A stretch of DNA of 37,187 bases from Promethearchaeota archaeon. Lineage in GTDB: Archaea > Asgardarchaeota > Lokiarchaeia > Sigyniarchaeales > SOKP01. Under the pieces are notes generated by a model, which did not search any database, was not told where the DNA came from, and saw nothing but the letters and a program-made list of their open reading frames with translations. This document shows positions 1 to 37,187 of the stretch, in pieces. Numbering within the stretch: the stretch's first letter is position 1; each line of letters opens with the position of its first letter. The stretch spans positions 1 through 37,187 of the forward strand of contig JAEOTP010000051.1 in the NCBI GenBank assembly GCA_016839765.1, in the 5' to 3' direction. The position numbers were made by a program, and so were the translations under genes.

Positions 1-2
1 CT

Positions 3-458
3 TTAACCCATGTACATGTAAATCAAGCATCCTATCAATATCCCGAATGTTAGTAATACCACAAATCCCATTTTCTTATTTTTTTCGAAAGTCACGCCAA
101 TTATGCTGAAGTCAGCAGCATAAAATACTATAATGTAGGGGATATGAAGTGGTAATATCTCTCTGAATGGAATCATGAGGATATAGTCTAATAATAATTC
201 CAAAAAGAGATAGAATAGGATAATGACTAAAGAGATTATAATCTTTTTTTCCTCCTTTTCCTTAATATATCCTATTAAGGTGATAGAGAAGGGAATTATT
301 AGGAGAATCACAATAAGACCAGAAACCTGCACGAGTTCCATATTTCCTATCTTTGTCGCAATATAAATAATACTTACTGAAATATTGAAAATAATAGAAG
401 AGATAATGAAAATAATATCCATTGATTTACCTAAATTTAATGATTTTGATTTACTCAT
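3..458 (-). CDS. Hypothetical multi-pass membrane protein (about 5 TM)
   Basis: 151-aa ORF made of hydrophobic helices; lies 25 nt downstream of the GTPase on the same strand. Confidence 0.75.
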   Translation of the reverse strand: MSKSKSLNLGKSMDIIFIISSIIFNISVSIIYIATKIGNMELVQVSGLIVILLIIPFSITLIGYIKEKEEKKIIISLVIILFYLFLELLLDYILMIPFREILPLHIPYIIVFYAADFSIIGVTFEKNKKMGFVVLLTFGILIGCLIYMYMG

Positions 459-483
459 AATATTAAAAATTTCATTTCATTTA

Positions 484-1041
484 TTAAAGCCTAAGCTTGA
501 TTTCAGCGATGTCTAAACCAGCCATAAGACAAGTAAGAACATAAAAACAATCATCTACCCTCTTTCCTGTCTTAGCTGAGGTTTCAATATAATATAAGTT
601 GAAGTCTTTGGCAAATTGATTTATTTCTTCCATAGAAATGGCTCTCTGATCAGGTAAATCGCTTTTATTACCAACTAACAAAAGAGGGATTTCAAATTTT
701 ATATTGGTACGCACTTCTTCTATCCATTTGAGAAGATGTTCAAAACTAGCATAATTTGTAAGATCAAAGACTAAAATTGCTCCTAAAGAACCCTGATAAT
801 ACATAGGTCTTATAGAACCAAATCGTTCTTCCCCGCCCGTGTCCCATACTTGCAATTTACATGTAATTAAGCCTTCATCTATTTCTATTGATATTGTTTT
901 AACGTGGAAATCTACTCCAATGGTCATTTTATAATCTTCGGTAAAAATTCCTTTTGAAAATCTAATAGTTAAAGCTGTTTTACCTACCCCACCATCTCCT
1001 ACAACAATCGTTTTAAAAAGATAATCATATTCTTGAGCCAT
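484..1041 (-). CDS. Rab-like small GTPase (Ras superfamily)
   Basis: G1 GDGGVGKT, G2 T-IGVDF, G3 WDTGGEERF, G4 GNKSD, G5 TSAK; Rab-like N-terminus EYDYLFK; RabF-like motifs IGVDF, KLQVW, YYQGS, LVFDLT; no C-terminal prenylation motif. Confidence 0.95.
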   Translation of the reverse strand: MAQEYDYLFKTIVVGDGGVGKTALTIRFSKGIFTEDYKMTIGVDFHVKTISIEIDEGLITCKLQVWDTGGEERFGSIRPMYYQGSLGAILVFDLTNYASFEHLLKWIEEVRTNIKFEIPLLLVGNKSDLPDQRAISMEEINQFAKDFNLYYIETSAKTGKRVDDCFYVLTCLMAGLDIAEIKLRL

Positions 1042-1361
1042 TTTACATCAACCATTGAGATTTTCTTTTGTTCTATATTTCAATTCCACGATTTTTAATT
1101 ATACTATTAAATGAAGATTTATAAGAATCTAGTTATTTTTAATTTGATAATTTGTGTTAAATTAAAAAATTAAAGATTATTGACTATATATAAGGATAAA
1201 CTGTTTATTTGAATTTAACATTCTCAACCCTATTAAAAAAGTGGATATTATTTATAATTATTATTATATAAAAGTATTGTTTTCACTTAACTATCGTAAT
1301 AACAAGTTAGTTATGAAGAAAAAATAATGTAAATAAAATAATAATTATAAGATGATATCTA

Positions 1362-2627
1362 ATGTTATCCGAGTTTGAACAGAAATTAGAAAAATATGCT
1401 GAAGTAATATTAAAAGTAGGGTTAAATCTCCAACCTAAACAGCGGTTACTCATCGGAGGGGCTTCTAGTGCCTATGATGGTATATCTTTTGAAGCAGCTC
1501 CGTTGGTACGGATAATTGCAAGAAAAGCATACCAAATGGGGGCTCGATTGGTTGATGTGGTATGGGGTGATGAGCAATTACGCTTGATTCGATTTCAATA
1601 TGGTCCCAAAAGATCGCTTAAAGAATATCCAAAATGGAGAATAGATGCGAGACTCGATATTTCTCAAGCGGGAGATGCGAATCTTCACATTAGCAGCCCA
1701 AATCCCGATTTATTGAATGGAGTGGATCCTAGCCTGATTTTAAAATTTCAACTCCCTCTACATAAGCAACTTAAGCCCCTATTAAATCTTGTTTCTCAAT
1801 ATGCTTTAAACTGGTTAATAATTTCAACACCAAACCGAGCTTGGGGAGATAAAGTATTTCCAGACATTCCTTCACATGAGCGGATTCAGAAATTATGGGA
1901 TATGATATTTAAAATTTGTCGAATAACTGAAGAGGATCCTATTTCTGCGTGGCAAAATCATAATAAAAACCTCCATAAGCGATGTAATTATTTAAATCAA
2001 AAACAGTATAAAACACTAAAATTAACTTCTCCAGAAACTAATCTAACTGTTGGATTGCCTAAAGATCATATCTGGCATGGTGGAAGTGTAACATCACAGA
2101 GTGGGATTGATTTTACACCAAACTTACCTACTGAAGAAATTTTTACGATTCCACATAAAGACCGGGTTGATGGGGTTGTTAAGACTACTAGACCAGTTTT
2201 CTATCAAGGAAAAGTTATTGAGGAGTGTTCTTTTAAGTTTTCTAACGGCCGGATAATTGAGGCACAAGCTAAGGTTAGTGAAGATATTTTAATTAAGATA
2301 ATTGATATGGACGAAGGAGCTCGAAGATTAGGAGAGATTGCTTTAGTACCTCATAGTTCTCCCATATCACAGACAGGATTGCTTTTTTACAATATTTTAA
2401 TCGATGAAAATGCTTCAAATCATATTGCAATAGGTCAGGCTTTCAGAAATTCATTGAAAAATGGAAAGGAATTGACAGACGAAGAGTTCATGGCTGCTGG
2501 AGGTAATAATAGCATTATCCACCTTGATCTTATGATTGGTTCGGGAGAAATGAACGTAGATGGAATATTAGAGGATGAGACCGTAGAACCAATAATAAGA
2601 AACGGAGATTGGGCTTTTGATGTATGA
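1362..2627 (+). CDS. Aminopeptidase, M29 family (AmpS/aminopeptidase T-like)
   Basis: KLEKYAEVILKVGLNLQ start, PNLPTEEIFT, LGEIALV, NILIDENASNHIAIG, NNSIIHLDLMIG metal-ligand motifs. Confidence 0.93.
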   Translation: MLSEFEQKLEKYAEVILKVGLNLQPKQRLLIGGASSAYDGISFEAAPLVRIIARKAYQMGARLVDVVWGDEQLRLIRFQYGPKRSLKEYPKWRIDARLDISQAGDANLHISSPNPDLLNGVDPSLILKFQLPLHKQLKPLLNLVSQYALNWLIISTPNRAWGDKVFPDIPSHERIQKLWDMIFKICRITEEDPISAWQNHNKNLHKRCNYLNQKQYKTLKLTSPETNLTVGLPKDHIWHGGSVTSQSGIDFTPNLPTEEIFTIPHKDRVDGVVKTTRPVFYQGKVIEECSFKFSNGRIIEAQAKVSEDILIKIIDMDEGARRLGEIALVPHSSPISQTGLLFYNILIDENASNHIAIGQAFRNSLKNGKELTDEEFMAAGGNNSIIHLDLMIGSGEMNVDGILEDETVEPIIRNGDWAFDV

Positions 2628-2691
2628 TTTGATCTTTAACTGAGAAATTTTCTAATTTTGGAAGATCTTGATCTCTTTCATGAATAATTAA

Positions 2692-3066
2692 TTACAAGGA
2701 GAAAATATTCAAGATTGCTATGCTAACTGAAGCAATAAGAATTATTCCGAACATAATCACAAATGACCACTGTTTTCTTTGTCCATAGTAACCTGCTGCA
2801 TTAATCACTGCATAAATTACTAATCCCATTGCTAGAATAAAGAAATAAGGTGCCCAAGAGAGCCCAATAAGAAGAAAAATTCCGCTTACGAGAGAGAGAA
2901 TCCCCATTGTAATTTCAGCAGTTAAATGAAGCGCTATTGCTACAGGTTCTGTTTTCAATTCTGGTACCTGTTTTGTTAGAAGCAACATTGTCCAAAGTCC
3001 TAAAATCCCTATTCCTATTCCTATTGCGTATATTCCACTAATTATTAAAAGAACCATACTTCTCAC
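2692..3066 (-). CDS. Hypothetical 4-TM membrane protein
   Basis: 124 aa, four hydrophobic helices, conserved-looking HLTAE and YAVINAAGYY. Confidence 0.75.
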   Translation of the reverse strand: MRSMVLLIISGIYAIGIGIGILGLWTMLLLTKQVPELKTEPVAIALHLTAEITMGILSLVSGIFLLIGLSWAPYFFILAMGLVIYAVINAAGYYGQRKQWSFVIMFGIILIASVSIAILNIFSL

Positions 3067-3251
3067 CTTTTAAGGCAATTTTGTTAAAGAAGATAAGAAC
3101 TTAATCAAATAAAAGATTTTTGCTTCTTTTTAATTCATTATTTTATGCAATTAGGCTCACAGCGAAGAATTCTGGAATTGCATCTCTTCTTATTATTGCA
3201 ATAATATTATTATTGAGAAAAGCATTCAGAATTTTATCAGATAAGGATAGA

Positions 3252-4004
3252 TTACTGGTTTAGAAATTCTAAGATACTCTTCATTGGAATCCCGGTTACC
3301 ATAAATATAAAGGGTTTCTCATTGCTTGAAGCCTTAATAAACTCTTCACTATAGAATAATTGGCAAAACTTTGTATACTTTTCTGATACCATATTAAATT
3401 GGCGTGGAGAGAGGTGTAAATAGCTAGATAATGCAGGAAATTCTATAGTTTCCGAACCATTTTTTGAAGTTATTTTTGACTCAACATCGTTAATTTCATA
3501 TTTAGGCCTAAATAACCCATAAATTACTTTTTTTGCAACATTTATCATCTTTTCTGGTTCTTTCTCAAAATTATTACTTACTTTTTCAAAAAAGCGCTGT
3601 GTTATGTTTAAATTAGCTTTACGAATTTTAATTGCATATAGCAATAGATTAATCACAGCTTTTGCTTGATCAGTGGTTGGCTTTTCTGGATTAAGTCCTG
3701 GGATGAAATCTTCAAATTCAGTGCTAAATTCAGGATTGAGAGAATATACATTCTCAAATACTTTAGGTTTATTAGAATTAGGATCAGAGTATATAGCTCT
3801 TTTTTCTTCAATAACACCATTTACTTCTTTCAACTTTTTTATATGCTCATGAATAGTAGATTTACTTTTATTCAATTTTTCAGCAATCTCGGTCAGGCTT
3901 AACTTTCCGTACATATTAAGATAAGTATAAATTTGGAATCTTGTCTTGTTTAAAAGATCAAACAGATCAGACATTTGTTCCTTTTTTAACGATATTTTAT
4001 CCAT
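3252..4004 (-). CDS. Winged-helix transcriptional regulator (ArsR/TrmB-like N-terminus)
   Basis: TRFQIYTYL...LSLTEIAEKLNKSKSTIHEHIKKL helix-turn-helix; divergent from MFS gene. Confidence 0.85.
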   Translation of the reverse strand: MDKISLKKEQMSDLFDLLNKTRFQIYTYLNMYGKLSLTEIAEKLNKSKSTIHEHIKKLKEVNGVIEEKRAIYSDPNSNKPKVFENVYSLNPEFSTEFEDFIPGLNPEKPTTDQAKAVINLLLYAIKIRKANLNITQRFFEKVSNNFEKEPEKMINVAKKVIYGLFRPKYEINDVESKITSKNGSETIEFPALSSYLHLSPRQFNMVSEKYTKFCQLFYSEEFIKASSNEKPFIFMVTGIPMKSILEFLNQ

Positions 4005-4027
4005 TTTTTCTCACTCATCATATACAA

Positions 4028-4143
4028 TTCGAAAATATAAAAATGATCGAATTCGAATAATAATAAAAAATACGAACATTTAAATATTACCCATTTAATT
4101 TATTTAATATCAAATTCGAGATTGTTATCAAAAAACGAATTCG
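4028..4143. promoter_or_regulatory. Putative operator array, TTCG-N16/17-CGAA x3
   Basis: Copies at 4028-4051, 4052-4076, 4115-4139; CGAATTCG at 4048-4055 and 4136-4143, in an otherwise CG-poor divergent promoter region. Confidence 0.55.
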
Positions 4144-4159
4144 AAAAATAAAAAAAATA

Positions 4160-5602
4160 ATGAAGAGAAAAATGAAGAACAAAAAGGAAAATGTGATAAA
4201 AAAAGCTTGGCCTGCCTTTATTTCAAAAATTTCATATGCTATGACAATTAGTGCCGTATATTTGAATGTTATAATAATCTCAAAACTTCTCTGGTACAAT
4301 GAGCCATTTCATAGTGGTGAACTAGGTCTAATGATAGGTAGTACGATGATTATGACAGCACTTTCAGGTATACTTTTTGGATATTTAGCAGACAAATTTT
4401 CTAGAAAAAAAATCTATGCAATTTCAATCACTTTTTATGGATTTGGATTACTTTTGAATGGATTCGTTCCATTTGGGTTAGGAAACGTCTCATTTTATTT
4501 CTTTTTTACAACTCTTCTTATTCAAGGGTTTTTCAGTGGAGCTTTCACCCCTACTGAAACGTCCTATGTGAATGATATTGTTGACCAATCTATGCGTTCG
4601 AGATTTTATGGTTCAATTAATGCAGTTTTTCAATTAGCCCAGATTTTAGGAATGCTTGTTTCCTCAATCTTATTTCAAAATTTACTCTGGCGTCAATTCT
4701 ATTGGATTTTAGGTTCTTTAATAATTCTTGAAGGTATCTTAGTCGCAATTAAAGCACGAGAGCCTAAGAGGGCTATGAATCAAGAGGAATTAAAAGAAGT
4801 ATTAAAATCCTCCGATGTAAAATATAATTATAAACTTACAAAAGAAACAATTCGAAACACAATCCTTAGAAGGACCAATATGGTCGCATTCATAGAAGGT
4901 ATTTTTACTACCGTATTATTGTCAATCCCTGATTTCTTACTTATTGCTTACATAACAGGACCCCCCCATAATGTTGCTCCATTTACGACAACAATTTTTA
5001 TGCTAATAACGGGAGTACCCGGAGCAATAGTTGGTTCAATTAGTTTTGCAAAAATTTCTGATCATCTTGCAAAGAAAAACATTCGAAATCGAATTTATGT
5101 GATTATAACTTCGCTGATAGGGATGTTCGGAATATTCCTATTCATCTTTATCCTTCCCATCCCCAATTTCAGCTTAGAAGAAGGGAAAAGCATAGCAATT
5201 ATATTCAATCATCCGGAATTTATAATTATGGGTGTGTTAGCATTCCTCGCGAAAATGATTTATACAATTTATTCCATCAATCAACCCCCGATATTACAGA
5301 AAATCAATTTACCAGAAGCTCAAGGAAAGATTAGTTCAATAAATCAATCTCTAGAACTTATTGGTTCAGGATTAGGGCCAATTATAGCTGGGTTCCTATT
5401 AGCTAGTCTTAATCAGGATTATCGATCAACAGTCTTGATTTCTGCCACTATTGGAATGATAGGGTGCTTAACATGGTTACTTGGAGCGAAATCTATAAAA
5501 AGAGATATCCAAGGAATTTCATCAATATTAAAAATTAGGGCAGAGGAATTAAAAGAAAATGGTCAAATTCTTGACGAAATAAGCTTAATCGCTCAAGATT
5601 AA
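4160..5602 (+). CDS. MFS transporter
   Basis: Motif A-like GYLADKFSRKK, about 12 TM in two halves, RSRFYGS and QGKISS loop motifs. Confidence 0.92.
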   Translation: MKRKMKNKKENVIKKAWPAFISKISYAMTISAVYLNVIIISKLLWYNEPFHSGELGLMIGSTMIMTALSGILFGYLADKFSRKKIYAISITFYGFGLLLNGFVPFGLGNVSFYFFFTTLLIQGFFSGAFTPTETSYVNDIVDQSMRSRFYGSINAVFQLAQILGMLVSSILFQNLLWRQFYWILGSLIILEGILVAIKAREPKRAMNQEELKEVLKSSDVKYNYKLTKETIRNTILRRTNMVAFIEGIFTTVLLSIPDFLLIAYITGPPHNVAPFTTTIFMLITGVPGAIVGSISFAKISDHLAKKNIRNRIYVIITSLIGMFGIFLFIFILPIPNFSLEEGKSIAIIFNHPEFIIMGVLAFLAKMIYTIYSINQPPILQKINLPEAQGKISSINQSLELIGSGLGPIIAGFLLASLNQDYRSTVLISATIGMIGCLTWLLGAKSIKRDIQGISSILKIRAEELKENGQILDEISLIAQD

Positions 5603-5683
5603 ATATTAATTTATTTTTTTCTAGGAATTTCGATTGATATTTTTAAGCTTTAAAAAAATTAAAAAAAAAAATATTTACTTGTT

Positions 5684-5818
5684 TTATTCACAACAACTTT
5701 TATTTAGTGTTGTTTCACTTTTACGATCGCTATCATTTGAGCTCATACAAGTACAAATACAATCGTTATCTTCCTTAACGGGTTCCAAATCTTTTACTGG
5801 TTTAAATTTATTAGACAT
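5684..5818 (-). CDS. Unannotated 44-aa Cys-rich peptide (MSNKFKPVKDLEPVKEDNDCICTCMSSNDSDRKSETTLNKSCCE)
   Basis: Hand-translated; ATG at 5818, TAA at 5684-5686, SD-like GGATGA upstream, T-tract downstream on the minus strand; CxCxC and C-terminal CC. Confidence 0.65.
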   Translation of the reverse strand: MSNKFKPVKDLEPVKEDNDCICTCMSSNDSDRKSETTLNKSCCE

Positions 5819-5945
5819 TTTTTTATTTCATCCATAATTTTGTTTTTTTTATATTGATTCCAATCAATAAATTTTTAATAAATTGCTATATATTATATAT
5901 TAAGTATAAATTGTAAAGTATTTAAATTAACAAGTGTATAATAGC

Positions 5946-5975
5946 ATAGTAAGTAAAAATAAGGTGATTTACTAT
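5946..5975. promoter_or_regulatory. Inverted repeat ATAGTAA-N16-TTACTAT, candidate HxlR-type operator
   Basis: Arms at 5946-5952 and 5969-5975 enclose the AAGGTGA RBS-like motif of the regulator gene. Confidence 0.45.
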
Positions 5976-6342
5976 CAAAATAAATACTAATTCAAAATGT
6001 TATGATACAGAGGAAAATGGAATATGTTTTTGCCCGATTGAAGGAGTTATTGAAACGTTAAGCAAAAAATGGGCATTGGTAATTATTGGCACAATTAGTA
6101 ATCATAAAAGAATTAGATTTAATGAACTTATGAAAGATTTAATTGGGATAAGTCCAAGAACCTTATCAATGAGATTAAAAGAATTAGAAAAAGCAGAACT
6201 TATAAAAAGAGAAAGTTTCGCAGAAATTCCACCAAGAGTCGAATATACTTTGACGCAAGATGGCATAGAAGTGAAAGATGCTATGATACCTCTCATGGAG
6301 TGGGCTCATAAAAAATCAATTCAATCAAAAGCAGAAAAATAG
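5974..6342 (+). CDS. HxlR/DUF24-family winged-helix regulator (N-terminus extends upstream of the 6076 call)
   Basis: In-frame upstream sequence reads ICFCPIEGVIETLSKKWALVII, then RFNELMKDL-GISPRTLSMRLKELE and EIPPRVEYTLT; frame is open to a TGA at 5965-5967. Confidence 0.9.
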   Translation: MKINTNSKCYDTEENGICFCPIEGVIETLSKKWALVIIGTISNHKRIRFNELMKDLIGISPRTLSMRLKELEKAELIKRESFAEIPPRVEYTLTQDGIEVKDAMIPLMEWAHKKSIQSKAEK

Positions 6343-6468
6343 ATCAATTTAGCTATTTTTAATGAATATCTTACCCTTTCATAGCTAATTATTAATAATA
6401 TTAATTAAATTTGTAATTTGAATAGAAATTTACGAAATCTAGATTATATACCTGATAAACTTATACAT

Positions 6469-6981
6469 TTATTTTGTTAATTCGTGTATTAGATCGCATA
6501 TTTTTTGTGGGTTTCTTGTAGAGAAAAGAAATGGTCTACCAGATTGAAAGGTTAATTTTACAGCCTCTCCGAAATCTGTGTTATAGGCCCATGAGCCATC
6601 TAATCCAAATCGAATTCCTATCCCACCGTAAGTTCTAAAATGTGCTTTAGTTATATCACAACTGGTTATTTTGTTTAAGGGAATTCTTTTATGGTTAAAT
6701 ATTCCATAGGATACTTCAAGTTGATTACTAGTTAAATTAATTTTTAGTCCTCTGTAGTTCCAATAAAAAAGAAAAATGAGTATACTTACAACTCCAAATA
6801 TTATACCTATAAACCAAAATTCTTCTGGTATGATAACAGGAATGATTATACCGAGAGAAAGAATTAACAAAAATGCAAATAAGATTACAGCTTTTACAAA
6901 TTTTCCAGCGGGAACCCATTCTGCATATACTATTTCATTATTTTTCTGGATATTGTTTTCCTTAATTATATTAATCACCAA
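6469..6981 (-). CDS. Membrane protein, 2 TM plus probable PH-like soluble domain
   Basis: Two hydrophobic helices, then LEVSYGIFNHKRIPLNKI, YGGIGIR, FLFSTRNP. Confidence 0.75.
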   Translation of the reverse strand: MVINIIKENNIQKNNEIVYAEWVPAGKFVKAVILFAFLLILSLGIIIPVIIPEEFWFIGIIFGVVSILIFLFYWNYRGLKINLTSNQLEVSYGIFNHKRIPLNKITSCDITKAHFRTYGGIGIRFGLDGSWAYNTDFGEAVKLTFQSGRPFLFSTRNPQKICDLIHELTK

Positions 6982-7140
6982 TTTAATTTTGTGTTTTTCA
7001 CCATGCTAATCATAACTAAGATAGGATTTAAATTTTTTTAATCTGCTATATATGCAATTATATATTTCAAGAGTGTATCTTATCAAACTAATCAATCTAT
7101 TTGTTTTTAGTAAACTAATAAAGTAAAAGAACATTTAATA

Positions 7141-7974
7141 TTGATTAGAATGCCCAAAGAAGAAGAAATTATCGGTTCATATAAGATTTCTAAATTCCCT
7201 AAAGATAGAATTCCTACTCTTGATTTTCTTGCAGTCGGAGATAATAAACATTATGTAAAAGGATTAATTGAAGTTGATGTTACCAATGGACAGCAAATCA
7301 TTAATAATTATGAAGAGGAGACTGCTATAAAGATCTCATTTACTGCTTGGTTATTAAAGTGTATAGGAAAGGCAGCCAGTGAATATAAAGAAGTTCACTC
7401 ACTGATGAAGGGTAAAAAGAAGATCATATCTTTTGATGATGTTGATATCTCTGTTCCTGTCGAAAGGTTAGCTAAAGGATTGAATGTTGTGATGCCGCTA
7501 GTAATAAGAAAGACTAATTTAAAAAGTGTCAAACAAATTCATGAAGAAATTAGATCAGCACAATCAGAGGAAGTTGATGGAGCTACTGTACTTGGAGAGT
7601 CTTCAATTAAAAGATGGGTTAAATTTTATACGAAACTTCCGAAATCAATAAGGAGATTTTTAATAAAGAGGTTATTGAAAAATCCCTTAAGAGTTAAGAA
7701 ATTAATGGGTACAATTATAGTAACTGCAATTGGAATGTTTGGAAAACTCTATGGATGGCCAATTCCGACTACTTCTCATCCACTAGCATTCGCGATTGGA
7801 GGAATTACCAAAAAGCCAGGAGTTATAAATGATAAAATTGAGATTAGACAATATTTAACAATTACTGTCTTATTTAATCATGATGTAGTAGATGGTGCTC
7901 CTGCTGCTCGTTTTATTACCAAACTAAAAGAATTAATTGAATCAGGTTATGGATTAATGGAATTAGAATTTTAA
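7141..7974 (+). CDS. 2-oxoacid dehydrogenase E2-type acyltransferase, catalytic domain only
   Basis: ISFTAWLLKCIG, GTIIVTAIGMFG, FNHDVVDGAPAARF (HxxxDG); no lipoyl domain. Confidence 0.88.
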   Translation: MIRMPKEEEIIGSYKISKFPKDRIPTLDFLAVGDNKHYVKGLIEVDVTNGQQIINNYEEETAIKISFTAWLLKCIGKAASEYKEVHSLMKGKKKIISFDDVDISVPVERLAKGLNVVMPLVIRKTNLKSVKQIHEEIRSAQSEEVDGATVLGESSIKRWVKFYTKLPKSIRRFLIKRLLKNPLRVKKLMGTIIVTAIGMFGKLYGWPIPTTSHPLAFAIGGITKKPGVINDKIEIRQYLTITVLFNHDVVDGAPAARFITKLKELIESGYGLMELEF

Positions 7975-8005
7975 TTATATATATAAAGAAAATAATAATC
8001 TAGAT

Positions 8006-9561
8006 ATGAATGAAATTAAAGAAAGTCCTGAACATGTCATAGAATTTCGATTATCAAAGAAGAAATTCCTTTTTAATTTGATAAAATTAATTCCAAAAAT
8101 GAAAAAGATTAGAAAAAAAGCCGAACAAATTCTACTTGAAGCTGAACCACCAAAGCTAAAGGTTGAGGCACCTACCTCAGAGAAAGTCCAGGAAGATTTA
8201 GAAAGTATTTGCAAAGTTCCACATCGAAGAATTGGAACAGAACATGCCCATGAAATTGAAGATTTTTTAGTAAGTAAATGTAAAGAATTAGGATTGGAAT
8301 CTGTGAAAAAAGAACCTGTTGAAGTAATGAACTGGGGTGCAACGAATTGGAAATTAAGAATATCAACAGAACTAGAAGAGATAGATGTGCCATGTTTTTA
8401 TGTGCTTAATACAGGGTTTACATCAGAAAATGGTATAACAGCTCCTCTGGTTTACATCGGAACCGGAAAAAAAAGGATTTTAAGAAAGTAGATGTTAGCG
8501 GTAAGATTGTAGTTGCAGATATTGAATTTCCAACCTTGCCTTTAGGGAAATTGATAAAATTAGCTAAACTATTTTATGTTTCAGATCCTTCTAATACGAT
8601 TGATGAAGCTACTGAAATCGTCTTAACATTTGCATTAACTAACTTTCCTCCTCAAACTTTAGGAGGAAAAAGAAGAGAAGATTCTGTATACTGGCGCGTA
8701 TTTGATAGAGGTGCATTGGGTTTAATATTAATTTTAAGGGATTATCCATCAAATGTAAATAGCCATTGGGGTCCCTATGATGGTGCTATGAAACCAATTC
8801 CCGCATTATATGTTGGTAAATATGATGGAATGAAAGTCCGAGAAGTAGTACAGGAAGAAAATGCTCAAGGCACTATCATACTTGAAGGCTTTAAAGAACC
8901 AAGTATTGCACATAATATTTGGGGTATTTTACCAGGAAATTCTGAGGAAATGATAATGATTTCTAGTCATCATGATTCAGCATTTAAAGGAGCATCTGAA
9001 GATGGTATAGGAGTAGCGATGGTATTAGCTCAACTAAGAGCATGGGCAAAAATTCCAAAGGAAGAACGCCCTAGAACTTTGCTCTTTTGCTTAACAGCAG
9101 GGCATCTATATGGGGGGATTGGTGCTGAAACATTTGCCCGTAAATATAAGGATACCTTATTAAAAAATGTAATTGTAGATCTAAACTTAGAACATATGTG
9201 TGCTAAAGAGGTTGTAGAAGATCCCACAACTCATGACTTTAAAACAACAAGCAATTTATCAATAGGAGCAGTCTTTATCTCAAGAAATGAAAATTTAGTA
9301 GCCCCTGTTATTAAGGTCTGTAGAGAATATAATATTGAAAGAACGATCTTAATTCCAGATAACTTTTTCGCAACACCTCCAATCGGAGAAGCAGGGCATT
9401 TTACCACTCAAGCAGATTTAAATGTTATTCATTGGATTAGATCACCTTATTATTTATTAACAGCAGAGGATACGCTCGATAAGATTAATATAGAAAAGCT
9501 CCATTCTACCGCTCAATGTATATCTGATTTAATCGTTTCATTAATGTATATACCCAGATAG
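8006..9561 (+). pseudogene. PA-domain/M28 metallopeptidase split by a -1 frameshift in an A8 tract (ORFs 8006-8491 and 8536-9561)
   Basis: First ORF has PHRRIGTE and APLVYIGTG; adding one A at 8467-8474 continues KKKDFKKVDVSGKIVVADIEFPT into ORF2, which has SHHDS, GASEDGIG and LNLEH. Confidence 0.8.
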
Positions 9562-9667
9562 TATTATAAAGATTTAGCTACCAGTTATCGTTGGTATGTT
9601 GCCAATTCTATCCTCAAAAATAGAATTCAGAAGGAAAATTCAATTATGAAATAAATTAGAAAAAAAG

Positions 9668-9901
9668 GTGATAAAAAATATGGGTAAAATGAGCTTAGAA
9701 TTTGATGAGGCATTAGAATTATGTGAGCAAGTTCGTGCGAAGAATAAGAAAAAATCGATTTCTTTTAATAAAATGTGGTGTTGGGGCTGTGCAAAATTCA
9801 CTAAAAGTCCTGAGAAAAGATGTTTCGCAAATGCTGAAAATGGAAGCAATAATGGATGTGTTCAAGTCAATAAATTATATGAAAAGCTGAAAAACCTATA
9901 A
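9668..9901 (+). CDS. Small Cys-containing hypothetical protein (possible metal binder)
   Basis: 77 aa or fewer, 5 Cys including WCWGC; followed by a T-tract. Confidence 0.7.
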   Translation: MIKNMGKMSLEFDEALELCEQVRAKNKKKSISFNKMWCWGCAKFTKSPEKRCFANAENGSNNGCVQVNKLYEKLKNL

Positions 9902-10019
9902 AATTTCTTTTTTTTTGTTTTATTTTCCTACCACATCAGTGTTCATAGTGTATCCCGCTTTTAAGCTTAATTATTCATTTATCGATGATTATATATTTTA
10001 ATTAAGATATTATGTTTAT

Positions 10020-10403
10020 ATGAATAGAGAGATTAAACAATTAACTGAAAAATTTTTGGAGCAATTAAGAGCCTCAAAATATTTTTCCAAAACAGAGTTT
10101 GCTATCTTGTATGGGTCTTCTCTGAGCAAATATCATTTAGAAGATAGTGATATAGATATTTGCTTATTCATTGATGCTGAGAAGAGAACACTTTCAGAAA
10201 TACGATTAGAATTATTAAAAAAGTTTAATGATGAATTTGATATTCAAATGTTTCAATTACTCCCGTTATATGTTCAGATTGAGGTATTAAAAGGTAAAAT
10301 TCTTTATGTGAGGAATGAGGAAAAATTATATGAAATCGCTAACGAGACTATTGAAGAATATGAAGAATTTTATCCATTTTATTTAGACTATATTAATCGG
10401 TGA
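10020..10403 (+). CDS. mntA: MNT minimal nucleotidyltransferase antitoxin
   Basis: GS-X10-DXD motif (GSSLSKYHLEDSDID); overlaps the HEPN gene by GTGA. Confidence 0.88.
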   Translation: MNREIKQLTEKFLEQLRASKYFSKTEFAILYGSSLSKYHLEDSDIDICLFIDAEKRTLSEIRLELLKKFNDEFDIQMFQLLPLYVQIEVLKGKILYVRNEEKLYEIANETIEEYEEFYPFYLDYINR

Positions 10404-10831
10404 TAATTTTGAGAACTGATATTATTAAAACCAAACTTAAAATTATTAAAGAAAACGTTGAGTTAGTGGAGGAAAATCTTCCTGATGATGTGAATGAATT
10501 TAAAGTATTAGGTTTAGTAAAGGATGGTATTTATAAAAGAATTGAAACATCAATTCAAGAGGTTATGAGTATATGCTCAGTAATTAATACGGATTTAAAA
10601 TTAGGTATTCCCTCTAATAGAGAGGATATTATTATCTCATTAATAGAGAATAATATCTTATCAGGAAAAATGGGTGAAAAAGTTAAGGAGATGAAGGGGT
10701 TTCGAAATTTTTTAGTGCACCGTTATGGTAAGATTGATGATGGAGTTGCGTTTAAAGATATTAAAAAAGGACTCCCTGATTTCGAATTATTTAAGAAAGA
10801 GATTCTTAATTTTTTAAAAAAACATGATTAA
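10400..10831 (+). CDS. hepT: HEPN (DUF86) RNase toxin
   Basis: GFRNFLVHRYG = R-X4-H-X-Y motif; coupled to the MNT gene. Confidence 0.9.
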   Translation: MIILRTDIIKTKLKIIKENVELVEENLPDDVNEFKVLGLVKDGIYKRIETSIQEVMSICSVINTDLKLGIPSNREDIIISLIENNILSGKMGEKVKEMKGFRNFLVHRYGKIDDGVAFKDIKKGLPDFELFKKEILNFLKKHD

Positions 10832-10862
10832 ATCTATAAGATTCATGTGATTAAGTTAAAGC

Positions 10863-10885
10863 TCAATTTTTTAATTAAAAATTGA
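10863..10885. terminator. Possible bidirectional terminator between convergent genes
   Basis: TCAATTTTT-TAATT-AAAAATTGA inverted repeat with T-tracts on both strands. Confidence 0.4.
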
Positions 10886-10927
10886 TAACCAATTCATGAA
10901 TTTTTAAAAATTAATAAACAGATTCTT

Positions 10928-12229
10928 TTATGATATGAAGATTTTATTGAAATCCTCTTCAAGTTGATCGCGAAAATCAGGATGGGCAATATTAATCAAT
11001 GCTTTTGCACGTTGATGTATTGTTTTTCCACGTAAATTGGCAATACCATATTCAGTGACAACATAATGGACATCATTACGTGAAGTGGTTACACATGATC
11101 CTTCATTCAGTTTAGAAACTATTCGACTAATTGTTCCTTTTTTATTTGATGAGGGCAGAGCAATAATAGATTTACCTCCAGGAGATAAACTTGATGCTCG
11201 AACAAAATCGACTTGACCTCCAACGCCTGAATATTGTTGGTAACCTAGTGTATCCGCACACACCTGACCATATAAGTCCACTTGGAGGGCAGAATTAATA
11301 GAAACTAAGTTTTTAACTTTTCCAGCTATCATAACATTATTAGTGTAATCAACTGTATGCATTTCAACATTAGGGTTATTATCAACGAATTGGTAAAGTC
11401 TATTTGTACCCATTAAGAATGTGGCGATAAATTTACCAGGATGTAAATTATTATATTTATTTGTTATAACTCCTTTTTCATATAGCTCCACTACTCCATC
11501 AGAAAACATTTCGGTATGAATTCCTAAATCTTTCTTTTCGTGAAGAAACTTTAATGCAGCATCAGGAATTCCACCAATACCTAATTGAAGATTTGCCTGA
11601 TCTGGGATTAATGAAGCAATATAACGCCCGATCTTTTCTTCAACTTCCGTGATTTTTGGAAGAGGGATTTCTATTAAGGGCCTGTCAGTCTCAACAATAT
11701 AATCGATGTCTGAGATATGGATATTCGCACCATTGGTTCTAGGCATTTGCTTATTTACTTCAGCAATGACAACTTTCGAGGACTTTGCGGCTTGCACGGT
11801 ATAATCCACAGATATTCCATAGCTCATCAAACCTTGTTCGTCTGGGGGAGAAAGTTGAATAAGTGCGATATCTACAGGCAAAATGTTGTCTCTAAAAAGA
11901 CGTGGAATTTCAGAAAAATAGGTTGGAGTATAATCAGCTCTTCCCTCCCTTATTGCTTTTCGTGTTCCCGCTCCTGCAAATAAAGAATTATGGCGGAAAT
12001 GTGATTTCATTTCAGGTAAGCAATATTTACATTCTCTAAGAGGAACCATATGAACGATTTCAACATTTTGCAAGCGATCTTTTTGTCTTACAAGTTCGTC
12101 TACTAAAACAATTGGTTCCCCGGCAGCGTGTCCAAATACTACTCTATTTCCAGATTCTATATTTGAGACAGCCTCCTCTTTTGAGGTACATTTTTGAGAA
12201 TATTTTTCTTTCCAATCCATCATATACAT
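10928..12229 (-). CDS. Acetyl-CoA hydrolase/transferase family (4-hydroxybutyrate CoA-transferase-like)
   Basis: LQLGIGGIPDA, LGIHTEMFSDG (catalytic Glu), SGVGGQVDF, VVTEYGIANLRGK. Confidence 0.93.
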   Translation of the reverse strand: MYMMDWKEKYSQKCTSKEEAVSNIESGNRVVFGHAAGEPIVLVDELVRQKDRLQNVEIVHMVPLRECKYCLPEMKSHFRHNSLFAGAGTRKAIREGRADYTPTYFSEIPRLFRDNILPVDIALIQLSPPDEQGLMSYGISVDYTVQAAKSSKVVIAEVNKQMPRTNGANIHISDIDYIVETDRPLIEIPLPKITEVEEKIGRYIASLIPDQANLQLGIGGIPDAALKFLHEKKDLGIHTEMFSDGVVELYEKGVITNKYNNLHPGKFIATFLMGTNRLYQFVDNNPNVEMHTVDYTNNVMIAGKVKNLVSINSALQVDLYGQVCADTLGYQQYSGVGGQVDFVRASSLSPGGKSIIALPSSNKKGTISRIVSKLNEGSCVTTSRNDVHYVVTEYGIANLRGKTIHQRAKALINIAHPDFRDQLEEDFNKIFIS

Positions 12230-12270
12230 TACACCATATACTTATAAAAATTGTAACGCCTATTCATATA

Positions 12271-13095
12271 CTATTTTCTTTTTAAAAATTCGATTACTTT
12301 CTGGGTCCAAGGCTTAAGTTGTTGAATAATTAAACCATGGCCTGTATTCTCAAATAACATCAATTCAGCAGAAGGAATATTTTCAGCCAGAATTTTAGCA
12401 TTCTCAACTGGTAATATTTTATCTTCTGTTCCATGTAAAATTAAAGTTGGAATATTTATTTCTGATAATCTATCATAAGTTTCAAAAGTATCAACGTATG
12501 CTGATTGACCTTCAAAACCTTTGGGGGTTGGAGGATGAGCCATATAATTTTTGACTACTTTTTCAATAATATGAGGATTTCTTTTTTTATAATCCTCAGG
12601 AAATAAAGAATTAGTAAGTATTCGGGCCATTTCTTCGTATTTTCCTTCCTTCATAAGAGGCAACATCTTTGGGAATGGATTTTCTTCGGGGATAGGAGTA
12701 ACAACCCCATGAGAAGGACCGCACCAAGAAGAGGTGAGTATCAATTTAGTCACTCTATTAGGGTAATTAAGCACCATTTCTTGGGCTATACATCCTCCCA
12801 TCGAGAAGCCTAACAAATAAGTTTTGCTAATATCCAAAGCATCCATTAAAGCAATAGTGTCATCAGCCATCATTTTAGCATTATAATTTCCATCTGGGAT
12901 ATCAGTTCTCCCTGCACCTCTATTATCAAATAATATTGTTTTAAAAGATTTGGAAAATTGCTCAATACTATACGGTGGCCAACTATCTAATGAACTGCTA
13001 AGTCCACGAATTAAAATAAAAGGAATTCCTTCCCCATGAATTTTATAATAAATATTAATATCATTAACTTGAACTTTTGGCAATTTATTTTTCAC
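12271..13095 (-). CDS. Alpha/beta hydrolase
   Basis: FDNRGAGRT, nucleophile elbow GFSMGG, HGTEDKI, TGHG. Confidence 0.92.
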   Translation of the reverse strand: MKNKLPKVQVNDINIYYKIHGEGIPFILIRGLSSSLDSWPPYSIEQFSKSFKTILFDNRGAGRTDIPDGNYNAKMMADDTIALMDALDISKTYLLGFSMGGCIAQEMVLNYPNRVTKLILTSSWCGPSHGVVTPIPEENPFPKMLPLMKEGKYEEMARILTNSLFPEDYKKRNPHIIEKVVKNYMAHPPTPKGFEGQSAYVDTFETYDRLSEINIPTLILHGTEDKILPVENAKILAENIPSAELMLFENTGHGLIIQQLKPWTQKVIEFLKRK

Positions 13096-13203
13096 AATGG
13101 GCTATTTTTTCATTTATAAAGCTTTAATATAATTCTTTTTAAAAATTTTTTGTTAAATATTATAATTGAGGTTTAAACCCATCCTTAATAAAGAAACTTA
13201 TCA

Positions 13204-13243
13204 AATCTTTATAAAGATAAGATCAATCTTTATTAAGATAAGA
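13204..13243. promoter_or_regulatory. Tandem 19-bp repeat with palindromic core, candidate operator pair
   Basis: AATCTTTATAAAGATAAGA (13204-13222) and AATCTTTATTAAGATAAGA (13225-13243); core ATCTTTATAAAGAT is palindromic; divergent intergenic region. Confidence 0.5.
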
Positions 13244-13388
13244 GCCGAGTTGGATAAATAATGGTATTAAGTTAATAACTTCAATCTTTTAAACGAATAT
13301 GAAATCACTTATATTTAAAAAGGTAATAATATAAATCTAATATTTGATTAGAATCATCTAATTTATTATATTAAGGAGAAATAATAAT

Positions 13389-14015
13389 TTGTTTACTATT
13401 TGCACTGCTTTTGTTGAGGATGGTAAATTAGAGGAGTTTCTCAAAGATCTGCCAGAATCAGAAAAAAAATTTACTAGAGATATTGGTGTACTTTTTAGAA
13501 AATTCTTTCAGTGTCAAGTACAACCACATATTATTTGGTCTCTCACAGAATGGGTTAGTGGAAAAGCACATCATGATGCAGCTCAATCAATTCTGAAAAC
13601 TAGGAGGGATGATCGTTTTGCTTCCGTAGCATTTGGACCAGAACCATATTTCGAAATTTTTTGCAAGGCTGAAGAGGACCTTTCAATTGGAGAATATTCA
13701 GACTCATATGATTTTTTCATTGTTGTACATGTCTTAATTAATGATAAAGTTATAAAAGAATATCTAGATCTGAGAAAAGAAAGATGTGAAGAATTAAAAG
13801 ATAAATTGGAGTGGATGAGGATATTCCATAATTATTCTAATAATTCGGAATTTGTGGCTTTTTTGGGATTTTCACACGAGAATCGATTCGAGAAACTACG
13901 AAAAGTCGGAGAATTCTATTTAGAAGAATATTTATTCACGGGGATTAAAGAGCCACTTGGAATGTCTTATATTGCGAGCTATAATCAATTCATTTGTAGA
14001 TTAATTATTCTCTAA
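13389..14015 (+). CDS. Hypothetical protein, possibly duplicated dimeric alpha-beta barrel (ABM-like)
   Basis: TTG start after AAGGAG; two similar halves; LTEWVSGKAH resembles the ABM ExWxSxxAH pattern. Confidence 0.65.
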   Translation: MFTICTAFVEDGKLEEFLKDLPESEKKFTRDIGVLFRKFFQCQVQPHIIWSLTEWVSGKAHHDAAQSILKTRRDDRFASVAFGPEPYFEIFCKAEEDLSIGEYSDSYDFFIVVHVLINDKVIKEYLDLRKERCEELKDKLEWMRIFHNYSNNSEFVAFLGFSHENRFEKLRKVGEFYLEEYLFTGIKEPLGMSYIASYNQFICRLIIL

Positions 14016-14130
14016 TCGCCTTAATATACTTCCATTAGATAATTAATTAAAAAAAACAATCTAAAAATGTTTAATATTTAAAACAATTAATAAAAATTTG
14101 AAAACAAATTAAATTATCGAGTAGATTTGT

Positions 14131-14385
14131 ATGAAAAAATGGACAGCATTTACTATTGGAATAATTCTGGTTGTTATTTTTATAATAACAATGTTTGTAT
14201 TACCTCCGTTATTAGGGTGGTATTACCCTAATATTACAAGTTGGCAGGATTTTATAGATTCTATTAGCACACCAGAAGGCTTTATGGTTGGGATCGTTAC
14301 TGAGGTGATTCCGATTATATGCGTTACTATCGGAGCTATATTTCTTATAATTTTTGTGATTAAATTAATTCGAGGCAAAGAATAA
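14131..14385 (+). CDS. Small 2-TM membrane protein
   Basis: 84 aa, two hydrophobic helices, downstream T-tract. Confidence 0.7.
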   Translation: MKKWTAFTIGIILVVIFIITMFVLPPLLGWYYPNITSWQDFIDSISTPEGFMVGIVTEVIPIICVTIGAIFLIIFVIKLIRGKE

Positions 14386-14530
14386 GTATATAATAATTTT
14401 TTTAATTTTTTTTTATTTTCTTCTTGATTAGAGAGATAAATAACGATATGTTTCCTCTCTTTTTTCTTTTTCTATTTAAAAGGTTAATATTGTAAAGTTA
14501 ACACTATCTTTCCTTTATTTCCTTTATTCG

Positions 14531-14547
14531 AGTATAAGACTTATACT
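14531..14547. promoter_or_regulatory. Palindrome AGTATAAG-A-CTTATACT, candidate operator
   Basis: Perfect 8-bp arms about 90 nt upstream of the 14634 operon. Confidence 0.45.
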
Positions 14548-14633
14548 AGTGAATTAATGAAATTTTTTATTGAATAACATTTATAAAAAATAATAGAAAA
14601 TATTCAAAAATACAAATTAGGAAATAATATAAG

Positions 14634-14906
14634 ATGGAACCAATTGAATGGATATTTACAATTTTATCCTTTATAGCTTTTTATTTTTTCATAAGTAAAA
14701 AAGCAAGTCAGGCAAAATTTCGGATTATTGGACTGATTTTATCAATTATTATAGCAATTCTAATGGCAATTTTTAGTTTCTCGATTGAAGTTCTCAGTTT
14801 GGGAGTAATCAATATTTGTTATATCTTTCTTAACGGATATGGAATTTATAATTGCTACAAGGAAATAAAATTAAATAAAAAAGATATGAAAATTGGAGAG
14901 AATTAA
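14634..14906 (+). CDS. Small 3-TM membrane protein (possibly PnuC-like half transporter)
   Basis: IEWIFTILS...YIFLNGYGIYN pattern; TAATG overlap with the next gene. Confidence 0.6.
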   Translation: MEPIEWIFTILSFIAFYFFISKKASQAKFRIIGLILSIIIAILMAIFSFSIEVLSLGVINICYIFLNGYGIYNCYKEIKLNKKDMKIGEN

Positions 14907-15730
14907 TGACATCAAAAAAAAAGAAATCTCTTGGGAGTTATGAAATAGTTAAATTTCCCAAAGAGCGTAAGATGGTAATAGATATTATGGAACAGGGAAT
15001 GAAGAAGCATTACATTAAAGGATTAGTTGAATTTGATGTGACCCATGGAAGAGAACAGCTAAAAAGCTACAAATTGAAACATGGAAAAAAGTTATCTTTT
15101 ACTGGATGGCTTTTAAAATGCATTGGACAAGCTGCCAGTGAATATAAAGATGTCCATGCCTTAAAAAAGGGCAAGAATAAAATTTACAGATTTGATGATG
15201 CTGACATTTCAATTATAGTTGAGAAAATAATTGATGGTAAGAACATCCCGTTGGGGATTATAATCAGAAAAACAAATGAAAAATCTGTTGAAGAAATTAC
15301 TCACGAAATTAGAGATGCTCAAGCAGAAGCAGTTGATAAAGATATTTTGCTTGGGCTCAAAAAAGAAGAAAAATTTAAAAGAATCTTCACCTCTCTTCCT
15401 AAATTTATAAGAAAATTTACATACTGGAGATTTGGCAGGAATCCACTACTACTTAAAGATTTCGGGGGGACTATTTCCTTAACTTCCGTAGGGATGTTTG
15501 GAGACTTAACTGGGTGGGGAATTCCCATCGGAGTACAACCGTTAATGTTCGCTTTGGGGACTATCACAAAAAAACCAGTTGTAATTGAAGAGAAAATTGA
15601 AATTAGAGAAATTCTTCATACGACTATCTTATTTGATCATGATATCATAGACGGTGCTCCAGCAACACGATTTTTAACAAAATTAAAAGAATATATAGAG
15701 AGTGGATTTGGTCTTGATCAATACACATAA
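14906..15730 (+). CDS. 2-oxoacid dehydrogenase E2-type acyltransferase, catalytic domain only (paralog of 7141-7974)
   Basis: LSFTGWLLKCIG, GTISLTSVGMFG, FDHDIIDGAPATRF. Confidence 0.88.
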   Translation: MTSKKKKSLGSYEIVKFPKERKMVIDIMEQGMKKHYIKGLVEFDVTHGREQLKSYKLKHGKKLSFTGWLLKCIGQAASEYKDVHALKKGKNKIYRFDDADISIIVEKIIDGKNIPLGIIIRKTNEKSVEEITHEIRDAQAEAVDKDILLGLKKEEKFKRIFTSLPKFIRKFTYWRFGRNPLLLKDFGGTISLTSVGMFGDLTGWGIPIGVQPLMFALGTITKKPVVIEEKIEIREILHTTILFDHDIIDGAPATRFLTKLKEYIESGFGLDQYT

Positions 15731-15787
15731 ATGTCGGTTTTATGACCAAACCAAATAAGATATAGAAAATTTATATTCTAATACTTT

Positions 15788-15804
15788 AAAAAAAAAAAAA
15801 AAAA
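15788..15804 (-). terminator. T17 tract, archaeal-type terminator
   Basis: 17 A on plus strand, about 20 nt past the stop of 15826-16152 (-). Confidence 0.5.
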
Positions 15805-15825
15805 TAGTTTAAGATTTTTATTTAT

Positions 15826-16152
15826 TTATTCTGGCATTTTAAGCCCAACCATTGGCATTGCCTCTACCCCTGCCATGAACACTTCAATCTCATATTTGAG
15901 GGCTTTAACGAGATTGCCAAACATAAGCATTCGTCTGTATACTAAATCTAAAGTTTCCTGAAGTTTTCCTTCTTTAACATCATCTACGGCAAGCCCTTTA
16001 AAACCTTCCGTAGTCGCTTTGACACAGGCAGACACAACTGGTTTATATAAAGTTTTATCTGCTGGATATTTTTTCATAACTTCAAGATACGCCTTACCAA
16101 CTGCTTCAGCTTCGCTATGAGGCCATCGAGTGTGAATTAAAACAATAGGCAT
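15826..16152 (-). CDS. Hypothetical protein
   Basis: 108-aa ORF, clear AAGGAG RBS, globular composition. Confidence 0.8.
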   Translation of the reverse strand: MPIVLIHTRWPHSEAEAVGKAYLEVMKKYPADKTLYKPVVSACVKATTEGFKGLAVDDVKEGKLQETLDLVYRRMLMFGNLVKALKYEIEVFMAGVEAMPMVGLKMPE

Positions 16153-16408
16153 ATTTCTTAACTCCTTTATTTTTTATTGATATAGATAATTGAATTTAGA
16201 AGAGATTTTACCCTCTTTTTTAAATTTTCTAAAAATTTGTTAAAAATATTTTTTAAATTTCAATAAGAACAATATTAATTTAAAGATTTTCTCTCTCCAC
16301 TTAAATATCGAATTTCTAATTGATTTGATATATAATTTAAATTTATCATGCAAAACTAGACGGGGAATTAAAGCTACTAGGTTAGAATAAACAGATTTAA
16401 AAAAATCA

Positions 16409-17098
16409 TTAAGTTATTGAATTACCACAATTTGCGCAAAATTGTGCAGATCTTTGAATTTTAATTCCACAAAAAGGGCAAAATTTTACTTCGTTTTGTT
16501 CTACTAAAGCATCCTTCTCAACTTTTTTTTCTTGGTAATGAGTTTTAGCATAAATTTCCTTTCGAATAATTTGATCTTTTTGTTTCTTCCTTAGTAATAA
16601 AAGGATAAACATTCCAACTAAGAAAATAATTGAACTCGGCAATATCAGAACTAATAAATATATTCCCCCAAAAAATGGAGTAAGGGGTGCTGTAGCAGTA
16701 TTTGTTTTCCCCCAATCTACTCTTATATCAAAATATCCTGAATATAATTTAGATATAATCAGAATATAGTAATTTCCGCTCCTAGATGGCACAAAATTCA
16801 TAATATCACCCGTATTAGAATTACTATCGACCATTTGTCCTGCTACGACATAGGGGTTAGGGCTTATTTTTATTTTAATGTCCATCTCCCAAATTAGATC
16901 TACATCTACATTGATTGTATATTCTAGCCCTTCTATTAACGGTATCACATACATTCTTGGTGAAGATCTACTTGTATGTTGATCTGTTAAAGGCGTATCG
17001 AGATCTAGGCTTTTAGCAAAAGTATAAGGAAGTGGTGTTGAAAATATTAAAGGGATTATAGAAAGTACAACTACTATTACATAAAATTTGGATTTCAT
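16409..17098 (-). CDS. Single-pass membrane protein with C-terminal zinc ribbon
   Basis: Signal peptide, beta-rich ectodomain, TM (IYLLVLILPSSIIFLVGMFILLLL-RKK), CPFCG...CANCG tail. Confidence 0.82.
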   Translation of the reverse strand: MKSKFYVIVVVLSIIPLIFSTPLPYTFAKSLDLDTPLTDQHTSRSSPRMYVIPLIEGLEYTINVDVDLIWEMDIKIKISPNPYVVAGQMVDSNSNTGDIMNFVPSRSGNYYILIISKLYSGYFDIRVDWGKTNTATAPLTPFFGGIYLLVLILPSSIIFLVGMFILLLLRKKQKDQIIRKEIYAKTHYQEKKVEKDALVEQNEVKFCPFCGIKIQRSAQFCANCGNSIT

Positions 17099-17247
17099 AG
17101 TTCTTCTTATTATAATTAATTTCTTTTGGAATTATATAAAAAATGTTGTATTATTGGATACAATGGATCTTATAAATTTTTTAATTTAAAATTTTTATTA
17201 TAAATAATTTATTATAATTAAATATTCAAATAATTGGTGAAGTAAAA

Positions 17248-17838
17248 TTGAGTTTAAAATTGGAGGATGTAAGAGAAGAAGATAGAGGAATTCTTGCTCC
17301 TTGTGGTATTCTTTGTCTAGGATGCGATATCCATATTGGAGAGGGAGTCGAAGCCGCTAAACAGCTTAAGAAAATTTGGGAAGGGTGGAATATGGAAGAT
17401 CTTGGCCCACTACTGGGTTTGAGACTTAAAGGCATACAATCAACGCTGAAAACGTTAAATAAATACATAGATATGAATAAACGGGGAAACTGTCCTGGTT
17501 GTTCTCAAGGAGCTCCTATGGCTAATGCATGCGGGATAGCTTTATGTGTTAAATCCAAAGGATACTGGACCTGTGCTGAATGTGATGATTATAATCCAGA
17601 TTCAGATAGTCCCTGTCCACATTCAAAAGAGGGAGTAGTACCAACCAGCGATAGTAGTAAAATGATGAAAATAATTTCTGCTCGTTATAGTGGAAACACT
17701 ATTGAGAATTTGAAAAGATGTCGAGAAATCGGATATTCAGATTTTATCAATGAAGCACAAGAAAAGGTCAAAAATGGATGGAGAACGTGGCAGGTAGTTA
17801 GTAGAGATATGCTTTTCACTGAAGCAACAAAAAAATAA
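17248..17838 (+). CDS. DUF3795-like Cys-rich protein
   Basis: APCGILCLGC, CPGC, CGIALC, TCAECDDY, PCP. Confidence 0.8.
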   Translation: MSLKLEDVREEDRGILAPCGILCLGCDIHIGEGVEAAKQLKKIWEGWNMEDLGPLLGLRLKGIQSTLKTLNKYIDMNKRGNCPGCSQGAPMANACGIALCVKSKGYWTCAECDDYNPDSDSPCPHSKEGVVPTSDSSKMMKIISARYSGNTIENLKRCREIGYSDFINEAQEKVKNGWRTWQVVSRDMLFTEATKK

Positions 17839-17979
17839 ATTAATTTTATTTTATTTATTTGAGATATTATTTATTATAAAAAAAAGTTTCAAACACATTT
17901 CACCAGAATCCCTAGTCTACATTATCTTTTATTTTTCATAATACGAATTAATTTATTATCAGATGGCTCTTTTTTTAAT

Positions 17980-18561
17980 ATGTCTATTATAATAATTGTT
18001 TTAATTGTAGCTCTTGGAATAATTTCTCTTTGGTTCGCTTGGGGATTGATATCACCGCATATCTGGGAACAACCGGAATATGAAGTTTTAAAACGTTTGG
18101 ATAAAGTTGAAATTAGGCAATACAAACAATCCAAAATCCTAACTACTAGAGCATCGACATCAAGTAATGCTTTTTCAAAACTTGCCTCTTACATTTTTGG
18201 CAAGAATGAAGAAAAAGAGAAAATTGCTATGACTACACCAGTTTTAACAGAAACTACAGAGGATAATGATATAAGAATGGTTTTTTATCTACCTAAAAAA
18301 TACCATATTAAAGATACACCCACGCCTTACATTGAAGATATTAAAACTGAAAAACAAGATGAAAAAATTGTGGCAATCTTGAGATTCTATGGAAGAATGA
18401 CCAACAAAAAGAGGGAAAAATATATAGAAAAATTGCTAGGTATTTTGCAAGATAATAATGTTCAAACAAAAGGTAGCCTTTTCTATTTAAATTATAGTGA
18501 TCCTTTCGTTCCCCCACCCTTACGGCGCAATGAAATCGGAATTGAAATAAATGTGAATTAA
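17980..18561 (+). CDS. SOUL heme-binding family protein, N-terminally anchored
   Basis: EQPEYEVL, EIRQY, AFSKLASYIFGKN, KIAMTTPV, PPPLRRNEI. Confidence 0.9.
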   Translation: MSIIIIVLIVALGIISLWFAWGLISPHIWEQPEYEVLKRLDKVEIRQYKQSKILTTRASTSSNAFSKLASYIFGKNEEKEKIAMTTPVLTETTEDNDIRMVFYLPKKYHIKDTPTPYIEDIKTEKQDEKIVAILRFYGRMTNKKREKYIEKLLGILQDNNVQTKGSLFYLNYSDPFVPPPLRRNEIGIEINVN

Positions 18562-18625
18562 TACTCATTAAGAGTTATAAAATATAAATAGAACTTTTTA
18601 TTAGCTTGATTTTTTTATTATTGAT

Positions 18626-19048
18626 ATGACAGAGCTTAAAACTAAACCTAATGATCAGAGTGTTGATGAGTTTCTTAGAAAAGTTGAAAATCCAAAAAGG
18701 CGAAGTGATAGTTTTGAGATTTTAAAATTAATGCGGGAAGTCACTCAGGAAGAACCCATTATGTGGGGAGACAGTATTGTGGGCTTCGGCAGTTACCATT
18801 ATAAATATGCAAGCGGACGCGAAGGGGATTGGTTCCAAATTGGATTTTCACCTAGAAAACAGAGCCTTACAATTTATGTTGTGCCTGAACTTGATAGATT
18901 TGAGGAGATACTTAATAGATTAGGAAAATTTAAGACTGGCAAATCCTGTTTATATATTAACAAATTACAGGATATTAATATCTCAACCTTAAAAGAGCTA
19001 ATGGAAGAAGCTATTATATATCTTAGAGAACAATATATTGAAATATAG
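18626..19048 (+). CDS. DUF1801 (YdhG-like) protein
   Basis: MWGDSIVGFGSYHYKYASGREGDW, GFSPRK, LGKFKTGKSCLYINKL. Confidence 0.88.
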   Translation: MTELKTKPNDQSVDEFLRKVENPKRRSDSFEILKLMREVTQEEPIMWGDSIVGFGSYHYKYASGREGDWFQIGFSPRKQSLTIYVVPELDRFEEILNRLGKFKTGKSCLYINKLQDINISTLKELMEEAIIYLREQYIEI

Positions 19049-19166
19049 AATACAGTATTAGTCATCAAATAAAAATAGATTTATAATAATACTTTTTTCT
19101 TATCCATCTAAAAAATTATAAACTACTAATATATAAGTATCTTGCAATAACAACAAAATATTAAAA

Positions 19167-19445
19167 ATGAGTGAAGACCAGAAAAACAAAGTGCATCCTA
19201 TTGTCGAGAGGGCACTGGAAATGGCGTATAAAGGAGTAGAACCTGTAGAATTCGATGACTATGCCGTTGAGCAACTGCAAGACCTGCTTAGGGAACGTTT
19301 TGGAAAACCTGATCTACTAAAAGCCGTCGTAGATCTAATCAACTTAGCTGGAGTACTTGAACAACAAGGATGTCGTTCAGCATCATTGAAACTTATGATT
19401 GTTGTGACTATTGCGGCGGATGCTCTAAAAGATCTGAAGAGATAG
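19167..19445 (+). CDS. Hypothetical helical protein
   Basis: 92-aa ORF, more GC-rich than its flanks, protein-like composition. Confidence 0.7.
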   Translation: MSEDQKNKVHPIVERALEMAYKGVEPVEFDDYAVEQLQDLLRERFGKPDLLKAVVDLINLAGVLEQQGCRSASLKLMIVVTIAADALKDLKR

Positions 19446-19492
19446 ATAAAGAGCTAAATTATCAATTTTTAATTTTAAAATTAAGGATTAAA

Positions 19493-19511
19493 TCTTTTTG
19501 GATAAAACTAG
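19493..19511 (+). repeat. 19-bp direct repeat, copy 1 (TCTTTTTGGATAAAACTAG)
   Basis: Identical to 20900-20918. Confidence 0.8.
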
Positions 19512-19558
19512 GTAAAGAGTTTAATTACAAACGGAATCTCTTATTAAGGTCAGATAAT

Positions 19559-19678
19559 ATGTTTCTTTTGATAAATGATTTTCGTTTTTATAAGGAATAT
19601 ACCACTCCTAAAGGCTGGCCTCCTGATGATCTGGAAGAGTATAAGCATTATATTAAAAAAAAACCTTTAAAAAAATAA
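19559..19678 (+). CDS. Possible 39-aa small ORF or gene remnant
   Basis: MFLLINDFRFYKEYTTPKGWPPDDLEEYKHYIKKKPLKK; only the 3' part of the 19370 ORF looks coding. Confidence 0.3.
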   Translation: MFLLINDFRFYKEYTTPKGWPPDDLEEYKHYIKKKPLKK

Positions 19679-19745
19679 CATCTCATATTCGGTTAAACAT
19701 GGAGAAAAATAAAAAACAAAAATAATTTTAAATTTTTTTATATCT

Positions 19746-20675
19746 TTAATGCCTTTTCTTTAAGTAGACAACTGTAATTGCTAAAATTCCAATGGCAGAT
19801 ACTGATGCAATAGCTACTGTGCCTAGCACTACAGATGTCGTTTCCTCAGGAACTAATAAAGTCCAAGTTGATAAAACGCTTGTTTCAGCAGTGAGATAGC
19901 CATCGTGATTTATTGTTGGGACAGTCACCCATTCTTCATTTTCATTGTCATAATAAGCCCATTGACCTAGTCGGTTCTGATTAGTTTCTCTGATTCTTAA
20001 TCTTGCTTTTAGAAAGGTTCCATTATAAGGACATTCGGAATCGCATTTACATTCCGGATTACACTTACATTGGCAGTCACATTCGCAATTACATACAGGA
20101 TCACATTTACATTGGCAATCACATACACAAGAACATTCCGATTCACAATTGCAATCACAATCACAAGGGCATGTACATTCAGGATCACATTTGCATTCAC
20201 AATCGCACACACACTTACAATCAGGGTCGCATTTACATTCGCAATTACAATTTGCAGTAGATTTCATCGCAATACAAACCCCTTCTAAATACCGATACGT
20301 ATTTCTATTCCTCAACCTATGCAGACTTCCATTCATTAAACCGAGCTGAGCTTCCTCCCTAGTACATGTCATAGTCATTCTAAGGTCACCGTCTCCTTCG
20401 ACTTCAATAATGACGTCTTTATCTCCAATTCTTAAGGCTTCACAATTAATATCTAACTCTAAACCAATATTTGCACAAATTGTTAATCTTGTTCTTTCGC
20501 GAAAACGAAACATGGTTCGAACATTGCTTTGCAATTGTGTCTGAATTGCGTCACCCTCAACGTCGATTGTTTGATCAGGTGTTTCAACTGCGGTCACGCT
20601 AACAGAACCAATTAATGAAAGCAGAATCATTATCGTGAAAGCACTTAACAATACCTTATTAAAATTTTTTTTCAT
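19746..20675 (-). CDS. Secreted, C-terminally anchored surface protein with poly-Cys tandem-repeat segment
   Basis: Signal peptide; 73-aa segment with 31 Cys; C-terminal TM followed by KKRH. Confidence 0.88.
   Translation of the reverse strand: MKKNFNKVLLSAFTIMILLSLIGSVSVTAVETPDQTIDVEGDAIQTQLQSNVRTMFRFRERTRLTICANIGLELDINCEALRIGDKDVIIEVEGDGDLRMTMTCTREEAQLGLMNGSLHRLRNRNTYRYLEGVCIAMKSTANCNCECKCDPDCKCVCDCECKCDPECTCPCDCDCNCESECSCVCDCQCKCDPVCNCECDCQCKCNPECKCDSECPYNGTFLKARLRIRETNQNRLGQWAYYDNENEEWVTVPTINHDGYLTAETSVLSTWTLLVPEETTSVVLGTVAIASVSAIGILAITVVYLKKRH
20031..20249 (-). repeat. Intragenic degenerate 42-nt (14-aa) tandem repeat, CxCxCxCxCxC(D/E/N)(P/S)x
   Basis: CNCECKCDPD / CKCVCDCECKCDPE / CTCPCDCDCNCESE / CSCVCDCQCKCDPV / CNCECDCQCKCNPE / CKCDSEC. 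Confidence 0.92.
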
Positions 20676-20899
20676 TAAATACCACCAAAATTTGAATCAA
20701 TTGATAATTAGAATTTCTTATAAAAAGGATTAAGGTATAATGTTTCCCAATAAAACAAAATTATACTAATCTGTCATATTACAAAATTAACATTTTTTAA
20801 AAAAAGAACTCTAATTTTAAGTAAAACTTTTTTTTAAAAAGAAGCCTTATTCTCTATCAAAGAATTTATAAAATAGTCCAATTCTTTCTGCTTTTATTT

Positions 20900-20918
20900 T
20901 CTTTTTGGATAAAACTAG
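20900..20918 (+). repeat. 19-bp direct repeat, copy 2
   Basis: Identical to 19493-19511. Confidence 0.8.
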
Positions 20919-20931
20919 CTTTATACGGTTC

Positions 20932-21336
20932 TTAGGTTTTAAATTTAAAAATTGAATAAGTTCCATTGGCTTTCGCGACAAGCGTTTCACCATTCATAAT
21001 CTCTGATTCAAGAACACCAATCGTTTTTCCTTTATGAATTACCTTAGTATCACATATAACCATTCCTTCCCTTACAGGTTTAAAATAACTTATTTTAATT
21101 TCAACAGTCGCACACTGCTCATCTTTTTCTAATAAAGAATATAATGCAGCTCCCATACCCGTATCTGCCATTGAATATAAAACACCTCCATGCACCACAT
21201 TATGAGGATTAAAATGGTTCTCATTTATCTGTAGAACACATTGGGAATATCCCGTTTCAAATTTTGTAAATTCAAAACCGATTAAATCGCCAAATTTATG
21301 AAAACCTTTCATTTTAAGCGGAAACGGTTTAGGCAT
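20932..21336 (-). CDS. PaaI-family (hotdog fold) thioesterase
   Basis: NPHNVVHGGVLYSMADTGMG, TVEIKISYFKPV. Confidence 0.92.
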   Translation of the reverse strand: MPKPFPLKMKGFHKFGDLIGFEFTKFETGYSQCVLQINENHFNPHNVVHGGVLYSMADTGMGAALYSLLEKDEQCATVEIKISYFKPVREGMVICDTKVIHKGKTIGVLESEIMNGETLVAKANGTYSIFKFKT

Positions 21337-21450
21337 AATTTTTCAATAATTTTTTTAGTTATAAACATTCTTATTAAGCTTAATTTTTTTATATTACTTT
21401 CTCAATTTTTTATTTCTTACTGAAAAAACTAATATATATATAAATTAATA

Positions 21451-22074
21451 ATGGGAATATATATGATTGAATGGATAAATTTAAGTTTATTATTAATGAG
21501 CTTATTTCTTTTTAGTTATTTTTATACTTTAAGTGTCCAACCAGTTAAGAGGGAAAAATTGAAGGGTGAGCGAGCATGGAAGGAATGTATGAGATTGCGT
21601 ATATTTGCAAGTATATTTGAGTTTATTATAGTAATAACCCTGATATTGTGGATTTGGTTCCCTCTTCCTTTAATTAATTGGAAAGTTCATCTCAATTATG
21701 TGTTTGGTTTAATTATTGGCATTGTAATCAGTTTTCCATGTTTAGCAATTCTATTGAAGGGAGTGAGAGACGCCGGTTCAGAAACACTTCAGCCATCAAA
21801 AGAGACAGAAATATATGGTGGAATATATAATTATGTCCGACATCCTCAGTCTCTTGGAGAATTCCCATTATTTATAGCGATAGCATTTATGGTAAATTCA
21901 TGGTTTCTTGTACTTCTGATGGTTATTTATATCATAGTATATGTTCCTATTATGATTTATTATGAGGAACAGGATCTCATTAGAAGGTTTGGTGAAAAAT
22001 ATCGGGAATATCAGAAAAGAACAAGAGCTTTTTTTCCAAAAATTAGAAAAAAAATAAATAAATCAAAAATTTAG
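21451..22074 (+). CDS. Isoprenylcysteine carboxyl methyltransferase/PEMT-family membrane methyltransferase
   Basis: GGIYNYVRHPQSLGE, EEQDLIRRFGEKYREY. Confidence 0.88.
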   Translation: MGIYMIEWINLSLLLMSLFLFSYFYTLSVQPVKREKLKGERAWKECMRLRIFASIFEFIIVITLILWIWFPLPLINWKVHLNYVFGLIIGIVISFPCLAILLKGVRDAGSETLQPSKETEIYGGIYNYVRHPQSLGEFPLFIAIAFMVNSWFLVLLMVIYIIVYVPIMIYYEEQDLIRRFGEKYREYQKRTRAFFPKIRKKINKSKI

Positions 22075-22149
22075 CTTTTACTAAAAGCTCAAGAACAATT
22101 ATATAGGTTGTTATGCATTATATTGTTAATCTAATCTAATTTATCTAAA

Positions 22150-23229
22150 ATGGTAAAAATGAGGAAGAAATATTTATTACTTTTAGGTAGTATAGCGATT
22201 TTAGCTATAATAGTACCAGTGTTTTCTCTATCAATCTCACCTTTAGTTGTTAATGAAACAAGCAGAAAATTTAAATCCTCGGCATCAACAGAACTTAATG
22301 ATATAGTAATAATTGACGATTTACCTGGAAGCATGACTAATTGGACTTGGGCTAAGGATCAGGGATATTGTACGGGAAATGGTACAATAGTTGATCCTTA
22401 TATCATCTCAGATTTCTTCTATAATACATCAACCTATAGCTATAATTGTTTAACTATAATAAATTCACGTAAATACTTCATAATAGAGGATTGTTTATTT
22501 AAAGGAGACTTTAATTTTGCTGGAGTTAGATTAGATAACACAACAAATGGATTAATACGGTTAAATAGACTTTATCCTCTCACAGGCGCATTGTTATGGA
22601 TTTATAATTCAAGTCTAAATGAAGTTTATAGGAATAATGCTTCAGCTGGATTTTTCTACGGTATTTTAATAGATGGAAATCTAGGTCTTTGTTCTTCGAA
22701 TATTATCTCTACTAATCTTGTATCTTTTAATTGGGACACTGGAATACAAGTAAGAGGTTATACTCTTTTCAACCAAATTATTGCCAACACTGTGAATAAT
22801 AATACTAAGGGTATTGAAATATATAGTTCATCTGATAATAATACTATTCATAGCAATATAATTAGGGATAATACAAATTTTGGAGTAGGGATATCTTCTG
22901 ATTATAATACGATTTATCGAAATTGTTTCATTAATAATGGGTTGCATGCGTATGATGATGGAGTTAATAATGCGTGGGATTATTTAGGACAGGGAAATTA
23001 CTGGGATAATTATACAGGAGTAGATGCGAATAATAATGGAATTGGCGATATTCCTTATAATATAACTGGGATTGCAGGAAGCCAAGATAACTTTCCCTTG
23101 ATGAGCTGTCCAATAATCACTGAGGAGGCAATTCCTGGATATGATTTACTTATCATATATTTAACAGGAATTACAATGACAATGGGAGTAATCTATATAA
23201 AACTAAAGAAAAAAATAAATGTAAAATAG
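22150..23229 (+). CDS. NosD/parallel beta-helix surface protein with Loki-CTERM-like sorting tail
   Basis: Signal peptide, GNGTIVDPYII, Asn-ladder repeats, GNYWDNYTGVDANNNGIGDIPY, C-terminal IPGY-TM-KLKKK. Confidence 0.88.
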   Translation: MVKMRKKYLLLLGSIAILAIIVPVFSLSISPLVVNETSRKFKSSASTELNDIVIIDDLPGSMTNWTWAKDQGYCTGNGTIVDPYIISDFFYNTSTYSYNCLTIINSRKYFIIEDCLFKGDFNFAGVRLDNTTNGLIRLNRLYPLTGALLWIYNSSLNEVYRNNASAGFFYGILIDGNLGLCSSNIISTNLVSFNWDTGIQVRGYTLFNQIIANTVNNNTKGIEIYSSSDNNTIHSNIIRDNTNFGVGISSDYNTIYRNCFINNGLHAYDDGVNNAWDYLGQGNYWDNYTGVDANNNGIGDIPYNITGIAGSQDNFPLMSCPIITEEAIPGYDLLIIYLTGITMTMGVIYIKLKKKINVK

Positions 23230-23432
23230 GGGGATTTCCTCCAAATTTTATTTAAATTTTGTTTTTTTTTAATAAAATTTTATTTCTGCTTATCCAAAAG
23301 AAGTGGATCAAATAATATGAGGAATTGAATGATATGTTAAGAATGTTTGACGCGATGAAGATAAGATTACAAAATAATAAATTTCCATATAATCTTTGAA
23401 ATGAGAAAAAAAAAAGTTATATTGCCAGTATT

Positions 23433-24329
23433 TTACGGATTCCATTGAACCTTCACAGGATTTCGCGGAGGAGCTCTTAAATATTGAACTTCGGGAAAGC
23501 CAACTATTAAAACCCCTGTTACTTCCATATTTTTTGGAATTTTTAACCACTTATTATTAGCTTTATATCTTCTTAATGCTTCATGAGAAAATCCAATCCA
23601 ACATGTTCCTAATCCTCGAGCTTGAGCTGCAAACATACCATGAGTTAATGCAATAGCAGAATCTAAACATGTAGTTGGTCCCATACTTGGAGAATAAGTT
23701 ATTATTATTGCGGGAGCTGAATGAAAAATAACATCTTGTCTCTCTTCAAATTGTTTAATCATATCATCCATACCTGCTTTAATGGATGGATCTAATAAGA
23801 TTTCTTTAACATTTTTAGGTAAGAACAACTTCAAGAAGAAACTATACTTCATTATTTTTCTGTAAAAATTTATTAATTTTATGGCTTCATATTTAAGCTT
23901 TTCAATTTTTTCTGGCTCAGTGATAACAATGTAGTAGACTTGTTGCATATTATGAGACGTAGGAGCATAACGCATTGCTTCTAGTATTGCTTTAATTTCC
24001 TTCTTTGGTATCATTTTATTTTTAAAATGTCTTATCGAACGTCTTGCTCGAATAATTTTTACTAAAGTTTCATAATTTACTATCGATGCTGGGTTATTTA
24101 CATATTCGAACTCATATGTTGATTCGATATTTTCATATTCAATCGCATTTGAAGGACAAACAGATACACAATGCCCACAAGAGATACACCAATTATAGAC
24201 ATCATTAAACTCAATTGTTTTTATTCCTGTATTAACATCAGTTGAATTTTTATAACAACTTGCTGGACAATAATTTACACAATTAAGACATTTTGAACAC
24301 TTATCTTGATCTACTCCAATAATCTTCAT
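23433..24329 (-). CDS. Nitroreductase with N-terminal 2x[4Fe-4S] ferredoxin domain
   Basis: CSKCLNCVNYCP, CISCGHCVSVCP, RRSIRHF, YAPTSHNMQ, GLGTCWIG. Confidence 0.93.
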   Translation of the reverse strand: MKIIGVDQDKCSKCLNCVNYCPASCYKNSTDVNTGIKTIEFNDVYNWCISCGHCVSVCPSNAIEYENIESTYEFEYVNNPASIVNYETLVKIIRARRSIRHFKNKMIPKKEIKAILEAMRYAPTSHNMQQVYYIVITEPEKIEKLKYEAIKLINFYRKIMKYSFFLKLFLPKNVKEILLDPSIKAGMDDMIKQFEERQDVIFHSAPAIIITYSPSMGPTTCLDSAIALTHGMFAAQARGLGTCWIGFSHEALRRYKANNKWLKIPKNMEVTGVLIVGFPEVQYLRAPPRNPVKVQWNP

Positions 24330-24379
24330 TAGCTTTTTCCTTTACAATTTTGATGTTTAGTATTAAGTAAATAAATTTC

Positions 24380-24442
24380 GGAACAATGTTCCACAAAAAT
24401 ATAAAGTTGATATTGATATATAAAGTTTATGAACGATGTTCC
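24380..24442. promoter_or_regulatory. Two TetR-type operators, (G/T)GAAC-N3-GTTCC
   Basis: GGAACAATGTTCC at 24380-24392 and TGAACGATGTTCC at 24430-24442, between the divergent nitroreductase and TetR genes. Confidence 0.7.
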
Positions 24443-24454
24443 GTTACTATATAT

Positions 24455-25063
24455 ATGGAAGAAGAAAAAAAATTCACACGAGATAAGGACGAGAAAATTA
24501 GACTCATTTTTCAGACTTTTGCAGATTTAGTTAATGAAAAGGGATATGAAAACATAAGTATAAGAGATATTACAACTAGAGCTGAGATAGGCATTGGTAC
24601 GGTTTATCGCTACTTTCCTAAAGGTAAGCCCTCAATTGTAAGTGGGTTTTTTGAACATGCAAAAGAAAAGATCCTTGATATTAATGCTATTAAAAAAATT
24701 GGAGATAAAAATTTATCAGCAATATTTGATCTTTATATTAGAAATCATCTAAAAACTCATCGTGAAAATTTTGAGATTCATCGAGCTTATGAGCAAGCTA
24801 TATTAGCCAATAAAGAACTATTTTCAAATGTTAAAAATTCTGTAGATGATATGTTCAAAGATATAGTAGATACATATAAAAAAGAAAATATCTTTCGTGG
24901 GGTGCCAGACGATCTTTTACTAAAAAATAATATTTTATTCTTTAATCTTATAGAAGCAATCATTCATCGCCATCTTTTTATCATACCTTTTTTTGAGACA
25001 GATGAAGAATTGGTAGAATTTATCAAAATATTAATTATGTGTATTATTAAAACTCAAGTATAA
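24455..25063 (+). CDS. TetR/AcrR-family regulator (likely start ATG 24455)
   Basis: KGYENISIRDITTRAEIGIGTVYRYFPKGK; the upstream ATG at 24386 falls inside an operator. Confidence 0.92.
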   Translation: MEEEKKFTRDKDEKIRLIFQTFADLVNEKGYENISIRDITTRAEIGIGTVYRYFPKGKPSIVSGFFEHAKEKILDINAIKKIGDKNLSAIFDLYIRNHLKTHRENFEIHRAYEQAILANKELFSNVKNSVDDMFKDIVDTYKKENIFRGVPDDLLLKNNILFFNLIEAIIHRHLFIIPFFETDEELVEFIKILIMCIIKTQV

Positions 25064-25073
25064 AATAATATTT

Positions 25074-25931
25074 TTAACTCAAAATTTTATTAAATTCACT
25101 TCCTATTATACCGGGATTTTCTCCAAGATATGAGTGGGGATTACAAAATAACAAATAAAAGTAAGGTTCAAACAAACCATCAATGCTCGGTCCTACGTCT
25201 GATTTGTATATATAAACCCACAATTGCTCGTTGGCATAATTAGCTTGTCGGTAAATCCAGTTTAAAGGAGAAATTTCAGGGATATTTCTAATACTTCTTA
25301 AAATTTCATGTACATCATCCAAATTATACTTTTTACTTAGTACGATAATTGGTGAGAGATCAAATGAGGTAATACATATTCCATTTAGACCATAATTTTT
25401 TAAATGTATTAAAAAATCGTTTCCCACACGATTAATTTTACTTTTGTGATGTTTCACACGATTCCTTGCTTCAGCATCACTTAAAATATCAATTATTATC
25501 TGCTCTTCAGCAGGTAAAATTTCCATAGATGAACTCAGAGGGATTTTATCGGTGATGATGGATTTGTAAATTAAATTAATTTTTTCGAAAACGGATTTAT
25601 GAAATAAATATCTTTCTGTTTGAGCAGTAATTAATACATTTCCACTATATTTAGATTCTCTTTTTTCCATATTAATTTCATTACTAGAATCAAATTCAAG
25701 GAGCTTAATATTCTTATTCATACTGTGTGCGAATTTAAATAATGCAGAAACTAATCCTGCATGCAACTCAAATGAATTAGCGTGATCAAAATTATCTTCA
25801 TGCTCAATAGCTTCTTTTGAGAAATCAAAAAACCTTAGATACAATTTAATTCCTTTTGGTAAATCTTTCAAAACTAAATGGTAATATGGAAATCCGTAGC
25901 TGCTTATAACTGAAAACTTGTAAATCGTCAC
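25074..25931 (-). CDS. Hypothetical protein with longin-like N-terminal and roadblock/profilin-like C-terminal domain
   Basis: IYKFSVISSYGFPYY beta-hairpin, LHAGLVSALFKFAHSM helix; second unit GLNGICITSFDLSPIIV. Confidence 0.6.
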   Translation of the reverse strand: MTIYKFSVISSYGFPYYHLVLKDLPKGIKLYLRFFDFSKEAIEHEDNFDHANSFELHAGLVSALFKFAHSMNKNIKLLEFDSSNEINMEKRESKYSGNVLITAQTERYLFHKSVFEKINLIYKSIITDKIPLSSSMEILPAEEQIIIDILSDAEARNRVKHHKSKINRVGNDFLIHLKNYGLNGICITSFDLSPIIVLSKKYNLDDVHEILRSIRNIPEISPLNWIYRQANYANEQLWVYIYKSDVGPSIDGLFEPYFYLLFCNPHSYLGENPGIIGSEFNKILS

Positions 25932-26013
25932 TTTTCTAGATAAATCCTACATTAATTAACTTTTTTTGACCAATTTTAATATATAACTTTAGTTTTATAA
26001 AATTTCGTGGATA

Positions 26014-26661
26014 TTATTTTTTTTCTTGAAGGTTTAAAATTTCTTTTAATTCAATAAGGTTTCTGATATTAAAATCAGCTAGCTCGTAGATTTTGCCTTT
26101 AGGGCTGAAATAACAAGACTTAATACTAATTGCATGTGCCGTTTGGATGTCAATCATCCTATCACCAACTGAAATTACTTTCTCTTTCGGTATTTGAAAT
26201 TCATTAATTAGATATAAAAAAGATGCGGGGTTTGGCTTACTCGGGAAGCCATCTTTATTTGTAATAACTTTTTTGAAAAGATATTCCATATTGTAGTAGT
26301 GTAATAATTTAAATAAAGTGATGGATCCACGATGAGTGACAATGAAATTTTTACCGCCCCTTTTTTGAATATCTGTGAGAATTTCTTTTGCTCCTGGAAA
26401 GGGAGGTTGCTGAGATTCTAGATTTACCAAATACTTTTTACTGAATAAATCCTGAAATTCTAATTTATTTATATTGAAATCTGAAATAATTTTATCAAAA
26501 CAAAATTTCAGACTTGTTTCACACCATTCTTGAACCTGATTCATATTCAAATGTATGTTAAATTTAATTTTCATGATTTCTGTTATTACTGAAGCTAGAT
26601 GTGGATAGGTATTAAATAATGTGCCGTCAAAATCCCAAATGATATATTTAAAGTTATGCAT
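26014..26661 (-). CDS. HAD-superfamily hydrolase (subfamily IA)
   Basis: WDFDGTL, IVTH, SKPNP, VGDRMID. Confidence 0.92.
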   Translation of the reverse strand: MHNFKYIIWDFDGTLFNTYPHLASVITEIMKIKFNIHLNMNQVQEWCETSLKFCFDKIISDFNINKLEFQDLFSKKYLVNLESQQPPFPGAKEILTDIQKRGGKNFIVTHRGSITLFKLLHYYNMEYLFKKVITNKDGFPSKPNPASFLYLINEFQIPKEKVISVGDRMIDIQTAHAISIKSCYFSPKGKIYELADFNIRNLIELKEILNLQEKK

Positions 26662-26713
26662 AGCACCATCTTGTAATTTTTTTTTAATCCAGAACGACGT
26701 AGAAGAATTGATT

Positions 26714-27220
26714 CTATTTTTCCCATAGCTGAAGCATAAGATTAAAGATGAGTTTCTTTTCGCTATTTTCTACCATAGCAGGATACCAATTAAGGTGTTC
26801 TTCAAAACCTAATTCATAACCAAATTCTCCTTTTATTTCACCTATAAATTCATATTCACTTTCATCGACCCATTTCCATAAATTAGCCCAAGTTTCTCCT
26901 ATTTGCTCTACCCCCTCACATCTGGATACGGCATAAAGACCTCCAGGTATAATACGAACGGATATATCTTCATCAATTGAAATATTGGGAGTAAATGTTA
27001 TAAAATAGCCATAGCCATGGGGCTCTGGGTTCTTTGTTGGATATGTATTTCTTCCAAAGATGCGTGCGTTGGAATCTTTCTTTAATAACTCCTTTTCTTT
27101 CGCCCAAGATTCTGCCTTTTTCCACGAATCATATTCTGGCGCCTCTGAGAGTGCATGGAAATATGCAGCACGCATAGATTTGATCCTCTCAAGCGTAATT
27201 TTTTCCTTCATAAAAATCAT
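26714..27220 (-). CDS. GyrI-like small-molecule-binding protein
   Basis: RIFGRN, IPGGLYAV, IGETWANLWKWV. Confidence 0.82.
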   Translation of the reverse strand: MIFMKEKITLERIKSMRAAYFHALSEAPEYDSWKKAESWAKEKELLKKDSNARIFGRNTYPTKNPEPHGYGYFITFTPNISIDEDISVRIIPGGLYAVSRCEGVEQIGETWANLWKWVDESEYEFIGEIKGEFGYELGFEEHLNWYPAMVENSEKKLIFNLMLQLWEK

Positions 27221-27738
27221 TTTTTAAATACTGTATTAAAGATATTACAGAATTTAATTAAAATTTGAGGAATACCAGATTTTTTCTCAAAACATTGCTG
27301 ATACAATAAAACAGATTAATATGGAGAGTAATACTTTTTTCAGAAATTTATCCCCAAAACATGACAAATTTTCATTATTTATTAAGAAAACATTGATGGT
27401 GTTTGTAGATTCCATAGAAATTAAATTTAGAACATCTTATACTTCAGAAATTTACCATTTTCTAGCACCAAAAAAACATGATTATATCGGGATAATTATA
27501 AAAATTACATTCATATTTGAAGGAGGTAATGCTGAATGAATAGGTGAAAAAATTAGAAAAAGTATTTCTAAATAAATATTACTATAGTCAGCTTTTTCTG
27601 GTTTACTTTCTTTTTCCTTAAGATATATTTATCTTATATGATGAAACATTTTCTACTAACATTTTGGACAATCAGAGCAGGCCTCCCTAGCTTAAGATTA
27701 TAAATTTATAGGTTTTAAATAAAGCTTAGCACTTTTAT

Positions 27739-29862
27739 TTAGTATAAACTTGGAATAATGATACGTTTATAAATTAATGAGTTAATGGCATCAAAAATTA
27801 GGTCTTTATTTTCTTCGCTGATGATATTAACTAATTCTTCCAAATAAAAATGATGATTATCTTTAGAGATTGAATGTATCACATTAATAATACGCATTTC
27901 AATTTTTGGTATATTGTTTTCTCTTTTAAGTTTAGAGATATTTATTCTATCGGAACATAATTTGAAAGGTTCTTTATAAAAAAGTTTTAGATGATCACTT
28001 AATACTGAAGGGATTATTTGATTGAAATTATCTAAAGAGCCATCAAATTCTTCTAATTGATCACTAATTTTAAGATTTAAACTTGAAGTTAAATCAACAA
28101 TTTTCTGTTTTAATCTCTGAGATGCTTTTTCTTTTAGAATTAGAATAATTCTGATGTTATTTTTATCACTAACTAGACAGTTAAAATATTTAAAGTCAAA
28201 TTCAAGTAACTTTTTTATATCATAGGGCGCAGCTGAAGCCTCAGAATAATATTTATTATCCTTTTCATCAGTTATTTCTTTCGCCATTGCCGTTAAAGCT
28301 TGAATAAAACCGGGAAATAATATTTGTTTTTCTTTTTTTAACATTGAATAGCTCTTATAAAAAATTGGGATTCCACTATTATTTTGAACGATTAAAATGG
28401 CTTGAATATTTATTGAATCTTTGAATTTTTGTATCCTCGATTGCAAATTGAAACCTCTTTTTTTCTTTCTCGGGATTATGACATGTGTTCTTAAGCTTAA
28501 ACTAGAAAGAATTGCGATAATTACAAAAGAACCAATTAAGATTATCATAATCAAGGTGTATGAGGGAGATATATCTTCATAAGAAATTAGTAATGATACA
28601 TTATCAATTGAAATAGTGATTTTTTTATCTAATACGAATTCATCTGCCAAAAAAATTTGAAAAGAGACCGATATATTTACTTCTTTTAATATTAATGCTG
28701 TAACATCAAAACCATCTAATCCTATTTCTTGAAAAGATGTATTAAATGAAATTAATCGTATTTTTCTCTCATATAGAAAATCATTTATAAAAATTCTTAA
28801 TTCAGAGTTCAGAGAGCGGCTTTCCGGCCAAATTTGATTGATTTTATAATCGAAATTTAAAATAGCACTTGTAATTTCGATATTATCTCCGGTTACTTTA
28901 TTACCTATTTGATTCCAAGATATATAAGTTAACTGGTCTATCTTTTTCTCATAACTAAATGTAAAATTTACAGATTTAATCAGTAATTCATGAAATTCAT
29001 CATTATCATATGTTCCAGAATTATCTGCGGTGTATATTCTAATTCCTAATGTAATTGTAAAATTAAAATAATTTGTACTAAGTACAGAGGTTAAAAAATA
29101 AATCAGGTCATCTTCAGGATAAGATATTAAATATGAATTCGGTAAAGTATCGTCTCCAGGTGGATTGCCTTGCCCTAAATCAGTTGGTTGAAGATACGCC
29201 ATTTCATATACCTTACCTTTTGGTAGATCAGATACTAAGACATAGAATCTAACATAGTCATAGGATTCTTGTTGATCTAAATCATCTCCAGGACAATCAA
29301 CATCTAGATCGACTGTTGCGTTTACGACTACTTGAATTGATGCAGATTTTATTACGTAATCAGACATATCTACAGACGTGGTAATATTTCTGTCCCAATG
29401 GACGCTTGGATTTTGATTTGCATTCTCATCATCAAAAAGATGATATACTTTCAATCCTTCTGAGTCTGAAAAATTGCTACTGGGGCCCTGTGGAAAATCT
29501 GGATTTGGAATAGCCACCCAATTTGAACCTATCGGTGGTGTTTCTACCAATGAAAATGTTCTTTGCTCACCTAAAATTTCAAAATTCCCTTGTCCTGATT
29601 TAATAGATGCGTTTACATCTGTAGGATCTCCTCCAGATAACTTAAACCATGAATTTGTAGGATTATCGAAAGAAGGATTTGAAATCCACTCTTTATTAAA
29701 TTCTTCATAAGTGCTATGGGTTTTTAAATTAGCAGAATCAAAGAAATTCCCTTTATTAATATCAAATAAAGTATTGATATTTGAAATCGTAAATAGAAAT
29801 TTGCCACAAAAGCACAAACTTAAAATTATAAATATTGAAACATAACTTAGTTTCTTATACAT
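27739..29862 (-). CDS. Single-pass membrane protein: large ectodomain, TM, cytoplasmic longin-like domain and C-terminal winged-helix-like segment
   Basis: Likely start MYKK (29862; ORF open to 29910); N-terminal signal/anchor; beta-rich ectodomain with many NxS/T sequons; TM near 28493-28560 then PRKKKR; NIQAILIVQNNSGIPIFYKSY...LFPGFIQALTAMAKEI. Confidence 0.8.
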   Translation of the reverse strand: MYKKLSYVSIFIILSLCFCGKFLFTISNINTLFDINKGNFFDSANLKTHSTYEEFNKEWISNPSFDNPTNSWFKLSGGDPTDVNASIKSGQGNFEILGEQRTFSLVETPPIGSNWVAIPNPDFPQGPSSNFSDSEGLKVYHLFDDENANQNPSVHWDRNITTSVDMSDYVIKSASIQVVVNATVDLDVDCPGDDLDQQESYDYVRFYVLVSDLPKGKVYEMAYLQPTDLGQGNPPGDDTLPNSYLISYPEDDLIYFLTSVLSTNYFNFTITLGIRIYTADNSGTYDNDEFHELLIKSVNFTFSYEKKIDQLTYISWNQIGNKVTGDNIEITSAILNFDYKINQIWPESRSLNSELRIFINDFLYERKIRLISFNTSFQEIGLDGFDVTALILKEVNISVSFQIFLADEFVLDKKITISIDNVSLLISYEDISPSYTLIMIILIGSFVIIAILSSLSLRTHVIIPRKKKRGFNLQSRIQKFKDSINIQAILIVQNNSGIPIFYKSYSMLKKEKQILFPGFIQALTAMAKEITDEKDNKYYSEASAAPYDIKKLLEFDFKYFNCLVSDKNNIRIILILKEKASQRLKQKIVDLTSSLNLKISDQLEEFDGSLDNFNQIIPSVLSDHLKLFYKEPFKLCSDRINISKLKRENNIPKIEMRIINVIHSISKDNHHFYLEELVNIISEENKDLIFDAINSLIYKRIIIPSLY

Positions 29863-30136
29863 TCTCATAATATCAGAATTAAAATATCTAATCCTTAACT
29901 TTATTAGCAAATATACAATAAAAGTTTTCTAATATATATATTTTCAAATATTTAGTTTTTCAGAATAAACCACTTTATATTAACCAAAATTTTTCGATTA
30001 CTACTCTATAATAATACTGATCTTCCTACGATAAGCAACTCAAACCTTTTTTAAATTGGAATGTGTTATACAATTTTAAAATTCTGTTATTATCAAAACC
30101 TTTAAAAACTTTAGCACTATAGTTTACTAGGATAAG

Positions 30137-30166
30137 AGATTTTACCTAAAATCTTTATTTTAGGTA
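30137..30166. promoter_or_regulatory. Overlapping inverted repeats upstream of the GTPase
   Basis: TACCTAAAAT-CTTT-ATTTTAGGTA (30143-30166) and AGATTTTA-CC-TAAAATCT (30137-30154). Confidence 0.45.
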
Positions 30167-30193
30167 TAAGAATAAGTTTTGAGATATAATTAG

Positions 30194-30742
30194 ATGTTCC
30201 TATCAAAAACAGATCTTGCATATAAGATATGTTTATTTGGAAATAAGCAAGTTGGTAAATCTTCTTTAGTCAATCGGTTTGTAGATGGACGATTTGAATT
30301 TGATTTAAAACCGACTATAGGTGCGGCTATTTTTGTAAAAACTATTGAACTTTATAATAAGGTGATCAAACTTCAAATATGGGATTTTGGGGGTGAAGAA
30401 AGGTTCCATTTTCTTTTGAAATCATATGCCTATGGATCCTTTGGAGGAATTTTCATGTTTGATTTAACCAATGCTCATAGTTTAAATGAGATTTACGATT
30501 GGATTTCTATATTTCGGGGTTCATTGGATTATAACTTCAAAAAAGCTCCAATTTTATTAGTAGGAGGAAAATCGGATTTGGAAAATCAAAGAATCTTTGA
30601 TAGTGATGAAATAAAATCTTACCTAACTTCCTTAAATTTGTTCGATTATATTGAGTGTTCATCTAAAACAGGAGAGCATGTAAATTTTGTATTTGAAACA
30701 ATAGTATCTAAGATTATAGAAACATTTACTGATAAAAAATAA
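30194..30742 (+). CDS. Rab-like small GTPase (Ras superfamily)
   Basis: G1 GNKQVGKS, PTIG, KLQIWDFGGEERF, G4 GGKSD, G5 CSSK. Confidence 0.93.
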   Translation: MFLSKTDLAYKICLFGNKQVGKSSLVNRFVDGRFEFDLKPTIGAAIFVKTIELYNKVIKLQIWDFGGEERFHFLLKSYAYGSFGGIFMFDLTNAHSLNEIYDWISIFRGSLDYNFKKAPILLVGGKSDLENQRIFDSDEIKSYLTSLNLFDYIECSSKTGEHVNFVFETIVSKIIETFTDKK

Positions 30743-30779
30743 AGTATTAATTATAAGTGGAAACTAAATTCTTACCAAT

Positions 30780-31790
30780 CTAAGAACTCCTAGATAAATT
30801 TTTAACTGGTTTTCTTTTGCCGAACCACAGTAAGCCATACAAGCTTATGAACACAATCAACATAGCAATAATCTGGTACACTTCAATAGACTCTTTCAAA
30901 ATGAATAACGCAAAAATCATGGTTATCATAGGAGTAGGTGTTGTGACTGTGCTAGCTACTGATACATCAACATGCTTTACAGCATAAAACCAATTTACAA
31001 GTTCTAAGTAATACACAATTCCCATTAGAAATCCAAATAATTGGAATTCAAAGTTTAACAGCCCATCAAAAATATTTGTAATTCCATTAATAAGCGAGGA
31101 AATTCCAAAAAGAATAATGGACGATATAAGCACTCGAAAGAAGGTTACCTGATTAGGAGTGATAGGAGATGTATCAAGCGTGTTCTTTATGGTAACATGT
31201 GCTATACCCCAAAGAAAAGGTACTATAAGAGCAACTGCAAACCATGGGGAAAAACCACTAATGAGCCATGTTCCCTCTGTACCAAGATAATAAATCCCAA
31301 TTATCATGATCAAAGTGAAAACAATCTCACCTAATCGTTTCTTTTTCTTAAAAAGAATAAATTCCCAAAGGATCGAAAATAAAGGGTATGTTTGAATCGC
31401 TATAGCAGCACTTACTGTCCCTGCTGTCTCAAAAGCAAATACATAAAAAAAAGTAGATATAGAAAAAATGAAACCCGTTATCCCCATAATGAGATATGTC
31501 TTTTTCCGAATTTTCCAATCTACAGATTTTTGAAAAATTCCTAAATTTTTTTTGGAAATTTCAATAATAAATAGGGGCAAAGCACATATTAACTCCCATA
31601 AAGAGAGGTAAAATGCATAATCCAAGGCGTTTAGATCAGAAGGGCGGCTATTTGATATAATGGGTAACATTGCAAGAAGAAATAAGGAAATAAATGAAAG
31701 AAAAATCCCTTTATTAAAGTTTGGACTAAAGTCCAAAGAATTAGCTTTAATTGAGGGAAAATCATGGGCTTCATTTCGCTTTCCTGCCAT
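30780..31790 (-). CDS. DMT/EamA-family transporter
   Basis: About 10 TM in two repeats; TVSAAIAIQTYPLF, SVASTVTTPTP, FILKE. Confidence 0.88.
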   Translation of the reverse strand: MAGKRNEAHDFPSIKANSLDFSPNFNKGIFLSFISLFLLAMLPIISNSRPSDLNALDYAFYLSLWELICALPLFIIEISKKNLGIFQKSVDWKIRKKTYLIMGITGFIFSISTFFYVFAFETAGTVSAAIAIQTYPLFSILWEFILFKKKKRLGEIVFTLIMIIGIYYLGTEGTWLISGFSPWFAVALIVPFLWGIAHVTIKNTLDTSPITPNQVTFFRVLISSIILFGISSLINGITNIFDGLLNFEFQLFGFLMGIVYYLELVNWFYAVKHVDVSVASTVTTPTPMITMIFALFILKESIEVYQIIAMLIVFISLYGLLWFGKRKPVKNLSRSS

Positions 31791-31938
31791 AATTTATCAA
31801 AAATAGGTTCACTTATAAACATAGGGGAAATATTAGCTACTTTTCGAATATTCAGTTTATAAAGTAAAACTATATTTTAAAAATATATTAGATTACCATT
31901 CATTATCCATCTTAATATATATATTATTATTTAGACTT

Positions 31939-32415
31939 ATGAAATCAAAAAAAAATCCCTATAATACAAAGGCAACAAATCCTATAGAAGAATTTACTTC
32001 TGTAAAACCAAGTGAGATCCATGGGTTAGGATTATTTGCTAAGAAATTCATCCCAAAGAGTACAATGTTGTGGCATGCGCGCCCACAAGATGTATTAATT
32101 ATAACAAAGGACCAATTTTTAACTCTTGATACTTCTTATAAATCATCATCAATCAAGGACTATATTCACTATTTACTCACCTATTCCTATTATGATAGAG
32201 AACTTGATGCCATAATTTTTTGCTTGGATAATTCACGATTCATAAATCATTCATTTAATGCAAATTCTGGGATATCTGAAGATGAAAGTAGTTTCATTGC
32301 TGTAGCCCAAAATGACATTCAACCGGGGGAAGAAATTACCGAGGATTATTCAAAATATACAGTTTGTACCTGGTTGCTAAAATACAAACAATATTTTGAT
32401 CCCTCTTGTTGGTAG
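31939..32415 (+). CDS. SET-domain protein (putative lysine methyltransferase)
   Basis: SEIHGLGLFAKKFIPK, RFINHSFNAN, DIQPGEEITEDY. Confidence 0.9.
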   Translation: MKSKKNPYNTKATNPIEEFTSVKPSEIHGLGLFAKKFIPKSTMLWHARPQDVLIITKDQFLTLDTSYKSSSIKDYIHYLLTYSYYDRELDAIIFCLDNSRFINHSFNANSGISEDESSFIAVAQNDIQPGEEITEDYSKYTVCTWLLKYKQYFDPSCW

Positions 32416-32530
32416 GGATTTTTCATCTAATGAAAAATGAAAATTCCGATTAAGTAGCTAAAAATCAACCGATGCAATTAAAAATTATTGATCATATCCT
32501 AGACATAAGATTTTAAGCATAATAGTTGAG

Positions 32531-33460
32531 ATGAGTATGTTAGAGGAAGCAGAGCTTAAACCTAAAAAATTAAAATGCCCAAATTGTAGTAATAAGTTTG
32601 TTCCGAAATTTTTTCATCGCGAAAAGGTGAAATTTGAACTTGGAGCACCAATTCATAGATTTAAAATTCCTAAATTTAAAAATTCAAATGGTTATAGCAG
32701 ACCTTATAATATAGTACGCCGATCTTGGGTTACTTTTTGCCCTAAATGTAAATATATTATCAAATTTGCTGCTGAAGTTGGTAAAAAAGAAATGCTAGCA
32801 GATTTTAGCTCATTGCTTCATCTTAAGGAATTCAAAGAAAATGGAAATATCTATGAATATTCTTTTCACGATTACGAAAAACCCTATAAGGAAACTATAT
32901 ATTATAATGAAATATTAATGGAGGACTTGAGAAATGATATTTTGAATACTCTTGAAGATTTAAATTTAGCCCACTGGGGAAAGTTGTATAAGATGTGGAA
33001 GAGTGAATCTTCTATTGATTCTTTTAAGTTTCTAATTAGATTTTATTCACTGATACTGAAACATATTGAAATTCAAGACGTTAAAATCAGCAATGAAAAA
33101 TACTCTGAGAAAATTAAAAACCTAGACCTACCAGAAGTTTTAAAGAAGGATTTACTAGAAATTAAAGAACTTAGAAGGAAAACAATTTATGAATATTACG
33201 ATTTAAACGAAGTGGATGAAGGATTTATCCGTAATATATTTATTAATTTAATGTTTGAATTAGTTTTTAAAAAATTAGAGCCATTGGAATTAAAAAGCAT
33301 TTATAATAAAAAGGATGCCGAAATTTTGGATAATGAGTTTTTATATTCAGAATTTAAAAAGTTATTCAGCAATTATTTAGAAGAACAATTAGGATTAGGA
33401 GAATATGCTAATGAATTTGTAATTTCTTTGTTGAATAAGTTAAAAGTTACTCTAACATAA
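32531..33460 (+). CDS. Hypothetical protein: N-terminal zinc finger plus helical, possibly degenerate HEPN-like domain
   Basis: CPNC...CPKC; LLEIKELRRKTIYEYYDL. Confidence 0.7.
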   Translation: MSMLEEAELKPKKLKCPNCSNKFVPKFFHREKVKFELGAPIHRFKIPKFKNSNGYSRPYNIVRRSWVTFCPKCKYIIKFAAEVGKKEMLADFSSLLHLKEFKENGNIYEYSFHDYEKPYKETIYYNEILMEDLRNDILNTLEDLNLAHWGKLYKMWKSESSIDSFKFLIRFYSLILKHIEIQDVKISNEKYSEKIKNLDLPEVLKKDLLEIKELRRKTIYEYYDLNEVDEGFIRNIFINLMFELVFKKLEPLELKSIYNKKDAEILDNEFLYSEFKKLFSNYLEEQLGLGEYANEFVISLLNKLKVTLT

Positions 33461-33511
33461 AAACTAGGAATTATCAGATCTTTTTTAAATTGGAGTGTTT
33501 TATCTTATGTT

Positions 33512-34666
33512 ATGAGTATTCTAAATTTCTTTATCGAAGTCCATCTTAAACTAAAGCAATACAAATTAGCGTTTATCTTTCTGTTCATATTTTGGTTTGG
33601 TGGTTTTATGGGTTTTTTCATTACAGAACCTAACGAGGATATAGGAATACTACTCTTGTATTCCTTGGGTGTGCGTCGTCCCGAACCTACAGGAGACTTT
33701 GCAAGTTTTTATGCTTTACTATGGCCTATTTTATTAGAGGTAATTGTTTTTGGCTTCATTATGGGAGAATTTTTAGAAAAATATAATCCAATCATAACCA
33801 GTAGAATTCTCTCTAAACATAAACGCAATCATACGGTGATTATTGGATATCAACATCTATCTGAGAGAATTGTAGAATATTGTTATGAAAATAAGGAACA
33901 ATTCTGCATAATTGAGGATCATGAGGAATTGGTCGAAGATTTAATTAATGCAAGCTACCCAGTTGTTGTTGGTGATCCAACCGAGACAACAAATCTTGAA
34001 TTTGCGAATATAAAACGAGCTAAAGAGGTTTTTATTAATATAGGCGATGTAAGAGTTGCTATTATCTGTACTGAAAAGATTCGTAAAATGAATCCATATT
34101 GTCGAATTTATGTTCGTGCATTTGAAGATCATGTGCAAGAATATCTCGAACAACCGCCATTAAATGCATTTTCTTTTTCAACATCAAAATGGGCAATGGA
34201 AGGGATTCAGGATTGGACCAAAGGAAAAACAGGTAAAGCTATAGTGATTGGTCGGGATAGTTTAACACATAGAATTGCTTATCATATTTCCTTGCAACCA
34301 GAACGTGAAGTATTTCTATTTGATGATATCCATGATGGTATTGAGTTTTTTGTAAATGAAAAATTACATATTATCACTGAATTTGCTTGCTTTTTGAGTG
34401 ATTTACGTGCCCATGTGAATCTAGAAGAAATTTCCCAAGTATTTATTTGCTGGAAAAAAGACTCAGAATTCGATGAATCACTTTATTTAACATCTAAATT
34501 TAACTTACGTTATCCCCAGGTTGAGGTTTTTGTGAGAATTTTTGATGAAGAACTTGTAGATTTGGTTGAAAAATATAATGCAAAAACTTTCTCGACGTCA
34601 CAAAACGCGTTTGAGAAGCTTCAAAAAAAAGTTACACCAGACTCTGGAATTGCTCCCCGAAAATAA
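33512..34666 (+). CDS. 2-TM plus tandem RCK/TrkA-N protein (potassium-channel-like architecture)
   Basis: Two TM helices, HTVIIGY, VVVGDPT...LEFANIKRAK, second Rossmann KAIVIGR; no TVGYG filter. Confidence 0.8.
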   Translation: MSILNFFIEVHLKLKQYKLAFIFLFIFWFGGFMGFFITEPNEDIGILLLYSLGVRRPEPTGDFASFYALLWPILLEVIVFGFIMGEFLEKYNPIITSRILSKHKRNHTVIIGYQHLSERIVEYCYENKEQFCIIEDHEELVEDLINASYPVVVGDPTETTNLEFANIKRAKEVFINIGDVRVAIICTEKIRKMNPYCRIYVRAFEDHVQEYLEQPPLNAFSFSTSKWAMEGIQDWTKGKTGKAIVIGRDSLTHRIAYHISLQPEREVFLFDDIHDGIEFFVNEKLHIITEFACFLSDLRAHVNLEEISQVFICWKKDSEFDESLYLTSKFNLRYPQVEVFVRIFDEELVDLVEKYNAKTFSTSQNAFEKLQKKVTPDSGIAPRK

Positions 34667-34706
34667 AGATTAACAAGAATTAATTTCATTTCGATATTAA
34701 TTGATT

Positions 34707-35849
34707 CTAAAGCTTTAATCCAAATCGAGCAGCTGTTTTATTAGTAATTTCAACAATGTCTGCCATTTCTTGGTCTGAAAAATCTGGAGTATAATAAGTA
34801 GGTTGATGTAGATGTTTAATATAATATTTTTTAACTTTTTCAAATTTAGTTGCAGGAAGCTCGGTATGTTCGAGTATCTGATTTATTATTTTTGCTGGAG
34901 TATCGCATAGCTCATCATATCTTACAATAAGGGTAGCTTTTTTGAGCTTTTTGTTTGCATCAAGACTATTGGCGATGAAATCATAAATTGATACCCAATA
35001 ATACGCCCAACCTTTTACATATGTTTCTTTATTTATCCATAATCTGCGAACTTTTTGAATGAGTTCTGTATTTTGAGCGTTTATACATACTTGATCATGA
35101 CCAAACTCATGATGACCAACCATTTTTAACCAATCATTTAATAATGGCCCTTCTCGTCCCAATTGGGTAAATAATTTCGTTTGTTTAATTAGGGAAGCTA
35201 TATGATTGACTGGATTACGAATAATTAGTAAAAATTTTGAACTTGGAAAAAGGCGAAGTAAATATTCCAATCTTGTAACATTGTAATTATTTTTAGCTAA
35301 ATAGCGAGAACTTTTTTGAGTTATTATGAGTTTTCGAATGTGATTTCGATAAAAATTCTCAAATCGAGGATTAGATGCTACCCCATTAATAATATTGGAT
35401 GTATTTTCGTTATGAGCATTATCAAAGAAGTTTTGCCAAAAAATTTCCTCAACCGCTTCAGGGCTTTCACCTGTAACAAATATTCCATCTTTATGGAACC
35501 GCTCAAACGGTTCAGTGTACATTCTAAAAGCTTTTGCGATCTGATTAATCCAATGAGGGATGTATGGCATAAGCAGATATTTATACCGGTGCGATGCCAG
35601 ATCCGGATGTTTGCTTAACATTTCTAGAATGATTGTTGTACCTGCACGAGCAAGACCAGTAATATAAACCGGGTTATTGATATTTATTTTATCAAAATGA
35701 TGACGTAAATGCATAGTTTCAACTTTATCAAGGAAAAATGAGAGATTTTTGAAGTTGTCAAAGAATTTAGCGACAGAATATCCCACATATCCCAACAGTG
35801 GGAATTTAAATCCATCATGATTTTTTGATTTTGCTTTTATCCTTATCAT
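34707..35849 (-). CDS. PAPS-dependent sulfotransferase
   Basis: PVYITGLARAGTT (5'-PSB), IIRNPVNHIASL (3'-PB), VRYDELC. Confidence 0.9.
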   Translation of the reverse strand: MIRIKAKSKNHDGFKFPLLGYVGYSVAKFFDNFKNLSFFLDKVETMHLRHHFDKININNPVYITGLARAGTTIILEMLSKHPDLASHRYKYLLMPYIPHWINQIAKAFRMYTEPFERFHKDGIFVTGESPEAVEEIFWQNFFDNAHNENTSNIINGVASNPRFENFYRNHIRKLIITQKSSRYLAKNNYNVTRLEYLLRLFPSSKFLLIIRNPVNHIASLIKQTKLFTQLGREGPLLNDWLKMVGHHEFGHDQVCINAQNTELIQKVRRLWINKETYVKGWAYYWVSIYDFIANSLDANKKLKKATLIVRYDELCDTPAKIINQILEHTELPATKFEKVKKYYIKHLHQPTYYTPDFSDQEMADIVEITNKTAARFGLKL

Positions 35850-36080
35850 TATATTATCCCGTATTTATACGACTTGCTCATATAAATCTTACAATAAAAA
35901 TTTAATCAATAGTTCTCCTTTTTTATCATTTTTTACTTAGATGATAATATGATATAATATATAGTAAATTGTCAATTTCTAAATAAAGATTATATATTAA
36001 AATAATATTTAAACATTATAAAATCTAATAATCTAAGAACAACAGATATTTTTAATATAAAAACGAGTGAATAGGTCAAA

Positions 36081-36929
36081 ATGACCGAAAATAATTCTAA
36101 ATCTTGGATAAAAAAGTTAATTATACTCGCTATATTTATAGGAGTAATAATAATAACAGCGGAAGTAGATTGGGCAGCTGAGCATGATGAAGTAGGAATT
36201 GCTATACGACTTCTATGGTTAATTAGTTTATTAACTCTAGGGTTAGTATTACCCGTTGGATTCATGTATCTTGCAGGTAATAAAGAAAGTGAAAGAGGAG
36301 ATTCTGATAAAAAATGGTTTATAATTGCTATAATTCTTTTCTTGATCGCTAATGGAATCCCAATTATCTTTTATGTAGTTCTTGGAATTTCACCTGGGTT
36401 TTTTTTATATGTGCAATTAATCTTGTTTGGATTAATTCCAGCTTTCTTTCTGCAACCAAAAAAATTTAAAATGCGAATTCTAATATTAGCTATTCTTTTT
36501 GTTGCGATTATAATCCCAATAGGAATCCTAGTAAATTTTACAATTGATGATATTTGGCATGGTGGCGTAACGGATAAAATAATGTACTATTTGTCCTTTT
36601 GGGGTCTTTTAATGACATTTTTCTACCTCATTATTGCTATTGGTTGGAAATTGGGCGGTGGTACTAAAAGACAAAGCTGGAACATCTTTTTGGCCGGAAG
36701 CCTTTTACAATTTAGCACCCTTGAGGATTTCTTTTACTTCTTTTTAAATGGTGAACCACTTCCCTCAGATTGGTACTGGATGGAAAACTTTGTCATAAAT
36801 TTGAAAACTCTATTTGGTTCTCCTATTACTAGTTGTGATCTACTTATATTCTGCATAATAATAACGGTAATTGCCCTCTTAATTTTATTCGATGTGCATG
36901 GGTATATCTGGAAAAAAATTAAGTCTTAA
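36081..36929 (+). CDS. Hypothetical multi-pass membrane protein (about 8 TM)
   Basis: Hydrophobic helices; LEDFFYF...LP-W-W conserved-looking motif. Confidence 0.8.
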   Translation: MTENNSKSWIKKLIILAIFIGVIIITAEVDWAAEHDEVGIAIRLLWLISLLTLGLVLPVGFMYLAGNKESERGDSDKKWFIIAIILFLIANGIPIIFYVVLGISPGFFLYVQLILFGLIPAFFLQPKKFKMRILILAILFVAIIIPIGILVNFTIDDIWHGGVTDKIMYYLSFWGLLMTFFYLIIAIGWKLGGGTKRQSWNIFLAGSLLQFSTLEDFFYFFLNGEPLPSDWYWMENFVINLKTLFGSPITSCDLLIFCIIITVIALLILFDVHGYIWKKIKS

Positions 36930-36970
36930 ATCCCCTTATTTTTTATTTTCTATATTTTCTATTTTATTAC

Positions 36971-37127
36971 ATTACATATCATAATGAACAACCAGAAGGA
37001 ATTCCTTTTCCAGATTGGCTTGATACTTCTTGGCATAATTGTCTTGTAGGGTGTCTTTATTGTAAATAAGATAGTTAAAGATTGGACCGAACCTGGACCC
37101 ATTTTTACTGAAGAGGAAACAAAATTG
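36971..37127 (+). pseudogene. Remnant of an epoxyqueuosine reductase (QueG)-like Fe-S protein gene
   Basis: ITYHNEQPEGIPFPDWLDTSWHNCLVGCLYC then stop; next frame continues NKIVKDWTEPGPIFTEEETKL; no start or N-terminal part. Confidence 0.55.
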
Positions 37128-37187
37128 CAAATAAGATAGTTAAAGATTGGACCGAACCTGGACCCATTTTTACTGAAGAGGAAACAA
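37064..37187 (+). repeat. Exact 59-bp direct repeat, period 65, running to the window end
   Basis: 37064-37122 identical to 37129-37187. Confidence 0.9.

Follow-up and report, generated by a model that had tools for sequence, protein, structure and literature searches.

In a Promethearchaeota genome (assembly GCA_016839765.1), a type-I surface protein carries behind its only transmembrane (TM) helix a cytoplasmic tail that is predicted to consist of a longin fold and a winged-helix-like end. The reading preferred here, with a probability of about 0.75, is that this Asgard tail serves as a docking or oligomerisation platform and that the small GTPase gene beside it is an incidental neighbour. 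The gene lies in the window, that is, the whole stretch of 37,187 nucleotides that was analysed (contig JAEOTP010000051.1). Outside the cell, a pair of jelly rolls of CBM/lectin/MAM type would recognise a glycan or some other ligand at the surface; inside, a conserved 250-residue cassette of longin and winged-helix-like domains would come after the TM helix and a juxtamembrane helix rich in basic residues, and this tail, standing close to the membrane, would couple surface proteins to a soluble cytoplasmic partner encoded elsewhere, for which a small GTPase is one candidate. The docking role is what we infer from fold and architecture only.

Gene Architecture and Ectodomain

The features of the gene and its surroundings are collected in Table 1. 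Translation probably begins with the ATG at 29868 (MRMYKKL...), judged from the length of the 97%-identical homologue P0002, which also has 709 aa. The initial annotation had described a single-pass protein of roughly 700 aa with a signal or anchor, a sequon-rich ectodomain, one TM helix and a basic stop-transfer, and both the 709-aa reading frame and the hydropathy scan agree with it. That is to say, RTHVIIPRKKKRG stands directly after the TM helix (435-457) as the basic stop-transfer, and 250 cytoplasmic residues (458-707) then follow. Scans of the whole protein with Pfam and NCBIfam returned no family.

Table 1. Features of the surface protein gene and of the neighbouring GTPase gene in the window; protein residues are counted from MYKKL (707 aa).
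Feature	Position	Strand	Basis
Whole gene, 709-aa type-I single-pass surface protein	27739..29868	(-)	ORF; ATG at 29868, stop 27739-27741
N-terminal hydrophobic signal peptide or anchor, residues 5-27	29782..29850	(-)	Kyte-Doolittle 19-residue window >1.6
Ectodomain, residues 28-434, two predicted jelly-roll beta-sandwiches (CBM/lectin/MAM-like), 9 sequons	28561..29781	(-)	AF2 and structure search
Single TM helix, residues 435-457	28492..28560	(-)	Hydropathy maximum 2.87
Basic juxtamembrane segment and helix, tail residues 1-28, pI 12	28408..28491	(-)	AF2 helix 8-28
Predicted longin-fold domain, tail residues 29-174 (protein 486-631)	27970..28407	(-)	AF2, VIA, Foldseek
C-terminal winged-helix-like domain, tail residues 180-250	27742..27954	(-)	AF2 pLDDT about 90
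AT-rich divergent intergenic region, 325 bp	29869..30193	.	Read directly
Ras/Rab-like small GTPase, 182 aa	30194..30742	(+)	Pfam PF00071 E 4.2e-38 over 11-175

The ectodomain was modelled with AF2 at pLDDT 88.6 and pTM 0.80, and at fold level the model is a jelly-roll beta-sandwich. Its matches in the VIA structure search include CBM4-2 (4bj0, Z 11.9), CBM16, CBM61, reelin and the MAM domain of RPTPmu, with further jelly rolls at Z 11.1 (2zew) and 10.9 (2xom), while a second sandwich at about residues 73-278 resembles Cry11Aa (Z 9.1) and peanut lectin (1ciw, Z 8.9); Foldseek agrees weakly with this result. Since Z values of such size to CBMs and receptors are common among jelly rolls, they indicate fold resemblance only, and at an identity of 6-18% no family-specific binding motif can be assigned. 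On this model, the jelly-roll pair may bind a glycan or other ligand at the surface. All 9 N-x-S/T sequons in the table lie within residues 28-434, and the protein is probably N-glycosylated. Other Asgard proteins carry the same ectodomain together with different tails or duplicated in tandem.

In its order of ectodomain, single TM helix and folded cytoplasmic domain, the protein is similar to eukaryotic type-I receptors, and the likeness to RPTPmu (MAM, Z 10.8) and EphA3 (ligand-binding domain, LBD, Z 9.6) extends to the fold of the ectodomain. Unlike the RPTPmu and Eph receptors, however, it has no kinase or phosphatase domain, and there is no sequence relationship between them.

Neighbouring GTPase and Gene Order

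The initial annotation had placed a Rab-like GTPase without a lipid-anchor motif about 330 bp away in divergent orientation, and each of these points holds: the gap is 325 bp, the PF00071 match makes the protein Ras-family, and there is no Cys at its C-terminus. Further matches were obtained to Roc (2e-23), Arf (1e-10) and TIGR00231. The motifs are G1 GNKQVGKS, the switch I Thr, G3 DFGGE, G4 GKSD and G5 SSK, so that G1-G5 together with the Pfam Ras match place it in the Ras superfamily; its deviations are Glu in place of the catalytic Gln and GKSD rather than NKxD in G4. The protein falls short of a Rab proper in that its C-terminus (...ETFTDKK) lacks Cys and, apart from KLQIWD (RabF2), the RabF motifs are only partly kept; judged by its sequence, it may fairly be labelled "Rab-like". 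Across the region, a sigma-70 promoter and terminator scan stayed at shuffle level, with a model that is not suited to archaea.

It had further been proposed that receptor and GTPase form a module, in which a shared divergent promoter region would co-regulate the two genes and the GTPase encoded at 30194 would be the partner that the longin tail binds, recruits or controls. Apart from the short divergent gap, it speaks for this reading that longin folds contact small GTPases in TRAPP, Mon1-Ccz1, Fuzzy-Inturned and SRX-SRbeta, and that a GTPase with neither an anchor Cys nor the catalytic Gln might depend on another protein to reach the membrane and to hydrolyse GTP. One further divergent pair is also known, on a metagenome contig (L117), where a 1339-aa tail protein and a GTPase 49% identical to this one are 616 bp apart. 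Conservation of the neighbourhood across Asgard genomes had been set beforehand as a test of the proposal, with unlinked homologues as a refuting outcome, and homologues of the receptor are indeed not linked to GTPase genes. In the closest relative with a neighbourhood (L012, 76% identical; the contigs of relatives at 90-97% identity are only 2.4-2.6 kb long), four unrelated genes, for a ferritin, a 190-aa ORF, an SDR and a metallo-beta-lactamase, occupy the interval matching 29869..30193, so that receptor and GTPase are separated although the other synteny is kept, including the EamA neighbour convergent to the GTPase. In the flanks of up to 8 kb around four relatives at 46-53% identity, no Ras, Arf or Roc gene was called (the L003 contig ends just past the gene). 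The relatives of about 700-760 aa (35-41% and 46-53% identical) mostly lie between an FGGY kinase and a class-III aminotransferase, and 12 of the 14 more distant ones examined adjoin the sugar kinase, the aminotransferase or both.

The counts point in the same direction. An adjacent GTPase was found at 0 of 77 loci of the tail family, which were collected with a search built on a 9-sequence alignment of closer relatives; since 58 of them are one syntenic orthologue group, the independent contexts are fewer than this count suggests. Their 1.01 Mb of flanking sequence holds 9 GTPases against 14.6 expected, that is, there is no enrichment. Seen from the GTPase, a tail gene occurs at 2 of 80 loci of its relatives against about 1.2 expected, and in genomes of the same genus the best GTPase and receptor matches stand on different contigs. 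Moreover, blastp of the GTPase against 266 family proteins revealed no fusion. This 3.32-Mb genome contains 48 small-GTPase loci, so any one gene has a GTPase as immediate neighbour with a chance of about 2.7%, and the chance of one or more such adjacencies among the nine tail paralogues is about 22%. The adjacency is real in this genome and not above chance; it reflects a rearrangement confined to this lineage and does not speak for a dedicated receptor-GTPase pair, and the module reading is very unlikely. The lesson for this window is one of caution: where a genome has about 48 GTPase genes, one of them beside a longin gene does not indicate a module. The missing linkage is for its part weak negative evidence, because functionally related genes for eukaryotic signature proteins (ESPs) are rarely clustered in Asgard archaea, and a functional link of tail and GTPase in trans is compatible with it.

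Several known systems place a longin or roadblock gene beside a Ras-superfamily GTPase gene, as in this window: MglB-MglA, Ragulator-Rag, the actinobacterial conservon and the Asgard operon of a LAMTOR1-like protein, a Rab-like GTPase and DENN (Liu et al., bioRxiv 10.1101/2020.10.19.343400). There the pairing has either been conserved or demonstrated by biochemistry, whereas here it is not conserved. It has been suggested that the neighbourhood of bacterial Group 1 Rup GTPases encodes a membrane signalling system (Wuichet and Sogaard-Andersen 2014, PMC4316618); compared by gene content, none of its four conserved genes (coiled-coil protein, OmpA-linked membrane protein, signalling output enzyme) occurs here.

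Longin Fold of the Cytoplasmic Tail

Longin domains are counted among the Asgard ESPs and mostly treated as soluble proteins that regulate small GTPases. The tail was modelled with confidence (pLDDT 84.3, pTM 0.80), and DSSP assigns to the model E29-36, E42-47, H59-80, E95-99, E104-110, E113-119, H125-147 and H154-168, which is the order b1 b2 a1 b3 b4 b5 a2 a3 of a longin topology, with a five-stranded antiparallel sheet and apparently no N-terminal helix packed on it. The beta-beta-alpha segment from which a longin-like domain had originally been proposed is thus present in the model as its first two strands and first helix, and the structure prediction and Foldseek search then suggested as a check support the proposal. 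First of all, the best VIA match is Sec22b (1ifq, Z 12.8, 125 of 127 residues aligned, rmsd 2.9), followed by Fuzzy (9rs8, Z 12.0), 4afi (Z 11.4), 2j3w (Z 11.2) and the Lokiarchaeal longin 8yqg (Z 11.2), with VAMP7, AP sigma, the TRAPP subunits Bet5, Trs23 and sedlin, Ykt6, COPI zeta and Mon1-Ccz1 also among the matches. All top structural matches belong to the longin or roadblock superfamily, and the similarity to many solved longins (Z 10-12.8) covers tail residues 24-174, the whole domain, with about 120-139 residues aligned from tail residue 23-29 to 169-177. In addition, Foldseek relates the tail to Ragulator, MglB and an Asgard roadblock protein with probability 1.00 and E about 1e-4. 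According to the predicted structure, the tail domain is a longin fold.

At the level of sequence the picture is different. The identity to known longins is 7-16%, the query has no match to the Pfam families Longin, Sybindin, Sedlin_N, Clat_adaptor_s or Intu_longin_1, and among 32 tail family members a single weak longin match was obtained at E<=1 (Intu_longin_1, E 0.032). A profile of the tail alignment yielded chance-level matches only against PDB sequences, the best (E 0.0013) being a designed protein.

The tail was further compared with the roadblock side of the superfamily. MglB (Z 9.0-9.4) and LAMTOR (Z 8.6-10.3) are related structures, but their alignments are shorter, with about 101-111 residues, and end near 136-157, and roadblock structures as a whole align over 94-111 residues (Z 8-10.5); unlike them the tail domain has the two C-terminal helices of longins. 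Roadblocks have the topology a-b-b-a-b-b-b(-a), with a first helix that lies on the sheet; in the tail, helix 8-28 is contiguous with the TM helix, and Robl_LC7 is not matched among the Pfam families listed. Nor is an NPR2/NPR3 family among those listed for the 32 members, and NPRL chains are absent from the best 50 structural rows.

Fold and strand/helix order are common to the tail and Sec22b/VAMP7/Ykt6, AP sigma, COPI zeta, TRAPP, Fuzzy-Inturned/Mon1-Ccz1 and the Roadblock-Longin 8yqg; the difference lies in the position. In SNAREs the longin stands at the N-terminus of a tail-anchored protein that also has a SNARE motif, and the others named here are subunits of soluble complexes, whereas this one follows a TM helix at the cytoplasmic C-terminal end of a type-I surface protein, with a winged-helix-like domain behind it. 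Membership in the SNARE longins (Sec22/Ykt6/VAMP7) was rejected in view of this order (ectodomain, TM, longin, winged helix) and of the missing Synaptobrevin match. Between the membrane and the longin domain, the juxtamembrane segment has a median net charge of +5 across the family and conserves the motifs P-R-K-R-K-K and T-Q-x-F-K-D.

Winged-Helix-Like End

Behind the longin domain, the AF2 model shows helices 185-190, 196-212, 217-223 and 229-241 and a strand at 245-247. The only structural match is 6ec8 (Z 7.7 over 172-250), so that this one weak match and the topology suggest the wording "winged-helix-like". Searches of the Atlas returned only Asgard clusters without names.

Such a domain at the C-terminus could belong to a membrane-tethered one-component transcription regulator with the logic of ToxR or CadC, in which the ectodomain senses a ligand and the winged helix binds DNA, and Atlas neighbour clusters do carry TrmB (52%) and HTH_47 (11%) domains. 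However, the third helix, which would be the recognition helix, is acidic in most members (pI 4.2 in the query, median net charge -1 across the family), and the domain as a whole is close to neutral. Among the 25 Pfam families listed for the 32 members none is an HTH family; nine paralogues per genome and giant ectodomains would also be atypical. A tethered DNA-binding regulator was set aside because of the acidic third helix and is extremely improbable.

Tail Family in Asgard Archaea

A search with the tail alone (E<=1e-3) collected 277 representatives, whose proteins measure 63-2275 aa; the surface proteins that carry the tail range from 230 to 2275 aa, and the named relatives are all Asgard except one partial record labelled bacterium (P0103). 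The tail is C-terminal in 114 of 128 family proteins, and a TM-like segment directly precedes it in all 122 that have enough upstream sequence. The ectodomains ahead of it vary, and some members carry the Ig-like Big_1, MG2 or Filamin. No Pfam family is common to more than two of 32 tail homologues. In nine family proteins with sequence beyond the tail, Pfam found only Ig-like domains and no GTPase. Together, the longin and winged-helix-like domains are an Asgard-specific module that stands behind a TM helix on many different ectodomains. A 285-aa protein encoded nearby (25074-25931) has no detectable relation to the tail profile in hhalign (probability 0.1).

Possible Roles of the Tail

The longin fold alone does not fix the mechanism, since longins serve as GTPase GEF/GAP platforms, in SNARE regulation and as coat adaptors. 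Two rival readings stand beside the docking or oligomerisation platform preferred here. In the first, the tail would be a general membrane platform that serves small GTPases without lipid anchors, at least one of the about 48 that are encoded elsewhere and unlinked; it would recruit them or act as a GEF or GAP scaffold, perhaps in the form of a longin homo- or heterodimer. Fuzzy, Bet5/Trs23 and Mon1-Ccz1, all of them GTPase-binding longins, match the fold of the tail strongly, and the tail is obligately membrane-proximal. Both points are consistent with this platform, as is the observation that Asgard GTPase genes generally lie apart from the roadblock or longin genes presumed to regulate them (PMC10933270). 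Yet the best matches also include longins that do not regulate GTPases (Sec22b, VAMP7, Ykt6, AP sigma and COPI zeta), no fusion or neighbourhood signal for a GTPase appeared at any level tested, and GEF and GAP longins offer no diagnostic catalytic or interface residue to check. Such a platform is a tentative possibility, at well below even odds.

In the second, the tail would be a sorting or assembly signal that engages machinery of coat, ESCRT or cytoskeleton type, or clusters surface proteins by dimerisation, independently of GTPases. The longins of SNAREs and adaptor complexes are its top structural matches, an acidic third helix is met more typically in winged helices that contact other proteins, such as those of ESCRT-II, than in those that bind DNA, and the occurrence on many unrelated ectodomains is what would be expected of a shared handling signal. 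Against it, no coat, ESCRT or actin gene is found among the few recurrent neighbour clusters annotated, and we know of no demonstrated internal membrane traffic in Asgard archaea. This reading is unlikely. No internal membranes have been seen in these organisms (PMC10933270).

A more far-reaching form of the GTPase reading would be that the TM-anchored tail brings Ras/Rab-like GTPases without lipid anchors to the membrane and couples them to events at the surface, each receptor-like member of the family recruiting or regulating a GTPase in trans. The tail would then be a substitute for prenylation that predates eukaryotes and prefigures the longin-based Rab and Rag platforms; this is speculative and doubtful. 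Cultured Lokiarchaea, which are without an S-layer, display many complex surface proteins (PMC9834061). In the family analysed here, the longin fold is fixed at the cytoplasmic side of the membrane and follows a wide variety of surface ectodomains. A partner of the tail, if found, could bear on the origin of membrane-associated GTPase platforms and would show how Asgard cells connect their surface to the interior.

Receptor gene and membrane topology

The receptor gene is an open frame on the reverse strand (see table below). Its most likely start codon is the ATG at 29868, giving 709 aa, since both the length and the N-terminus then agree with a 97%-identical metagenomic homologue; residues are counted here from MYKKL (707 aa). 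In the hydropathy scan, RTHVIIPRKKKRG lies directly after the transmembrane (TM) segment and is followed by 250 residues, so that the topology read by the initial annotation, namely an anchor, a sequon-rich ectodomain, one TM and a cytoplasmic part (the tail), is confirmed by the scan.

Features of the receptor gene, its product and the cytoplasmic tail
Feature	Position	Strand	Basis
Receptor ORF	27739-29910	-	open frame
N-terminal hydrophobic anchor	residues 5-27	-	hydropathy scan
Hydrophilic ectodomain stretch	residues 28-434	-	hydropathy scan; nine N-x-S/T sequons
Single strong TM segment	residues 435-457	-	hydropathy scan
Juxtamembrane helix	tail residues 8-28	-	AlphaFold2 model
Two strands, long helix, three strands, two helices	tail residues 29-173	-	AlphaFold2 model
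Compact helical unit with terminal strand	tail residues 185-247	-	AlphaFold2 model

Fold of the tail

The tail has no match in Pfam, NCBIfam or PDB sequences. Its AlphaFold2 model, built from an alignment of 32 homologous sequences, is confident (pLDDT 84.3, pTM 0.80), and in an exhaustive structural search without Foldseek the longin/roadblock superfamily made up 49 of the 50 matches listed, the exception being the last. The best match is the longin of Sec22b (Z 12.8, rmsd 2.9, 125/127 residues); Fuzzy longin-1 (Z 12.0), VAMP7, AP sigma, TRAPP Bet5/Trs23/sedlin and Ykt6 are further best matches, and the longin structure from a Lokiarchaeal Roadblock-Longin protein reaches Z 11.2. Foldseek's own matches give the same picture, and its probability is 1.00 for Ragulator, MglB and an Asgard roadblock. 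Since roadblock structures cover fewer tail residues, ending near 145, whereas longins align across both C-terminal helices, the longin fold is preferred; that is to say, the modelled domain is a longin fold, as had been guessed earlier.

The final ~70 residues of the tail look like a winged helix in the model, on the basis of their topology, one structural match (Z 7.7) and the Atlas clusters neighbouring the tail, which carry TrmB or HTH_47. A winged helix might bind DNA, but this seems unlikely here, because the third helix is acidic in most members of the tail family.

Distribution of the tail family

With the whole receptor as query, a word-indexed search found 153 relatives, and the named ones bear Promethearchaeota, Hod-, Heimdall-, Thor-, Loki- and Hermodarchaeota labels, the only non-Asgard label being that of P0103, a partial record of Candidatus Neomarinimicrobiota bacterium. 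Mapping of these matches shows that the ectodomain and the tail behave as separate modules: the receptor-type ectodomain also occurs on proteins with short or other tails (540-590 aa, about 750 aa) and is tandemly duplicated in proteins of about 1170-1200 aa. The tail alone was found in 277 representative clusters, with proteins of 63 to 2275 aa (full HMMER scan, E<=1e-3). Among fetched family proteins it is followed by at most 30 residues in 114/128 and directly follows a TM-like segment in 122/122; in other members the ectodomain is Ig-like (Big_1, MG2, Filamin). This distribution, the C-terminal placement, the preceding TM and the varied ectodomains together mark the tail as an Asgard-specific cytoplasmic cassette common to many receptor-like surface proteins.

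The own genome carries the tail nine times. Three of these copies form a tandem array on a contig other than that of the window (C83:11278-19341; L006, L008, L010), in open frames of 757-770 aa with tail identity of 27-29%, and small GTPases were not detected on C83. Asgard longins are described in published work as soluble, or as fused to GTPases, TRAPPC3, Vps28-C or two-component domains, and no account of a surface-protein TM, longin and winged-helix tail architecture was found in the searchable literature. With its membrane anchoring and winged-helix end, the receptor has a new architecture for an Asgard longin-domain protein.

Ectodomain

The AlphaFold2 model of the ectodomain (41 homologues, pLDDT 88.6) is all-beta, and its structural matches are CBM4-2 (Z 11.9), CBM16, CBM61, reelin repeats and the RPTPmu MAM domain (Z 10.8), with which Foldseek agrees loosely. 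The model establishes a jelly-roll fold class related to carbohydrate-binding modules; such Z values are frequent among jelly rolls, so the match identifies the fold class rather than the ligand. A second sandwich (~73-278) is similar to domains of legume lectins and Cry toxins (Z about 9), and the alignment ranges suggest that one of the two sandwiches forms an insert within the other. The modelled architecture thus comprises an exposed jelly-roll ectodomain, one TM helix, a membrane-proximal longin and a winged-helix-like end, the longin/winged-helix cassette being reused on many ectodomains.

Neighbouring GTPase and gene linkage

The Rab-like neighbour noticed earlier (30194-30742, +) is indeed a Ras-superfamily gene (Pfam Ras E 4e-38; also Roc and Arf; NCBIfam TIGR00231), divergent from the receptor gene with 325 bp between the start codons. 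It keeps G1, the switch-I Thr, DxxG and SSK, has Glu at the catalytic switch-II Gln position (WDFGGEE) and GKSD where the guanine-specificity motif NKxD is expected, and lacks a C-terminal Cys. Bacterial Group 1 Rup GTPases likewise lack the G3 Gln (PMC4316618).

The initial annotation took the two genes for a receptor-longin-Rab GTPase signalling module and had set neighbourhood conservation as a point on which this was refutable. Of the relatives whose contig is long enough, L012 is the closest, at 76% identity. It keeps the local synteny: EamA-GTPase flanks the locus on one side, and the opposite flank has GyrI-like, HAD and the 285-aa ORF. Between its GTPase and its receptor gene lie four unrelated genes. 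There, ferritin, a 190-aa ORF, a short-chain dehydrogenase and a metallo-beta-lactamase (L012:2094-4947) stand where the window has the intergenic region. These close relatives differ here by an insertion or deletion.

In four relatives at 46-53% identity, the flanking sequence retrieved (<=8 kb; for L003 the contig stops just beyond the gene) yielded no Ras/Arf/Roc-family gene call. An FGGY sugar kinase adjoins the tail gene in three of these four, P0011 having another gene context, and in the genome scan it adjoins 8/10 tail proteins of ~725-766 aa with tail identity of 35-41%; most FGGY-adjoining relatives also adjoin a class-III aminotransferase. This neighbourhood appears to be the older context. 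The ~700-760-aa relatives at L002, L003, L013 and L076-L089 mostly lie between the divergent FGGY-family kinase and the downstream aminotransferase, and this synteny with metabolic genes spans several Asgard lineages.

Across 77 tail loci (one genome per species, 58 of them in one deeply syntenic orthologue group, so that independent contexts are fewer than 77) no GTPase gene is adjacent, the nearest being 2.9 kb off. In their flanks (1.01 Mb) 9 GTPase genes were counted, where the own-genome density (48 per 3.32 Mb) predicts 14.6. Conversely, a tail gene occurs in only 2/80 metagenomic loci around relatives of the window GTPase, the expected number being about 1.2. The sole other divergent tail/GTPase pair among about 160 loci is metagenomic (L117:136-5311), with a 1339-aa tail protein (-) and a GTPase (+) 49% identical to that of the window, separated by 616 bp; at L114 the two genes are convergent with one gene in between. 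In same-genus genomes the best GTPase and best receptor matches lie on separate contigs, and none of the family proteins examined has a GTPase domain fused to it. In the own genome a GTPase is the immediate neighbour at ~0.027 per gene, or ~0.22 for at least one of the nine paralogues. The adjacency in the window is real but unremarkable.

With 0/77 loci adjacent, L012 split and no fusion, the conserved gene link fails; the observation and the longin fold stand, the receptor-GTPase module is not supported, and a dedicated pair is most improbable. Asgard GTPase genes are generally unclustered with roadblock or longin genes (PMC10933270), so unlinked genes are compatible with functional interaction in trans.

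Possible function

The ectodomain would bind a glycan or surface ligand, and the tail may act as a docking or oligomerisation platform, its soluble partner being encoded at another locus. This partner could be a small GTPase, though that is less probable than not; the tail could instead engage sorting, coat or ESCRT-type machinery, or self-associate. As a large, Asgard-specific and unannotated family, the tail bears on surface-to-interior linkage in Asgard cells.

Other neighbouring genes

The 285-aa ORF (25074-25931) was flagged earlier as longin-like and is syntenic in L012 (9453-10310). Between this ORF and the tail, hhalign detects no profile similarity (probability 0.1); the ORF has no Pfam family, and its Atlas position is among unnamed Asgard clusters. 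In the 58-locus group (L015-L090), the gene for a tail protein of 1100-1850 aa has a small, conserved Cys-rich neighbour downstream, with a median gap of 45 bp. This neighbour is about 203-209 aa long in three loci listed (e.g., L022:10801-11421), and its pattern CxxCxxCC + CxxxxxxxC resembles YkgJ/UPF0153. Beyond it lies a conserved opposite-strand gene for a protein of about 520-590 aa.
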